DNA of 63,568 bases from an uncultured Gammaproteobacteria bacterium (GCA_964648205.1 CAZYNT010000006.1:1-63568), one strand, 5' to 3'. Counted from the first letter of the stretch, positions 1 through 63,568 are shown. Translations and numbers: made by a program. The notes: a model not told the origin generated them from the letters alone.

Positions 1-97
1 CGCGAAAGGTTGATTTATGTGGACAAGCGTGTCCGAAGAAATGGGGTCATGCCAGGAGCTTCTTTTTCAATTTGGTTATAAATTTAAAACAATTAAA

Positions 98-895
98 TTA
101 AATAATATTCTCTGATTCTGCTTTTTTAATTTTAGGTATAATGATATTCTCTGATTCTGCTTTTTTAATTTTAGGTATTATGAACGGCTTTATCATTTGC
201 TCATAGAAACATCGGAATTCTTTTGCTGCCTTATTATAATCAACATTAGTCCAACTAATACATTTTAATTTATACATCGCCTCTTTATTATCGAAACAAT
301 CTTTCATCCAATCTTTTTTACCATTCTTGAAATAATCTTTGTTTTCTTGACGCTTTTTTTCATCTTCCATTTTAACAAAATTTTTGTCCGTAATCAGCGA
401 GGAGTAATGTTTTTTAGATAACTCAAATGGCGACTGTGATAAATACACACTTCCGCAACTAGGTGTGAAGGGATATTCTAAAGAAGGATGCTCTATCATA
501 CTATTTCTCAAATACACACAATAGTACAATTCTGGATATTCTTCTTCATATTTTTTTGGGTTTTCTGGATTTTCAAAAAGTTTAACCAGAGAATACAAGG
601 TTTGCTCAATAAATGGGTATATTATAAATTTACATAAATCATAACTATCGCTTGATAAAGTTTTTCCAAATCTTTGATCAATATCGAGTTTGATTTTAGC
701 GCATTCATTTAGTCTTTCTAGAAAGTTATTTACAATTATAATTCGATGCCAAAATAATTCATATTTTTCAACTAGTAATATTTTTTCTTTATTTTTAAGC
801 TGATCATACATTTTAAAAATACCAGGGTTCTGTCTTGGGTAGATACTTTTAAAATCTACATACACCTTTTCAAACATACTTAATAAATCATTCAT
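98..895 (-). CDS. hypothetical protein, 265 aa, with a HEPN-like R-x5-H motif (RNSMIEH, aa 130-136) and a duplicated 13-aa C-terminus
   Basis: Long ORF in a very AT-rich stretch and the last gene of a 4-gene same-strand cluster. TAA stop at 98-100. No family recognised by eye. Confidence 0.6.
   Translation of the reverse strand: MNDLLSMFEKVYVDFKSIYPRQNPGIFKMYDQLKNKEKILLVEKYELFWHRIIIVNNFLERLNECAKIKLDIDQRFGKTLSSDSYDLCKFIIYPFIEQTLYSLVKLFENPENPKKYEEEYPELYYCVYLRNSMIEHPSLEYPFTPSCGSVYLSQSPFELSKKHYSSLITDKNFVKMEDEKKRQENKDYFKNGKKDWMKDCFDNKEAMYKLKCISWTNVDYNKAAKEFRCFYEQMIKPFIIPKIKKAESENIIIPKIKKAESENII
101..178. repeat. 2 x 39-bp tandem duplication (one mismatch, 104 vs 143) inside the 3' end of the 265-aa gene
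   Basis: Positions 101-139 align with 140-178 at period 39. The repeat is in frame and gives the duplicated peptide IIPKIKKAESENI. Confidence 0.9.
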
Positions 896-945
896 AATAA
901 TTTATATTCCTAATAATTTCATTTAATCAAAAGAGGAAGAATATA

Positions 946-1401
946 CTACTTATTATTCGAGGTATTATCTAATATTTTATAAGATAAATTAATATCTAAA
1001 GGGGTTTCAGAGGCAACCTCAAACTTAGAGCCCTTTTTTTGCGATATTCTGTAACAGTATCTCCCACCTTCAGTTATCTGCATACCCTGCATATTTGTTA
1101 TATTTCTTAACCTTTTCTCACCTTTTTTTGCTTTTAAAGTAACGGGAAATTCATTTAAAATATTTCCCTTAGGATCAATGAGACTTATTTTTGCTTCAAC
1201 TGAGTTATCTTTTGTATCATCTTCGATAATCCAAAAACTAATAAATTGGAGGTTAAAAGGAATAACTAATTTATCGCTTTTAGGCATATTAGCCTTATCA
1301 ATTGTTAATTGTATTTCTTCGATACAATTAAACAAACTTAGAAGATTGGTTTGAGAATCTACTGATGATTTTTCACAAATTATTGACCAAATGTTTTTCA
1401 T
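946..1401 (-). CDS. hypothetical small protein, 151 aa
   Basis: The ORF track gives 946..1548, but that N-terminal extension overlaps the upstream XRE gene. The internal ATG at 1401 (MKNIWSIICEKSS...) starts 7 nt after the XRE stop. From memory it faintly resembles small DUF6941-type proteins; this is unverified. Confidence 0.55.
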   Translation of the reverse strand: MKNIWSIICEKSSVDSQTNLLSLFNCIEEIQLTIDKANMPKSDKLVIPFNLQFISFWIIEDDTKDNSVEAKISLIDPKGNILNEFPVTLKAKKGEKRLRNITNMQGMQITEGGRYCYRISQKKGSKFEVASETPLDINLSYKILDNTSNNK

Positions 1402-1408
1402 ATTTTTA

Positions 1409-1819
1409 TTATTTAATAGATAAATTATAGGCCCCACAAGGCATAACATTCTCTTTCGCTTTATCAATAGTATTGCTTGCTGTCTTACTACCGACAAAAC
1501 CAAGAATGTAAGGGACGCTAAAATCCAAAATATTACTCCAATTTTCATAATTAAAATTCAAGGCACTGGCTATTCTATTAAGCAGAGCAAAACCAATATT
1601 AACATCTCCATTCTCAACTTTTGAAATAACCTTTTGAGTTGTTTGAGCTTCTTTGGCTAATTTTTGCTGGCTCATGCCCAGAGCTTCCCTGACATTGTAT
1701 ATTTCAACCCCCAGTTTTATTCTTTTTTTTGCTTCTCTCGAAAATTGCTCAAAATATTTACCTTTTCTGGCCTCTGACATCGGGTCAATGTTTAGTTTTT
1801 TATTATTCATATTTTTCAT
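1409..1819 (-). CDS. XRE-family helix-turn-helix protein, putative HigA-like antitoxin
   Basis: HTH_3-like segment LGMSQQKLAKEAQTTQKVISKVENGDVNIGFALLNRIASAL. It overlaps the upstream toxin gene by 17 nt. Confidence 0.8.
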   Translation of the reverse strand: MKNMNNKKLNIDPMSEARKGKYFEQFSREAKKRIKLGVEIYNVREALGMSQQKLAKEAQTTQKVISKVENGDVNIGFALLNRIASALNFNYENWSNILDFSVPYILGFVGSKTASNTIDKAKENVMPCGAYNLSIK

Positions 1820-2228
1820 AATTTTTTGGTTCTAATTTAAAAATATTCAAATATCTTTCACCAATTTTGTTTTGTTTATCCACCATCTTTTTCTCTTTAT
1901 CGGTATTATAATTAAAAGGCTTTTCAAAAGCATAAAGAAGCACTATTTTTTCTTGGTATCGAAAATAAAGAATTCTAATAACGGTTATTGCGTCCTTGGG
2001 ATTTAATATTTCAAAACAACTATATCCATGTAACGGCTTCGAAATCGGAGGAGTTGGCCTGCCTTCATTATCTTTAACATACTGTATCTTGGCATCTATA
2101 TTGGCAAGTAATTTCTGCTTTCTTTTAACAACAGACTCTTTGTCTCCTTGATTTTCTCGATATTGTTTTAAATATTCTTTTACCGGACAGTTTTTTAATT
2201 CTTTATCATAAAAATAAACTATTTCCAT
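1803..2228 (-). CDS. RelE/HigB/Gp49-like type II toxin
   Basis: 141-aa protein with the core KPLHGYSCFEILNPKDAITVIRILYFRYQEKIVLLYAFEK, typical of phage Gp49-like/RelE-fold toxins. The toxin-first order with a downstream XRE antitoxin matches the HigBA arrangement. Confidence 0.7.
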   Translation of the reverse strand: MEIVYFYDKELKNCPVKEYLKQYRENQGDKESVVKRKQKLLANIDAKIQYVKDNEGRPTPPISKPLHGYSCFEILNPKDAITVIRILYFRYQEKIVLLYAFEKPFNYNTDKEKKMVDKQNKIGERYLNIFKLEPKNYEKYE

Positions 2229-2257
2229 ATTTACACGATTAAATTGATCTCAATCCA

Positions 2258-2285
2258 ATTATATCCTATTGGATATAATTGTCAA
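2258..2285 (-). promoter_or_regulatory. consensus sigma70-type promoter (TTGACA-N16-TATAAT on the minus strand) overlapped by a perfect 11-bp inverted repeat
   Basis: On the minus strand the -35 TTGACA is at 2285-2280 and the -10 TATAAT at 2263-2258. The inverted repeat CAATTATATCC (2256-2266) / GGATATAATTG (2271-2281) has a 4-nt spacer. The site lies about 30 nt upstream of the toxin ATG. Confidence 0.6.
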
Positions 2286-2390
2286 TACTCTGACAAACTT
2301 CATTAAAATTTTGTCGTAATTACAAAAGCCCTCCCAAAATGGAAAGGCTCTTGTAAATACTGGGGATAATGAATTTATAAATCCCCCTTA

Positions 2391-2465
2391 TGGAGCGGGT
2401 AACGGGAATCGAACCCGTCTCTTGAACTTGGCAAGCTCACATAATAACCACTATACGATACCCGC
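2391..2465 (-). tRNA. tRNA-Gly(GCC), CCA encoded
   Basis: The reverse complement folds as a cloverleaf: acceptor GCGGGTA, anticodon loop TTGCCAA, T-arm CGGGTTCGATTCCCG, 3' CCA. Confidence 0.95.
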
Positions 2466-2479
2466 AATTATTTTTTCTG

Positions 2480-2563
2480 TGCCGCGGGCGGGAATCGAAC
2501 CCGCACTGTATCGCTACAACTGGATTTTAAGTCCAGCGCGTCTGCCAGTTCCGCCACCGCGGC
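2480..2563 (-). tRNA. tRNA-Leu(UAA), long variable arm
   Basis: In the reverse complement: acceptor GCCGCGG, anticodon stem-loop CTGGA-CTTAAAA-TCCAG, long variable arm, T-arm GCGGGTTCGATTCCCGC. Confidence 0.9.
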
Positions 2564-2602
2564 TCTATTTTATCCGCCGGGGCGGACTGGAATATCTGTC
2601 TG

Positions 2603-2988
2603 TGGAGATGATGGGAGTTGAACCCATGTCCAATCGGTTTTCCTAAATACGTTTACAAGAATAGATCGATTTATTTTTTTTAACTCCAACCATCAAAAAT
2701 CGAACAAAAGCGGTTGAAGCGATCCTGACTTTGTTTCGATATTACCCGACAGGAACGATTAATATCTATCTTCATGTTTAATGACACCGATTGACTGCTA
2801 TGAAGACTCGCAGCCCGTCGATGGTTATAGTCTTATTTATTAGGCCATAACTGGAGCATAACTCGGAGTTAACCAAGTAAAAGCTCTTGCCGTTTTGGCA
2901 TTTATGTTTTTTAGCCAGTTTAGCGCGGATAGCTAAGCGCGTCTTGAATATTCAGAAAAAGATCCGACTGTCGATTCCTTTCATCCCC
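2603..2988 (-). ncRNA. ssrA: tmRNA (ssrA)
   Basis: The 5' end GGGGATGAAAGGAATCGAC and the 3' tRNA-like end GGACATGGGTTCAACTCCCATCATCTCCA are present. An internal tag ORF ends in a double TAA TAA. The gene starts 18 nt downstream of smpB on the same strand. Confidence 0.9.
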
Positions 2989-3006
2989 GAATCAACTATC
3001 TCTTAA

Positions 3007-3465
3007 TTAACTTCTTTTTGTTAATGACCTTAAGCGCCTGTCAACTTCCCTGTTCTTAATCGACTCTCGTTTGTCGTATTTTTTCTTTCCCTTGGCAACA
3101 GCGAACTCAAGCTTCAAAAAGCTATGATTAGTATATATTTTTAGCGGGATTAGTGTCAAGCCCTCGGTTTGTTTTTTGCCCAATAAATGACTAATTTCGC
3201 GACTTTTTAAAAGTAGTTTCCGCTCTCGCATTTGGTTGTAATCTGGCAACGGACCGGCATTTTTATAAGGGGAAATTTGCGCGTTAACTAAATATAATTC
3301 TGGGCGGCCGTTTTTAGTCCGAATACTGATAAAACTGCCTTTGAGGCTAACTTGCCCGGCGCGGACAGCTTTTACTTCGTGTCCAAACAAAACTAAACCA
3401 GCCTCATATTTTTCCTGAAGCTGATAATCAAAATTAGCTTTTTTGTTTGTCGCCAGTTGAGGCAT
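3007..3465 (-). CDS. smpB: SsrA-binding protein SmpB
   Basis: NKKANFDYQLQEKYEAGLVLFGHEVKAVRAG... is a typical SmpB sequence, and the gene is adjacent to the tmRNA. Confidence 0.95.
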   Translation of the reverse strand: MPQLATNKKANFDYQLQEKYEAGLVLFGHEVKAVRAGQVSLKGSFISIRTKNGRPELYLVNAQISPYKNAGPLPDYNQMRERKLLLKSREISHLLGKKQTEGLTLIPLKIYTNHSFLKLEFAVAKGKKKYDKRESIKNREVDRRLRSLTKRS

Positions 3466-4744
3466 AATTCCATTCCTTTAGTTTTGCGATCACTTTTTCA
3501 TTGGTTAGAATATTACTGAGATAAGTGTGGTAGCCTTCTTCATGCAGCATCTTTTCAATTTCCTTATTGCCCGCATATTGCTTCTCTAGTTCATCAATCT
3601 TATGATGGATGTCTTCGTGGGTGACTTCAATTTTTTCGACTATGGCAATCTCTCGAATAACTAAGGCGGATTTTACTCTTTTAACGGCGTTGGGCAACAG
3701 TTCAACAATCAATTCCTCTTTGGTTTTTTTAATATGGTTGAGGTAGTCGGCAAATTTTCCGCCTTGGCGGGTGACGCTCTGCTCGAGCTCCATAAGCATA
3801 TTGCGGCTTTCGCTTTCAACGATCGTATCGGGCAAATCGCCGAATTTAGTATCATCAATAATTTTACTGATCATTTCTGATTCGTTGCGCAAATCAGCGT
3901 TATGTCTTTTCTCGTGAAGCAGGCTCTCTTTTAAATTAGTCCGAAGTTCTTCCATATTCTTTAAGCGGAAAAACCCGGCAAATTCATCATTTAATTCTGG
4001 TTGCTGTCTTTCGTAAACACCTTTCACGTTAACGGTAAATTCAACCATTTTGCCCGCCAGATTTTTTTGATGATGGTTGTCGGGATAAGCTAGGGAAAAT
4101 TTTCTCTCCTCGCCGGCTTTGGCGCCAATTATCTTCGCGTCAAATCCGGGAACAAAATAATTCTTGCCTAAAATTATCGCCAGCTCTTTGTGGCTGCCGT
4201 CTTCAAGCGGCACCTTGTCAAGAAACATTTTAATGTCAACCGTCACTTTATCGCTCTCTTTAGCCTCGCGGTCGACTAAAATTTCCTGCGCCCGCATTTC
4301 TTGCAGATCGCGCAAAGATTTTTCAACTTCTTTATCATCAATTTTCACTTCTTCCGTCTTAAGACCCAAATCTTTATATTTTCCGAGGGCGATGGTCGGC
4401 AGAAGAGAAACTATAACTTTATATTCAAACGGATTGGTCGGGGCTAATTTTGTAATGTTTACTTGCGGCTGGCCGATTGCCTGGCGCTCCAACGTATTTT
4501 TTTTAATCGCTTCATCAATCGTTTTATGGACAGCGATATGCGCCGCTTCTTCTAAAATGGTCATCTCGCCAATTTTTTGCTTCAAAATTTCCAAGGGAAC
4601 TTTGCCTTTGCGGAAGCCTTCAATTTTAACTTCTTCGGAAACTTTCTGAGCGCCTTTTTCAATATAGGGCGCAAACTCTTCCGGGCTGAGTTCAACCGTT
4701 AATTCAATTTGTGATTTTTCCAAATCTTTTTTATTTACCTGCAT
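3434..4744 (-). CDS. tig: trigger factor
   Basis: 436 aa. N-terminus MQVNKKDLEKSQIELTVELSPEEF... followed by GFRKGKVP and an FKBP-like middle domain. Confidence 0.95.
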   Translation of the reverse strand: MQVNKKDLEKSQIELTVELSPEEFAPYIEKGAQKVSEEVKIEGFRKGKVPLEILKQKIGEMTILEEAAHIAVHKTIDEAIKKNTLERQAIGQPQVNITKLAPTNPFEYKVIVSLLPTIALGKYKDLGLKTEEVKIDDKEVEKSLRDLQEMRAQEILVDREAKESDKVTVDIKMFLDKVPLEDGSHKELAIILGKNYFVPGFDAKIIGAKAGEERKFSLAYPDNHHQKNLAGKMVEFTVNVKGVYERQQPELNDEFAGFFRLKNMEELRTNLKESLLHEKRHNADLRNESEMISKIIDDTKFGDLPDTIVESESRNMLMELEQSVTRQGGKFADYLNHIKKTKEELIVELLPNAVKRVKSALVIREIAIVEKIEVTHEDIHHKIDELEKQYAGNKEIEKMLHEEGYHTYLSNILTNEKVIAKLKEWNYASTGDKQKS

Positions 4745-4804
4745 ATTTCTTTAGTTAGTATAAGCGGGCATAAACCCGCTTATCATTTTTCCAATTTTTT
4801 ATCT

Positions 4805-6814
4805 TTAGAGCAATAAACCGACGATAAGGAGAGCGACTATGTTTAAAACTTTAATCATCGGGTTAATCGCCGGACCAGCTGTGTCCTTATAAGGATCGCC
4901 GACCGTATCGCCGGTAACCGCCGCTTTATGAGCATCGGATCCCTTGCCGCCGAAATTACCCGCTTCAATATATTTCTTCGCATTATCCCAAGCGCCTCCG
5001 CCCGAAGTCATGGAAACGGCAACAAAAATACCGGTTATAATCGAACCAACAAGCAAGCCGCCTAAAACTTCCAGGCCCTTGCCCGGCATAATCATGTTAA
5101 AAACAAAACCAACGATGATCGGCACGACAACCGGAATCAAGGCAGGAATAATCATTTCCTTGATGGCGGCTTTGGTAACAATATCAACCGTGCGTCCATA
5201 ATCCGGTTTTTCTGCGCCGGACATGATGCCGGTCTTTTCTTTGAATTGAGCGCGCACATCTTCAACAACTGCACCCGCAGCGCGGCCGACCGCTTTCATG
5301 GCCATAGCTCCGAATAAATACGGAAGCAGACCGCCAATAAATAAGCCGATTAAAACATAAGGATTATCAATCAAGAACTGAGCGCTGCCGCCCGAAGCTT
5401 TAATTTTATAAGTAAAATCAGCAAAGAGGACTAAAGCCGCCAAAGCAGCTGAACCGATAGCATAACCCTTAGTGACCGCTTTAGTCGTGTTGCCGACCGC
5501 ATCTAAAGGATCGGTAATGTTGCGGACATCGTCGCCGAGTTCCGCCATTTCCGCAATGCCGCCGGCATTATCAGTAATCGGGCCGTAAGCATCAATGGTA
5601 ACAATAATACCCGCCATTGATAACATGGCCATAGCGGCAATCGCCACACCGTATAAACCGGCCAAAGAAAAGGCTCCGATAATTGCTAAACAAATAACTA
5701 AAATTGGCAGCGCCGTAGATTTCATCGAAACCGCCAAGCCGGCAATGACATTAGTCCCATGGCCGGTGCGCGAAGCTTCCGCGATTCCTTTAACCGGACT
5801 AAATGCGGTTGAAGTATAGTATTCAGTAATAACAACTAATAAGCCGGTGACCAGCAAGCCGATTAAGCTGGCGAAATAAATTTTCAGGCTTAAGCCGCCG
5901 ACAATCATATACTTAGTAATCGGATAAAAAGCGATAGCCGCTAAAACGCCGGCCGCAATCAACCCTTTATATAGCGCTCTCATGATATTTTTCTTTTTAC
6001 CCAAGCGGATAAAGAAAATACCAATAATGGAAACTAAAATTGAAACTGCTCCTAAGACCAGCGGGAATAAAATAATTTTATCCTGGCCGATAAACGTGAG
6101 AGATCCTAAAACCATGGCGGCAATTAAAGTAACCGCGTAAGTCTCAAATAAATCAGCGGCCATACCGGCGCAATCGCCGACATTATCGCCGACATTATCA
6201 GCGATAACCGCCGGATTACGAGGATCGTCTTCAGGAATACTGGCCTCGACTTTGCCGACCAAATCCGCTCCCACATCCGCTGCTTTAGTATATATGCCGC
6301 CGCCTAAGCGGGCAAAAATTGATATAAGCGATCCGCCGAAAGCAAAACCTATCAAGGCGTGCAAATCATAAGTTAAAAAATAAAAACTAGCCGTACCGAT
6401 TAGGGCAAGGCCGACAACTAACATGCCAGTAACGCTGCCACCTTTAACCGCGACATTCAGAGCTTTAGCCAAGCCGCCGCGAGCCGCTTCAGTCGTCCGA
6501 ACATTGGCGCGAACGCTGACAAACATTCCAATATACCCGGTCAAGGCGGAAAAAATGGCTCCGATAATAAAGGCCAGGGCTGTCTTCCAGCCCAATTCTG
6601 GAATAAATCCGATGATTAAGAATAAGACGATGGCAACCATCGCCACGGATTTATACTGACGATTTAAGAAGGCCTTAGCTCCGGCCTGAATCGCCTTAGC
6701 GATTTCTTTCATCTTGTCGTTACCATCCGGCATGCGTAAAATTGAAGCGATTACAATGCCGCCATATAAAATAGCGACCAATGCGCTTCCGAGAATGAAT
6801 AGAGTCATCATCAT
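4805..6814 (-). CDS. hppA: membrane-bound ion-translocating pyrophosphatase
   Basis: 669-aa polytopic protein with the motifs [20 protein letters not shown] and [19 protein letters not shown]. Confidence 0.95.
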
Positions 6815-6825
6815 AATGTTGTTAT

Positions 6826-8172
6826 TTATTCTTTTTTAGTTTTTTTAATTTTTTTAGTTTTCTTTTCCTCTTTTTTCGGTTCATCCGTTAAGTCATTCTC
6901 TTTCGATTCCTCGTCGATAACTTCATCGTTCATTTTTGTTTCTTCTATAGCCTGATTTTCATCAAGTATCTCCATGCTTTCGCCGTCGCTAGCTAAAATC
7001 TTTTTCTCGCCATCTTCCGTTGCTTCGATAATATCTATCTTCCAACCAGTCAGCCGAGCAGCCAGACGAACGTTTTGTCCGTTCTTGCCAATAGCCAAAG
7101 AAAGTTTGTCGGAAGCAACCTTAACAATCGCCTTATGTTCCGATTCTTCTAGCTCAATTGAAACAACTTTAGCGGGAGCAAGCGCATTGGCAATAAATTT
7201 AGCGGGGTCTTCATTATATTCTATAATATCGATTTTTTCTCCGCCTAATTCGCTGATAATGGTTTGGATGCGGCTGCCGCGCTGGCCGACGCAAGAACCG
7301 ACAGGATCAACATTTTCCGCCTCGGTAGCGATGGCGACCTTGGAACGGGAGCCGGCTTCACGGGCAACCTCTTTTATTTCCACCAAGCCGTTGGCGATTT
7401 CCGGTATTTCCAAATAAAAAACTTTCTTTAAAATTTCTTCGCTGCGGCGCGACAAGATTATTTCCGGCCCTTTGTGCCCTTCGCGCACCTCCTTAATATA
7501 GACTTTCAAGCGATCATTAGGATTATAGCGTTCATTAAATATCTGTTCCTCTGCCGGCAAGAGGCCGATGGCTTTGCCCAAATCAACGAAGACAAAACGG
7601 CCTTCGCGGCGCTGGACAACTCCGGAAACAACTTCTTTTTCCTTACCTTTGAATTCGCCAAAAACCATATCTCTCTCCATCTCTCGCAGCTTCTGGATAA
7701 TAACCTGTTTGGCGGTTTGCGCGGCCATGCGTCCGTAGCTTTCGGGAATCGGCAGATCGGTAATGATTTCATCCCCTATTTTGGCTTCATGTTTTAAAAT
7801 CATTGCCTCTTTTATCTGAATATCCGTTTTCGGGTTAAATTTCTTTTTTCCTTCTTCAATTATCTCTTCCTCGGGAACATAAAAACCGGCACGCGATTCC
7901 TCCTTCTTTACTTCTTTGGGGCTGGGATTATAAAGATTTTGAAGCATTTCCGCTTCTTCCTGCTCCGGTAGATTTTCCACGACTGTTTTAACATCAAAAA
8001 TTTCAGAGTTTCCGGTATTGGGATCAAACTTTACTCTTATATTTTGATTGCGCTCGCCATAATCTTTGCGATAGGCGGCGGCAAGAGCGAGTTCGATCGC
8101 GGCAATCACTGATTTATAGTCGAGATTTTTTTCCTCGCATAGCTGCTTAATCGCTGTACTTATTTCTGACAT
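6826..8172 (-). CDS. nusA: transcription termination/antitermination factor NusA
   Basis: S1 and KH domain sequence ([34 protein letters not shown]) with a Lys/Glu-rich tail. Confidence 0.95.
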
Positions 8173-8221
8173 ATATTTATCGATAATGTCGCTCCATTAA
8201 GAGCGAAGTTAGTTTTTAAGA

Positions 8222-8251
8222 CAAAAAGCTAATTGTTATAAACAACTAGCT
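8222..8251 (-). terminator. rho-independent terminator after the pilin-like gene
   Basis: The minus strand reads AGCTAGTTGTT-TAT-AACAATTAGCT (one mismatch) followed by TTTTTGT. Confidence 0.55.
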
Positions 8252-8314
8252 TTCTATTATCATAATAGCATATTTCATGGTTTTGTCAAAATCGTCTGGT
8301 CGCCAATCAGGTTT

Positions 8315-8746
8315 CTAAAAAATCATGACCTGATTATTAACAGCTCGGCTTAAGACTCTCAATATAAAATAGGTCAGGGCCCAAGAAGCTAGCACGATAA
8401 GCAGCCCGATAACCGAATCGCGAATTTGCGCGATAGCCTTCTTTACTTGGTCCTCGTTGCCGGCCGCTGTCATATAACGGAAGCCCGCGTAAACGGTTAA
8501 CGCCAAGAAAATCGCGGCTAAAAATCCAAGAACAACAACAATTAGTTTGGCGACGATAACTCTCACGTCGGTTTTTTTATTTCCATAAACTTGGCTAATC
8601 TCATTAACGCCAATCTGGTTATCGAATAATGAGTTGTTTGTTTGAGCAGAGGCCGGCTGCGCGAGCGAAGAAAATATGGCCAGCTGGATAAAGCCGAAAA
8701 TTGTTAAAAGAGCAAGCGACAAAACATGTTTTTTAGTGATTATCAT
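8315..8746 (-). CDS. small secreted two-TM protein resembling CPR-type T4SS (TrbC/VirB2-like) pilins
   Basis: Signal peptide ending in ASAQ, then two hydrophobic helices flanking YAGFRYMTAAGNEDQVKKAIAQIRDSVIGLLIV. The family call is from memory (PF18895-like). Confidence 0.5.
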   Translation of the reverse strand: MIITKKHVLSLALLTIFGFIQLAIFSSLAQPASAQTNNSLFDNQIGVNEISQVYGNKKTDVRVIVAKLIVVVLGFLAAIFLALTVYAGFRYMTAAGNEDQVKKAIAQIRDSVIGLLIVLASWALTYFILRVLSRAVNNQVMIF

Positions 8747-8840
8747 AAGTATGGTATAATTGAGTTACGGCTTAGCCCTTGTTTTTGTTGGGGCGAAGCT
8801 CTATCTTTATTATATAAAATTAACCCTAAATACACAAGAA

Positions 8841-10319
8841 ATGAGCTTAGCTAAAAAAATCGCCCATAATACTCTAATTCAGACCGCCGGCAAGATAGTT
8901 TCGACCGTTCTCGGTCTTTTTTCGCTTGCCCTTATTACCCGCTGCCTGGGACAGGCCGGCTTCGGAGAATATACAACCATTATCACGTTTCTCACTTTTT
9001 TTGCTGTTATCGCCGATCTCGGCCTGACGCTGGTTACCGTGCAGATGATTAGCGGCCAAAAAAGCGAGGAAAATAAAATTCTCAATAATCTTTTCAGTCT
9101 TCGTTTGGTTTCCGCCCTGTTATTTCTCGGCTTAGCTCCGATCACCGTGGTTTTCTTTCCTTATGGCGCCGCGGTAAAGGTTGGTGTTCTTATCGCCGCT
9201 GTTTCTTTTATTTTTCCAGCTCTCAATCAAGTACTGGTCGGTCTCTTTCAAAAAAAATTAAGCATGGACCGTTCTGCCCTGGCCGAGGTCATAAGCCGGG
9301 TCGTTTTAATTCTCGGCATTATTTTGACCAAGAAATTGGGCGGCGGCTTAAATGGTATTTTAATAACCACTATCGCTTCAAGCGGAGCCAGCTTTCTCTT
9401 GCACTATCTTCTGGCTCTGAAATTCGCTACTGTAAAACTTGAGTTTGATTTGTCTTTATGGAAAAAAATTATTAGTCGTTCTTGGCCGCTGGCCATTACT
9501 ATTGTTTTGAACTTAATCTACCTGCGCGCCGATACTTTAATCCTGTCATTATTCCGCGGGCCGGAGGTGGTCGGTCTTTATGGGGCGGCTTATAAGATAA
9601 TAGATGTCTTAACAACGCTGCCTTTTATGTTCGCCGGTTTGATTTTGCCTATCCTTACGGCCGCTTGGCTGGAAAATAATAAAAGCTATTTTAAAAAAGT
9701 ATTACAAAAATCTTTTGACGTTATGGCGATTATCGCCATCCCGCTAGTAATCGGGGCGCAATTTTTAGGAAAACCGGTTATGTTTTTTGTGGCCGGCAAC
9801 GATTTTGTTATGGCGGGCGGCATCTTAAAGATTCTTATCTTTGCCGTCGCCGCGATTTTCCTGGGAACGATGTTTTCTCATGCTGTTATTGCTATCGACA
9901 AGCAGAAGAAAATGATCGGCTTTTACGTCTTTACTAGCATAAGCTCTCTAGTTGCTTATCTGTACCTGATTCCACGATATTCTTATATCGGTGCGGCCAG
10001 CGTTACTATCTACAGCGAAGTACTAATTGCCGTTTTCTCGGCTTATTGTATCTTTAAATATAGCCGCTTCTTGCCCCGACTTGTAACCCTCTTAAAGGCC
10101 TTGCTCGCGGGCGCCATTATGGGCGCCTTCATCTATTTCTTCCCGATTAACTACCAAGAAACTCTTTGGAACCTATTGCTTGTGATAGTTCTCGCTAGCC
10201 TTATATACTTTTTGGCTTTATTTTTCCTGGGAGGAATCAGCCCCGAGGATGTAAAGTCAATTTTCAAAAAACAGACCAAGGGCGGCGGCCAAACCTATGA
10301 TCCAGGAATCAACTTCTAA
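8841..10319 (+). CDS. MOP-superfamily oligosaccharide/polysaccharide flippase (Wzx/MurJ-like)
   Basis: Polytopic membrane protein of about 490 aa. I prefer the ATG at 8841 (MSLAKKIAHNTLIQTAGK) over the TTG at 8760. Confidence 0.8.
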   Translation: MSLAKKIAHNTLIQTAGKIVSTVLGLFSLALITRCLGQAGFGEYTTIITFLTFFAVIADLGLTLVTVQMISGQKSEENKILNNLFSLRLVSALLFLGLAPITVVFFPYGAAVKVGVLIAAVSFIFPALNQVLVGLFQKKLSMDRSALAEVISRVVLILGIILTKKLGGGLNGILITTIASSGASFLLHYLLALKFATVKLEFDLSLWKKIISRSWPLAITIVLNLIYLRADTLILSLFRGPEVVGLYGAAYKIIDVLTTLPFMFAGLILPILTAAWLENNKSYFKKVLQKSFDVMAIIAIPLVIGAQFLGKPVMFFVAGNDFVMAGGILKILIFAVAAIFLGTMFSHAVIAIDKQKKMIGFYVFTSISSLVAYLYLIPRYSYIGAASVTIYSEVLIAVFSAYCIFKYSRFLPRLVTLLKALLAGAIMGAFIYFFPINYQETLWNLLLVIVLASLIYFLALFFLGGISPEDVKSIFKKQTKGGGQTYDPGINF

Positions 10320-10327
10320 ATATTAAT

Positions 10328-11116
10328 ATGAATACAGACGCAATAAAAAATAATTTTCCGGAAATAATTTTTGAAAATAAAGACTATCTTGTTATTAATA
10401 AGCCGGCCGGTTTAGCCGTCCATGGTGGTGGTAATATCAAAAGCGCCACTTTAGCCGATTTTTTAATTGAGCGCTACCCTGGCATCGAAACTGTCGGCGA
10501 TGATCCGATCAGACCCGGCCTAGTCCACCGCCTTGATAAGGAAGTCAGCGGGCTGATGGTTATAGCGAAGAATAATAAAACATTTTTGAGTTTGAAGAAA
10601 CAATTCAAGGATCGTGATGTTAATAAGGAATATACCGCCCTGGTCCACGGAAAAATGTTAAATAATTTTGGCACCATAAATTTCCCCATCAAAAGATCCA
10701 GCGAAGGATATAAAATGGCGGCTTTGCCTTTAAATACTGCAAATCTATTAAGTCGGCGGCGGCCGAAAGAACGCGATCGCGGAAATCTTGATGGTTTTTT
10801 TAAAGCGCGCGAAGCGATAACCGAGTATACTGTTCTTAAAAAATTTTTCAACTACACTTTGCTCCAAGTAAGCATAAAAACTGGGCGGACCCACCAAATC
10901 CGAGTTCATTTTTTCGCCCTTGGCCATCCGCTGGTCGGCGACAATCTTTATTTCAATAAAAAATCCAAAGTCCAAAATAAAAAATTGGGCCTTGAGAGAA
11001 TATTTTTATTCGCTAATAAGCTAAGTTTCAAGGACAAAAATGGTGAAACTAAAAACTTTTCGCTTGGTGCGCCGAAAGCTCTTGACGATTTTTTGAAAAC
11101 CTTGAAACAGCTTTGA
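10328..11116 (+). CDS. RluA-family pseudouridine synthase
   Basis: Motifs LVHRLDKEVSGLMV and GRTHQIRVHF. TGA stop. Confidence 0.9.
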   Translation: MNTDAIKNNFPEIIFENKDYLVINKPAGLAVHGGGNIKSATLADFLIERYPGIETVGDDPIRPGLVHRLDKEVSGLMVIAKNNKTFLSLKKQFKDRDVNKEYTALVHGKMLNNFGTINFPIKRSSEGYKMAALPLNTANLLSRRRPKERDRGNLDGFFKAREAITEYTVLKKFFNYTLLQVSIKTGRTHQIRVHFFALGHPLVGDNLYFNKKSKVQNKKLGLERIFLFANKLSFKDKNGETKNFSLGAPKALDDFLKTLKQL

Positions 11117-11183
11117 CGACAGCAGTAATTTCTATTATAATAAAGAAAGTTAATAAAAAAAGATAATAATAAAACAAAAAAAT

Positions 11184-12224
11184 ATGAAGAAAATCCCTTC
11201 TATTTTAAAACAAAAAAAGACTTGGACCACGCTGCTTATTATCGCGGTCGTTTTAATTGTTTTGGGCTTGATTACGTCTTCGTCTCTTCGCAAGAGCGAT
11301 GATAAAAAAACTGTCCTGAAGCCAGGAAAAACTATCAGTGCCGACGCCGCTAAAATCAAAGCTGAAGAATTTATAAACAAATTTCTAATGCAAAGCGGCA
11401 GCAAGGCAACAATCAAAGAGGTTACTACCGAATACGGCCTCTACAAAGTAAAGGTAGACATCACTAGCGACGTAGTTGAGTCTTATTTAACTAAAGACGG
11501 CAGATTATTCTTTCCTCAAGCTTTAAACATTGAAGAAATTAATGCCGCCAAAACCGAAACTGATACCAGCGCCCAGGCAAACACCACCCCCTCAACAGTT
11601 GTCACTAAAAAAAGCGACAAACCGACTGTTGAATTGTTCGTTATGAGTTATTGCCCTTATGGCACGCAAATTGAAAAAGGAATATTGCCGGTCTTAGAAA
11701 CTTTAGGCAATAAAATCGATTTCCAATTAAAATTCTGCAGCTACGCGATGCATGGAGAAAAAGAATTAACAGAAAACTTATTGCAATATTGCATCCAGAA
11801 AGAGCAGCCGACAAAATTAAACGCCTATCTTAAATGCTTTTTAGAAAATAGCCAATCCGATACTTGCTTAGACAAAGCCGGTGTTAATAAGAACACCGTT
11901 AAAAAATGTATAACAAAAACCGATAATCAATTCCAAATAATGGCTAACTACACCAATAAAGTCGGCTATCAGGGTAGTTTCCCCGGATTCAATGTTAATA
12001 AATCCGATAATGACAAATATTCTGTCGGCGGGTCCCCAACTTTAATTATCAACGGCCAAGACATCCAGAGCGGCCGCGACAGCGCATCTTTGCTAAAGAC
12101 CATCTGCAGCGCTTTTAATAACCCTCCCAAGGAATGTTCTGCTTCCCTTTCTAGCGCCGCGCCATCAGCCGGCTTCGGCTCTGGCGCCGCTGCGGCCGGC
12201 ACCGCTGCGGCTGACTGCCAATAA
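11184..12224 (+). CDS. membrane-anchored thioredoxin-fold (DsbA-like) thiol-disulfide oxidoreductase
   Basis: N-terminal TM helix, CPYG active-site-like motif (FVMSYCPYGTQ) and an Ala/Gly-rich tail. Confidence 0.6.
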   Translation: MKKIPSILKQKKTWTTLLIIAVVLIVLGLITSSSLRKSDDKKTVLKPGKTISADAAKIKAEEFINKFLMQSGSKATIKEVTTEYGLYKVKVDITSDVVESYLTKDGRLFFPQALNIEEINAAKTETDTSAQANTTPSTVVTKKSDKPTVELFVMSYCPYGTQIEKGILPVLETLGNKIDFQLKFCSYAMHGEKELTENLLQYCIQKEQPTKLNAYLKCFLENSQSDTCLDKAGVNKNTVKKCITKTDNQFQIMANYTNKVGYQGSFPGFNVNKSDNDKYSVGGSPTLIINGQDIQSGRDSASLLKTICSAFNNPPKECSASLSSAAPSAGFGSGAAAAGTAAADCQ

Positions 12225-12250
12225 TCAAAACGTACCCAATATTAGACAAA

Positions 12251-12280
12251 AAGGTGGGTCTAACGACCCGCCTTTTTTAT
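12251..12280 (+). terminator. rho-independent terminator
   Basis: AAGGTGGGTC-TAAC-GACCCGCCTT followed by a T-run. Confidence 0.8.
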
Positions 12281-12305
12281 TTTTGTTTGCCTTTTAATTT
12301 CTCTT

Positions 12306-13529
12306 TCAAATTCTTCCTCGATACTTTTCCGCCGCCAGAATTCTTTTAACAGCAATTATATAAGCAGCTTGGCGCAGAGTAATCGCCCCGCTTTTTTCTT
12401 CATATTTATCATAGACATGCGCATAATTAACTCTCATCTTTTTCTCTAGCAAGCCGCGGAGATATTCTTCATCCAATATTTGGCCGGTGCGATTTTGCGC
12501 CCATTCAAAATAACTAACAATCACGCCGCCGGAGTTAGCGAGAATATCAGGCACGACAAGCTTTTTATTCTTCGCTAAAATATTATCCGCATCATATGTA
12601 ATCGGACCGTTCGCCAGTTCCACAATATATTCCGCTTTTATATTTTCAGCATTATCTTTAGTAATTTGGTTTTCCAGGGCCGCTAAAATCAATATATCGG
12701 TTGGCAATTCAAGAAGTTCGGCGTTAGTAACTGTTTTCCCGTCTTTCCACTCGCCGACAGCTTGGCCGCTATTTTTAAACGCCGCTAATTCAGAAATGTT
12801 CAAACCCGCCTCATCATAAATGCCCCCCTTACTGTCGGAAACCGCGATTATTTTATAGCCATCCTTGTATAATTTCTCGGCCATGAACAACCCTGCGTTG
12901 CCAAACCCCTGGATAACGACTTTGATTTCTTTTTTATTAATCAGCTTAGCTGATAGTTCCTTAGTCACGATATAGCCTCCCTGAGCAGTCGCGTCGCCGC
13001 GCAGCACAATACCACCCAATTCAACGGGCTTGCCGGTAATCATCCCCGGTTCATGATGCCCGACTTTTTTTTCATATTCATCAAGCATCCAAGACATAAC
13101 CCGCCCATTAGTATAAACATCAGGAGCCGGAATATCTTTATCTTGTCCAAGAACTTCATAAAAACTATCAATATATTTGCGGCTTACTTCTTCCAATTCT
13201 TTCTTGTCAGCCGCCTTCGGATCGAATTTTACCCCTCCTTTGGCGCCGCCGTAAGGAATATCGGCCAAAGAGTTTTTTAAAGCCATCCAGAAGGCTAAAG
13301 ATTTAACCTCGTCTTCGCTAACGTCTGGATGGAATCTAATTCCTCCTTTGCCGGGACCGATTGCTCGGCTATATAATATTCTCCAGGCCGGATATTTTTT
13401 ACCACTAACATCAAGTTCGGCGTATTTGACCTGGACTGGTTCAAACAAAGCAGCCATATCTTTATCGCTAATTCCTTCAATTGTCTGGATCTCTTTCAAC
13501 CGATTATAATTATCTGAAAAAATGCTCAT
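12306..13529 (-). CDS. gdhA: Glu/Leu/Phe/Val-family dehydrogenase (probable glutamate dehydrogenase)
   Basis: GPGKGGIRFHPDVSEDEVKSLAFWMALKNSLADIPYGGAKGGV and the Rossmann motif GFGNAG. Confidence 0.9.
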   Translation of the reverse strand: MSIFSDNYNRLKEIQTIEGISDKDMAALFEPVQVKYAELDVSGKKYPAWRILYSRAIGPGKGGIRFHPDVSEDEVKSLAFWMALKNSLADIPYGGAKGGVKFDPKAADKKELEEVSRKYIDSFYEVLGQDKDIPAPDVYTNGRVMSWMLDEYEKKVGHHEPGMITGKPVELGGIVLRGDATAQGGYIVTKELSAKLINKKEIKVVIQGFGNAGLFMAEKLYKDGYKIIAVSDSKGGIYDEAGLNISELAAFKNSGQAVGEWKDGKTVTNAELLELPTDILILAALENQITKDNAENIKAEYIVELANGPITYDADNILAKNKKLVVPDILANSGGVIVSYFEWAQNRTGQILDEEYLRGLLEKKMRVNYAHVYDKYEEKSGAITLRQAAYIIAVKRILAAEKYRGRI

Positions 13530-13535
13530 AGAATT

Positions 13536-13868
13536 TTATTTTATTAACGATTCAATCTCTCCTTTAAGCGTTTCCTTGTTCCTTAATCCGATAAATTCGC
13601 CGATTATCTTCCCGCCTTTAAATAACTTCATATTAGGAATGCTTTGGATTTGATATTCCATCGCCAAGTCCTGGTTCGGTCCGTCTTCGGTATTAACTTT
13701 TGCAATCTTAACCTTGCCGGCCATTTCTTCGGCCAATTCGTCTAATACCGGCGCCATCATTTTGCAGGGCATGCACCAGGTCGCCCAAAAATCCACCAAA
13801 ACCGGCAGATCGCTGTTTAAAACTTCCGAAGAAAAATTATCTTTTGTTACTTCTTGCGCTTTTGCCAT
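13536..13868 (-). CDS. trxA: thioredoxin with a variant WCMPC active site
   Basis: 110 aa with VLVDFWATWCMPCKMMAP. The codons TGG TGC ATG CCC TGC were read at 13778-13764. Confidence 0.9.
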   Translation of the reverse strand: MAKAQEVTKDNFSSEVLNSDLPVLVDFWATWCMPCKMMAPVLDELAEEMAGKVKIAKVNTEDGPNQDLAMEYQIQSIPNMKLFKGGKIIGEFIGLRNKETLKGEIESLIK

Positions 13869-13886
13869 AAATTTATTTTTTATTTT

Positions 13887-14129
13887 TTATTTTTTTATTA
13901 TTTCGTTAAAAAATTTTGTAATTTTTTCCTTGTCTTTTATCTTTTTGCCAAGAAGACAATGATCAAATTCTTTGGCGATTATAGTTTCCATTAAAGACGC
14001 CATGGCGGATTTAATCGCCTTTAGCTGGATAATCAGGGCGAAGCAGTCATTTTCTTTCTTGTTTAGCATTTTTTTGGCTCCTTCTAGCTGCCCGATTATA
14101 TTATTAATTCTCTGTTCGGTTGTCTTCAT
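13887..14129 (-). CDS. CsoR/RcnR/CstR-family (DUF156) metal- or thiol-sensing transcriptional repressor
   Basis: 80-aa helical protein (RINNIIGQLEGAKKML...) with Cys29 and Cys58. It lies 18 nt upstream of trxA. Confidence 0.8.
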   Translation of the reverse strand: MKTTEQRINNIIGQLEGAKKMLNKKENDCFALIIQLKAIKSAMASLMETIIAKEFDHCLLGKKIKDKEKITKFFNEIIKK

Positions 14130-14148
14130 ATTATTTCTATAATATCAT

Positions 14149-14165
14149 ACACCCCCTAGGGGTGT
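14149..14165. promoter_or_regulatory. C/G-tract inverted repeat ACACCCC-CTA-GGGGTGT, candidate CsoR-family operator
   Basis: Perfect 7-bp arms about 20 nt upstream of the repressor ATG, embedded in AT-rich DNA. Confidence 0.5.
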
Positions 14166-14254
14166 AAAGAAATTTAAAAAATCGCTCTTTACTAGTAAAA
14201 AGAATTAATAAAAAGAGCTGATTTTAGCAACCAGCTCAATATCCATATTTTTGT

Positions 14255-14998
14255 CTAATCATCTTTCGACCAATTTTCGCTCTTCACTAGAATAATGCCC
14301 ATTTTAGCCATTTTTCTGACTTTATTTTCGGTCAAAAAATTAAGTTTCCCATTTTCCAGGCCGACACAAATTTCTTCCTGATTATTGAACCGGCCGGTCG
14401 TGTGGGTGGTACGGTAATACAATTTAGGGACAAAAATCCCGAGGTGGGAGAGGCCGAGAAGAAGTTCAACAGTCAAATTGAAGTCCAGCCGGAAGCACTC
14501 TTCCGGATGCAGAGTCTTCTCTCCTTCCAGGCTCAAATTCACCAGCGGATTTTCGTAGCTCACTAGATAACGCCCAGGAGTGTTCTTCTTGGTCATCTCT
14601 TTAAGATGCCCCCAGCGCTGTTCGGGAAATCTTTCCGCCATTTCTTTAATTGACAGCCCATTAAGAACAGCCTTTTTGAAATTAAACTGGGGATCATTAA
14701 AGATTGAACTTCGACTCTCGGGCGCACAAGTTTCTAGCTTCTTCTCGGAGACGGCTAAGTTTTTCCAAATTTCCAAACTCTGGCCGGCGGAGATTAATTC
14801 GGAGCTTTTTAAACGATAAGCCGGAACGGCCTTAACGCCATTTTGCTGGCGAGAAACTTTCTTCTTCTTGTGGTCGTACTTTTTAACCAAAGAATTTAGG
14901 ATGGAGCTCAGCTTTTCGTTAGTTAGAATCCCTTCACGGATCACTTCCTCAAGCTTAGCCCTTACTTCGGGTGTGAGGAGATCGATTTTTTCATCCAT
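14255..14998 (-). CDS. hypothetical protein, 247 aa
   Basis: Long ORF downstream of the recQ-methyltransferase pair. No family recognised. Confidence 0.6.
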   Translation of the reverse strand: MDEKIDLLTPEVRAKLEEVIREGILTNEKLSSILNSLVKKYDHKKKKVSRQQNGVKAVPAYRLKSSELISAGQSLEIWKNLAVSEKKLETCAPESRSSIFNDPQFNFKKAVLNGLSIKEMAERFPEQRWGHLKEMTKKNTPGRYLVSYENPLVNLSLEGEKTLHPEECFRLDFNLTVELLLGLSHLGIFVPKLYYRTTHTTGRFNNQEEICVGLENGKLNFLTENKVRKMAKMGIILVKSENWSKDD

Positions 14999-15047
14999 GC
15001 TTTGCAGTTTTTAAATGAGCAGTTATATTTATTTAAATATTATGAAA

Positions 15048-15743
15048 TTATTTCTCCAGAACGTACCAAAAATTGTGCTTGTCTCTTGTGCCTTGCTGGA
15101 CTTTTAGGCCGGCTGATTTTATAAGCTTCTCTAATTCTCTTTTGGTAAAGGCGTGGTAATAGCGCTGGCTTGTTTTCTGCCCGGCACTATTTCTCCAGGG
15201 AAACATTAAATCGTTATAATCCAGTTCATTTCTTCCTGTGATTTTAAGCCAATAATTTTTTAAAAGCAAGGGCTGATACTTCTTATTTTTCCACAAATTC
15301 CACACGCTGATTATCAGCTTTCCTCGGGGAGACAGCTTGGCCGCCATCTGCTTTAAAGACTTGAGGCGCATTTCTTGACTGGGAATGTGTTGCAAAACAG
15401 CTAAACAAAAAATGTAATCAAAATTGTTCTCCGGGATTAATTTTAAATCGAGAATGTCCAACACTCTAAATTCTTTATCAGGATAATTGCTTTTGGCTAA
15501 GGCCACTAAAGCGGGACTATTATCAAGACCAAGATATTTTATCGTTTTATTAGAAAAAGCTTCAAGCAACCTCCCGTTCCCGCAGCCCACATCCAAAACG
15601 CTAGCGCGTTCGCCTACAATTTCAGCTAATTCACGCATTTTCGGCCAAATTTCTTTTTTGCGGGTAGCGTCAAAATCGGCCGCGATTTCTTGGTAATTAC
15701 GTTTAACTAAATCTAATAATTCTTGGGCTGTTTTTTTGTCCAT
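15048..15743 (-). CDS. class I SAM-dependent methyltransferase
   Basis: Motif I VLDVGCGNGRL. It starts 1 nt after the recQ stop. Confidence 0.85.
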   Translation of the reverse strand: MDKKTAQELLDLVKRNYQEIAADFDATRKKEIWPKMRELAEIVGERASVLDVGCGNGRLLEAFSNKTIKYLGLDNSPALVALAKSNYPDKEFRVLDILDLKLIPENNFDYIFCLAVLQHIPSQEMRLKSLKQMAAKLSPRGKLIISVWNLWKNKKYQPLLLKNYWLKITGRNELDYNDLMFPWRNSAGQKTSQRYYHAFTKRELEKLIKSAGLKVQQGTRDKHNFWYVLEK

Positions 15744-15744
15744 A

Positions 15745-17529
15745 TTAATAACTGAGGTATTCTTTTTGACTGTAATCTTCTCCGCCCCGGGCTTTAACCT
15801 TATTAACTTTTAGGCAACTATCGCACTTTCCGCAAGCTTGCGCCTTGCTATCGCCGAAGTAATTCAAAATATAGGCCTGGCGGCAGCCGAGATGGTAAAC
15901 ATAGTTTTCCATCTCATTTAATTTTTCGTAAGCGCGATTCGCTTTTGCTTTTAGCGCTTTAAAATCTAAATTAAGATCTTCGGGTTCGATTATTTTCAAT
16001 ATTTTTATTTCTGTCCCCCGGAAAGGCGGCCGGTATTCAACCAGATCCTTTTCCGCTAATTTCTTTATTGCCCGCAACAGAGAATCTTTCTTGATTTTTA
16101 AGACAATTGAGACCTCTTCCGGATTAAACTCCCATCCCTTTTCTAAATCATGGTGGTACTTTTCTCCTAATTTTTCGACTACCTCCGCCTGGCTTTTCGC
16201 CCTCTTGCCGATTGAGGCGGCTACTTCGGACCAATCTTTTTTTGTCTTTAAAAAAGAGTTGGAATTTTTTTCATTGGGGCGGGAAATGTAGCCCTCTTTT
16301 TCCAGAATCTTTAGAGCCGTACCGATTGCCATTTCCGGAATAGAGTCGGAAAGGCTCTGTGCAATTTCGGCGTAAGTAATAAGAATTGAAGCCGAAGTCT
16401 CGACTTCTAGGCCGGCGCGGCGCAATAAGAAATCATAAATCTCAATAATTATATTCGGATCCGGATTATCACCCTTTATAAAAAATTCCCTTAAATAGCG
16501 ATCCTGCGAATTATAAAAGAGCAGGCAGAAGCTTGGCTGGCCGTCTCGTCCGGCGCGGCCCGCTTCTTGATAATAGGCTTCAATAGTGCCGGGCAAATCA
16601 TGGTGGATAACAAAACGAATGTCTTTTTTATCTATTCCCAAGCCGAAGGCATTGGTCGCGACCACGACCTGCGCTTCGCCGCTCATAAACTTGTTCTGTA
16701 CCCAATCTCGGCTTTCAGCATCCATGCCGGCGTGGTAGCTGACCGCTTTAATATCATTATCAATTAAAACCTCGACGATTTCATCTGCCCGCGCGCGCGT
16801 GCCAACATAAATTATCCCGGAGCCGAGCTCGGAATTGGTTGTAAGCAGATTTAAGATGCTCTCAATTTTTTGACCGTTAGCTGCGGGCATAACCGCGAAT
16901 TGTAAGTTGGGCCGCGCAAAGCCGGTGATAACTATTTCTGGATCTTCGAGCGCCAGCTGTCTTACGATGTCATCGCGCACTTCGGGGGTTGCGGTGGCGG
17001 TTAAAGCAACCACGACGGGCGAACCAACAAATTTAATCGCCTCTTTTAATCTTAAGTAGCTCGGCCTGAAATCATGTCCCCATTGGCTGATGCAATGTGC
17101 CTCGTCAATCGCGAATAAAGACACTTTTATATTTTTTAGCTCTTGAATAAAAATTCTATTATAGAAGCGTTCCGGAGCTATATAAACAATCTTATAATAT
17201 CCTTTTCTTATTTTAGCCAACCGCTTTTCAGTTTCAGCCAGTGAAATTGAAGAGTTAATAAATGTAGCCGGGATGCCAACCCTCTCCAGAGAATCAACCT
17301 GATCCTTCATTAAAGCAATCAAAGGCGAAATTACAATAGTCGCGCCTTCTAGAATTAAAGCAGGCAATTGAAAAATCAAAGACTTGCCGCCGCCGGTCGG
17401 CAGAACCACTACAGTATTTTTATGCTGCAAAATATTATCAATCGCTCTCTCTTGCCCAGGGCGAAAAGACCCATAACCAAAATGAATCTTGAGAAGCTCT
17501 TTTAATTGTTCCTTCTTTTTCGCTAACAT
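15745..17529 (-). CDS. recQ: ATP-dependent DNA helicase RecQ
   Basis: PTGGGKS, DEAHCISQWGHDFRPSY, QEAGRAGRDG and the zinc-binding CGKCDSC. Confidence 0.95.
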   Translation of the reverse strand: MLAKKKEQLKELLKIHFGYGSFRPGQERAIDNILQHKNTVVVLPTGGGKSLIFQLPALILEGATIVISPLIALMKDQVDSLERVGIPATFINSSISLAETEKRLAKIRKGYYKIVYIAPERFYNRIFIQELKNIKVSLFAIDEAHCISQWGHDFRPSYLRLKEAIKFVGSPVVVALTATATPEVRDDIVRQLALEDPEIVITGFARPNLQFAVMPAANGQKIESILNLLTTNSELGSGIIYVGTRARADEIVEVLIDNDIKAVSYHAGMDAESRDWVQNKFMSGEAQVVVATNAFGLGIDKKDIRFVIHHDLPGTIEAYYQEAGRAGRDGQPSFCLLFYNSQDRYLREFFIKGDNPDPNIIIEIYDFLLRRAGLEVETSASILITYAEIAQSLSDSIPEMAIGTALKILEKEGYISRPNEKNSNSFLKTKKDWSEVAASIGKRAKSQAEVVEKLGEKYHHDLEKGWEFNPEEVSIVLKIKKDSLLRAIKKLAEKDLVEYRPPFRGTEIKILKIIEPEDLNLDFKALKAKANRAYEKLNEMENYVYHLGCRQAYILNYFGDSKAQACGKCDSCLKVNKVKARGGEDYSQKEYLSY

Positions 17530-17583
17530 TGACTTATATTTATAAATGTGGTATAGTAATTTGAAACCTAAAACCTGAAAACA

Positions 17584-17817
17584 ATGAAAAAAATGAGAAT
17601 TTTCCAGGAAGCGTTGCTTGTTCTTTTATTAGCAGTTCTGACTGCCGCCGCCATCTTAGTGCTTATAAACGAGCCAAAAAGCATTGGCAGTTATGCGGCC
17701 ATTATAATTGCAATTTACTCGGATATAGTGGCGTTTCTCGCCCTCTTCCACAAAAACAACCGGATCTATAAAATATTTCATGATCCTTGTCTCGGTGAAG
17801 AGGATAAAAACAATTAA
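17584..17817 (+). CDS. small membrane protein, 77 aa
   Basis: Two hydrophobic helices, followed by a hairpin and T-run at about 17838-17870. Confidence 0.4.
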   Translation: MKKMRIFQEALLVLLLAVLTAAAILVLINEPKSIGSYAAIIIAIYSDIVAFLALFHKNNRIYKIFHDPCLGEEDKNN

Positions 17818-17861
17818 CACTAATCACTCCACTTAACCGCCCGCTCGTCTGGGTGGTTTTT

Positions 17862-18653
17862 TTATTTTTTAACTTTAAAAATCTCTAAGGCGTTCTTAAA
17901 TAAAAAAGCTATAGTCATGGGTCCGATTCCTCCCGGAACTGGAGTAATATAAGAAGCTTTTTCTTTGATGTCTTCATAATCAACGTCGCCTAAAACTTTT
18001 CCCTCAACTTTAGTAATTCCAATATCAATTATCACCGCGCCATCTTTTATCATTTCTTTTTTGATAAAATGCGGCTTACCCAAAGCGGTTATTAATAGGT
18101 CGGCTTGTTCTGGTTCTTCTTTTAAAATTACTTTCACGCCCTTATCTTCCAAAAGTTTTTTTACGCTCAGCCCAAAAATGTCCGAATTATGAAGAACACA
18201 AGCGGTTTTGTTTTTAAAATCAAATTTAATTTCTTCTAAACAAGCGAGAATTGAGGCGAGCACGGGCGACATAACATAATGCGGATGATTGGGGTGGAAA
18301 CCATCAACGTCTTTACCGGGATCAAGCGCATTAATAATTTTATCCGTATCAAATTGGGGTGGCAGGGGCAATTGGATTAAGATGCCGTCGATTAATTTAT
18401 CTTGATTTAAAAAATTAATAGTTTCTAATATTTTTTCTTCACTCGTATCTGCGTCGAGCGCATATAGGTGCGTATCAACCCCGACCTTAACCGCTTCTCT
18501 TTGCTTAAGAGACACATATAATTTAGAATCTTCGCGCTCGCCCACTAAAATAATGGCCAAGTTAGGTCTTGGTCCATTAAATTTATATATTTGTTCCGCA
18601 ATTTGATCTTTGACTTTCTCGGCGATTGCGCGGCCGTCTATTTTTTTTACCAT
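17862..18653 (-). CDS. folD: bifunctional methylenetetrahydrofolate dehydrogenase/cyclohydrolase
   Basis: KIDGRAIAEKVKDQI..., GILIQLPLP and TPVPGGIGPMT. Confidence 0.95.
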   Translation of the reverse strand: MVKKIDGRAIAEKVKDQIAEQIYKFNGPRPNLAIILVGEREDSKLYVSLKQREAVKVGVDTHLYALDADTSEEKILETINFLNQDKLIDGILIQLPLPPQFDTDKIINALDPGKDVDGFHPNHPHYVMSPVLASILACLEEIKFDFKNKTACVLHNSDIFGLSVKKLLEDKGVKVILKEEPEQADLLITALGKPHFIKKEMIKDGAVIIDIGITKVEGKVLGDVDYEDIKEKASYITPVPGGIGPMTIAFLFKNALEIFKVKK

Positions 18654-18671
18654 AGTTAATTTATCTGCTAA

Positions 18672-19916
18672 TTATTTAGTCGGAATCGGAAATTTTTCAC
18701 ATAATTCTTTTACTTTCATTTTTAACGCGGTTAATTTTTCTTCACTGTCTTTATTTTGCAAAGCCTCATCTATATACTGGGCGATTAATTGCATTTCTCC
18801 TTCTTTTAGGCCGCGCGTTGTCACGGCCGGCGTACCGATCCTAATGCCTGACGGATTCATGGGCGGGTTCGGATCATTCGGAATAGTGGAACGTGAAACC
18901 GAAACGCCAATTTTCTCTAATATTTTTTCCGCTTCTTTGCCGACCAGGCCTTTATTATTTAAATCAATAACCATTAAATGGTTATCAGTGCCGCCGGAAA
19001 TAATACGATAACCGCGATTAATAAACTCAGCTGCCATCGCTTGGGCATTTTTAATCACTTGTTTTGAATATTCAATAAATTCCGGTTTTAGCGCTTCGCC
19101 GAAAGCAACCGCTTTAGCGGCCGTAATATGGTCATGCGGTCCGCCCTGCATACCCGGAAAAACTGCGCTATTAACCTGTTTGGCGTATTTCTCTTTACAC
19201 ATGATGATGGCTCCTCTCGGTCCGCGTAAAGTTTTATGAGTAGTGGTAGAAACCACATCAAAAATCGGCACGGGATTTTTTAATTGTTTGGCGGCAATTA
19301 ATCCGGCGATATGCGCAATATCAGCAAAAGTTATTGCGCCGATTTCATCAGCGATATCTTTAAATTTCTGCCAATCAATTTCCCGCGAATAAGCGGAAAA
19401 ACCGGCGACAATCATTTTCGGCTTTTCGCGTAAAGCAATTTCTCGGACTTCATCCATATCAATCACGCCTGTTTCCGGGTTGCAGCCGTATTGGACAAAG
19501 TTATATAAGCGACCGGAAAAATTAACACTGTGGCCGTGCGATAAATGGCCGCCATGATCCAATTTTAACCCCAGAACTTTATCACCCGGATTTAGAAAGG
19601 CCATATAGACCGCGGCGTTAGCGGGAGAGCCGGACAAGGGTTGGACGTTAACATGTTCAGCGTCAAATAATTTCTTAGCGCGCTCAATCGCCAAAGTTTC
19701 AATCTCGTCAATATTATAATTGCCGCCATAATAGCGCTTGCCGCTGTAGCCTTCGCTATATTTATTCGTCAAAACCGTAGCCATAGCTTCAAGTACCGCC
19801 GGAGAAACATAATTTTCCGAAGCGACAAGTTCCAGTTCTTCATTTTGCCGTCTTTCTTCTTTCTCTATTATTTGCCAAACGGCCGGATCTTGTTGTTTTA
19901 AGTGGTCATATTTCAT
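18672..19916 (-). CDS. glyA: serine hydroxymethyltransferase
   Basis: LELVASENYVS and the PLP site TTTHKTLRGPRG. Confidence 0.97.
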   Translation of the reverse strand: MKYDHLKQQDPAVWQIIEKEERRQNEELELVASENYVSPAVLEAMATVLTNKYSEGYSGKRYYGGNYNIDEIETLAIERAKKLFDAEHVNVQPLSGSPANAAVYMAFLNPGDKVLGLKLDHGGHLSHGHSVNFSGRLYNFVQYGCNPETGVIDMDEVREIALREKPKMIVAGFSAYSREIDWQKFKDIADEIGAITFADIAHIAGLIAAKQLKNPVPIFDVVSTTTHKTLRGPRGAIIMCKEKYAKQVNSAVFPGMQGGPHDHITAAKAVAFGEALKPEFIEYSKQVIKNAQAMAAEFINRGYRIISGGTDNHLMVIDLNNKGLVGKEAEKILEKIGVSVSRSTIPNDPNPPMNPSGIRIGTPAVTTRGLKEGEMQLIAQYIDEALQNKDSEEKLTALKMKVKELCEKFPIPTK

Positions 19917-19986
19917 AAATTTAACCCTAATTTTACACTCTTAATCTTAGTTTAGGAGAGGGGTTTTGTCAAAAAGGCTTTTTTAC

Positions 19987-20015
19987 AAAAAAAGAACCTG
20001 TCCGTAAACAGGTTC
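19987..20015 (-). terminator. rho-independent terminator of the 256-aa orphan gene
   Basis: The minus strand reads GAACCTGT-TTACGG-ACAGGTTC followed by TTTTTTT. Confidence 0.8.
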
Positions 20016-20044
20016 AAAAGGATATAAGTTTCAAGTAACAAGCT

Positions 20045-20815
20045 TTAGGACTCGCAAGAAACTGTCTCACGAAGACCGATGCGGCCACTGGCATCAGCGA
20101 GACGGCACCAATAGACGCAGACCCTAACATCGCCGGAAACGAAGTAGACGCGAGGCACTCCGCCGTCGAAACCGCGCGAACCGGTACACAAAGTATTTCC
20201 GTTAACATCGAGATGCTTGTTTTTTTTATCTTTATTTTCATCCCAATATTTAAAGCCGTGAATCAGGCGTTCAAGTAATGTTTCACCGGAGACGTTATTG
20301 TCCTTTGCCCAGTTAGCTGATCGGTTACGATATTTCTGATCAGGCTCAACAGTATCACGTACCCAAATGGCATACGCGCCATTACTGGCATCGCGATCAT
20401 TATGGATAATCGCTGCATCCAGATCATTAGTATATACCCAGGTTTTAAAATAATTGCGCTGGACGGCGACGACGCTGTTTGGCGAGATTCCTGGGACAAC
20501 AATGAGCAAACGTTTGAAGCCGGGTTTCGGCGTGGGGATTTTTACGGCCGAGAGATCAATAGCTATGTGGAAATATTTGACGTAAAAATCCTGCCAGGAT
20601 TTTTTCAGGTCGTCGTAGTTGGCGTTAATGGCTACTGCTTCCAAGAAAAGCGCGACGATTTTTTTGGCTTTTTCGTTACCGCCTTTTCCGCGGAGTTGCT
20701 TCATCATCTCAACGGTAAAACCATTTTTCTCCAAAACCTGGAGGGTCGCGATTATCTCGCTGAACTGGACAGTCCACAGACCGTCTTTGTTCTTCTTTGA
20801 GAATTTTTTTCCCAT
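20045..20815 (-). CDS. hypothetical protein, 256 aa, Trp/Cys-rich C-terminus
   Basis: Strong AAGGAGA Shine-Dalgarno about 8 nt upstream of the ATG, and its own terminator. The region is unusually stop-poor in several frames. No family recognised. Confidence 0.6.
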   Translation of the reverse strand: MGKKFSKKNKDGLWTVQFSEIIATLQVLEKNGFTVEMMKQLRGKGGNEKAKKIVALFLEAVAINANYDDLKKSWQDFYVKYFHIAIDLSAVKIPTPKPGFKRLLIVVPGISPNSVVAVQRNYFKTWVYTNDLDAAIIHNDRDASNGAYAIWVRDTVEPDQKYRNRSANWAKDNNVSGETLLERLIHGFKYWDENKDKKNKHLDVNGNTLCTGSRGFDGGVPRVYFVSGDVRVCVYWCRLADASGRIGLRETVSCES

Positions 20816-21095
20816 TTTTTGGTTCTCCTTTTGGTTTTGTGCCTTCGCCTCTTATCTCTTATAAGTAGCTTGGCTGGTTAATACTAATTTTTAATATACA
20901 AATCTGTCTAAAAAGACATTATATTATTTAACTACTTTATTGAAGCTATATCAATATATTAAAAATGTACAATTTTCTTTAAAAATTTTGCCTTATATTA
21001 AATAAAATCGTCTATAATTTTGTCTTTACCTCTATTTTAACATCTCATCATAGACATTGTGTTATACTTGTTTAATAAAAAATTAAGCCTATCTT

Positions 21096-21593
21096 ATGAC
21101 AAAAATTTATGCTTTTATTGATGGTCAAAATTTAAACCTTGGCATTTTGGGTCAAGGCTGGAAATTGGATTTTAAAAAATTCCGTGTTTATCTTAAAGAC
21201 AAATATAAAATAGAAAACGCTTTTATTTTTATTGGCTTTATAAAAGAGAACAGAGATCTTTATGATTTTTTGCGCTCAGCCGGTTTTATTTTAATTTTTA
21301 AGCCAACTCTAAAATACAAGCTTGGGAAAAAAGAAAATAATTTAAAAGGAAACGTTGACGCTGAATTAGTGCTACACTCTATGATTGAGTATAATAATTA
21401 TTGCCAAGCCATGATTATTAGCGGTGACGGCGATTTTTATTGTTTAATAAAATATCTTCTTTCAAAAAACAAGCTATTTAGAGTAATTGTTCCCGATCGA
21501 AAAAGCTACTCATCTTTGTTAAAGGGGTTCATGACAAAAATAGTCTTTATGAATACGCTTCGAGGCAAGCTGGAATACAAAAAAGCCTGCTAG
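21096..21593 (+). CDS. NYN-domain (LabA/PIN-like) putative RNase
   Basis: IYAFIDGQNLN...GNVDAELVLHSM...ISGDGDFYCLIKYL. The conserved acidic residues typical of NYN are present. TAG stop. Confidence 0.8.
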   Translation: MTKIYAFIDGQNLNLGILGQGWKLDFKKFRVYLKDKYKIENAFIFIGFIKENRDLYDFLRSAGFILIFKPTLKYKLGKKENNLKGNVDAELVLHSMIEYNNYCQAMIISGDGDFYCLIKYLLSKNKLFRVIVPDRKSYSSLLKGFMTKIVFMNTLRGKLEYKKAC

Positions 21594-21705
21594 CCAAATA
21601 GCTACAGGGCTAAATTGTGAGAAGCATTATCCTTCGGACAGAACCTTAGGCGTGTCTTCTCATCGTGATTATTAATATAATAGCACTTTAATTAACTGGG
21701 GTCAA

Positions 21706-23283
21706 CTACAGCCCCTTAACCATATAACCGTTCTTCAATTTGTAGCCCATCTTCTTGTAATATCCTCTTACGCCCACCCCAGAAATTACTGAGATACTAT
21801 TACATTTATTTTTTTTAACAATTTTTTCCGCTTCAATTAAAAACTTTCTACCTAGCCCGCTGTGCTGCGTTCCTTCTTTCCCGCCGATTGGAACTAGTTC
21901 GCCATAAACATGGAGCTCGCGAATTATGGCTGGAGCAATCGAGCTATTTTTATCAATCCGCAAACGGCAAAAACCGAATAAAATTTTTCCATCACAGCTA
22001 TCAGCGCTCAAGAAATATTCTGTCCCGCCTGACGATGAGTAACTTAGGACATTAAATTTATAATCCTTAATTATTTGATCTTTAGCTTCTCGGCAACGGA
22101 TGCAATTACATTTCACACCCCGCTGCTGCATGACTTGGCGTAAATTAGTAATTTTATTGCCGGCGATGATTGATTCTTCCGGAATGTCACGAATTAAGCG
22201 GATGATACGGACATAATTCGGCACATTTTTCTTACAATCAACAATTAATTGTTGTAAAACTTTATCGCTATATGGCTTATACTTCCCTTGTTTATACCAT
22301 TTATACAAAAGACTGCCCTTAGTAACGACTGTGGGGTAGAATTTTATTTGATCGGGCTGAAATCTTTCATTAGAAAATAATTTCTTAAACAATTCCAAAT
22401 CTTTCTTGGGGCTAGCGCCAGGGAGTGCGGGCATCAGATGATAAGTAACTTTAAAACCAAATTGTTTTAGAAGTTTGGTTGCGCCAGCGATTTCTTTTAC
22501 ACCATGGCCGCGTTTGTTTAGGCTTAAAATTTTATCATCAATCGCTTGCACACCAATTTCAACGCGGGTACAACCTAAATCACGCATTTCTCTAAGCTCT
22601 TTCTCATTAATATAGTCGGGGCGAGTCTCTAGTGTTACGCCAATAAGATTATATTTGGCGCCTTCATTCTTTTTTTGCTCCCGCGCTAATAATTTTTTTA
22701 GCTCATCAAAATTTAAACTTTTTTTATAAAAATTTTTATAGTTAATTTCCTTTTTTTGAAAATCATTGGCTGCTTTAAAACAATTTAGGATATACCAATA
22801 CTTGTACTTGGCTGGTAAATAACTCCAAGTGCCGCCAATCACGATTAATTCAATCTTGGTAGGGTTATGGCCATTGTTTTCTAGTGCCTTCAACCTGGAT
22901 AATACTTGGCGATAAGGATCGTAGTTGCAGCGAATCGCGCGCATTACCGCCGGTTCGTTAGAAAGATAGCTGGCCGGCACATCTGATTCGTGCGGGCAAT
23001 AGGCGCAGGCGCCGGGACAAGAATATGGCTTCGTTAGAACCGCAACTGGGGCGATGCCCGACATTGTGCGCACCGATCGTTTCCGTAATATTTTTTCAAT
23101 CGGTTCAATAGTTTTCATTTTTCCCTCTTTAAGCAAAGACCGATATTCTCTTAAAATATCCGAATTCAAAATCGCGACCAATCTGTATTTTTTACAAATC
23201 AGCCTTTTTACTCCTTCTAAGTCCTCGCGATTTTTTATTTTGCGGGCGTATTTATCGAGCAATTCTTTTATTGCCTCTCCCAT
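21706..23283 (-). CDS. elp3: Elp3-type radical SAM/GNAT enzyme (tRNA U34 carboxymethylation family)
   Basis: 525 aa. Radical SAM cluster motif CPGACAYCP, an Elp3-like central region (GCTRVEIGVQAIDD, YHLMPALPG) and a C-terminal GNAT motif QHSGLGRKFL. Confidence 0.85.
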   Translation of the reverse strand: MGEAIKELLDKYARKIKNREDLEGVKRLICKKYRLVAILNSDILREYRSLLKEGKMKTIEPIEKILRKRSVRTMSGIAPVAVLTKPYSCPGACAYCPHESDVPASYLSNEPAVMRAIRCNYDPYRQVLSRLKALENNGHNPTKIELIVIGGTWSYLPAKYKYWYILNCFKAANDFQKKEINYKNFYKKSLNFDELKKLLAREQKKNEGAKYNLIGVTLETRPDYINEKELREMRDLGCTRVEIGVQAIDDKILSLNKRGHGVKEIAGATKLLKQFGFKVTYHLMPALPGASPKKDLELFKKLFSNERFQPDQIKFYPTVVTKGSLLYKWYKQGKYKPYSDKVLQQLIVDCKKNVPNYVRIIRLIRDIPEESIIAGNKITNLRQVMQQRGVKCNCIRCREAKDQIIKDYKFNVLSYSSSGGTEYFLSADSCDGKILFGFCRLRIDKNSSIAPAIIRELHVYGELVPIGGKEGTQHSGLGRKFLIEAEKIVKKNKCNSISVISGVGVRGYYKKMGYKLKNGYMVKGL

Positions 23284-23354
23284 ATATTTCCTGATATACT
23301 TAAATTATCTTCCTGCTAACAATACCTTATTTTTTATAATTTAACAATATCTCT

Positions 23355-24497
23355 ATGAAGAAAAAAATTACAAAAATTCTTCTATTATTAGCCCTAATCT
23401 TACTTCCATTAGGGGCCGCTAAGGCCATAGGAACAAAAACCGGCAATTCGGTTTATGTGGCGAAGGATGAGATTATAAGCGGTAATTTCTATGCCGCGGG
23501 CAATAATATCACAATAGACGGCACAATCAGCGGCGACTTGATTGCCGCCGCCCAGACCATAAGCGTCAATGGCCGAGTTGAGGGCGACATTATCGCCGCC
23601 GCCCAAGATATCAATATCAACGGCGAAGTTGGCGGTAATGTCCGCGTCGCCGGTAATTCAATTTCCCTTGATGGCTTGGTCGCGCGCAATGTTAATGCCT
23701 TTGGCTCTAATGTTATTCTGGGAAACAACAGCCAAATCGGTTGGGACGTAATCGTAGCTGGGGTGAACTTCGAATCTCGCGGCAATATCGCCGGCGGACT
23801 GTCCGGTAGCATGGGGCGCGCTCTTATCTCCGGAAAAATTGCTAAGGATCTTGATCTAAAAATGTCAGAAAACGGTTTTAATGAGGGCCTAACAATTTTG
23901 CCCGAAACAAATATCGGCGGAGAGGTTAATTATGTTTCTAAAAAGCCCGCCCAAATTTCCGATAAAGCTAAAATCGGCGGCCAGGTCGAACAAAAAGTGC
24001 CACAAACAAAATCAACTAACTGCTTAGCTGTTTGGGCTTGGGCAAAACTTTATTCTATCTTTTCCGCTCTGGTCGTTGGCTTAGTGTTAATATTTTTAGG
24101 AAGAAAAATTACTCCGAAGGTATTAGAAAAAATCGAAGCCAAACCTCTGAAAATGGTATTGCCCGGTTTATTAATAATGTTTGTTCTCCCCCCGGTTGCT
24201 CTTGTTCTCGCTTTTACCATCATTGGCATACCCATGGCTTTAATTATTTCCGCCTGGTGGTTAGTGGCTACTTATGTGGCCAAGATCATAACCGCTATTT
24301 TAGTAGGACAGTTAATATTAAAGGCTTTAATTAAAAAGAGTACGCCTAAACTTATCTGGTCATTAATTTTGGGCGTAACTGTTTCATGGTTATTATTCGC
24401 CATCCCTTTTGTCGGCTGGATACTTGGCTTATTCGCTATCTGGCTCGGCTTAGGCGGCATTTGGACTTATGCTTCCAATCAATTCCGAAATCTTTAA
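23355..24497 (+). CDS. membrane protein with N-terminal bactofilin-like (polymer-forming) beta-helical repeats and a C-terminal polytopic domain
   Basis: Signal peptide, then repeats such as ITIDGTISGDLIAAAQTISVNGRVEGDIIAAAQDININGEVGGNVRVAG, then about 5 TM helices. Confidence 0.6.
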   Translation: MKKKITKILLLLALILLPLGAAKAIGTKTGNSVYVAKDEIISGNFYAAGNNITIDGTISGDLIAAAQTISVNGRVEGDIIAAAQDININGEVGGNVRVAGNSISLDGLVARNVNAFGSNVILGNNSQIGWDVIVAGVNFESRGNIAGGLSGSMGRALISGKIAKDLDLKMSENGFNEGLTILPETNIGGEVNYVSKKPAQISDKAKIGGQVEQKVPQTKSTNCLAVWAWAKLYSIFSALVVGLVLIFLGRKITPKVLEKIEAKPLKMVLPGLLIMFVLPPVALVLAFTIIGIPMALIISAWWLVATYVAKIITAILVGQLILKALIKKSTPKLIWSLILGVTVSWLLFAIPFVGWILGLFAIWLGLGGIWTYASNQFRNL

Positions 24498-25842
24498 GGC
24501 TTACGACATCAGAGGTATTTACGGTCAGGACTTCGATAATGAAATGGCCTATCTTTTAGGCTTGGCTTTTATTGAGCTTAGAAAAAACGACCCCGATTAC
24601 AACCCCAATAAAAAATTACAAATCGCTATTGGCGCTGATATGCGACTGTCTTCTCCGGCTATTAAAGAAAATTTAATACGCGGAATTACTAACGCCGGAG
24701 CCGATGCGATTGATTTAGGTCTGGTAGCTACGCCAACTTTCTATTTTGCCGTCGCTAAATATAATTATGACGGCGGGGTTATGGTCTCCGCCTCTCATAA
24801 CCCCAAAGAATGGAACGGTTTCAAATTAGTCCGCGCTAAAGGCATTCCAATCAGCGGCGAAACGGGGATAAACTTTATCAAAGACAAAATCCTTGTTAAC
24901 CATTTTTTACCGGCCGCTGTTAAGGGCGAGGTGCTACATAATGATAATGCTTTAAAAGATGAACTTGAGTATACTTGGAGTTTGATTGATGTAAAAAAGA
25001 TAAAAAACATTAAAATTATTGCTGATACGGCTAACGGTATGGGCGCCACCTATCTCGAACCAATCCTAGCGGCTGTCCCAGGAGAAGCTATTCCTCTTAA
25101 CTTTAAATTGGACGGAAATTTCCCGGCTCACGAGGCCGACCCGCTTAAAGAAGAAAATCTGGAAGAATTAAAAAAGGCGATTTTTGAAAAAAAAGCTGGG
25201 CTAGGCATTTCTAGTGATGGTGACGGCGACAGAATTTTCTTTGTTGACAACCTTGGAGAAACGATTAATCCGGCAATTATCCGTGGCCTGCTCGCCCAGT
25301 CTTTTTTAACGGATAAACCGGGTGCGAAAATCGGCTATGATGTCCGCCCCGGCAAAATCACGCCCGATTTAATTCAGGCGGCTGGAGGAATTCCGGTGGT
25401 AACCCGGGTTGGACATTCTCTTATTAAAGAACAAATGATCAAAGAAGACATTTATTTCGCCGGCGAGTCTTCGGGTCATTTTTATTTTAATAGCCCTCTC
25501 GGTTGTTTTGAATTCCCAAGCTTAATGATTCTAAAATTATTAATTATTTTCTCAGCCAGCGATTTGCCCATATCAGAACAAGTCGCTCCTTATAAAAAAT
25601 ATTTCCTGTCGGGAGAGATAAACCGCGTCGTAGCGAATAAAGACGACGTCTTTAGGCAAATTGAGACTAAATATGCCGATGGAAAAATTACTAAACTTGA
25701 TGGCATTTCCGTAGAATACCCCGACTTTTGGTTTAATGTCAGAGGCTCAAACACCGAACCGAAAATACGTCTAAATCTTGAAGCAACTAGCCAAAAATTA
25801 ATGGCCGAAAAAAGAGACGAGATTCTTGAGCTAATAAAATAA
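24469..25842 (+). CDS. phosphomannomutase/phosphoglucomutase
   Basis: Active-site SASHNPKEWNGFK and metal loop SSDGDGDR. It overlaps the previous gene by 29 nt. Confidence 0.9.
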   Translation: MLPINSEIFKAYDIRGIYGQDFDNEMAYLLGLAFIELRKNDPDYNPNKKLQIAIGADMRLSSPAIKENLIRGITNAGADAIDLGLVATPTFYFAVAKYNYDGGVMVSASHNPKEWNGFKLVRAKGIPISGETGINFIKDKILVNHFLPAAVKGEVLHNDNALKDELEYTWSLIDVKKIKNIKIIADTANGMGATYLEPILAAVPGEAIPLNFKLDGNFPAHEADPLKEENLEELKKAIFEKKAGLGISSDGDGDRIFFVDNLGETINPAIIRGLLAQSFLTDKPGAKIGYDVRPGKITPDLIQAAGGIPVVTRVGHSLIKEQMIKEDIYFAGESSGHFYFNSPLGCFEFPSLMILKLLIIFSASDLPISEQVAPYKKYFLSGEINRVVANKDDVFRQIETKYADGKITKLDGISVEYPDFWFNVRGSNTEPKIRLNLEATSQKLMAEKRDEILELIK

Positions 25843-25851
25843 GCTGATAAC

Positions 25852-25887
25852 AAAAAAGCCCGGCTTATTTAGCCGGGTCTTTTTTTA
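25852..25887. terminator. bidirectional terminator between convergent pgm-like and glmS genes
   Basis: AAAAAGCCCGGCT-TATTT-AGCCGGGTCTTTTTTT. Confidence 0.8.
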
Positions 25888-25898
25888 TAATAATATTT

Positions 25899-27698
25899 CT
25901 ATTCAACAGTCACCGCCTTGGCTAAATTTCTCGGTTTATCAACGTCCAGCCCCTTGCTGTCGGCGATATGGTAAGCCAACAGCTGCAAAGGAATAACGTT
26001 GACAATCGGCGATAATAATTTATTGGCCACCGGCACTCTTATTAAATAATCGGCTAATTTTTTAATATCTCCGTAATCCTGATCAACAACGGCCACAATT
26101 ATCCCTCCGCGCGCCTTAATCTCTTGCATGTTACTGATAATTTTATCCGACAAGTCGTTCTTGGTCGCTAAAAAGACAACCGGCATTTTGGTATCAACCA
26201 GTGCAATCGGCCCGTGCTTGATTTCCGCCGCCGGATATCCTTCGGCGTGAATATAAGAAATTTCTTTAAGCTTTAAGGCTCCTTCCAAAGCCACCGGAAA
26301 ATTCAAACCGCGGCCCAAATAAAGAAAGTTGCTGGTGTCTTTGAACTTCCTGGCTATTCTTTTAACCGCCGAATCAGCCTCTAAAGCCTTGCCGACAATT
26401 TTGGGCAGGAGCAGCAGGTCTTTCAATAATTTTTTATCAAGAACCTCTCCTTTGTCTTGTTTTAAATTCAGGGCGAATAACAGCAGGGCGGCGACTTGTG
26501 CAGTAAAGGCTTTGGTGCTCGCGACGCCAATCTCTGGCCCGGCGTGAAGATAAATTCCCGAGTCGACTTCACGCGTGACGGTTGAACCGACAACATTAAC
26601 TATGCCCAGTGTTTGCGCTCCTTTCTTTTTAGCCTCACGCAGAGCCGCCAAGGTATCAGCGGTTTCTCCGGACTGAGAAATAACGATTATTAAATCGTCT
26701 TTATCAACCAGAGGGTTACGATAACGGAATTCGGAAGCATAATCAACCGTAACCGGAATACGCGTAATTTCTTCAATCAAATATTTGCCGATTAGAGCTG
26801 AGTGCCAGCTCGTTCCGCAGGCGGCAATGATTATTCTTTTCAGTTTTCCCTGACTAATGTTAACCGAGAGTTTGATTTTATTATTCTTTATCCGACCGCT
26901 TAAAACATTGCTCAGGCTATCGGGCTGCTCAAAAATCTCCTTAAGCATAAAATGCTTAAAGCCCTTCTTTTCAATGGCCGAGGCGCTCATTTTTACTTCT
27001 TCAATCTCGCGATCTAAGGTCTGCCCGGATAAATTTTTTATTTTACAGCCCGCTGCGGTGACAACCGCCAAATCATCGTCTTTTAAATAAATAACTTTTT
27101 TAGTGTATTGGAGCAAAGCCGGTATATCGGAAGCGATAAAGGTTTCCCGCTGGCCGACGCCGATAATAAGCGGCGAGCTTTTACGGGCGGCCACCAATTT
27201 ATTCTCTTTTTCACATATTGCAACCAGCCCGTATGAACCCTCTACCAGGGACAGGGCTTTAGCCACCGCCTTTTCTAAATTTCCCTGATAAAATTTTTCA
27301 ATTAAGTGCGCCAAAACTTCCGAGTCGGTTTCTGAAGAAAATTTATGCCCCTCTTTAATTAATACTTTCTTAAGCACCTGGTGATTTTCAATGATTCCAT
27401 TATGGACAACCGCAATCTTTTTTCGGCAGTCAAAGTGGGGATGGGCGTTTTTTTCACTCGGAGCGCCGTGGGTCGCCCAGCGCGTATGCGCGATACCGAT
27501 TATTCCCTGGCTGGCTTCGGCGGCCGTTGCCTTTTCTAGCCCGGCCACTGGACCGACTTTTTTTTGGGTAATAAGGCTGCCATTGTCTAAAATACAAATG
27601 CCGGCGCTATCATAGCCCCTATATTCTAATCTCTTCAAGCCTTCGATCAGAATATTTTTAACAGGCTTGGTTCCCAAATAACCAATAATCCCGCACAT
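25899..27698 (-). CDS. glmS: glutamine--fructose-6-phosphate aminotransferase
   Basis: N-terminal MCGIIGY and two SIS domains. 599 aa, ending ...AKAVTVE. Confidence 0.97.
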   Translation of the reverse strand: MCGIIGYLGTKPVKNILIEGLKRLEYRGYDSAGICILDNGSLITQKKVGPVAGLEKATAAEASQGIIGIAHTRWATHGAPSEKNAHPHFDCRKKIAVVHNGIIENHQVLKKVLIKEGHKFSSETDSEVLAHLIEKFYQGNLEKAVAKALSLVEGSYGLVAICEKENKLVAARKSSPLIIGVGQRETFIASDIPALLQYTKKVIYLKDDDLAVVTAAGCKIKNLSGQTLDREIEEVKMSASAIEKKGFKHFMLKEIFEQPDSLSNVLSGRIKNNKIKLSVNISQGKLKRIIIAACGTSWHSALIGKYLIEEITRIPVTVDYASEFRYRNPLVDKDDLIIVISQSGETADTLAALREAKKKGAQTLGIVNVVGSTVTREVDSGIYLHAGPEIGVASTKAFTAQVAALLLFALNLKQDKGEVLDKKLLKDLLLLPKIVGKALEADSAVKRIARKFKDTSNFLYLGRGLNFPVALEGALKLKEISYIHAEGYPAAEIKHGPIALVDTKMPVVFLATKNDLSDKIISNMQEIKARGGIIVAVVDQDYGDIKKLADYLIRVPVANKLLSPIVNVIPLQLLAYHIADSKGLDVDKPRNLAKAVTVE

Positions 27699-27713
27699 AT
27701 TTTTTAATAAAAT

Positions 27714-27977
27714 TTATTTCCTTTCCACCTCAATAGTACATTTGGTCATCAGCGCCGCCAATGCGCCGATAGCAGCCAAAACGGGAGCAAAAAAAGCGCC
27801 AACAACGACAAAGGTTACCGGAACCTCCATCATGACGTTGCCTTTTTCATTTTTAATGATTATCCGGCGGATATTTCCCTCTTTGATCAATTCCTTAATT
27901 TTTTTAACCAGCTCGTGTCCGTAAACTTTGAATTGTTCTTTGGAGGAAGAGCTCTTTTTTGTTTGTTTTTTAGGCAT
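27714..27977 (-). CDS. DUF4342-like small protein
   Basis: 87 aa. The KKIKELIKEGNIRRIIIKNEKGNVMMEVPV pattern with a hydrophobic tail resembles DUF4342 (from memory). Confidence 0.55.
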   Translation of the reverse strand: MPKKQTKKSSSSKEQFKVYGHELVKKIKELIKEGNIRRIIIKNEKGNVMMEVPVTFVVVGAFFAPVLAAIGALAALMTKCTIEVERK

Positions 27978-28033
27978 AAATTTATTTTTTATTTTATAGT
28001 TTAATTATAGCGCATGTCCGCGCATTAGAAAAA

Positions 28034-28447
28034 CTACTTTTTCTTTTTTGCCAAGTGGCGCGATTGGTAAATTTCTTTAGACTTCCTGGTCACAGCCAGT
28101 ATGGTCAAAACCGCGATATAAGAAGAAATGACCGAATTTGGAATCTGATAGCTGGTTTTAAAGGTAAAGTCTAAGATAAAAAGACAGAAGACCAGTACCG
28201 ACCAAATAACAACAAAAATTTCCCCGGGATGCTTGCCGTCATGTTTATCATACCAGCGTTCAAATTCCTTATTGCTGACATAAATCGCCAAGGCACTAAT
28301 ATAGATGGTCGCCAAAACATTTAAAAAATCAACCAGGGCATTATCGACGAAAAAGTCCCAAAGAATGACGACGAAAAACAAGATCGACCAAAAATTAATC
28401 AAATAGCGCCAAAAATTAAAGTCATTCTTGATAAAATCCTTCCCCAT
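28034..28447 (-). CDS. integral membrane protein, 137 aa
   Basis: Four hydrophobic helices. No family recognised. Confidence 0.5.
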   Translation of the reverse strand: MGKDFIKNDFNFWRYLINFWSILFFVVILWDFFVDNALVDFLNVLATIYISALAIYVSNKEFERWYDKHDGKHPGEIFVVIWSVLVFCLFILDFTFKTSYQIPNSVISSYIAVLTILAVTRKSKEIYQSRHLAKKKK

Positions 28448-28474
28448 AAATTTAAATTAATATTATTTATTTTT

Positions 28475-30106
28475 TTATTTATAAGCTTCCTTGATATACT
28501 GGCCTAACACGCGCCCCGTATTGAACCGGCTCGCGTTAAAACTGATTGCGCCCTTCATAATTTCTTGCCATCCGGCCGGCGATTGGTAGTAGAGGGGTAT
28601 AATCTCTTTCCTTAAAATCTCATAAAGTTCGTCGGCGTCGCCGAAAGCCCAGCCCGTTTTGCCTTTTTTATATCCCTCGGGCCACCAGCCATCAAGCGTA
28701 CTTAACTGCGGGACGCCGTTATGCGCCGCTTTCATGCCGCTTGTCCCGCAAGCTTCTTGCGGCGGAAGCGGCGTATTGAGCCAAAGATCAACCCCGGCAA
28801 CAATCATGCGCGCCAGATCTAAATTGTAATTCTCTAAAAAAATAATTTTTAATTGCGGGTATTTTTTCTTAATCTGATAAATTTTTTTAATGGCTTCTTG
28901 ACCGCTCGTATCGCGCAAATGAGCTTTCCCCGCTAAAATAATCTGCGCCCCTCCGGCCGCCTCTAAAATCTCGAGTAATCTTTCCGGATCAAAGAATAAA
29001 AGCAGGGGTTGTTTGTATTCAGTAAAACGGCGGGCAAACCCGATGGTAAAAACGTTTTCTTGCCAGCTTATTTTCTTATTTGTCTTTAAATAGTTTATTA
29101 ACTGCCTTTTCGCCTTTTGATGGGCCGCCCAAATTTCCGCCGAGGGAATTTCCATTGCCCGCTCCAGCAAACTTTCATTTCCGCGCCAGCCGGGCAAATA
29201 TTTATCATATAATTTTTTAAATTCTCCATTCGTCCAAAAAATAGAGTTAGCACCATTAGTAACCGCTTTTATGTCTTTACCTGGAAAAATATTAACAAGC
29301 AACTTCTGATGCATTTTTGAAACACCATTTACGAAGGCGCTAAAATAAATCCCCAGCTCTAAAGTATTAAGATTTTGATCTTTTATCAGTCCGGGTAGAT
29401 TAGCCGGAAAATCCGGCTGATTTTTTAAAAGCATTTGAAGAGGAAATTCGTCATAAACGGTCTTTATCGGCGTATGAGTAGTAAAAACGCACTTTTCTCT
29501 AATTTCCTTAATTTTATTATTGTCGTCTATGGCCTCAGATTCGAGAAACAGCTCAATCGGCGCGAAAGAGGCGTGTCCCTCATTAAGGTGGTATTTTTTA
29601 ATGTGGCTATAGCCGAGCGCTTGCAGCATCTTCACCCCTCCTCGCCCGAGAATTATTTCTTGGCGAAGACGGAACTCTGTGTCGCCGCCATACAATTTTG
29701 CGGTTAATTTTTTATAGGCGGTTTTATTCCCTTTTATATTAGTATCTAAAAAATAAACGGGGATTTTAAAATTATCCGGACCGGGAATTATATATTGCCA
29801 GACTCCCACCTTGACTCTCTCAACACCTATATTAACCTCTATTTCAAATTCTAATTTTTTTAACAAAGAAAAATCATAATCGCGGTCAATCATCTCTATC
29901 TGTTCGCCCGAAGAAGTTATTTTTTGCTTAAAATATCCATAGCGGCTGAGAAAAGTAACTCCGACCAGAGGAAATTTCTTTTCCGCAGCCGATTTCAAAA
30001 TATCTCCGGCTAAAATCCCGAGGCCGCCGGCGTATGTTTTAATATTATTTTCGATAGCTATTTCCATGCTTAAATAAGCAACGGAATAGTTTTGTTTCTT
30101 CAACAT
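28475..30106 (-). CDS. glgP: alpha-glucan (glycogen) phosphorylase family protein, short form
   Basis: AYLSMEIA, GGLGILAGD, TTHTP and the PLP-lysine region EACGTSGMKAAHNG. Confidence 0.9.
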   Translation of the reverse strand: MLKKQNYSVAYLSMEIAIENNIKTYAGGLGILAGDILKSAAEKKFPLVGVTFLSRYGYFKQKITSSGEQIEMIDRDYDFSLLKKLEFEIEVNIGVERVKVGVWQYIIPGPDNFKIPVYFLDTNIKGNKTAYKKLTAKLYGGDTEFRLRQEIILGRGGVKMLQALGYSHIKKYHLNEGHASFAPIELFLESEAIDDNNKIKEIREKCVFTTHTPIKTVYDEFPLQMLLKNQPDFPANLPGLIKDQNLNTLELGIYFSAFVNGVSKMHQKLLVNIFPGKDIKAVTNGANSIFWTNGEFKKLYDKYLPGWRGNESLLERAMEIPSAEIWAAHQKAKRQLINYLKTNKKISWQENVFTIGFARRFTEYKQPLLLFFDPERLLEILEAAGGAQIILAGKAHLRDTSGQEAIKKIYQIKKKYPQLKIIFLENYNLDLARMIVAGVDLWLNTPLPPQEACGTSGMKAAHNGVPQLSTLDGWWPEGYKKGKTGWAFGDADELYEILRKEIIPLYYQSPAGWQEIMKGAISFNASRFNTGRVLGQYIKEAYK

Positions 30107-30218
30107 TTTTATCTAATTCTTAAAAATCTATTTGTTTAAACTGCTTAAAAGAAAGCTTTATATTTTAATTATACCATAATCTAATCGGCTGCCAATAAAA
30201 ATATAGGTATTTTTCAAT

Positions 30219-30270
30219 TTGACATACTTATCTGATTAATATATACTTGATAAGTCAAACACTTATCAAC
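30219..30270. promoter_or_regulatory. candidate MarR operator: three ACTTATC/GATAAGT half-sites
   Basis: ACTTATC at 30226-30232, GATAAGT at 30249-30255 and ACTTATC at 30261-30267, directly upstream of the marR ATG (30283). Confidence 0.4.
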
Positions 30271-30282
30271 TAATTCAATCTT

Positions 30283-30729
30283 ATGAAAAATTGCAGCAAC
30301 CAACTAAGTCTCATCATAAACATGGCAAAATCCCAAGCCGTCATTTCCCGGCGTTTAGACAGCGCCCTCGGCGGGCTGGGCTTAAATGAGTTCATTATCC
30401 TTTTTGAATTAAGCCGAGCCGATGGCAAACTGAGGCGGATTGATTTGGCGGAAAGGGTCGGATTAACAGCCTCGGGAGTTACTCGATTACTTTTGCCAAT
30501 GGAAAAAATCGGCCTCATAAAACGCGAACAAAATGAAAATGATGCCCGATCAAGTTTTGTCGCTTTAACATCAAGCGGCAAACGTAAATTCGACGAGGGG
30601 TTAGAAAGGGCGGAAATTTTTTGTGAAGACGTCTTTCTTGATGATAAGCCTGGCAGCGCCGAGGAATTTTCCCTCTTCTTGAAGCGTCTTTCTGGAACAA
30701 CTTTAAGCCTTGAGGCCAGGAGAAGTTAA
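30283..30729 (+). CDS. MarR-family transcriptional regulator
   Basis: The winged-HTH segment LRRIDLAERVGLTASGVTRLLLPMEKIGLIKRE. The start could instead be the ATG at 30322. Confidence 0.85.
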   Translation: MKNCSNQLSLIINMAKSQAVISRRLDSALGGLGLNEFIILFELSRADGKLRRIDLAERVGLTASGVTRLLLPMEKIGLIKREQNENDARSSFVALTSSGKRKFDEGLERAEIFCEDVFLDDKPGSAEEFSLFLKRLSGTTLSLEARRS

Positions 30730-30939
30730 ATTAATATAATTAAATATTTCTTAAGAGCTTGCTATAGCAGTGCCCATGGAGTGTTGGTTGATATAAAAAA
30801 GAGACCAGTTAAGGTCTCGGGTAATCAGTCTCTAAGCCTTTTGGCTTTTGTAGGCGTCCGCTAACGCCTCGTTTTTCGACTTTTTAGCCTACGCTGATTA
30901 TAGGATTATATCTTAACAAATTATTTAATTAATTGCAAA

Positions 30940-31446
30940 TTATTTAATTAATTTTAAATAATCCTTAAGAGCTTTTTTATTTGATTCAAAGGCTATCTTG
31001 TCAAAAGGGATTTTATCAATATCAAAAAATCTACCATCATTAAGCTCTTCCTTGTCTACCGGTTTAATTTCGTTTAAATTTACTTTTGACACAAAGACTA
31101 GATCTAAAGGATAATATTGTGCGCCTTTATACAGATAGTCATTAGGGTAGGATTTGAAAAAAACGATATTATCTAGATTAATGCCAAGCTCTTCTTTTAT
31201 TTCTCTGATAGCGCCATCTTCAGCTGATTCATGCAACTCAATAAAACCACCAGGTAACTCCCAAAGTCCAGCTTTTGGCTCCCGTGTTCGCAAATCTAAA
31301 TATATCTGGCGTTTATCATTTAAAAGAATAACGGCCGAAGCGGGAGCAGGGTTAAAGTAATAATCAAAGCCACAAGCGGGGCAAGCGCAATGATTACCAT
31401 TTATGTGTACTGAATTTTTACAAATAGGGCAGTAAGTGAAAATCAT
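30940..31446 (-). CDS. NUDIX hydrolase with an N-terminal zinc ribbon
   Basis: CPICKNSVHINGNHCACPACG followed by the Nudix box GGFIELHESAEDGAIREIKEELG. I prefer the ATG at 31446 (MIFTYCPICK). Confidence 0.85.
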   Translation of the reverse strand: MIFTYCPICKNSVHINGNHCACPACGFDYYFNPAPASAVILLNDKRQIYLDLRTREPKAGLWELPGGFIELHESAEDGAIREIKEELGINLDNIVFFKSYPNDYLYKGAQYYPLDLVFVSKVNLNEIKPVDKEELNDGRFFDIDKIPFDKIAFESNKKALKDYLKLIK

Positions 31447-31521
31447 TTTAATAAATTTTATTAGGGTAGCTAATCGCAAAACACGGAAAACTATTCTGAT
31501 GGAATATTTGATGATCCGATA

Positions 31522-32064
31522 TTACTTCTGGGCCCTTCTTACTATTTCCAGCTCTGGAATAATGGCGCCATTTCTCATTTTAAATCTCTCATCCTTAAAT
31601 ATCCTATTTGTGCTTTTAAATCCCAGTTTCTTATAAAACTTAATAGCTCTATCATTATAAGAAGCTACGCGGACGATGGTTTCTTTATTTGAATCCAAAA
31701 ATTTTTCAGCTTCCCGCCAAATAATGCTGCCGATATTTCTTCGGTGATATTCCGGGAGGACATAAATCGCCTGGAGAAGGTTATATTCTTCACTCTTGAC
31801 CACATTGCACAAAGCGACCACCTTCCCTTTATATTCCAACAACAATTTAAGCTCGTTGCTTTTTGTCTGTAAAATTTTTTCTTTACTTTCCGCTATTTTT
31901 TCCGGTGCTAATCTCTACTCATATTTATAAATTATATTTTCGACAGTAATATTAAATTCTTTATTAGGATAAGTATCTAACCAAGCCAAAAAATATACAT
32001 TATGAAGAGCTAAGACGTCTTTTAGTTCAATTTTACGAATTTTGTATTCTTTATTTGCGTTCAT
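31522..32064 (-). pseudogene. GNAT N-acetyltransferase interrupted by one in-frame TAG (codon 50, 31917-31915)
   Basis: ATG at 32064 gives MNANKEYKIRKIELKDVLALHNVYFLAWLDTYPNKEFNITVENIIYKYE, then TAG. The same frame continues RLAPEKIAESKEKILQTKSNELKLLLEYKGKVVAL... into the tracked ORF 31522..31845, which carries the acetyl-CoA motif HRRNIGSIIW. Confidence 0.7.
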
Positions 32065-32152
32065 GATTTAATTATACTGCCGCCCCGATTCTTTAGCAAA
32101 CTGGATTTTTTCTGTACAAACGAGAAATTGATACCAAAAAAGACCCTTGATA

Positions 32153-32344
32153 TTATCGCGGATCTTCAACGCCTTTTTTATTATAATTTTTTTTAATCTT
32201 GTGGATTAAAATTAGGGCCCTGAAAGAATTAATTAAAATATAGATTATTCCTATAATAGCAAGGGAAACAAAAACTAAAATAACCCAATCGATCAAGCAA
32301 TTTTCAAAAGACGTTCCCAATAAACTGTTGATTGCTTCTATCAT
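32153..32344 (-). CDS. small membrane protein, 63 aa
   Basis: One central TM helix, preceded by a good promoter match. Confidence 0.4.
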   Translation of the reverse strand: MIEAINSLLGTSFENCLIDWVILVFVSLAIIGIIYILINSFRALILIHKIKKNYNKKGVEDPR

Positions 32345-32379
32345 ATTTTTTTCAATTATTTTAAATGAACTATAAAATC

Positions 32380-32408
32380 ATAATATCATGTTTATTACAT
32401 TTTGTCAA
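32380..32408 (-). promoter_or_regulatory. sigma70-type promoter TTGACA-N17-TATTAT (minus strand)
   Basis: -35 at 32408-32403 and -10 at 32385-32380, upstream of the 63-aa ORF. Confidence 0.45.
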
Positions 32409-32474
32409 TTACTATGCCCATTAAAAATCTATATCCTAAAAACAAAAATAACCTCTAAAAATAGAGGCTGTTCT

Positions 32475-32495
32475 TTATGGGTGCCTACTGGGAGT
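32475..32495. repeat. 21-bp direct repeat copy A (TTATGGGTGCCTACTGGGAGT), a displaced copy of the tRNA-His 3' end plus 4 nt of trailer
   Basis: Identical to 32694-32714. Sequence identity stops at both edges. Confidence 0.9.
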
Positions 32496-32658
32496 TCTCG
32501 CGCTCGCTCCGCCCCAGAATGGGCGGAGCTCACTTGTCCAGATCGGCCGCTAAACGCTCGCTTACTCGCGTTTATCGTCGCTCCCCTTTTCGCTCGGTCT
32601 TCCGTCCTCGCTCAAGACTCGCTCGCCGCTTGTTCGACTCCCCAAGCTAACGCTTGCC

Positions 32659-32697
32659 ATAATAAAAAGAATGGATAATATCCATTCTTTTTATTAT
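32659..32697. terminator. perfect 39-nt palindrome (19-bp arms) abutting the tRNA-His 3' end; a bidirectional terminator-like hairpin
   Basis: ATAATAAAAAGAATGGATA-A-TATCCATTCTTTTTATTAT. Confidence 0.6.
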
Positions 32698-32714
32698 GGG
32701 TGCCTACTGGGAGT
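32694..32714. repeat. 21-bp direct repeat copy B (within and adjacent to the intact tRNA-His)
   Basis: Identical to 32475-32495. Confidence 0.9.
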
Positions 32715-32770
32715 CGAACCCAGACTAACGGGACCACAACCCGTCGTTCTACCGCTAAACCATAGGCACC
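32698..32770 (-). tRNA. tRNA-His(GUG) with an encoded G-1
   Basis: Reverse complement G-GTGCCTA...CGGGT-TGTGGTC-CCGTT...GGGTTCGACTCCCAG-TAGGCAC-C, anticodon GTG, extra 5' G opposite C73. Confidence 0.9.
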
Positions 32771-32790
32771 ATTTAGTTTCTGCCGAAACG

Positions 32791-32862
32791 TACGCCCGGG
32801 GGGAGTCGAACCCTCGTCTAGAGCTTAGAAGGCTCCCGTTCTATCCGCTGAACTACGGGCGC
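32791..32862 (-). tRNA. tRNA-Arg(UCU)
   Basis: Reverse complement GCGCCCG-TA-GTTC...GGAGC-CTTCTAA-GCTCT...GAGGGTTCGACTCCCCC-CGGGCGT. There is one A-C mismatch in the T stem. Confidence 0.85.
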
Positions 32863-32891
32863 AAAATAAAATTTTGCTTAATTATTGTCTT

Positions 32892-32920
32892 ATATTAATA
32901 AAAATGCTAACTATTGTCAA
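32892..32920 (-). promoter_or_regulatory. sigma70-type promoter TTGACA-N17-TAATAT driving tRNA-Arg/tRNA-His
   Basis: -35 at 32920-32915 and -10 at 32897-32892, about 30 nt upstream of the tRNA-Arg 5' end. Confidence 0.5.
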
Positions 32921-32978
32921 TTACTATAATTTAAAGGCCGGGGTTTGCCGCTACCCGGCGCCAAATATGAACAAAAAT

Positions 32979-33764
32979 CTATAAGTCTCTCTGCCTTAGA
33001 GCCTCATAAAGAAGAATGGCCGCAGAAACTGAAACATTCAAAGAGTCTATTCCTTTCTCCATTGGTATTCTAATAAGCTTGTCGGCTCTTTTGAGCCATT
33101 TTTCGCTAAGTCCATCCGCCTCTGACCCCAAAACAACCGCTAGCGGGAGATCCATTTTTTCTTTGGTGTAGCTATTTTTCCCGGTCGTAGCGGCCGCATA
33201 GCTCAAAATATTATTCTCTTTCAACCATTTAAGCGTTTCATCGACCGGAGCGATTACAATTTGTTTATTAAAAATAAACCCCTCGCTTGCCCTAATAACA
33301 TTCGGATTATATATGTCTGTCTGGCTGCTATTAATAATAATTGCGTCTACTCCTGCGGCATAGGCCGTTCTTAGAATTGCGCCCAGATTCCCCGGCTTTT
33401 CTACTGTTTCTAAAACAACAACAAGAGGATTTTTACTTAATTTTACTTGTTCCAGCTTCATCGTCTGAACTTTCGCGACCGCCAAATAGCCATCCGGCTT
33501 CTCCTTATAACAAATTTTTTTAAAAACTGAACCCGAAACCTCAGTTATTCTGCTTCTTTCTAAATCAAAAAATTTGGATTCTTCTTTCTTAACAAGCTCG
33601 GGAGAATAAAATAACTCCAAAATTTCCACTCCTGATTTTTTAGCTAATTTAATTTCTCGGGCTCCATCAATAACGAATAAGCCTCGCGTCCGCCGTTCTC
33701 CCGCTTTTTGAAGCCTGGCTATCTCTTTTATTTTTTGATTATTTGCGCTATTAATTATATTCAT
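32979..33764 (-). CDS. TrmH/SpoU-family RNA 2'-O-methyltransferase
   Basis: The C-terminal SpoU motifs LVVVLETVEKPGNLGAILRTA, AVVLGSEADGLS and IPMEKGIDSLNVSVSAAILLYE. I prefer the ATG at 33764 over the TTG at 33785. Confidence 0.85.
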   Translation of the reverse strand: MNIINSANNQKIKEIARLQKAGERRTRGLFVIDGAREIKLAKKSGVEILELFYSPELVKKEESKFFDLERSRITEVSGSVFKKICYKEKPDGYLAVAKVQTMKLEQVKLSKNPLVVVLETVEKPGNLGAILRTAYAAGVDAIIINSSQTDIYNPNVIRASEGFIFNKQIVIAPVDETLKWLKENNILSYAAATTGKNSYTKEKMDLPLAVVLGSEADGLSEKWLKRADKLIRIPMEKGIDSLNVSVSAAILLYEALRQRDL

Positions 33765-33871
33765 AATAATTATATTATAAATCAAATTAGGATAAAGACA
33801 TAGTATTTGTTTTTAAAATTCTAAAAAAAGTGCTTTTCTGCTATAATAAGATTAACTAAATAATATATTTT

Positions 33872-36712
33872 ATGCCAATTCCACAATTACGATCCCAAAA
33901 AACAAATTCTTGGAGGACGGGCGACAATCATAATAATTCGCGAAAAAAAGCCAAAAAAAGTCTAACAAAAAAGATAATTTATCTCGCCTTCATCCTTCTG
34001 GCGTCCTTTTTAATAATAATTGCGGCTATGGTTGTTTGGCTCTCACGCGATTTACCCAATCCCAACGAACTAATCAATCGAGAGGTTGCCCAGAGCACAA
34101 AAATATACGATCGCACCGGAGAAAATATTCTCTATGAAATCAGCGGCGATGAACGCCGCACGCTTGTTCCCTTAAAAGATATACCAGACAAAGTCAAACA
34201 AGCAACAATTGCCATTGAAGACAAAAATTTTTACAACCATGGAGGCTTTAGTGTTTGGGCAATGGTGCGGACAGTTATTACCAACGTCATATACAATCGA
34301 AGCGCCGGCGGATCAACGCTTACCCAGCAATTTATAAAAAATGCCGTCCTTTCCAACGAAAAAACTATCACTCGAAAGATAAAAGAGTTAATTATGGCTT
34401 ATCAGTTAGAAAAAAAGTTTTCTAAAGATGAAATTTTACAAATGTATCTAAATGAAATTCCCTACGGATCGAATGCTTATGGCGTTGAGGCGGCCAGCCA
34501 AAAATATTTCGGCAAAAGCGTACGCGACCTTAATTTGGCCGAGGCGGCGATTTTGGCCGCTCTGCCCCAGTCGCCAAGCCGATACTCTCCGTATGGACCA
34601 AACAAAGACCTGCTAATGGGGCGTAAAGATTATATTTTAAATCTAATGGCCGAACAGGGTTATATTTCGGCCGCCGAACGTGATGGAGCTAAACAGCAAA
34701 TAATTTCCTTCAAAGGCCGCGACAATAATATCGCCGCTCCCCATTTCGTGATGTATATCAAAGATATTTTATCAGAAAAGTACGGGGAAAAGATGGTCGA
34801 ACAAGAAGGCTTAAAAATATACACGACGCTTGATTTATACAAACAAAAAATTGCTGAAGAGATTATCACCGAAAAAACAACGGACTATCCTAAAAAATTC
34901 GGCGCCAATAATGCTTCTTTGATTTCCATAGACCCCAAGACCGGCCAAATTTTAGCCATGGTCGGTTCCAAAGATTATTTTGACGATTCAATCGACGGCC
35001 AAGTCAATGTTGCAACGCGCCCGCGCCAACCGGGTTCTTCTATGAAACCCATTGTTTATGCCGCCCTGTTTGAAAAGGGATATACTCCCGACACCATACT
35101 ATACGATGTGGTCACAAATTTTTCTACAAACAGCGCCCAGCCCTACACGCCCCATAATTATAATGGAAAAGAGTATGGCCCTGTAAAAATCCGCCAAGCA
35201 TTGGCCGGGTCATTAAATATCCCAGCTGTTAAAGCTATTTATTTGGCAGATATAAACAATGTTATTGATCTGGCCGAGAATATGGGTTACTCAACTCTTT
35301 CTCAGCGCAGCCGCTTTGGTTTGTCTCTTGTCCTGGGAGGAGGAGAAGTAAAACTCCTGGAACACGTTAACGCCTATAGCGCCTTTGCCCGGGACGGAAA
35401 GATGAGCCCCCTGGTGAGTATTTTAAAAATCGAAGATAAGAACGGGCGCGTTATTGAAGAATACCAGCCAAGCGAGAAGAAGGTTTTAGATTCACAAGTG
35501 GCCCGCATGATTAATAGTATTTTAAGCGATAACGCGGCGCGCACCTTTATTTTTGGGGCTAAAAATTCTTTAGTTCTTGGCGACCGCCCCGTAGCCGCTA
35601 AAACCGGAACAACCAACGACTACCACGACGCCTGGACAATCGGCTACACGCCATCATTGGTAACCGGGGTTTGGGTGGGCAACAGTGATAATAAGTCTAT
35701 GAAGGGCCAGGCGGACGGCAGTATTTTAGCGGCACCCATTTGGCACGACTTTATGGCCAGGGTTTTGGGCGGGACTCCGTCAGAAAAATTTAAGTCTCCG
35801 GATGATTATAAAACAGGCAAGCCAATTCTTGACGGACAAATTCCGCTTCAAACAGTAAAAATAGATAAGAGCTCCGGCCTTCTGGCCACCAGTTCAACTC
35901 CGCCCGAGTTGGTGGAAGAGCGCGAGATCACTGTCCACCATAATATTTTATTTTATGTTGACAAAAGCAACCCGCGCGGTCCCGTGCCGGCAGAGCAGAG
36001 TAAAGATCCTCAATTTAATCTTTGGGAAACGGCTGTACAAAAATGGGCCGATCAAAATGCCAGTTCCTCAACCTCAACTCTGCCTGTTGGTTATGACGAA
36101 CTCCATAAGCCAGAAAATAGGCCTCTGTTAACTCTTTTGTCTCCCTCTAAAAATCAAACTATCACTAACTCTAATTTGGAAATCAACGCAGAGGCTTCGG
36201 CTCCTCGGGGTGTGAACCGAATAGAATACTATATTAACAATAACCTCTGGCAAACAAAGTGGGGCGCGGCAGTCCCCTTTACGGGCAACGTTGATTTTCT
36301 AAGTAATGGATACCATAGTTTGCGTGCCAAGGCTTGCGATGACGTTGAAAATTGTAACGAAATAACAATCAATTTTAACTTGCTAATAAAAAATAATCCG
36401 GTAACTGCCGGAAAAAATTCTCTATCTATTATTACCCCGGTTTCCGGAGTGGCTCTTAATTCTATAGATTTTCCTTTAAGCATCGTTTTCCAAGTCGGCA
36501 AGCCGCTTGGAGCAGCCAAGGTTAATTTGATGATTAAGGGAGCGGACGGAAAGACAAGTGTTATCAAATCTCTTTCTGGCTTAACCGCAAACCAGAACGC
36601 TTTCTCCTGGGAAACCCCTCCTGCACCGGGGACATACTCGCTGTTTGGAGAGTTATATGATTGGAGTGGAGACACAATAAAAAGTAAAGAAGCCTCTTTA
36701 ATTGTCAATTAG
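33872..36712 (+). CDS. class A penicillin-binding protein (PBP1A-type transglycosylase/transpeptidase) with a C-terminal beta-sandwich extension
   Basis: GT51 motifs AIEDKNFYNHGG and GGSTLTQQ. Transpeptidase motifs SSMKP, SLN and KTGTT. There are about 250 extra C-terminal residues. Confidence 0.95.
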   Translation: MPIPQLRSQKTNSWRTGDNHNNSRKKAKKSLTKKIIYLAFILLASFLIIIAAMVVWLSRDLPNPNELINREVAQSTKIYDRTGENILYEISGDERRTLVPLKDIPDKVKQATIAIEDKNFYNHGGFSVWAMVRTVITNVIYNRSAGGSTLTQQFIKNAVLSNEKTITRKIKELIMAYQLEKKFSKDEILQMYLNEIPYGSNAYGVEAASQKYFGKSVRDLNLAEAAILAALPQSPSRYSPYGPNKDLLMGRKDYILNLMAEQGYISAAERDGAKQQIISFKGRDNNIAAPHFVMYIKDILSEKYGEKMVEQEGLKIYTTLDLYKQKIAEEIITEKTTDYPKKFGANNASLISIDPKTGQILAMVGSKDYFDDSIDGQVNVATRPRQPGSSMKPIVYAALFEKGYTPDTILYDVVTNFSTNSAQPYTPHNYNGKEYGPVKIRQALAGSLNIPAVKAIYLADINNVIDLAENMGYSTLSQRSRFGLSLVLGGGEVKLLEHVNAYSAFARDGKMSPLVSILKIEDKNGRVIEEYQPSEKKVLDSQVARMINSILSDNAARTFIFGAKNSLVLGDRPVAAKTGTTNDYHDAWTIGYTPSLVTGVWVGNSDNKSMKGQADGSILAAPIWHDFMARVLGGTPSEKFKSPDDYKTGKPILDGQIPLQTVKIDKSSGLLATSSTPPELVEEREITVHHNILFYVDKSNPRGPVPAEQSKDPQFNLWETAVQKWADQNASSSTSTLPVGYDELHKPENRPLLTLLSPSKNQTITNSNLEINAEASAPRGVNRIEYYINNNLWQTKWGAAVPFTGNVDFLSNGYHSLRAKACDDVENCNEITINFNLLIKNNPVTAGKNSLSIITPVSGVALNSIDFPLSIVFQVGKPLGAAKVNLMIKGADGKTSVIKSLSGLTANQNAFSWETPPAPGTYSLFGELYDWSGDTIKSKEASLIVN

Positions 36713-36715
36713 GCG

Positions 36716-37840
36716 CTATTGTCTGATTGGCATCACAATATATAAATAATTATCTTCTTTCTCTGGTTTTAAGACGCAGGGGGTTGTGTTATTCAAAACA
36801 CCCAATCTAACCATATTCCCCTCTATATTATTCAATCCATCTAGTAGATATCTAAAATTAATTGTTACTTCGTTATCAACCCCCTTTACCTCAGCTTCAA
36901 TCTCTATCTGGCTTTCACCGCTTGTGCCGGAAAAGGAGGAAATTATTATCTTATTCTTAGAAAATAAAATAGTAATATCATTAATCCCGGTTTTAGAGAA
37001 AAGCGCGGCCGCTTTTACCGCCCTTATCAACTCTGAGCGTTCAATTAAAGCGTCTGTCTGGCTGCTTGAAGGAATAATTTGTTTATAATCTGGGTAGTGG
37101 CCGTTAATCAACCGGGAAATAAGTTCGACTGAATCAACTGTAAACAATATTTGGTTTTCTGATAAGTAAAATTTTACTTCCTGATCTTCGCCCATTTCTC
37201 CACCCTCCAGCCCCCCTAAAACCCTTAACAATTCCTGGACCGTCTTGGCGGGCACAATGACCTTTTGTTCTCCTTCAACCCCTCCGTTTTTTATGTCCAA
37301 TTCTTTTTCTGCTAAACGATAACTGTCTGTGGCGGCTAGGCTTAACTTGTTTTTATTAAACGAAAAAAGAACCCCGGTTAATTCAATTCTGTTTTCACTG
37401 CTTGAAACAGCAAAAATAACGCCGCTCAGCGCTTTTTTTAACTCCCCGCTTTTACAGCTAAAAAAGTTAGATCGAGAAATGCTTGGTATTAAGGGAAATT
37501 CTTTGGCCGATTCTCCTTTGATTTTTGTTTTATAGTTGCCACATTCAATTTTTAACTCATTTTCCTTGGTTTCAACCTTTACTTTCTCGCCGCCGCTCAA
37601 AAGATTAACATAATCGCTAATCAGCCGAGCGTCAACCGTAAATTGCCCCTCATTTTCAATTTTTCCTCTTATCTGATGGGTTATCCCTATTTCCAAATTA
37701 GTGCTGACCAGTTCAATGTTTCCTTCTTCCGCTTTTATTAAAATATTATTAAGAATTGGCAAATTAATATTTTTAGTTGTTATGTGTCCGACTATGTTTA
37801 ATCCTCTTTTTAAATTTTCTTGAAGGCTTATGAAGTACAT
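36716..37840 (-). CDS. dnaN: DNA polymerase III beta sliding clamp
   Basis: 374 aa. It lies downstream of dnaA and has a typical three-domain length and C-terminus (...YLYIVMPIRQ). Confidence 0.95.
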   Translation of the reverse strand: MYFISLQENLKRGLNIVGHITTKNINLPILNNILIKAEEGNIELVSTNLEIGITHQIRGKIENEGQFTVDARLISDYVNLLSGGEKVKVETKENELKIECGNYKTKIKGESAKEFPLIPSISRSNFFSCKSGELKKALSGVIFAVSSSENRIELTGVLFSFNKNKLSLAATDSYRLAEKELDIKNGGVEGEQKVIVPAKTVQELLRVLGGLEGGEMGEDQEVKFYLSENQILFTVDSVELISRLINGHYPDYKQIIPSSSQTDALIERSELIRAVKAAALFSKTGINDITILFSKNKIIISSFSGTSGESQIEIEAEVKGVDNEVTINFRYLLDGLNNIEGNMVRLGVLNNTTPCVLKPEKEDNYLYIVMPIRQ

Positions 37841-38117
37841 ATTTTTATATGTTTGTATTATATATTAATTTATATATAAATAAGTAATAACAATAATAAG
37901 GAGGGGGATAACTTTTAGAAATTGGCGATTTTTGTATTTTTGTTGGTAATTATTATTTTTTATCTGTTGAAAGTCCGATTAATGCCGGGTGTATAAGTTT
38001 TTGCTGTTTGTGAACAAGGCTGAGGTCGTCCCTATTTGTGCACAATTTATAAATTATTATCCAACATTTTTAAACAAGATACTAACAGATTATTCCACAG
38101 ATAACGAGCTTATGGTG
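37841..38117. other. dnaA-dnaN intergenic region: AT-rich stretch plus degenerate DnaA-box-like 9-mers (possible oriC part or DUE)
   Basis: 37841-37900 is almost pure A/T. The 9-mers TGTGAACAA, TGTGCACAA, TTATCCAAC and TATTCCACA each match TTATCCACA/TGTGGATAA at 7-8 of 9 positions. Confidence 0.35.
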
Positions 38118-39539
38118 TTAATAAGTATGACCAAAAAGTTGACGGATTGACTCGAGCTCTTGTTTTATTTTTTCGTTTTTATCTCCTTTAACTTCTTGAT
38201 AAATTTTGTTATAGGCGTGCATGGCCGTAGTGTGATCTCGGCCGCCAAGCTCGTTTCCGATGGTTGGGTATGAGGTGTTGAGTTCTTCCCTGATAAGATA
38301 AATGGCAATTTGTCTGGGCCAGACTAGTTCCTTTTTTCGGCTCGAACCGACTAATTCTTTATAAGTAATATTATAGAATTTAGCCGAGGCCTCTATGATT
38401 TCTTTGGGGGTTAGGGACTTTGTTTGAATATTTGAAATATAATCACCCAAAACCTCTTTGACAGTTTTAAGGGATGGGGCTAGCCCCTTAAACTGGTGTG
38501 AGGCAATAACCTTGTTCAGCGCCCCCTCCAACTCCCTTATATTGTTTTGAACGTGTTCGGCAATATATAAAAGCATTTCTTTGTCCAATGGGCAACCCCT
38601 TTCGTTAGCTTTTTTTTCTAAAATAGCAATTTTTGTCTCAATATCCGGTTTTCCAACATCAGCCACCATGCCGGCCTCAAAGCGAGAAACCAGTCTTTTT
38701 TCAATGGCGGGGATGGCTTTTGGCGCACGGTCTGAGGTCAAGACAATCTGCTTATCATTCTGCAATAATTCGTTGAAAGTATGGAAGAATTCTTCTTGGG
38801 TGCCGTCTTTACCACCCATGAACTGGACATCGTCAACCAATAATAAATCTACATTACGATATAAATTCTTAAATTCTTTGGCTTTTCCGGTGGTTACAGC
38901 TTGGATATAGTTATTGGTAAATTTTTCGCTGGTGGTATATAGGATTTTGTCCGTTTTTTTGGCTACTTCGTTGCCGATTGCCTGAAGAAGGTGTGTTTTT
39001 CCCAAACCAACTCCGCCATAAATAAACAAGGGATTGTAAGCCTTTCCTAAATTGTTAACGACTGCCAGACAAGCCGCATTAGCCAGTTCGTTGCCCCGAC
39101 CAACAATAAAATTTTCAAAAACATAACGCGGGTTCAGGCCATAACGATTATTGGAGGAGTTAGCAGAATTAGCCGCATTGTTAATGACGGCTGGTTGTGG
39201 TTGATGAAGAGCATTAACCGGCGCGCCCCCCTTAATCTCTGTTTCCGTCTTGGATTCAGGGCTGCTAATTTGGAATGGGGCGGCGCTTTTTTTTAGTTCG
39301 ATTTTATATATAATTTCTTTAATGGTTTGTTTGGTTACATTTTCTAGAGCACGTAGAGTATTCTTGTGATATTTTTCCTCAAGCCACTTTTTAACAAAAG
39401 CATTCGGTACGCAAATAACGACCCGCTCATTTTCGAAAGAAGAAATAAAAGTATCTTTAAACCAAGTAATAAAATTAGCTCGGGATAAACTAACTTCGAT
39501 TTCCCCCAAGACAGCCTGCCAAACTTGTTCATTGTTCAT
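38118..39539 (-). CDS. dnaA: chromosomal replication initiator DnaA
   Basis: Walker A GGVGLGKTHL, LLVDDVQF and the C-terminal DNA-binding helix GGRDHTTAMHA. Confidence 0.97.
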   Translation of the reverse strand: MNNEQVWQAVLGEIEVSLSRANFITWFKDTFISSFENERVVICVPNAFVKKWLEEKYHKNTLRALENVTKQTIKEIIYKIELKKSAAPFQISSPESKTETEIKGGAPVNALHQPQPAVINNAANSANSSNNRYGLNPRYVFENFIVGRGNELANAACLAVVNNLGKAYNPLFIYGGVGLGKTHLLQAIGNEVAKKTDKILYTTSEKFTNNYIQAVTTGKAKEFKNLYRNVDLLLVDDVQFMGGKDGTQEEFFHTFNELLQNDKQIVLTSDRAPKAIPAIEKRLVSRFEAGMVADVGKPDIETKIAILEKKANERGCPLDKEMLLYIAEHVQNNIRELEGALNKVIASHQFKGLAPSLKTVKEVLGDYISNIQTKSLTPKEIIEASAKFYNITYKELVGSSRKKELVWPRQIAIYLIREELNTSYPTIGNELGGRDHTTAMHAYNKIYQEVKGDKNEKIKQELESIRQLFGHTY

Positions 39540-39768
39540 AAGAATGGGGATTAATATCCTATTAAAACAAATTAATAAATCAGAGATTTATATCAATTTA
39601 ATTATATTAGATAAGGTCGCCAATAACAAGGCTGGGGGCTGTTAAAGATATGTTAATAAAAAGTGGATAAGGGGGTGTTTAAGAAAACAAGGAACCATAA
39701 TGGTCTGATTGACTTTAGCAAATAAAGATGTTATCTTATAGAAATATCAATTATTTAAGCTTTATATT
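39540..39768. other. dnaA/rpmH divergent intergenic region, candidate oriC part
   Basis: One near-consensus DnaA box, AGTGGATAA (8 of 9), at 39662-39670. The sequence is AT-rich and the gene order is the classical origin-proximal one. Confidence 0.4.
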
Positions 39769-39906
39769 ATGCCGAAAAGAACCTATCAGCCGAATAAACG
39801 TCGGGCTAGCAAAAAACACGGATTTCTTAAAAGAATGCAAACTGAAGATGGAAGGGTGGTTTTAAAGAGGCGCCGACAAAAGGGTCGTAAAAAATTAAGC
39901 AAGTAG
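39769..39906 (+). CDS. rpmH: 50S ribosomal protein L34
   Basis: Not in the ORF track because it is only 45 aa. Translation: [48 protein letters not shown] stop. Confidence 0.95.
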
Positions 39907-39921
39907 CTTTAATTAGGTTAC

Positions 39922-40263
39922 ATGTTGGAAAAAAATAATAGAATACGCCTTGATAAAGAGTTTGACCGAGTTTTTAAAACCGGCCAATCTTTTTATGGTA
40001 AAGTTTTAGGAATAAAGGCGGCCGATAATGCATTATCTTTTTCGCGTTTTGGGATTATGGTTGGTTTAAAGGTTAGCAAGAAGGCGGTTGTCAGAAATAA
40101 GATAAAAAGACAAATAAGATCTATTATTAGCCAAGAATTATCATTAATTAAACCCGGGAAAGATGTGGTTGTTATAGTTTTTCCTTTAATATTAGATAAT
40201 AATTTTGAAGAAATTAAAAAGTCGTTGGAAAATAGCTTTAAAAAAATTAATCTGTATAAATAG
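39922..40263 (+). CDS. rnpA: RNase P protein component
   Basis: 113-aa basic protein directly after rpmH, containing [15 protein letters not shown] and the [11 protein letters not shown] motif. Confidence 0.9.
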
Positions 40264-40288
40264 TCTAATATTAGTTAAAAAATTAGCT

Positions 40289-40546
40289 ATGTTTGAATTT
40301 TTATATAAATTACCCCGCCTTTTAACAGTTTGGCTTATAAGAGCATATCAAAAAACAATTTCTTTTGATCACGGTATTTTAAAAGTATTCTATCCCCACG
40401 GTTTTTGTAGATTTACCCCCAGCTGTTCCGAATATGGCGCCCAAGCAATTACGAAATATGGAGTTTTAAAAGGAACCCTGTTGGCATCTTGGCGCGTTTT
40501 GCGCTGTAACCCATGGAGCAAGGGGGGATACGACCCGCTAAAATAA
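40289..40546 (+). CDS. yidD: membrane protein insertion efficiency factor YidD
   Basis: [10 protein letters not shown]...[15 protein letters not shown]...[13 protein letters not shown] prefer the ATG at 40289 because the tracked start at 40205 overlaps rnpA. Confidence 0.9.
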
Positions 40547-40565
40547 TTTTTAATTAATAATATTT

Positions 40566-41321
40566 ATGGTTCATTTTTTTACAGTTATTTTTTATCAGCC
40601 GATTTTAAATCTCCTTGTATTTTTATATAATACAATTTCTTTCCAAGATTTAGGAGTCGCTATTATTTTACTGACCATTTTAATAAAATTAATCCTCTGG
40701 CCGCTTGGTCGGCAGTCCATTAAATCGCAGAAATCGTTACAAGAACTCCAGCCGAAAATAGAAGAATTAAAAAAGAAATATGCCGACAACAAAGTTGAAT
40801 TAAGCCGGGCGACGATGGAGTTATATAAAAATAACAAAATAAACCCATTTTCTTCTTGCCTGCCCCTCTTAATCCAGCTACCCTTTCTTTTTGCTGTTTA
40901 TCAGGTATTCCGCGATGGCCTGAACAATAAATTAGACTTGGTCTATCCGTTCATCTATAAGCCAGAAACCATTAAGGGCCTATCTTTCGGATTCTTGAAT
41001 CTTGATAAGCCTAATATTTATTTGGCGGTCCTGGCCGGCTTGGCTCAGTTTTGGCAAGCAAAAATGATGATGACGAAAGCTCCGGCCGTAAAGACGGCGG
41101 GCTCTAAAGACGAAAGCATGACAGCCATCATGAATAAGCAGATGCTGTATTTCATGCCGGCCATTACGATATTTATCGGAGCGACTCTTCCCGGAGGACT
41201 AACCCTCTATTGGTTTGTCATTACCATTCTCACTGCTCTGCAGCAATTGGTTGTTTTTAACAGAAAGAACAAGAAAAATAAAACGAACGGACAGCCGATT
41301 GAAGGAGAAATAATCAAATAA
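40566..41321 (+). CDS. yidC: YidC/Oxa1-family membrane insertase (short form)
   Basis: GVAIILLTILIKLILWPL, MELYKNNKINPFSSCLPLLIQLP and TLYWFV. Confidence 0.9.
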   Translation: MVHFFTVIFYQPILNLLVFLYNTISFQDLGVAIILLTILIKLILWPLGRQSIKSQKSLQELQPKIEELKKKYADNKVELSRATMELYKNNKINPFSSCLPLLIQLPFLFAVYQVFRDGLNNKLDLVYPFIYKPETIKGLSFGFLNLDKPNIYLAVLAGLAQFWQAKMMMTKAPAVKTAGSKDESMTAIMNKQMLYFMPAITIFIGATLPGGLTLYWFVITILTALQQLVVFNRKNKKNKTNGQPIEGEIIK

Positions 41322-41404
41322 CGAAATATGTGTCCGGACAATAAAACCGCCTTTTAAAAGAAGGAGGTTTTTGTTTAATGTTTTTGTATTTAACGTTTTT
41401 GTAT

Positions 41405-43294
41405 TTATGGTCGAGTACTGGTGCTTATGGGTGGCGTTGAAGTCGGAGAAACAATAGACGAAACGGTGGTTGAAGCGGTTGAGCTGGCCGCGCTCATGCC
41501 AATCAGACAAACTTCTTGCCAGGGAATATAATGAGAACTAAATCTTCTTTTTTGAATGGGCGTTGTGGTTGCCCCTTCCGGGTAAATTACAGTATAGTCG
41601 AAATAGGCATCCGCACCATTATGGGCTTTTTCTGTACATTTTTTTTCTCCGGCCGACAACTCTGCGGTTTCGATATACTTCGTCGATTCCGGCTTTACTA
41701 TATTATAAATAATTGGTTTGGTGGTTGTAGCGATTCGCCCGTCTTTTGTTCCCCAAAAATCAAAATAAATATCATTTTTTATAATTCGCGCTTGGATTAG
41801 AACATAGCTGGCCGTATCATTTATAAAACGAACGTCCGGCTGGGGAATATAAATTGCGGCATCCATTCCCGCCGGCTCGTAATAAGATACTCGGTAGGAA
41901 TGGTTGCGGCGGGCCGTTATTGGTAAACCAGAGGCAAGAGCCGCTCGAAAAACGGTCGTTCCTATCTGGCACAGGCCGCCACCATATTCGGGTATGGTTT
42001 TGTTTCCTTTAATTACCAGTTCCGGCAAATATCCAGTGTTTGCGCTGACATCTCCCAAAACCTTAACTAAAGAGAACTCTTCGCCCGGAGCAAGAAGAGT
42101 GCCGTGGACCGCATTGGCGCCGACTTGGATGTTTTTTCGACGATTAGCCGAGGAGCCGGAAAAGTTAGATTGTCCGGTACCAATAATTTCCTTTATATCC
42201 AGGGGCTTGTCTCCGATTATTTCCTCGGTTGCCAATTCTTTAACTGATATGGGAATTTCTTTTTGGTCACTCAAAAATCCGCTGATTATTTTGTCTATTG
42301 AAGCTTCGATGTCAACTTGCCGCCCACTAATCCCTGTTTGCCAGCTGACCACTTTTCCGTTGCTAATTTCGAATTTGGGGCGGACAGCCTCTAGATTTAT
42401 TTGGGGAGAAACGGTTAAATCAAGATATTGACTGATTTTTTCTTTATCCAGAGAAAGACTTAATTTATTATCGCGGCTCTTTTCGACGCTCAGCCAGCTC
42501 AAGAGTTTTTCTGGCCTGATCGTCCAAGTTTTAATCTCGGTTGAGCTGCTGTTGCTATCAGTAAAGGTTAATTTTAGTTCTCCGGAAGCAATAATTCGCT
42601 TGGCATCGCCCTCAACGGTGGCCAGATCGCTCTCTTTAACCTCAGGATATTTAGAGTGTGTCACTATCATTATTGGAGGATTGTCCAGGCGGTCTAAACT
42701 ATTTTTAATATTTGAAAAAACGAGATCATAATTGATTGCTTTGCCGATTTTTTCCGGGTTGGTCTGCAGTTGTCCGGTTTTACCGGAAACCGAGAAGAAG
42801 GAGTTTGCCGGGGGGACACTCAATTCTTTAAAGTTTTCTTCTAATAGATTTTGGATTTTTTGCGTGTCGAGAGTATAGCTAGGCTTAATCGTTTTTCTCT
42901 CTTTTGCTTTAAATCTGAAGATAAAATAATTCCAAAAATTTTCCGGTCGGCCCAGAGAAAAAGCTTCTTTAATGGTTTTTTCGTTATCAAAAATTAGAGA
43001 AGGATAAGATAAGTCTGTATCAAAGGAGGAAATGGCCGAATCAATGGTTATTTTTTTATTTCCATATTGAAAAGTCAATCCGCTTTTAGTTAAAGCATCG
43101 GTTTCTTTGTTCAGAATTTCCAAGGCCTCATCAGTCGATTTTCCTGACAAGTCCATCGTTCCTAATTTTACGCCGGGATAAATGCGCCCCCGATAATTAT
43201 TATGCCAAATCAAATAACCCGCTAATAGTCCCGCTATCAACAAAAAAACCACCAAAATAAGGAGTGATTTTATTGCTATTTTTTTATTTTTCAT
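41405..43294 (-). CDS. VanW-family protein
   Basis: N-terminal TM anchor, VanW core GGGLCQIGTTVFRAALASGLPITARRNHS and a Ser/Thr-rich tail. Confidence 0.85.
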   Translation of the reverse strand: MKNKKIAIKSLLILVVFLLIAGLLAGYLIWHNNYRGRIYPGVKLGTMDLSGKSTDEALEILNKETDALTKSGLTFQYGNKKITIDSAISSFDTDLSYPSLIFDNEKTIKEAFSLGRPENFWNYFIFRFKAKERKTIKPSYTLDTQKIQNLLEENFKELSVPPANSFFSVSGKTGQLQTNPEKIGKAINYDLVFSNIKNSLDRLDNPPIMIVTHSKYPEVKESDLATVEGDAKRIIASGELKLTFTDSNSSSTEIKTWTIRPEKLLSWLSVEKSRDNKLSLSLDKEKISQYLDLTVSPQINLEAVRPKFEISNGKVVSWQTGISGRQVDIEASIDKIISGFLSDQKEIPISVKELATEEIIGDKPLDIKEIIGTGQSNFSGSSANRRKNIQVGANAVHGTLLAPGEEFSLVKVLGDVSANTGYLPELVIKGNKTIPEYGGGLCQIGTTVFRAALASGLPITARRNHSYRVSYYEPAGMDAAIYIPQPDVRFINDTASYVLIQARIIKNDIYFDFWGTKDGRIATTTKPIIYNIVKPESTKYIETAELSAGEKKCTEKAHNGADAYFDYTVIYPEGATTTPIQKRRFSSHYIPWQEVCLIGMSAASSTASTTVSSIVSPTSTPPISTSTRP

Positions 43295-43311
43295 AGGTCT
43301 GCGAGCCGTTT

Positions 43312-43728
43312 TTAGTCCTTTTCTTTGACTTCAATTTGGCTGGGGCTGTTTTTACGCAAAGTTATCGTGAGAACGCCGCTTTCTAGCTCAGCCTCAACCT
43401 GCTTATTATCTACCTCGGCCGGCAGTATAATAGAACGCGAGAACGACCCCCAATAACACTCGCGGTATAAATAATCCTCTTCTTTAACCTCTTCCTTGAT
43501 CGAGCGGCTCCCCTTAATTGTTAAGAGATCATTATGGAGAGATATCTTCAAATCTTCCGGTTTTACTCCGGCGATTGTTGATTTAATAATTATTTTTTTA
43601 TTAGTTTGGAAGACGTCGATAGCCAGCTGACCCTCGGTTTCCGGCTCTTCATTAAGCCATTCAACAATTGACGGCTCTTTATTCTCTTGGAGAAGAGAGG
43701 TTTTTTTATTTTTTTTATTGAAAAGCAT
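43312..43728 (-). CDS. Hsp20/alpha-crystallin small heat-shock protein
   Basis: The ACD segment LAIDVFQTNKKIIIKSTIAGVKPEDLKISLHNDLLTIKG...GVLTITL. Confidence 0.9.
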   Translation of the reverse strand: MLFNKKNKKTSLLQENKEPSIVEWLNEEPETEGQLAIDVFQTNKKIIIKSTIAGVKPEDLKISLHNDLLTIKGSRSIKEEVKEEDYLYRECYWGSFSRSIILPAEVDNKQVEAELESGVLTITLRKNSPSQIEVKEKD

Positions 43729-43796
43729 ATAATTGTATTCTTTCTTTTAATTTACCAATTTTTGAAGGAAATGTAAATGAGATTAGGGAATCAATA

Positions 43797-43830
43797 ATAA
43801 AAAAGATTCGACATTCGCCGAATCTTTTTA
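43797..43830 (-). terminator. rho-independent terminator after tRNA-Val
   Basis: AAAAGATTCG-ACATTCGC-CGAATCTTTT with flanking A and T runs. Confidence 0.7.
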
Positions 43831-43831
43831 T

Positions 43832-43908
43832 TGGTGGGCCCGACAGGATTCGAACCTGTGACCTCCACGATGTCAACGTGGCGCTCTAACCAACTGAGCT
43901 ACGAGCCC
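43832..43908 (-). tRNA. tRNA-Val(GAC), CCA encoded
   Basis: Reverse complement GGGCTCGTAGCTCAGTTGGTTAGAGCG-CCACG-TTGACAT-CGTGG...CAGGTTCGAATCCTG...CCA. Confidence 0.95.
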
Positions 43909-43924
43909 GTATAATATTGTTATG

Positions 43925-43998
43925 TGGGCATAGATGGACTTGAACCATCGACCCCCGCTTTATAAGAGCGGTGCTCTAACCAGCTGAGCTATATGCCC
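43925..43998 (-). tRNA. tRNA-Ile(UAU)
   Basis: Reverse complement GGGCATA-TA-GCTC-AGCTGGTTA-GAGC-A-CCGCT-CTTATAA-AGCGG-GGGTC-GATGG-TTCAAGT-CCATC-TATGCCC-A. Positions 34-36 read TAT, and the body resembles bacterial tRNA-Ile. Confidence 0.85.
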
Positions 43999-44065
43999 AT
44001 TATAATTGTCGCGAAAAAAGATTGCAAGCGATAATTTATAACAGTTTAGTAGTTATTTTATACCA

Positions 44066-45208
44066 TTAAGCGTTTAATTTTTCAAGTTTGCCTTGCAATT
44101 CCGACAAGAGCGCGATGCTCGCGTCCGCCATATTTTGATGAATTATAATGGAAGCGCCCTTTACTGTCCCCTGGGGCTTATAGTTGGCTAGAATTTCTAA
44201 AACATTAATATTTTTTAGAGAATATACAAGTATTTTTGTGGTTGCCGGTCCATTTTCACAGAAAATAGCAACAAGCTTAGCGCTCGGGACATTCATTATT
44301 AACTCATCAATAATATCATTTAAATTTTCCGGAGAAGAATTTGTTTCTTTAAAGTCTTGGAGGCACAATCTCGACCAAATTAATTCCCCGTGTTTTTCCG
44401 ATTGAAGATTGTTAAGAACGCGCCCCCAGAGTTTGAGCGTGGCTAAATCGCGTGAACGGTATAAATGATTGATAATATCTTCTCGGTTAGCCCCGATAGA
44501 AATTAGCTGCGAGGTTGTTAGCAGGGTGCGGGGAGTAAGGTTGGAAGTTTTAAAATTTTTAGTTTTTTGGATAATGCCCGCCAATAGGCAGGTGGCCACG
44601 TCTTCACTGATTGTTTCCGGCCGGTAGTTTTTTAAGAGATAAAAGAGAATCTCTGAAATGGCGACCGCATTTAAATCAATAAAATTAATTTGCCCGAATT
44701 CTTCATTGTTTGCTTTATGGTCGATATTTATAATAGCTGTTTTATAAAAGAATTCAATATTTTGGTCGTAAAGTTCGCCCAGCGATTCCAAATCGCTAGT
44801 TCCGACCGTGATGATAAGATCATATTTAAATTCTCCCGCTCGGGAACTCACGTCTTCGGGCTTAAACCAACCCTCAGATGGAGAAATAATGAAGTTAAGA
44901 ATATTGTTATCGACTAGATATTTTACTTGGTTGACTTTAGCCTTGCTAATGTCGACCGAAACAATGAAGCGGCGTAAATTGTCCAGATTGTTTTGGATTT
45001 GGTTATAAGCAGGCAGAAAAGAAAAATTATGGTTTGTTTCTTCCAGGCCTCGGCAGACCAAAGAAGCTTCATATCCTTGTTTTTTGAGGAATAAAAAGAG
45101 AGCCAAAGACGAAGCAACGGTATCTCCTTCGTGATCAGCTGAAAATATGATCAAAATATTTTTTGATTTTTCAATTTGTTTAAAGATTTGTTGCTCTAAA
45201 GTTAGCAT
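44066..45208 (-). CDS. DHH/DHHA1-family phosphoesterase (NrnA-like)
   Basis: IFSADHEGDTVAS, the DHH-type region IINIDHKAN and a C-terminal DHHA1-like domain. Confidence 0.8.
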   Translation of the reverse strand: MLTLEQQIFKQIEKSKNILIIFSADHEGDTVASSLALFLFLKKQGYEASLVCRGLEETNHNFSFLPAYNQIQNNLDNLRRFIVSVDISKAKVNQVKYLVDNNILNFIISPSEGWFKPEDVSSRAGEFKYDLIITVGTSDLESLGELYDQNIEFFYKTAIINIDHKANNEEFGQINFIDLNAVAISEILFYLLKNYRPETISEDVATCLLAGIIQKTKNFKTSNLTPRTLLTTSQLISIGANREDIINHLYRSRDLATLKLWGRVLNNLQSEKHGELIWSRLCLQDFKETNSSPENLNDIIDELIMNVPSAKLVAIFCENGPATTKILVYSLKNINVLEILANYKPQGTVKGASIIIHQNMADASIALLSELQGKLEKLNA

Positions 45209-45330
45209 TTTTTTAACCTTAAAATAGCGTCCGGGTGTTTAAGTCCGACTCTTTAATATATAATGATTTAGACCCAAAGTCAAGGCGGAATTTAATTGAC
45301 TTAAGGCCACTTTTTTGGTAATTTTAAAGT

Positions 45331-47967
45331 ATGAAACAAGAACTTGATAAAGCCTATAATCCTGGCGAAAATGAGGACAAAATTTATAAAAAATGGGAAG
45401 AATCCGGGTATTTCAACCCGGATAATTTAAATTTGGCAAGCGACGCCCCGAGTTATACGATTGTTCTTCCGCCGCCCAATGTTACAGACAAATTACATAT
45501 CGGCCATGCCTCGACCGTAGCGATTGAAGACTTGCTTATCCGCTATCATCGCCTTCTCGGCGAACGGACGCTTTGGTTGCCCGGGACCGATCATGCGGCG
45601 ATTGCCACCCAAAATGTCGTGGAAAAACGCTTATTAAGAGAATCTGGCAAGACCAGACAAGATTTGGGTCGAGAAAAATTTTTAGAAGAAGTTTGGACCT
45701 TTTTAAAATCTACACAAGCAACCATTTTGCATCAAGTTCGCAAAATGGGAGCCTCTTTGGATTGGTCGCGCCTTGCTTTTACTCTTGATGAAGATCGCCA
45801 ACTGGCTGTTCGGACAATGTTTAAAGAAATGTATGACGAAGGCGTAATTTATCAAGGAGAAAGAATTGTTAATTGGTGCCCGCGCTGCCACTCAACTTTA
45901 GCAGATGATGAAGTTGAATATAAAGAAGAAAAAGCCAAACTATATTGGATCAAATATGGTCCGTTTATTTTGGCGACTTCGCGTCCGGAGACAAAATTAG
46001 GCGACACGGCGGTCGCCGTTCATCCCGATGACCCGCGTTATGCAAAATTAGTGGGGCAAGAAGTAGATATCCCCGGGGTTTTGGGAGTATTTAAAGTTAA
46101 AGTCGTGGCTGATAAGGCAGTTGATATGAATTTTGGTTCCGGCGCTATTAAAGTTACGCCCGCACATAGTTTTATAGATAATGAAATTGCCCAGAGGCAT
46201 AATTTACCGAGCAAAAAGATTATTAATGAAGATGGTTGCCTGATGGAAAATTGCGGTAAATATGCGGGACTAACAACCAAGGCCGCGCGCGAAGCTATCG
46301 TGTCTGATATGGAAAAAATGGGGTTGATGAATCATATTGATGAAGATTATTTGCATAATAGCGCCGTTTGTTATCGTTGCGGCACAGTGATTGAGCCTTT
46401 ACCTTCAAAACAATGGTTTATTGGTGTTGACCGGAAAGTGAAACGCCTGGGAGGCAAGTCCTTAAAAGAGAAGGCACTGGAAGCCGCATTAAAAAAAGAA
46501 GTTGAATTTATTCCGGAACGTTTTAATAAGAGATACATTGATTGGATGACAAATCTCCATGATTGGTGTATATCACGCCAAATTTGGTTTGGGCACCAGA
46601 TTCCTGTTTGGTATAAAGGTAAAGAAATATATGTCGGGCTGGAAGCGCCCAATGGAGATGGTTGGCGGCAGGATTCGGACACTCTCGATACTTGGTTCTC
46701 TTCCGGGATGTGGACCTTCTCTACTCTCGGCTGGCCCACTAACTATAAAGACGGAAAGAAACTTAACGATCTAGCGAAGTTCCACCCCACTCAAGTACTA
46801 GAAACAGGCTATGAAATTCTCACTCTTTGGGTCTCTCGTATGATTATGATGTCGCTTTTTGCTCTTAATGAAGTTCCTTTTAAGCACGTTTATCTTCATG
46901 GCATTATTTTAGACGATAAAGGAAAAAAAATGTCTAAGTCTAAGGGGAACGGCGTTGACCCTCTCGATATGATTAGTAAATATGGGACTGACGCTACTCG
47001 ACTTTCTCTGTTGATGGGTTCAACCCCCGGGAACGATTCGCGATTTAGCGAAGAAAAAGTTGAAGCTAAGAGAAATTTTATTAATAAACTATGGAATATA
47101 TCGCGTTTTATCCTAACGCTAACGGATGAAAAATATTTTGCTGCTCAAGCTGACAAAAAGCCGACAATAAAAACAGTCGCGGATGAATGGATTCTTAGCA
47201 GCCTGTGGTCGACCACGGTTACAGTTAATAATTATTTGATTAATTTTGATTTCTCTTTAGCGGCTGAAGAATTAAATGATTTTACTTATAATAAATTAGC
47301 CGATTGGTATTTAGAAATTGCTAAGGTTGAAAAAGATAAGGAGGAGATATTAATTTATATTCTAAAAAATCTTTTGATTCTCTGGCACCCGTTTATACCC
47401 TTTGTTACAGAAACTATCTGGAGCAGTTTTAATAAATCTATTTTAATGGTTGAAGGGTGGCCGAAAAACATAGCAGCGGAGACAGATTGGACGGGATATT
47501 CACAAGTCGAAGAAGAGTTTAAGGCCATCCAGAAGATAATTATTGCGATTCGCAACGCCCGGAGTGAAAATAAGATTGAACCCGCTAGAAAAATCGAAGC
47601 GGTTATCTGCGGCCACGCCAAAACTAAATTTATCGAAAGTCAGAAAGAAATAATTAAGAGTTTGAAGACCGGGCTGTCTGGCATCATAGTTCAAGAAAGC
47701 GGCGAAAAGATTGATAAAGCAATTATTATTCCGGTTGGAGAGATAGAAATTTATTTACTCGGGGCGATTGATGAGGCCAAAGAAAAAGAGCGCCTAAGCA
47801 AAGAAAGAATAAATTTGGAAAAGTTAATTGCTATTCAGGAGCAGAAATTAAATAATCCCGACTTCATTTCTTTCGCCCCAGAAAAAATAGTTAAGGCCGA
47901 GAAAGAGAAGTTAAATAATTATAAGCTTGAGTTGGCAAAAATAGAAAACATAATTAAAACTTTATGA
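45331..47967 (+). CDS. valS: valine--tRNA ligase
   Basis: HIGH motif (LHIGHA), KMSKSKGN, an editing domain and a C-terminal coiled coil. The TGA stop overlaps the next ATG (ATGA). Confidence 0.97.
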   Translation: MKQELDKAYNPGENEDKIYKKWEESGYFNPDNLNLASDAPSYTIVLPPPNVTDKLHIGHASTVAIEDLLIRYHRLLGERTLWLPGTDHAAIATQNVVEKRLLRESGKTRQDLGREKFLEEVWTFLKSTQATILHQVRKMGASLDWSRLAFTLDEDRQLAVRTMFKEMYDEGVIYQGERIVNWCPRCHSTLADDEVEYKEEKAKLYWIKYGPFILATSRPETKLGDTAVAVHPDDPRYAKLVGQEVDIPGVLGVFKVKVVADKAVDMNFGSGAIKVTPAHSFIDNEIAQRHNLPSKKIINEDGCLMENCGKYAGLTTKAAREAIVSDMEKMGLMNHIDEDYLHNSAVCYRCGTVIEPLPSKQWFIGVDRKVKRLGGKSLKEKALEAALKKEVEFIPERFNKRYIDWMTNLHDWCISRQIWFGHQIPVWYKGKEIYVGLEAPNGDGWRQDSDTLDTWFSSGMWTFSTLGWPTNYKDGKKLNDLAKFHPTQVLETGYEILTLWVSRMIMMSLFALNEVPFKHVYLHGIILDDKGKKMSKSKGNGVDPLDMISKYGTDATRLSLLMGSTPGNDSRFSEEKVEAKRNFINKLWNISRFILTLTDEKYFAAQADKKPTIKTVADEWILSSLWSTTVTVNNYLINFDFSLAAEELNDFTYNKLADWYLEIAKVEKDKEEILIYILKNLLILWHPFIPFVTETIWSSFNKSILMVEGWPKNIAAETDWTGYSQVEEEFKAIQKIIIAIRNARSENKIEPARKIEAVICGHAKTKFIESQKEIIKSLKTGLSGIIVQESGEKIDKAIIIPVGEIEIYLLGAIDEAKEKERLSKERINLEKLIAIQEQKLNNPDFISFAPEKIVKAEKEKLNNYKLELAKIENIIKTL

Positions 47968-48344
47968 CTTTAAAGAATTATTTATTGGTCATGTCCGTTT
48001 TAACCGCCATTTGTTGGGGAATTTTTATTTTTGTAGCCGGACTGATAAATCCGGAGGCAACGAATTGGCTTGGCTACTCCTTGTTTTATTCCTCCCTCTT
48101 TCTTTCCTTGAGCGGGACAACGGCCTTAATGGGCTTTATTTTTCGCTTTGTCGCCCTGAAAAAAGAGTTAGCCTTTAACCTGGTTAAAGTCGCCTTCCGC
48201 CAATCGTTTCTCTTCTCTTTATTTATTGTTTTTCTTTTAATTTTAAAATCGCAGCATTTGTTCAATTGGCTGAATCTGTTTTTGCTTATCATTATCTTCG
48301 CTATTTTAGAATTGTTTTTGATCAGCTATAAAAAAAGTCGTTAA
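47964..48344 (+). CDS. integral membrane protein, 126 aa
   Basis: Four hydrophobic helices. The start codon overlaps the valS stop (ATGA), suggesting translational coupling. Confidence 0.5.
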   Translation: MTLKNYLLVMSVLTAICWGIFIFVAGLINPEATNWLGYSLFYSSLFLSLSGTTALMGFIFRFVALKKELAFNLVKVAFRQSFLFSLFIVFLLILKSQHLFNWLNLFLLIIIFAILELFLISYKKSR

Positions 48345-48353
48345 ACTAAATAT

Positions 48354-49382
48354 ATGAAAAATAAGATAGAAAAAATTAGGGAAGAATTTTTGAGACAGCT
48401 TGCCCAGGCTAAAGATAGCGAATATTTGCGCGGATTGGAATTAAAGTATTTATCGCGCAAAGGAGAATTTAGCGAAGTCATGCATGGTCTTAAGGATGTA
48501 AGTCTGGAATTGCGCAAGGAACTAGGTGAGCTTGCTAATGTAGTTAAAGCCGAAATGCAGACAAGATTTGAAGAAATAAGAAAAACCCTGGAGAGCCGCA
48601 ATAAAAATAATGAATTTATAGATGTTACTTTGCCGGGAGAAAAATTTAAGAATGGTCATCTGCACCCCATTACTTTGGTTCAAAATGAATTGGAAGATTT
48701 GTTTACCTCTCTTGGCTTTATGATTGGCGACGGGCCCGAACTGGAAAGTGATTATTATAATTTTACTGCTTTAAACGTGCCGCCGCTTCACCCGGCGCGC
48801 GATATGCAGGATACTTTTTATATTGATTCAAAGAATAAAGATGAGCAATACGATTTAGTGATGCGCACGCAAACGTCCCCGGTACAAATTCGTTTGATGC
48901 AGAAGTATGGAGCGCCGCTTAAGGCAATTATTCCCGGGCGCTGTTTCCGCAACGAGGCGACTGACTCCCGTCATGAGCACACTTTTTATCAAGTTGAGGG
49001 TATAATGGTTGGTAAAGACATTAATTTTTCTAATCTGAAGAGTTTGCTCGAAATTGTCGGCAAAAAGCTGTTTGGTCCCAATACCGAGTTGCGCATGCGG
49101 CCGAAGTTTTTCCCCTTTGTTGAACCGGGCAATAACGGCGAGTATACCTGCTTCTTATGTCAGGGTAAAGGCTGCCGTGTTTGCAAGCACACCGGCTGGC
49201 TAGAAATTGTCGGCGCCGGCTTAATCCATCCCGATGTTTTGCGAGCGGGCGGTATAGACCCGGAAATTTATTCCGGTTTAGCTTTCGGCTTCGGCTTGAA
49301 TCGCCTGGCCATGCTTAAATATAATATTAACGATGTGCGCCTATTCAATAGCGGCGATCTCAAATTTTTAGAGCAATTTTAA
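48354..49382 (+). CDS. pheS: phenylalanine--tRNA ligase alpha subunit
   Basis: HPARDMQDTFY, FRNEATDSRHEHTFYQVEG and GFGLNRLAML. Confidence 0.97.
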   Translation: MKNKIEKIREEFLRQLAQAKDSEYLRGLELKYLSRKGEFSEVMHGLKDVSLELRKELGELANVVKAEMQTRFEEIRKTLESRNKNNEFIDVTLPGEKFKNGHLHPITLVQNELEDLFTSLGFMIGDGPELESDYYNFTALNVPPLHPARDMQDTFYIDSKNKDEQYDLVMRTQTSPVQIRLMQKYGAPLKAIIPGRCFRNEATDSRHEHTFYQVEGIMVGKDINFSNLKSLLEIVGKKLFGPNTELRMRPKFFPFVEPGNNGEYTCFLCQGKGCRVCKHTGWLEIVGAGLIHPDVLRAGGIDPEIYSGLAFGFGLNRLAMLKYNINDVRLFNSGDLKFLEQF

Positions 49383-49386
49383 TAAT

Positions 49387-51813
49387 ATGTATATATCACT
49401 TAATTGGTTAAAGGATTTTGTTAAAATACCCGCTAAGATGAAGGCGGCCGATATTGCTCAGGAATTGACCAGCCATACGGTTGAAGTTGAAGGCTTTATA
49501 AATCAGGCAGAACAATTTAACAAAGTTGTTATTGGTAAAGTGTTAGAAGTAAAAAAACATCCCAATGCGGACCGCTTGCGGTTAGCGCTGGTCGACATAA
49601 AGAAGGCGAAAATAAATATTGTTTGCGGCGCCCCCAATTTAGCCGCCAATCAGTTGGTGCCCGTCGCCCTTGTCGGAGCGGTTTTGCCCGGTGGCTTGGA
49701 AATAAAAGAATCGGAGATTCGAGGTGAAAAATCAAGCGGCATGATTTGTGCGGAAGATGAGTTGGGAATCGGCAAGAATCATGAAGGAATTATTGTTCTT
49801 AGTGAGAGTGCAAAAATTGGCGAACCTTTCGCCAAGCATTTAAAAGCCAATGATGTTATCTTGGAAGTTGATAATAAATCTTTATCTAATCGCCCCGACC
49901 TGCTTAATCACTACGGGATTGCGCGGGAAGTAGGGGTAATTTTTGATTTTCCAGTGAAATCATATGAAAAGCTGTTAAATAAGAAATTTGATTTTTTGGA
50001 CGCCAAAGAAAATAAGCTGGAAATAAAAATTGAAGATAAGGAGGCCTGCCCGCGGTATATGGCCGTTCAAATAGACGGTCTTGAAGTTAAGGAATCTCCC
50101 CGCTGGTTAAAAGAGCGCTTGATCGCCGTCAACCAAAAGCCGATTAATAATATTGTCGACTTAACGAACTACGTGATGTTAGAATGCGGCCAGCCTTTAC
50201 ACTCTTTTGATGCCAGTCGGATTGATAAAATTGTTGTTAGGCGTTCGCGGAAAGATGACATTTTTGAAACTCTGGACGAGAAAGAAAGAAATTTAAAAGA
50301 AGACTTGGTCATTACGGATGGCAAAAAAGCGATTGCGATTGCTGGAATAATGGGGGGCAAGAATAGTGGCGTAAACCCAGAAACCAAAAGCATTATTTTA
50401 GAGTCAGCCAATTTTAAGGCCGCGGTGGTTCGTAAAACTTCTCAAAGACTAGGGCTGCGCACAGAGGCGTCGACTCGATATGAGAAAGCTCTTGATGAAA
50501 ATCTAACCGAAACGGCTTTATTTAGATTTTTAACATTATTGGAAAAAGTTTGTCCGGAAATGAGAATAGGCAGCGCTTTAATCGATATAAAACAGCTATT
50601 TTTGGAACTTAAACCGATTTCTTTGAATTTAGACTGGCTGACAAAAAAAATCGGGCAGGAGATACCAAAAGATCAGGCCATTAAGATTCTTAAGCAACTC
50701 GGCTTTAAGGTTAGCGGCGAAGAAACAGACAATTTGATGGTGACCGTCCCTTCTTGGCGGGCGACAAAGGATGTTTCCACCAAAGAAGATTTGGCAGAAG
50801 AAATTTTACGTATTTATGGCTATGATAATATTGTTGCCCGGTTGCCGATTGAGATGCTTAGGCTCCCAGAGGTGAATGAAGAAAGGCGGTTAGAGAGGAA
50901 AATAAAAGATATTTTAGCCCTTAAACATAGCTTGAGCGAAGTTTATAATTATTCTTTTGTTGGCGAGGATCAGCTTAAAAAATTAAATATTAACTTTTTC
51001 AATTATTTGAAACTAGCGAACCCCCTGTCTGACATCCAAACGATTTTGCGCCAATCACTTGTGCCCGGATTGATAAATAATATAAAAAGCAACCAATCTA
51101 AGGCCGATTCTTTAGGCTTTTTTGAAATAGGCAGCGTCTTTTTTAACGCTCCGGGAAGAATTAAAAAAGAGGCGACAAGTGATCAAACATTGCCCCACCA
51201 AGAGAAGCGCCTGGGCATAGTTTTGGCCGCTGATAGCAATAATTTGTTTGAAAACCTAAAAGGTACGGTCAATAGTCTTTTGCAAAATTTGATGAGCTAC
51301 AAAGTAGAGGCAGAATTTTTTCCTTCAGAAGAAATTCTTGGCTGGGCCGACAAAAAGATGTTTGCAAAAATCAGGGTTTTCGACAAGGAAATCGGGTTAC
51401 TGGCTGTTGTTAACCAAGAAGCAGTAAAAAATGTAAATTTAAAGAAAAACGTGGCCATAGCGGAAATTAATTTTAATGTTCTCTCTGACTTAGCTTTTAG
51501 CCTGGCAGCGAAGCACTTCCAAGAATTAGACAAATACCCGGCAGTAACTCGCGATTTAGCCTTTGTTCTAAACGAAAAAATATTATATAATGAATTAAAG
51601 AAGACAATAATCGATTTTAACCCTCTAATTAAAACGGTCGAATTTTTCGATGTTTATAAAGGAAACAATCTCGCTGATGACGAAAAAAGCCTGGCCTTCC
51701 ATATTGATTTTCAATCAGGAGAAAGAACTCTGACCGCTGAAGAAGTTGATCTTATAGTCAAAGACTTAATTAGGCGCTTGGCTGACAAATTTGAGGCTAA
51801 GCTAAGAAATTAA
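49387..51813 (+). CDS. pheT: phenylalanine--tRNA ligase beta subunit
   Basis: 808 aa. N-terminal tRNA-binding domain (HPNADRLRL), B3/4 and B5 domains and a FDX-ACB C-terminus. Confidence 0.97.
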   Translation: MYISLNWLKDFVKIPAKMKAADIAQELTSHTVEVEGFINQAEQFNKVVIGKVLEVKKHPNADRLRLALVDIKKAKINIVCGAPNLAANQLVPVALVGAVLPGGLEIKESEIRGEKSSGMICAEDELGIGKNHEGIIVLSESAKIGEPFAKHLKANDVILEVDNKSLSNRPDLLNHYGIAREVGVIFDFPVKSYEKLLNKKFDFLDAKENKLEIKIEDKEACPRYMAVQIDGLEVKESPRWLKERLIAVNQKPINNIVDLTNYVMLECGQPLHSFDASRIDKIVVRRSRKDDIFETLDEKERNLKEDLVITDGKKAIAIAGIMGGKNSGVNPETKSIILESANFKAAVVRKTSQRLGLRTEASTRYEKALDENLTETALFRFLTLLEKVCPEMRIGSALIDIKQLFLELKPISLNLDWLTKKIGQEIPKDQAIKILKQLGFKVSGEETDNLMVTVPSWRATKDVSTKEDLAEEILRIYGYDNIVARLPIEMLRLPEVNEERRLERKIKDILALKHSLSEVYNYSFVGEDQLKKLNINFFNYLKLANPLSDIQTILRQSLVPGLINNIKSNQSKADSLGFFEIGSVFFNAPGRIKKEATSDQTLPHQEKRLGIVLAADSNNLFENLKGTVNSLLQNLMSYKVEAEFFPSEEILGWADKKMFAKIRVFDKEIGLLAVVNQEAVKNVNLKKNVAIAEINFNVLSDLAFSLAAKHFQELDKYPAVTRDLAFVLNEKILYNELKKTIIDFNPLIKTVEFFDVYKGNNLADDEKSLAFHIDFQSGERTLTAEEVDLIVKDLIRRLADKFEAKLRN

Positions 51814-51837
51814 TTATTTATATTAATAAACAACAAT

Positions 51838-52143
51838 ATGTTTTCTACTTCTATCGATATTCTAAATTTAGTTCTAGCTCTATGTGTTTTTGTTTTGACT
51901 TTTTTTCTTTGTTGGGCAATTTATTATTTTATTGCTAGCATCCAAAGGGTTAACAGAATCACCAAGAAGATTGAAGGAGGAGTGACTAAAGCGGAAGAGG
52001 TCATAAACATTGCCAAGAGCAAGCTTAAAAATAGTTCAGCTTATTTTATGATTCTTGGGGAGATTGCTAAAAAGGCGATGGAATTTGTCCAAGAGAAAAG
52101 AAATGAAAGCAAGGAGAAAGACAAAAAAACTAAAAAGAAATAA
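51838..52143 (+). CDS. small membrane-anchored protein, 101 aa
   Basis: One N-terminal TM helix and a Lys-rich tail, followed by a terminator. Confidence 0.4.
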   Translation: MFSTSIDILNLVLALCVFVLTFFLCWAIYYFIASIQRVNRITKKIEGGVTKAEEVINIAKSKLKNSSAYFMILGEIAKKAMEFVQEKRNESKEKDKKTKKK

Positions 52144-52167
52144 GTAGGAAATAAATAGCCATTATTC

Positions 52168-52196
52168 AAAAAATCCGGCAGCTAACCGGATTTTTT
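52168..52196. terminator. bidirectional terminator (includes the topA stop codon)
   Basis: AAAAAATCCGG-CAGCTAA-CCGGATTTTTT. Confidence 0.7.
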
Positions 52197-54446
52197 GTTA
52201 GATTTTTTTTCTTTTTCCGTATAACCACATTCCCGATTGCTGCATTTTATTTTTTCTGTTCGAGTATCTTTCAGTAGCAGTCCGCTACAATCAGGGCACT
52301 CTTTTCCGGTCGGTTCTCCCCAATAGGCATTTTTGCATTTAGGATAGTTGTTGCAAGCCCAAAAAGCGCCGCGTCGGCTGAATTTTTTGACAATTTTGCC
52401 TTCATGACAAACCGGGCACTCGACTTCTCGGCCGCTTGCGCTGGCGTCAACAATATTTTTTATATTTTTGCACTTCGGATAAGCGCTGCATGCTAAGAAT
52501 GGGCCGAACTTGCCGACACGTACTTTCATGGCTGAGCCGCATTTGTCGCAAATTTCACCTTCGTATTTCTTTTGGAGTTCAAGCGTCTTAGCATCCGGCT
52601 CTTTTTTCTCAAACGCCCCGCCCTCCCCGGTGTATTTTTTGATATTTTTACAATCAGGGTAAGCGCTGCACGCCAAAAATTTACCGTAACGTCCGGTTTT
52701 GATAATCATGGGCGCGCCGCATTTGTCGCAAACTTCAGTTGATTTTTCTTCAGGCATAATATCGCTTTTTTTAATTTCCTCTTCTTTTTGTTTTAGATTG
52801 GCATGGAAACCGATGTAGAAATCACTTATAACCGGCTGCCATTTTTCTTTCCCAGCGGCGATAGCATCAAGATTATCTTCCATTTTAGCGGTAAAAGCAT
52901 AATCGGCTATTTGAGGGAAATGCTTTATCAGCAAATCAACCACCACAAAAGCAATGCTGGTTGGTTTTAATTTTTTATTGTCGTCTCTTTCCACGTAATT
53001 GCGGGTTATAATCGTGTTGATTGTCGGAGCGTAGGTTGAAGGACGGCCGATTCCATGTTTTTCCAGCTCTTTTACTAAGCTGGCGTCAGAATAACGCGCC
53101 GGCGGATTAGTCGTATGTTCCTCGGCGTGTAATTCTAATAAAGTTAACTTATCTTTTTCCAGCAGTGCCGGCAATTCTTGTTCTTTGGTTTTTTCCGGCC
53201 AAATTTTTAAATATCCGGGGAAAACAAGCATTTGCCCGTTCGCTCGAAAAATAAAAGAATCTTTTTTATCTTTAGCCTTAACATCGATAACGGTGGCAGC
53301 TAACTTGGCCGGGGTCATTTGGCTTGAAACGGCTCTTTGCCAGATTAAACGATAAAGACGTTCTTGGTTTTTGTCTAATTTGCCAAGTAACATTTCTGGA
53401 GTATTATTTGCTTCGGTCGGTCGAACGGCCTCATGAGCCTCTTGGGCATTTTTACTTTTGCTTTTAAATACCCTGCCCCCGGCGGCCGCGTATTCTGCTC
53501 CCAAATTATTTTGCAGCCAGTCTTGGGCATCGTTTAGAAATTTAGGGGAAAGATTCAGCGAATCGGTGCGCATATAAGTAATGTGACCGAGTTCGTATAA
53601 TTTTTGTGCGACCATCATTGTTTGTTTGGCGGAAAAGCCTAATTGGCGATTGGCCGTTTGCTGCAGAGTTGAAGTAGTAAAGGGCGCGGCCGGATTTTTA
53701 CTAATTTGTTTTTTTTCTATTTTTTCGACCGTATATTCCGCGCCTTGGAGAATTCCTTTCAGTTCCTCGACCCTTTCTTTCTTCAAAGTTAGTTTGTTGA
53801 AGGTTTTATTTTTGATTTTATAGAGATCGGCAATAAAATTATTATTCTTTTTATCTTTAGTCAAATCAGCCGATAAGCTCCAATATTCTTCGGTTTTAAA
53901 ATCTAGAATTTCCTTTTCCCGTTCGACTATCAGGCGCGTCGCTACGCTTTGGACGCGGCCGGCTGATAATCCTTTAGCCACCTTTTTCCAAAGAAATGGT
54001 GATAGCTCGTAGCCGACTAGGCGGTCTAGAATACGGCGCGCTTGTTGGGCATCTACCATGTCCTGGTCGATTTTTCGAGGACTCTTTAAAGCCTCTAAAA
54101 TAGCATTTTTGGTGATTTCATGGAATACAATTCTTTTAGTTTTTTTAATATCAAGATTAAGAGCTTCGACCAAATGCCAAGCGATAGCCTCTCCTTCGCG
54201 GTCTTCATCTGAAGCCAGAATAACTTCAGTCGATTTTTTAGCGGCTGATTTTAAAGTAGAAACCGTCTTTTTTGCCTTTGTTGGGATAATATATTCTGGC
54301 GTGAAATCATTTTTTATATCTATCCCCATCTTGCTTGCCGGCAGATCGCGAATATGGCCGAATGAAGATTCGACCTGGTAATTCTTGTCTAAAAATTTAC
54401 TGATAGTTTTTGCCTTAGTTGGAGATTCGACAATAATTAAATTCAT
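52182..54446 (-). CDS. topA: DNA topoisomerase I
   Basis: TOPRIM (MNLIIVESPTKAKTI), the active-site region ITYMRTDS and four C-terminal C4 zinc ribbons. Confidence 0.97.
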   Translation of the reverse strand: MNLIIVESPTKAKTISKFLDKNYQVESSFGHIRDLPASKMGIDIKNDFTPEYIIPTKAKKTVSTLKSAAKKSTEVILASDEDREGEAIAWHLVEALNLDIKKTKRIVFHEITKNAILEALKSPRKIDQDMVDAQQARRILDRLVGYELSPFLWKKVAKGLSAGRVQSVATRLIVEREKEILDFKTEEYWSLSADLTKDKKNNNFIADLYKIKNKTFNKLTLKKERVEELKGILQGAEYTVEKIEKKQISKNPAAPFTTSTLQQTANRQLGFSAKQTMMVAQKLYELGHITYMRTDSLNLSPKFLNDAQDWLQNNLGAEYAAAGGRVFKSKSKNAQEAHEAVRPTEANNTPEMLLGKLDKNQERLYRLIWQRAVSSQMTPAKLAATVIDVKAKDKKDSFIFRANGQMLVFPGYLKIWPEKTKEQELPALLEKDKLTLLELHAEEHTTNPPARYSDASLVKELEKHGIGRPSTYAPTINTIITRNYVERDDNKKLKPTSIAFVVVDLLIKHFPQIADYAFTAKMEDNLDAIAAGKEKWQPVISDFYIGFHANLKQKEEEIKKSDIMPEEKSTEVCDKCGAPMIIKTGRYGKFLACSAYPDCKNIKKYTGEGGAFEKKEPDAKTLELQKKYEGEICDKCGSAMKVRVGKFGPFLACSAYPKCKNIKNIVDASASGREVECPVCHEGKIVKKFSRRGAFWACNNYPKCKNAYWGEPTGKECPDCSGLLLKDTRTEKIKCSNRECGYTEKEKKSNKKSG

Positions 54447-54458
54447 ATTTAAAATAAT

Positions 54459-55601
54459 TTAATTAACAGCATAGCCGATTCCGTCGCTTTTAGCAACCCC
54501 CCGGAGTTCTAATATACTTAGTGTACTATTTATGATTGCGGTGTCAAGTTTTGTAATTTTTATAATTTCATCGGCCGTTATTCTGTCTGCTCGCTCCCGC
54601 GCTTGGCACAGAACCTTATAAACGATTCTTTCGGTTTCATTCTGGAGGTCGGGCTTTGGTAAAATATTTTTGCTGTTTTTATAGTTTTGGCCGGCCGTCT
54701 TGTCAACTTCTAAATTGAAAACTTCTAAAATATCTTCCGGTGAAACAATTGATTTTGCCCCCATTTGAATTAGCTTGTTTGCGCCGGCAGAAAACTCTGA
54801 AAAAATATTTCCCGGGATTGATAGCACTTCCCTGTTTTGTTCTAAAGCATAGCGAGCGGTAATTAATGCCCCCGATTTTTCTCTTGCTTCTATAACCAAA
54901 GTAGCTTGAGAAATTCCGGAAATAATACGATTGCGTTGCGGAAAATTTTGTTTTAAAGCCGGAGTTTTTGGTGGGAATTCCGAAATTAATAATCCGCCGC
55001 TGGCAACAATTTCTCGAGAGAGCCGGCAGTTAATTCGCGGATAAATACTTATTTTATCTAAACCGGAACCAAGGATTGCGATTGTCCGGCCGCCCAGGTT
55101 AATGGTTGTCCGATGCGCCAAAGAGTCAACGCCTAGAGCTAGGCCGCTGACAATTTCTAAATTCCTGGCTAATAAAGTTGGCAAAAAACAATTCAAGACC
55201 TTTTCTGCATAGGCGCTGTGTTTTCTCGGCCCGACGACAGCCAAGCGGTTTTTCCCCTCCCCCGCCAACGCCTCCAAGTTTCCTTGATAGTATAAGACAT
55301 AGGGTGCGGCGTATATTTCTTTAAGAAGAGCCGGATAATCGGGATCGTGCCAAGTAACAAAATTAATCCGCTCTTGTTCCAGTTCTTTTTCAATTGTTGA
55401 AAAATTAATTTTTTTGCGCCACTCAATAAATTCCCGAGACAATTTTTGGCCTATTCCAGCTCTCTCTAAATTATTAGCACTTGCCCAGAAAGCATCATAA
55501 AAGCTTGGAAAGAATTTTTCTAGTAAAAAGAGCTTAATCGATCCTATTTTTTTAAAGTAACTAAAGCCAAGAAGAGCTTGCCGGTCGTTTTTATCTTTCA
55601 T
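54459..55601 (-). CDS. dprA: DNA-processing protein DprA
   Basis: Rossmann-like core VSGLALGVDSLAH, SGALITA and a C-terminal winged helix. Confidence 0.9.
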   Translation of the reverse strand: MKDKNDRQALLGFSYFKKIGSIKLFLLEKFFPSFYDAFWASANNLERAGIGQKLSREFIEWRKKINFSTIEKELEQERINFVTWHDPDYPALLKEIYAAPYVLYYQGNLEALAGEGKNRLAVVGPRKHSAYAEKVLNCFLPTLLARNLEIVSGLALGVDSLAHRTTINLGGRTIAILGSGLDKISIYPRINCRLSREIVASGGLLISEFPPKTPALKQNFPQRNRIISGISQATLVIEAREKSGALITARYALEQNREVLSIPGNIFSEFSAGANKLIQMGAKSIVSPEDILEVFNLEVDKTAGQNYKNSKNILPKPDLQNETERIVYKVLCQARERADRITADEIIKITKLDTAIINSTLSILELRGVAKSDGIGYAVN

Positions 55602-55612
55602 AATTTTAAAAT

Positions 55613-55643
55613 AAAATCCTCCTGAGATTTTGAGGAGGATTTT
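55613..55643. terminator. terminator-like hairpin after pth
   Basis: AAAATCCTCC-(11 nt)-GGAGGATTTT. Confidence 0.55.
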
Positions 55644-55647
55644 ATGT

Positions 55648-56199
55648 TTATTTGATTAAATTATTGATGTTTATTTTGGTAAATATCTCTTTGAGCCGCT
55701 CTTTTTCAGCTTGGCTGAAAGGCTGAGTAACAAATTTTTCCGGTGGAATATGGACGCGGAGCAGATCATTTTTAATTCCCAGCCTAAGGCGGGTAAATTT
55801 TTTGGTTTTTAGGCAGTCAATTATTGATTGAACGCCGCGATGTCCGGCGCTTGTTGAATCGGTGGCAAGCTTAAAATTTCCAAAATCTAAATCAAGTTCG
55901 TCATGGATAACAAAAAGGGTATTTGTTAAATCAGAGTCCCTTTTATTGATAATGCCGAAATTTTTTGGCAGCAATTTATAATAATTTAATATCTTTTGGA
56001 TAGCCTGCCCCGAATTATTCATAAAGGTGAGTGGCTTTACATATAAAATCTCGCCATCTTCATAAATAGAGGCGTTGAATTTTTTACTTTCCAACCACTT
56101 TACTTCGCCGAGCAGGCCGTCAAGAGCTAGCCAGCCGATATTGTGGCGCGTGTGTTCATATTGTTTCCCGGGGTTGCCCAGGCCGACCACTATCTTCAT
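55648..56199 (-). CDS. pth: peptidyl-tRNA hydrolase
   Basis: MKIVVGLGNPGKQYEHTRHNIGW... Confidence 0.95.
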   Translation of the reverse strand: MKIVVGLGNPGKQYEHTRHNIGWLALDGLLGEVKWLESKKFNASIYEDGEILYVKPLTFMNNSGQAIQKILNYYKLLPKNFGIINKRDSDLTNTLFVIHDELDLDFGNFKLATDSTSAGHRGVQSIIDCLKTKKFTRLRLGIKNDLLRVHIPPEKFVTQPFSQAEKERLKEIFTKININNLIK

Positions 56200-56217
56200 A
56201 ATTTGCTCAATAATAAT

Positions 56218-57618
56218 TTACTCAATATAAGTAGTGTGAGATTTCCTTTCTTTAACCACCTTAATATTAATTGGCGTGCCAGTAAAGCCATATTTTTCCC
56301 GTAAACGATTTTCCATAAATCGAACATAAGAAAAATGGAGATCGTCATTGGGGCCGATACGAACAATAAAAGCCGGCGGGCTATGTTTTACTTGCCTGAA
56401 TTCATAAATATGAGGAGCTTTCAACCCCTTTCCTTTGGCCGGTTTGTGCAGCTTGACCACATGGCTTAAGAATTTGGCGCACTGGGAATCACTTAGTTGA
56501 AGTTGGCGTTCACTAGCAATGGCCAGTATGAGATCTAAAACCTTATTTACTTTTTCGCCTGTTTTAGCGGAAATAAATTGAAGAGGCGCCCAAGTGGCAA
56601 AAGGCAGCTTATCATAAATTATTTCGGCCCATTTTTTTGTATCACGTGATTCAATCAAGTCCCATTTATTGGCGATAAAAACCAAGCTTTTACGCCTATC
56701 AACTATTTCTTGAATAATCTTAGCATCTTGATGGGTAATCGGTTCGCTGATATCTATAACTAGCAACGCAATATCAGCTTTATCCAGTGAAGATAGAGAT
56801 TTTAAAATGCCGGGCTTTTCTAGACCCTTACTTTTGGTTCCTTGCTTAGAAATTCCGGCCGTATCGACTAATATTATTTTTTTATCTTTATAAATAAAAT
56901 CCGTATCTTGCGGTTCGCGAGTGGTGTGGGCTATCGGGCTGACAATTACACGCTCATATCCTAAGATAGAATTAAGTAATGATGATTTGCCGACATTCGG
57001 TTTTCCGATAATACAGGCGGCAACGTTTTCGCTATCTTTATTTTCCGAATTTTTTTTATTTTTTCTAGATTTATCAATTTTTTCAATAATAATGTCCAAC
57101 AAGTCCCCTGTCCCCATGCTGCTAGCGGCAGAAACAGCGATTGGTTCGCCGAAATTCAGCTTGTTAAATTGAGCCGCTTCGGAGGCGGCTCGAAAATTAT
57201 CAACTTTATTGGCAATTAATATTACCTTTTGGCTATACGCCGCATTTTTCTTTAAGGCCGCGGCGATTTCTTTATCTTCGGGGAGCAGCCCGGCCTTGGT
57301 ATCGACTAGAAATAGAATTAAATCAGCTTGGTCCAAATAAGAGCGGGCCTGTTTTTGCGTTTGAGTATCAATGTCATTACTGGCAACTTTTTTAGTTAAA
57401 AGATAGCGCCAGTCTATAATTCCGGCTGTATCAACTATTTCAAAGGCACTGTTATCCCATTCCACGATTCCTAAATTACCGTCCCGCGTAGTTCCGGCGA
57501 TATCAGAAACTAAGGCCTGTTTTTTGCCGATTAAACAATTAAAAAGTGTTGATTTGCCAACGTTGGTTCGTCCGCAGATGGCAACCAGAGGCAGATTGTT
57601 TTTTTCTTTACGGATCAT
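56218..57618 (-). CDS. der: ribosome-biogenesis GTPase Der (EngA), two G domains plus KH
   Basis: GRTNVGKSTLFN, GKPNVGKSSLLN, NKVD and NKWD. I prefer the ATG at 57618, which lies 1 nt after the upstream LCP stop. Confidence 0.93.
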   Translation of the reverse strand: MIRKEKNNLPLVAICGRTNVGKSTLFNCLIGKKQALVSDIAGTTRDGNLGIVEWDNSAFEIVDTAGIIDWRYLLTKKVASNDIDTQTQKQARSYLDQADLILFLVDTKAGLLPEDKEIAAALKKNAAYSQKVILIANKVDNFRAASEAAQFNKLNFGEPIAVSAASSMGTGDLLDIIIEKIDKSRKNKKNSENKDSENVAACIIGKPNVGKSSLLNSILGYERVIVSPIAHTTREPQDTDFIYKDKKIILVDTAGISKQGTKSKGLEKPGILKSLSSLDKADIALLVIDISEPITHQDAKIIQEIVDRRKSLVFIANKWDLIESRDTKKWAEIIYDKLPFATWAPLQFISAKTGEKVNKVLDLILAIASERQLQLSDSQCAKFLSHVVKLHKPAKGKGLKAPHIYEFRQVKHSPPAFIVRIGPNDDLHFSYVRFMENRLREKYGFTGTPINIKVVKERKSHTTYIE

Positions 57619-57619
57619 A

Positions 57620-59080
57620 TTAATATTGTTTATCAGCATCTGTCCCCAAGATAAGTAAAAAGTCAGATTTATTTTCTCCGGTTTTGTATTGCTCTAACCA
57701 GCTTGGCGAATTGAAAGCCTGGGTTGCGCCGGTCATTTTTTTTAAAGCGATTAAAGAATCGTTTTTCTGTCCAAAACTCAAATCATAAATTACAGTTTGT
57801 TCGTAATTTCTTTCGATCGCGTTGCCGGTTCCGACCACCTTGAACTGGTATTTTTCCAAGGTGCTTGAAGTTTTTCCGGCAAGACCCGTAATCCAAGTAC
57901 CATTAGCAATAAACACTCGGGCATTATCAGTAATCGGCTCTATCACTCCTTGGGTTGGAATAGCTGAGTTCTCTGATTCGAAGATGTTTTGCACCATATT
58001 CTTAATTTCGGAAAAGTTTCCAGAACGAGGAGTTAGGATATAAGCGCCATCTTGCCCTTTGCCTGAGACCAAAAGTCCATCCGGAGCATCGCTTAGAACC
58101 TTATTGATAATTTGTTCTCTTTGTACATCTTTGGAAAAATCCCAAATTCGCAGCAACTCCCAGGCGCTCAAGTTGGTAGAAACATCCTTATTGAATTCGC
58201 TGATTAGTTTTGTCAAAACAACGGGGTTTAATAATGTCTGGCGAGATAACAGTTTTTCTTTAACCGCTTCAAGCAGCAATTGCTGGCGTCGGGCGCGAGC
58301 AAAATCAGAACCTTCTGATCCAAGAGCGTGTCTGCTCCGAGCGTATTTTAAAGCCAGCTCTCCATCCATTTTTTGTAAGCCAGCATCAAAGTGCAAGTGT
58401 TCAAAACGGGCATAATAATTCGGGTTATCTTCTTGTCCGTTGATTGGGTATGTGTAATCATCAAAAGAATTTTCAACATCAATTTCTACGCCGCCAATTT
58501 CGTCGATAATTCGTTCAAAGCCGGCAAAATCAACCCTGATATAATAAGTGATTGGTATTTGTAGGAGCTCGTCGATAGCCTTGGTTGTAGCCGTGCCTCC
58601 GGAGCCGGGATTTTGCTGCTCGGCGTAAGCATTAACGCTGTTTATTTTCCGCCAGCCGCTGACGGGGGCGGTTAAATCTCGCGGGATAGAGATGAGGGCG
58701 ACTTGCTTCGTCGACGGCTTAAGACTGGCGAGCATAATAGTATCAGTCAAATAAGCGCCGTCGTGCCCTTCTCCGCCCATGCCCAATAATAAGACATTTA
58801 TACGGTCGCTCTCCTCGCCGATTAACTGTTTATCAGCAATCGGCACGAGATGCCGTAATTTATTTAAAAAGTTAACGCCTGGTATCCAGCTGGTGGCGTT
58901 TTGGCTGGACATTAATATTTTTCCGGAAAAAACTAAAGCGATAACTAAAATTGCGATTATATAAGTGGTGATTCTCCTTCGCTTCCGACCGTTAAGCAAT
59001 TGTGCATCTCCGGGCTGGTAGTTACCATTTTTTCTTTCTAGTTTTTCTGCTTCTTGCATTTTTTGCTTAAAGTCGATCAT
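57620..59080 (-). CDS. LytR-CpsA-Psr (LCP) family cell-envelope phosphotransferase
   Basis: TM anchor followed by INVLLLGMGGEGHDGAYLTDTIMLASL and LKYARSRH. Confidence 0.88.
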   Translation of the reverse strand: MIDFKQKMQEAEKLERKNGNYQPGDAQLLNGRKRRRITTYIIAILVIALVFSGKILMSSQNATSWIPGVNFLNKLRHLVPIADKQLIGEESDRINVLLLGMGGEGHDGAYLTDTIMLASLKPSTKQVALISIPRDLTAPVSGWRKINSVNAYAEQQNPGSGGTATTKAIDELLQIPITYYIRVDFAGFERIIDEIGGVEIDVENSFDDYTYPINGQEDNPNYYARFEHLHFDAGLQKMDGELALKYARSRHALGSEGSDFARARRQQLLLEAVKEKLLSRQTLLNPVVLTKLISEFNKDVSTNLSAWELLRIWDFSKDVQREQIINKVLSDAPDGLLVSGKGQDGAYILTPRSGNFSEIKNMVQNIFESENSAIPTQGVIEPITDNARVFIANGTWITGLAGKTSSTLEKYQFKVVGTGNAIERNYEQTVIYDLSFGQKNDSLIALKKMTGATQAFNSPSWLEQYKTGENKSDFLLILGTDADKQY

Positions 59081-59217
59081 AAATAATAAAAAAATTCTAT
59101 CAGTATGAAGAATTATTCTCGAGGTTATTTCTAGGTATTATTATAGTCGTCAGAGGGGCTTTTGTCAAAGCAAAAAAATGCTAGCAAAAGTCACTTGGGA
59201 GCGCATTTTATTTTTTG

Positions 59218-59288
59218 TCGGGCTGCCGGGAATTGAACCCGGATTACACGCACCCGAAGCGTGCGTAATACCGTTATACCACAGCCCG
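59218..59288 (-). tRNA. tRNA-Pro(CGG)
   Basis: Reverse complement CGGGCTG...CACGC-TTCGGGT-GCGTG...CCGGGTTCAATTCCCGG-CAGCCCG-A. The D arm is short. Confidence 0.85.
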
Positions 59289-59300
59289 TAATATTTCCAG

Positions 59301-59373
59301 TGGACTTGAGGGGACTCGAACCCCTTACCTCTGCAATGCGAATGCAGCGCTCTACCAGATGAGCTACAAGCCC
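59301..59373 (-). tRNA. tRNA-Ala(CGC)
   Basis: Reverse complement GGGCTTG...CTGCA-TTCGCAT-TGCAG...GGGGTTCGAGTCCCC-TCAAGTCC-A. The G3:U70 identity pair is present. Confidence 0.9.
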
Positions 59374-59384
59374 ATAACTTTCTG

Positions 59385-59455
59385 TCGGGGTGCCGGGAAT
59401 TGAACCCGGGCTACATGCACCCCATGCATGCGTACTACCGTTATACTACACCCCG
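59385..59455 (-). tRNA. tRNA-Pro(GGG)
   Basis: Reverse complement CGGGGTG...CATGC-ATGGGGT-GCATG...CCGGGTTCAATTCCCGG-CACCCCG-A. Confidence 0.85.
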
Positions 59456-59593
59456 CTTAATAAAAACAGGTTTAAAGCAAACCTGTACCCATCTTAACAC
59501 AAAGTCCCGATTTTTCAAGTCGGCCTTTCCTCGCCCGTCTTATTTGCTAAAAATACCCGATTAAATTACAATATTAATAGTAAAAATAACTAT

Positions 59594-60583
59594 ATGACTA
59601 CGCAAAAGACCATTTTTTCTGGCATCCAGCCGAGCGGCCGCCTAAACATCGGCAATTATATAGGGGCAATTTCTCAATGGGTCGCGATGCAAAAAGAATA
59701 TAATTGTATATTTTCAGTTGTCGACTATCATGCGATAACCGTTAAGCAAGATCCGGATGAACTTCGCCGGCGAATAATTGAAGTAACTAAGATTTATTTA
59801 GCGGCCGGGATTGACCCCAAAAAATCAATTATTTTCCAGCAATCATCCATATCCGCCCACACTGAACTAGCCTGGATCCTTAATTGTTATGGTTCGTATA
59901 TTTCTGATTTGAATAAGATGACGCAATTTAAAGATAAGGCCGGGAAGAATCAGGAAGCGGTTAGCGTCGGTTTGTACGACTATCCGGTCCTAATGGCCGC
60001 CGATATATTAATGTATGATACAGATGTTGTCCCGGTAGGCGAAGACCAAAGACAACACGTAGAGCTGGCTCGGGATATCGCCAAAAGATTCAATAACCAG
60101 TTTGGTAATATTTTTAAAATTCCCCAAGCAGTTATCCGTAAAGAAGGAGCGCGCATTATGTCCCTGCTTGATCCGGAGAAAAAAATGAGTAAAAGCGACA
60201 GCAATCAAAATAATTGCCTCGCCCTATTGGATGACATAGAGAGAGTCAAGAAAAAAATTTCTCGAGCCGTTACCGACTCCGACTCTGATATTGATTATGA
60301 TCCGATTAATCGTCCGGGCATTTCTAATCTTTTGACTATTTATGCGCAATTGGGTAACCGGGAAGTCCCTCGCCTGGTTAAAGATTATAAAGGCAAGGGT
60401 TACGGTGACTTTAAAAAAGACTTGATAGATGTCGTCGTTAAATTTCTGGAGGATTTTCAAAAGAAATATCAGAGCATTTCCGATAAAGAAGTCATTAAAA
60501 TTCTTGAAGATGGCCATAAGCGCGTTGAAAAAATGGCGGACGAAAAGATGGAAAGAGTCCGCCGAGCTATCGGCATTAGATAA
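59594..60583 (+). CDS. trpS: tryptophan--tRNA ligase
   Basis: FSGIQPSGRLNIGNY and KMSKS. Confidence 0.96.
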   Translation: MTTQKTIFSGIQPSGRLNIGNYIGAISQWVAMQKEYNCIFSVVDYHAITVKQDPDELRRRIIEVTKIYLAAGIDPKKSIIFQQSSISAHTELAWILNCYGSYISDLNKMTQFKDKAGKNQEAVSVGLYDYPVLMAADILMYDTDVVPVGEDQRQHVELARDIAKRFNNQFGNIFKIPQAVIRKEGARIMSLLDPEKKMSKSDSNQNNCLALLDDIERVKKKISRAVTDSDSDIDYDPINRPGISNLLTIYAQLGNREVPRLVKDYKGKGYGDFKKDLIDVVVKFLEDFQKKYQSISDKEVIKILEDGHKRVEKMADEKMERVRRAIGIR

Positions 60584-60605
60584 TTTATAAATTAAATCTA
60601 ATTAT

Positions 60606-60929
60606 ATGGATCACAAAAATGTGACAACAGCCTTTGAATTGCCTAATGTAAAGATTGTTAAAAACTTGGGAGTTGTGAAAGGGATTATTGTTCGCTCCCG
60701 ATCTATTTTTGGCTCAATCGGCGGGTCTCTCCAAACTTTGGTCGGCGGCAACATCTCTTTATTCACCGAACTCTGCGAACGCACGCGTGAGGACGCCTAC
60801 AATTTAATGATCAAGCATGCGGAGGAGTTGGGCGCTAATGCGATTATAAGCGTTCGTTATGATGCGACCGAACTTATGGGCGGAGTAACCGAGGTTCTCT
60901 GCTATGGAACGGCAGTTGTTATTGAATAA
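60606..60929 (+). CDS. YbjQ-family (UPF0145) protein
   Basis: 107 aa. ...[32 protein letters not shown]. Confidence 0.85.
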
Positions 60930-60952
60930 ATTAAAGAGAAACAGTTAATAAG

Positions 60953-60978
60953 AAAGACCAGTTTTTGACTGGTCTTTT
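60953..60978 (+). terminator. rho-independent terminator after the ybjQ-like gene
   Basis: AGACCAGT-TTTTG-ACTGGTCT followed by TTTT. Confidence 0.8.
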
Positions 60979-60984
60979 AGTAAT

Positions 60985-61016
60985 AAAAAGGGTCGCTGCA
61001 TAAAGCACAGCGACCC
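60985..61016 (-). terminator. rho-independent terminator of the 62131-61022 operon
   Basis: The minus strand reads GGGTCGCTG-(9 nt)-CAGCGACCC followed by TTTTT. Confidence 0.8.
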
Positions 61017-61021
61017 GCGGG

Positions 61022-62059
61022 TTAAAAGGTATAGGCGAGAACAATATATCCGTAAAATTTGGCGGATAATTGTTCATAGCGGAGCTCGGCGCTGGCCTTG
61101 AAATTTTTGAGTTTAAACTCTTTATAATATTCAAGGATAAGGCCGACTCTTTCAGATTTGAAGTTTTCGTTATTGATGCCAACCGCTACTTGGCCGTATT
61201 GGCCGAATTGGCGGCCGACAGAAATCTCATAGGTTTCCAGTTTTCCTACCCGTTTGCCGTCAAGCTTCAGAGCATATTTCCCTTTGGTGCTCATCGGGCT
61301 AAAGTGCTTATAGAAGAATGGCGGAACAATCAAATAGCTGGCAGCGACAATATAATTGTCTTGCGCAAAGAAATTTTGATTGACGCTTTGAAAACCGAAT
61401 TGAGAACGAAACCAGAAATTTCCGTTGTCGCGGTCATAGTTGAAGAAACTGAAGTTTCCGAAGTTGGCGTATTTTTTCGTCCCGAAGAGAAGCCAATTGC
61501 GGCTAATTTCATTACCTGTGGCAATGAAAAGGTGTTTGGGGTGATAAGCGACCCAGCCGTAAAGTTTCTTTTGTGATGGCGCGAAGAGTGGGTCGGGAGA
61601 CAGGATTCCCCCTTCAACCGTAAATAGATGGTGGGCTGCCCGGCTGACAATAAAGTCCCAGGGTTTGGTTTCAACGCCGATAGCCCGGCCAATTTCCAAG
61701 GTTATATTAACTGATCCGATTTTCTTTGTCGCCAATAAATCAAGGATGGTCTGGTCGCTTTTATTCCAGTCGCCCAGCTTGATTATTGAGACGTCGAGGC
61801 TAAAAGTTTTTTTATCGATTATTTTCGGAAAGCAAATTCCAAATACATCGTTAACCGGCTTCCCGCTGGTTAAATCCACTTTATAGTCATATTTTAAACT
61901 GAAGGTAGGGTTTGTGATTTCCAATCTGTTTAAGGGAATTCCACCTTGCAGCTTATCGTAACAAAGAGTCGTTTCGATAGATAGTTTCGTTTGGGCCTCT
62001 AAGTTCAGAGCTTGTCCAAACATGAAGATGATACTTATAATTAAAACATTTGTTCTCAT
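61022..62059 (-). CDS. secreted protein with outer-membrane beta-barrel-like features, 345 aa
   Basis: Signal-peptide-like N-terminus MRTNVLIISIIFMFGQALNLEAQ, alternating hydrophobic/polar strands throughout, and a C-terminus ...FYGYIVLAYTF ending in an aromatic-x-Phe beta-signal-like motif. No Shine-Dalgarno is visible. Confidence 0.5.
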   Translation of the reverse strand: MRTNVLIISIIFMFGQALNLEAQTKLSIETTLCYDKLQGGIPLNRLEITNPTFSLKYDYKVDLTSGKPVNDVFGICFPKIIDKKTFSLDVSIIKLGDWNKSDQTILDLLATKKIGSVNITLEIGRAIGVETKPWDFIVSRAAHHLFTVEGGILSPDPLFAPSQKKLYGWVAYHPKHLFIATGNEISRNWLLFGTKKYANFGNFSFFNYDRDNGNFWFRSQFGFQSVNQNFFAQDNYIVAASYLIVPPFFYKHFSPMSTKGKYALKLDGKRVGKLETYEISVGRQFGQYGQVAVGINNENFKSERVGLILEYYKEFKLKNFKASAELRYEQLSAKFYGYIVLAYTF

Positions 62060-62130
62060 TTCTTGCTTTTTTGCTTTTAATTTTGGTTTATTGCGACGCG
62101 TACTTTCGGTAGGCTGCGCCGAAACCTAGA

Positions 62131-63264
62131 TTAAAAGCAAAAGCAAGGAATATGCTTAATTTTAAGTATTACCTCTTGAGGGTGGAACTTCTTGACCCAA
62201 ATCTTTAATATAACAGGAATAAGATTTTTGGGATCGAATGAATAAAAGAAGAAATCTAACATGCCAAAAAATGATGAAGGCGCGCTATGATTATCATCTT
62301 GATGTTCATGTGTGATATTAGCGTTTCCCGGCGGGGCGTTAACCTGGGTCGTCAGTATTGTTGTAAATATGTTTGTTTTTGTATTTTCCGATTTATCTTG
62401 TGAAAAGGAAAATTTTGGAACGGCGGTAAACAAAATAGTTACAACCAGCGAAGAGATAAGGATACCCTGCGGCTTTAACCCTTGGTTGCCTAAATAGCCG
62501 CGCCAATCAGTTAGAGTAAGGCCGCGACTAGTAGCAAAGCGACGAATATCTTCCAGCTCATTTTTAGAGAGCATGGAGAACATTTTCTTCTTTGTCCGCC
62601 GCAATTCGGCTTCGGCCATGAAATAACGGCTTTTTTCCGATAAAGCTTCGCGGATAACCAAGGTGATAATAATCGGATAGAAGATTAGAGCCAGCACAAA
62701 GCTTAGTGGGTTAGAAATTTTAAAGTTTTTCTTTTCTTGATACCACCAAACCAGGAATAGTAAGAAAGCCAGGGGAAGATTGATAAGATAGAAATGCCAT
62801 AACCAATTGCGTAAATTTGGCCAAAAAGTTTTTTCTTGCATATCGCGTTTCAATTCTTCGCGCGCGATGCTTCCTGGGTCTATCCTTTCCTTATACTTAG
62901 TTCTAGCGGCCGTGATATCGTAGTCAGAAAACAATCCTTTTCTCATGTTTTCTTGCTCCAATATCAATAGCCGGTTCATTAAGATATGACGGCTCATTGT
63001 GCCCTTTAGCGTTTGTTCTAGCTTCTCGATCTCATAGAGATCGTTGAAGTAATCATAGGGCGAGTATTTGTCGCCCTTCTTTTCTGCTATTTTAATTTTT
63101 TCGTCTATAAAATTAGCTAACTTTTCCTGCCCCTTTGCGTTGAAGGGCTCCGTTTTTCCCATTTCTTCAAAGAATTTGGAAAAATCAAGATTGAGGAAGC
63201 CGATATTATAAAGGAAAAGTATGGGTAGCAGAATCTTCACAGAGACTACAAATACTTTTTTCAT
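62131..63264 (-). CDS. polytopic membrane protein, 377 aa, uncharacterised
   Basis: N-terminal hydrophobic segment, a charged helical region of about 130 aa, then 3-4 TM helices (WLWHFYLINLPLAFLLFLVWWY etc.). It is the first gene of a two-gene operon. Confidence 0.55.
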   Translation of the reverse strand: MKKVFVVSVKILLPILFLYNIGFLNLDFSKFFEEMGKTEPFNAKGQEKLANFIDEKIKIAEKKGDKYSPYDYFNDLYEIEKLEQTLKGTMSRHILMNRLLILEQENMRKGLFSDYDITAARTKYKERIDPGSIAREELKRDMQEKTFWPNLRNWLWHFYLINLPLAFLLFLVWWYQEKKNFKISNPLSFVLALIFYPIIITLVIREALSEKSRYFMAEAELRRTKKKMFSMLSKNELEDIRRFATSRGLTLTDWRGYLGNQGLKPQGILISSLVVTILFTAVPKFSFSQDKSENTKTNIFTTILTTQVNAPPGNANITHEHQDDNHSAPSSFFGMLDFFFYSFDPKNLIPVILKIWVKKFHPQEVILKIKHIPCFCF

Positions 63265-63347
63265 GATTTACCTTTTGTTTTTAAATGTTAAAGTTCTGGT
63301 TATTTTGGCTAATGTAAAATAATTTACTATTAACTTAATAACTGTAT

Positions 63348-63376
63348 ATTATATAACAAATTATTAATTTTGTCAA
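63348..63376 (-). promoter_or_regulatory. consensus sigma70-type promoter TTGACA-N17-TATAAT (minus strand)
   Basis: -35 at 63376-63371 and -10 at 63353-63348, about 85 nt upstream of the 377-aa gene's ATG. Confidence 0.6.
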
Positions 63377-63383
63377 TATAAAC

Positions 63384-63410
63384 AAAAAACAGCTAATAAT
63401 AGCTGTTTTT
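63384..63410. terminator. bidirectional terminator about 110 nt downstream of the 16S 3' end
   Basis: AAAAAACAGCTA-ATAA-TAGCTGTTTTT. Confidence 0.75.
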
Positions 63411-63520
63411 ATGTATCATGATAATGAATTATGAGTCTAATTGGCACCAATTCGGCCACTCTAACTAAGTTAGAGGCGACTAACTCTTCTTTCCACGTGG
63501 AAAAGAAGAATTTTCTCCCT

Positions 63521-63568
63521 AGAAAGGAGGTGATCCATCCACAGCTTCCGCTACGGATGCCTTGTTAC
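63521..63568 (-). rRNA. rrs: 16S rRNA, last 48 nt (gene continues beyond the window)
   Basis: Reverse complement GTAACAAGGCATCCGTAGCGGAAGCTGTGGATGGATCACCTCCTTTCT, which corresponds to helix 45 plus the anti-Shine-Dalgarno tail. Confidence 0.9.

Follow-up and report, generated by a model that had tools for sequence, protein, structure and literature searches.

Chaperone-dependent toxin-antitoxin (TA) systems, the TACs, are currently defined by a SecB-like chaperone. In HigB1-HigA1-SecB(TA) of M. tuberculosis (Rv1955-1957) and in HigBAC and CmdTAC of E. coli, the genes are arranged in the order toxin, antitoxin, third protein. The antitoxin of such systems carries an extension (ChAD) that has been described as variable in length and sequence, aromatic or hydrophobic in character and absent from two-gene relatives, and tail and third protein are dispensable together (PMC5105189). 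Antiphage TACs reside on mobile elements, in a defence-type neighbourhood (bioRxiv 10.1101/2024.02.24.581848, PMC11618068). In the two-component HigBA or Gp49-HTH type II TA modules (PF05973 with XRE), the toxin gene is placed upstream of the XRE gene and overlaps it, and a palindromic promoter is autoregulated. Integrative islands with a tyrosine recombinase that target tRNA or tmRNA genes carry integrase and excisionase genes and direct repeats, and are recognized by atypical GC content and swappable cargo. The HEPN RNases (Abi_2/AbiD-F, HepT and others) are all-alpha proteins with an Rx4-6H motif and a polar residue after the arginine.

Little is known about the mobile elements and defences of Patescibacteria (candidate phyla radiation), a group of uncultivated episymbionts, and no report of a tripartite TA system in them was found in a literature search. 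The window analysed here is an entire contig of 63,568 nt, and a preliminary description, made from the sequence alone, had assigned four genes at its left end to a single TA-regulated cassette. We propose, with moderate confidence, that positions 946-2285 constitute a tripartite TA operon with one cargo gene after it, and not a four-gene system.

The contig end and its relatives

Positions 1-2390 have a GC content of 0.292 versus 0.404 for the remainder of the contig, and a sliding-window check placed this segment at the minimum among all 2390-nt windows (median 0.405), which bears out the AT-rich left end of the preliminary description. The four minus-strand genes reported there were recovered as ORFs at 1803-2228 (toxin), 1409-1819 (XRE-family antitoxin), 946-1401 (a 151-aa protein) and 98-895 (a 265-aa protein), and their spacing was likewise confirmed: toxin and XRE genes overlap by 17 nt, a gap of 7 nt separates the XRE gene from the 151-aa gene, and a gap of 50 nt separates the latter from the 265-aa gene, 97 nt beyond which the contig ends. 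On the other side lie a tRNA-Gly(GCC) gene (2391-2465, found by ARAGORN and Rfam), at whose 3' end the islands of this family attach, tRNA-Leu(UAA) (2479-2563) and tmRNA (2602-2988), all three on the minus strand and in the relation to the cassette first described; the SmpB and trigger factor genes come next. The AT-rich contig end, of atypical composition and located at a tRNA 3' end, is what remains of a small mobile island at the tRNA-Gly gene, in support of the horizontal origin already suggested for it. The integrase and the direct repeat of the tRNA-Gly 3' end that the preliminary description had envisaged are both missing from the window, in which neither a second copy of that 3' end (up to 3 mismatches allowed) nor any att-type repeat of at least 12 nt was found; either the integrase has been lost from this copy, or the contig stops short of it. 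A plus-strand ORF at 1-81 was considered as an island-bounding host gene and dropped, being only 27 codons long and matching a 28-nt cargo-boundary motif of locus L001.

The order toxin, XRE protein, 151-aa protein is kept in about 40 distinct Patescibacteria loci, in which toxin identity falls from 87% to 35%. The toxin/XRE overlap is 4-17 nt, the third gene begins 1-20 nt after the XRE gene (counted in about 30 loci), and divergence proceeds in parallel in the three proteins. The 265-aa gene was found in none of the 69 related loci examined and in no other trio locus, and the four genes taken as one unit in the preliminary description thus comprise a conserved trio and a separate gene. The trio has a GC content of 0.26-0.31 irrespective of that of the host locus (0.25-0.42). 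In distant hosts it is better conserved than trigger factor and SmpB, for example in L007, where the trio proteins are 69-74% identical versus 51% for trigger factor and 60% for SmpB.

Trio-bearing integrase elements in two genomes measure 5-6 kb. The L007 element contains tRNA-Gly, integrase, excisionase, the trio, DpnI and HEPN genes and has a 68-nt repeat of the 3' end of that tRNA on its flanks; the L019 element has the same layout, with a perfect 30-nt repeat of the tRNA-Gly 3' end at its borders, and in both elements integrase and excisionase genes are immediately followed by the trio. Remnants of att sites were detected in L009, L015 and L018, and L015 has a 19-nt tRNA-Gly fragment upstream of the trio although it is without the tRNA gene (an Rfam scan of the GC-rich stretch upstream of this fragment gave no match). 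The trio persists without integrase in the window, L016, L015, L021 and L023, and is found also at unrelated sites, beside a DpnII R-M system (L015) and between sugar-metabolism genes (L021). With the tRNA/tmRNA-targeting islands these elements share the tRNA-Gly 3' end beside ssrA, the atypical GC content, exchangeable cargo (DpnI, HEPN, Fic, TA) and, in the relatives, direct repeats, integrase and excisionase. They differ in their size of 5-6 kb without replication or transfer genes, in a constant TA-type module that stands at the head of the cargo and from which the cargo seems to be transcribed and, for the window copy, in the missing integrase and second att copy.

That these are ordinary conserved core genes of the lineage would agree with the very good conservation of the 151-aa protein and with the same trigger factor-SmpB-tmRNA-tRNA surroundings of its gene in six genomes (among them L016, L007, L009 and L019 with the trio, and L022 with a standalone gene). 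We consider this very improbable in view of the atypical composition in every host, the integrase and att repeats of the relatives, the unrelated sites in L015 and L021, and the different content at the same site in the equally related genome L022; conservation as core genes, which the preliminary description had named as evidence that would speak against its own proposal, is contradicted by the same four observations.

Genes in the cargo slot

The genes that follow the trio vary among loci and encode DpnI, HEPN, Fic/RhuM, a Panacea-type antitoxin, Abi-like proteins or orphans; in L019 and L009 the DpnI gene lies only 0-2 nt from the third gene. No terminator-like sites were found on the minus strand between the four genes of the window, and the cargo appears to be interchangeable and to be read from the trio promoter. 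Here the slot is occupied by the 265-aa gene (98..895), at whose 3' end a 39-bp tandem duplication is located (101..178, two copies, 97% identical). It is directly followed on the minus strand by a 28-nt motif, ATTTATAACCAAATTGAAAAAGAAGCTC (56..83), which occurs nowhere else in the window and is found also after three cargo genes in L001/L016.

The 265-aa protein is predicted to be all-alpha (AF2 model, pLDDT 80.7) and belongs to a rare solitary family. Word-index searches returned only the window's own protein (plus, with a profile, P0057), and an exhaustive HMMER search detected 12 distant homologues, and only those, among 1.84 billion representatives, so that the protein is not a true singleton. 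The homologues are solitary and come from other phyla, one being on a Bacteroidota-like contig next to RhuM and IS200. Because the gene is absent from the related loci and its homologues stand alone elsewhere, we regard it as replaceable cargo. Among the 13 sequences E122, R130, N131, H136 and P237 are invariant and Q135 is nearly so, which gives a conserved RNx3(Q/E)H motif (R130-H136, codons at 488..508, minus strand) that reads RNSMIEH at residues 130-136 of the window protein.

The HEPN-like motif pointed out in the preliminary description is therefore conserved in the family, and the all-alpha prediction and the invariant R-N-x3-(Q/E)-H, with its polar residue after R, fit the Rx4-6H pattern of HEPN RNases; the comparisons of fold and profile showed no relation to HEPN. 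In the AF2 model the motif falls within a loop of low confidence and not at a helix start, Foldseek of the model against PDB gave no match at E<=0.001, no HEPN-type Pfam model matches any of the 13 family members, and neither Pfam nor PADLOC matches the protein. By hhalign, the family showed a probability below 1% against the HEPN and Abi_2-like neighbours. With a shallow model of 13 sequences, this negative outcome for a HEPN fold or profile is weak. Homology to the 262/273-aa and 287-aa cargo proteins of L016 or to the HEPN cargo protein of L007 was rejected.

The first model for the locus, which reads the four genes together as a single TA-regulated cassette for abortive infection or defence with the 265-aa protein as a HEPN-like effector, draws on the single strong promoter without terminators between the genes, on the RNx3(Q/E)H motif with E122 invariant, and on the DpnI, true HEPN and Abi_2-like proteins that occupy the slot in relatives. 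It now seems improbable to us, since no other trio locus has the 265-aa gene, its homologues occur singly in contexts of a different kind, and no Pfam, PADLOC, Foldseek or hhalign relation connects the protein to the HEPN or Abi_2-like neighbours. What remains of the model is the context: DpnI, HEPN, Abi-like and Fic genes occupy this slot in relatives, which makes a defence role plausible, even though the four genes are not one system. The earlier failure to match the cassette to any described system was reproduced, in that PADLOC, NCBIfam and PHROGs gave nothing for three of the four proteins; in PADLOC-DB 2.0 only the XRE protein matches, through generic HTH or control-protein models.

Toxin, antitoxin and promoter

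The first gene of the trio (1803..2228, minus strand) encodes a 141-aa protein, probably a Gp49/HigB-like toxin of the RelE superfamily. Pfam Gp49 (PF05973) matches all 12 toxin family members analysed (best E=5.5e-6), the window copy with E=0.024 and 15.1 bits, under the 23.9-bit cut-off; the top PDB match of the toxin profile is S. pneumoniae HigB (6af3), weak at E=0.25 and over the full length. NCBIfam and PADLOC gave no match. Nonsense codons are present in 5 of 48 distinct toxin sequences, as three independent events in three lineages, and in none of 43 XRE or 41 third-gene sequences; this confinement to the toxin gene was read as a signature of toxicity. The protein is probably growth-inhibitory, and it is presumed to be a ribosome-dependent mRNA endonuclease.

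The second gene (1409..1819, minus strand) lies downstream of the toxin gene and overlaps it in all loci. It encodes a 136-aa XRE-family antitoxin and repressor (HTH_3, E=3.9e-11), which the alignment divides into a conserved N-terminal segment (residues 1-35), the HTH (36-92) and a C-terminal tail. One sigma-70-type promoter of the form TTGACA-16-TATAAT (2285..2258, minus strand), a perfect 12/12 match to consensus, precedes the genes, as described initially, and the HigB-like/XRE pair behind one strong promoter is thereby supported. A 20-bp palindrome, TTATATCC-AATA-GGATATAA (2259..2278, minus strand), read from the sequence, covers the spacer and the -10 box. In 12 aligned loci the promoter is essentially invariant and the palindrome invariant or nearly so (12/12), while the flanks are otherwise unalignable; the palindrome is presumed to be the XRE operator for autorepression. 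A terminator-like hairpin (2329..2347, minus strand) lies between the tRNA-Gly gene and the promoter, within a segment of about 60 nt that is kept in L016 and L015.

The pair thus resembles HigBA-type modules in the upstream, overlapping gene of a toxin that is probably of the Gp49 family, in the palindromic and apparently autoregulated promoter, and in a conserved segment N-terminal to the HTH that could neutralise the toxin. The differences are the obligatorily linked third gene, the antitoxin tail, and a divergent toxin that in the window copy stays below the Pfam threshold.

The trio might instead be the island's own regulatory or maintenance module and not a TA system, with the XRE protein as repressor and with accessory roles for its two partners in regulating excision or cargo expression. 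Its position immediately behind integrase and excisionase in L007 and L019, the invariant promoter and operator, and the apparent transcription of cargo from the trio promoter would all suit this role. We think it unlikely, for its first gene appears to be of the Gp49/HigB toxin family, nonsense mutations strike the toxin gene alone, and the trio persists where the integrase is gone (the window, L016, L015, L021 and L023).

The third protein and the antitoxin tail

The start of the 151-aa gene (946..1401, minus strand) was fixed at 1401 because 40 of 40 homologues begin with MKN(I/V)WSI; a mechanical ORF list had extended it to 1548. There are 44 homologues of 47-88% identity, and the "orphan" of the preliminary description proved to be the strictly co-conserved third member of the TA operon. 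The AF2 model (pLDDT 88.5) is an all-beta sandwich of nine strands. DUF6941 (PF22091), the sole Pfam match, is a distant relative: it weakly matches 37 of 41 family members (best E=3.2e-5) and scores 17.6 bits on the window protein against a gathering threshold of 27. No paper mentioning DUF6941 was found in the literature search. The structural comparison suggested by the preliminary description gave, in PDB, generic Ig-like sandwiches only, the Foldseek neighbours being carbohydrate-binding or Ig-like, and in BFVD small uncharacterised phage proteins (TM 0.68/0.76). The protein matches no known chaperone, and its fold rules out a SecB-like protein, SecB being absent from the Foldseek and PDB profile matches. 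A phage or plasmid origin of the gene was rejected, since tblastn gave no match in INPHARED phages or PLSDB plasmids and none was found in IMG/VR.

The tail of the antitoxin comprises residues 93-136 (NWSNILDFSVPYILGFVGSKT...AYNLSIK; 1412..1543, minus strand). Wherever the XRE gene is followed by the 151-aa gene, the antitoxin has a tail, of 33-65 residues, the XRE protein then being 131-165 aa long; this tail is hydrophobic and aromatic with the stretch PYILGFVGS and its variants. In the two-gene relatives (L035, L051/53, L057-60) the XRE protein is of 110 aa, tail and third gene are both absent, and the toxins are intact. It follows that the XRE protein alone is the antitoxin, and that tail and third protein form a dispensable pair. 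These tail-less loci belong to one XRE clade and represent roughly one evolutionary event, and a single deletion of the XRE 3' end together with the next gene would give the identical pattern.

By analogy with chaperone-dependent systems, the 151-aa protein seems tied to the antitoxin tail. The trio is like TACs in gene order, in a probable HigB/Gp49-type toxin and an XRE/HigA-type antitoxin, in a tail that fits the ChAD description (PMC5105189), and in its occurrence on mobile elements amid defence-type genes. It is unlike them in its third protein, a beta sandwich of nine strands with a distant relation to DUF6941 and no similarity to SecB in sequence or fold, and in that it has been found only in uncultivated Patescibacteria.

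The 151-aa gene could also be a passenger with its own function, for example encoding a ligand- or glycan-binding or phage-derived protein, that rides the TA promoter of an ordinary two-component HigBA-type addiction module. Standalone homologues without the TA pair (L022, L026), one of which sits directly before a gene for a Wzy_C/TPR membrane protein, suggest that the protein may have an independent function, and the carbohydrate-binding, Ig-like and phage neighbours, a tandem paralogue in L027 and the two-gene relatives that work without the 151-aa gene point the same way. A mere passenger, on the other hand, would not stay fixed at 1-20 nt in about 40 loci while later genes are swapped. 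The presence of the 151-aa gene tracks the antitoxin tail, and the gene is disrupted nowhere, even in loci with a disrupted toxin; we find this alternative possible but rather doubtful.

Our preferred reading, which we judge about as likely to be right as wrong, is an autoregulated tripartite TA operon that serves as the constant module of small tRNA-Gly(GCC)-3'-end islands in Patescibacteria. Bound to the palindrome that lies between the -35 and -10 boxes, the XRE protein would repress the operon, and it would also neutralise the Gp49/HigB-like toxin. Because of its hydrophobic, aromatic tail, which the 151-aa protein would bind, it would depend on that protein or be open to control by it, a TAC logic in which an Ig-like sandwich replaces SecB. 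If the third protein were lost or diverted, the toxin would be set free, with addiction to the island and possibly abortive phage defence as the outcome. In the window the cargo of such an island would be the 265-aa protein with its conserved E...RNx3(Q/E)H motif.

More tentatively, the trio may represent a new class of chaperone- or adaptor-dependent TA system, widespread in Patescibacteria, in which the sandwich holds the tail and the module stabilises miniature tRNA-Gly islands and drives their defence cargo; the DUF6941-like sandwich may act as a sensor that releases a HigB-like RNase upon phage infection. A second, unrelated fold in the role of SecB, if true, would mean that addiction of an antitoxin to a partner has evolved more than once, and would provide the first functional lead for the DUF6941 superfamily, to which small uncharacterised phage proteins are related. 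The 5-6 kb elements form a recognisable family in which the att site is fixed, the head module stays constant and the defence cargo is exchanged, and which is thus a compact natural cassette system and a handy marker for new cargo genes; the 265-aa proteins, in which the E...RNx3(Q/E)H motif is invariant, are a candidate for a new effector family.

Three conserved genes and a separate fourth gene

The four minus-strand ORFs at the left end of the window lie exactly where the preliminary description had placed them, i.e., toxin (1803-2228, 141 aa), XRE antitoxin (1409-1819, 136 aa), third protein (946-1401, 151 aa) and fourth gene (98-895, 265 aa); the first two overlap by 17 nt, gaps of 7 and 50 nt precede the third and the fourth, and no terminator-like sites were found between the four genes. 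The region is AT-rich as described (GC content 0.292 in 1-2390 vs 0.404 in the remainder, the minimum among all 2390-nt windows of the contig), and it is adjoined at 2391-2988 by minus-strand genes for tRNA-Gly(GCC), tRNA-Leu(UAA) and tmRNA; beyond the tmRNA come smpB and the gene for trigger factor. The tmRNA (2602-2988) specifies the tag peptide AKTARAFTWLTPSYAPVMA, with the C-terminus ...PVMA (bacterial tags usually end in ...ALAA); this ending is common to the closest relatives, the tag being identical in locus L022 and ending in ...YAPVMA in L001 and L019. ARAGORN also detected a tRNA-Ile with anticodon TAT, uncommon in bacteria, at 43924-43998.

Among 70 loci fetched via the third protein and the toxin, the order toxin, XRE and 151-aa protein (the trio) is retained in about 40 distinct loci, at toxin identities from 87% down to 35%. 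The toxin/XRE overlap is retained, the gap between XRE and the third gene is just 1-20 nt, and the three proteins diverge in step; the trio is very probably one unit. The earlier proposal that all four genes form one system is not supported, as no fetched locus besides the window has the 265-aa gene. Its homologues are solitary elsewhere, for example next to RhuM and a transposase of the IS200 type on a Bacteroidota-like contig, and it is independent cargo.

A word-indexed search with the 265-aa protein returned only its own sequence, and an exhaustive HMMER search returned 12 distant homologues of equal length, with invariant E122, R130, N131, H136 and P237 and the motif YPE..Y...LRNxFx(Q/E)HP. 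The motif for which the protein had been called HEPN-like is real and conserved; for a HEPN fold no support was obtained. AF2 predicts an all-alpha structure (pLDDT 80.7) without a structural neighbour in PDB, and the protein matched none of the Pfam, PADLOC, NCBIfam or PHROG models. The 3' end of the gene carries a 39-bp tandem duplication (101-178, 97% identical) that adds 13 residues (IIPKIKKAESENI twice); the homologues stop short of the duplicated part.

Promoter, toxin, antitoxin and third protein

The single promoter noted previously was recovered as a 12/12 match to TTGACA-16-TATAAT at 2285..2258. Trio upstream regions cannot be aligned between loci, save for TTGAC(A/T)-ATTATATCCAATAGGA-TATAAT, a stretch that is nearly unchanged across 12 loci. 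Within the promoter, the palindrome TTATATCC-AATA-GGATATAA (2259-2278) overlaps the spacer and the -10 box, a placement expected for autorepression by an XRE dimer, whose binding is inferred.

By itself, the window toxin gave a weak match to Pfam Gp49 (DUF891, in the HigB-like branch of RelE/ParE); 12/12 aligned family members matched it (best E=5.5e-6), and the top PDB match of the family profile was S. pneumoniae HigB, over the whole length but at E=0.25. In-frame stops interrupt 5/48 distinct toxin sequences and go back to three separate events: L015 (7170-7592) has TAG31 and TAG38, L030 (221-634) has TAA in place of the invariant E102, and L034 (478-900) has TGA18; in each, the adjacent XRE and third gene are intact. 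No interrupted copies were found among 43 XRE and 41 third-gene sequences. Such confinement of stops to one gene is evidence that the predicted toxin is real, and the trio is likely to be a toxin-antitoxin (TA) system.

Profile searches identified the window antitoxin as a clear XRE HTH protein, and in the alignment it consists of a conserved segment of 35 residues at the N-terminus, the HTH (36-92) and, C-terminally, a tail. In every locus that has the third gene the XRE protein is 131-165 aa long, with a tail of 33-65 residues C-terminal to a conserved NWSxIxxF motif; the tail starts with a strand-like stretch of hydrophobic and aromatic residues (PYILGFVGS, PVKFYWVGA, PAVRVIIASG, SYVFIGA and others), and in close relatives another aromatic motif, E(A/S/T)(Y/F)N(L/I), closes it. 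Where the third gene is absent (L035, L051/L053 and L057-60, counted only with >4 kb of downstream sequence present), the XRE measures only 110 aa, next to an intact toxin, and is followed at 100-134 nt by an unrelated gene. XRE alone is therefore probably the antitoxin, since these tail-less loci keep an intact toxin, and tail and third protein are gained or lost jointly. The tail-less loci form approximately one XRE clade, so a single deletion could account for them; a coupling of tail and third protein is proposed tentatively.

The third protein has 44 homologues (47-88% identity), every one from Patescibacteria-type assemblies. Its fold, predicted at high confidence (pLDDT 88.5), is a nine-stranded beta sandwich, whose PDB neighbours are only generic Ig-like or carbohydrate-binding sandwiches (TM 0.4-0.5); small uncharacterised phage proteins in BFVD are nearer (TM 0.68/0.76, E=6e-7). 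A relationship to DUF6941 is sub-threshold, with 37/41 members of the third-protein family matching. As a caveat to the proposed coupling, homologues also stand alone without a TA pair: one (L026, 5449-8096) precedes by 3 nt the gene for a Wzy_C+TPR membrane protein of 733 aa, and the other (L022, 5645-8866) follows a gene pair of the AbiEii type at the tRNA-Gly hotspot that it shares with the trio. L027 carries a diverged second paralogue (6285-6716) in tandem, directly 3' of the first.

tRNA-Gly islands and their cargo

The trio is a mobile unit that forms the head of a small island. The GC content of the trio is 0.26-0.31 regardless of surroundings (0.25-0.42), and in distant hosts its conservation exceeds that of trigger factor or SmpB. 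It adjoins the trigger factor-SmpB-tmRNA-tRNA-Leu-tRNA-Gly cluster in six fetched genomes, the window's included, and is also found at unrelated sites, e.g., beside a DpnII R-M system. The integrase and the second copy of the tRNA-Gly 3' end (att) expected of such an island are not in the window; both were found around the trio in L007 and L019. In the 5.2-kb L007 element (tRNA-Gly, integrase, excisionase, trio, DpnI, a 63-aa gene and a HEPN protein), the tRNA-Gly 3' end recurs as a bounding direct repeat of 68 nt; the 6.0-kb L019 element is organised likewise, and its repeat is perfect over 30 nt. Att-like fragments are retained in L009, L015 and L018. As the window is the entire contig, sequence left of position 1 is outside the data, and the window copy is either decayed or cut by the contig end. 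In L015, which lacks the tRNA gene, a GC-rich stretch (6900-7030, no match in Rfam) lies ahead of a 19-nt tRNA-Gly 3' fragment, a further copy of which is at 6801-6816.

The genes 3' of the trio differ in nearly every locus: DpnI (L007, L019; a fragment in L009), the HEPN protein (L007), a weak Abi_2-like pair with other orphans (L016), RhuM-Fic (L020), an XRE-Panacea antitoxin with a partner gene (L025) and a serine hydrolase (L018). DpnI starts 0-2 nt past the third gene (8450/8451 in L019, 6456/6459 in L009), which implies that the trio's XRE-controlled TA promoter also drives the cargo; no terminator was found in the 50-nt gap before the window cargo gene. A 28-nt motif, ATTTATAACCAAAYTSMAAAAGRAGCTC, lies 3' of that gene (56-83, minus strand) and 3' of three cargo genes in the closest relative (L001/L016; L001 8161-8188, 9841-9868 and 10357-10384), with no further copies anywhere in the window (63.5 kb). 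Possible roles are a cassette boundary, a recombination site or a shared terminator.

Comparison with toxin-antitoxin-chaperone systems

In toxin-antitoxin-chaperone (TAC) systems, a C-terminal antitoxin extension (ChAD) of variable length and sequence ties the antitoxin to a dedicated SecB-like chaperone, and its removal makes the antitoxin independent again (PMC5105189); the chaperone of E. coli HigBAC is also a phage sensor (bioRxiv 10.1101/2024.02.24.581848). The trio resembles TAC in that antitoxin tail and third protein are present or absent together, and differs in that its third component is a non-SecB beta sandwich. Membership of the TAC family as currently defined was rejected, SecB having been looked for and not found. 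The trio probably works like TAC, and is best read as a tripartite, TAC-like module of the HigBA type whose third component is a non-SecB beta sandwich. An antiphage role of the trio is possible, though less likely than not. On the best reading, the trio is the constant head of miniature tRNA-Gly islands, whose cargo is swappable and often defence-type.
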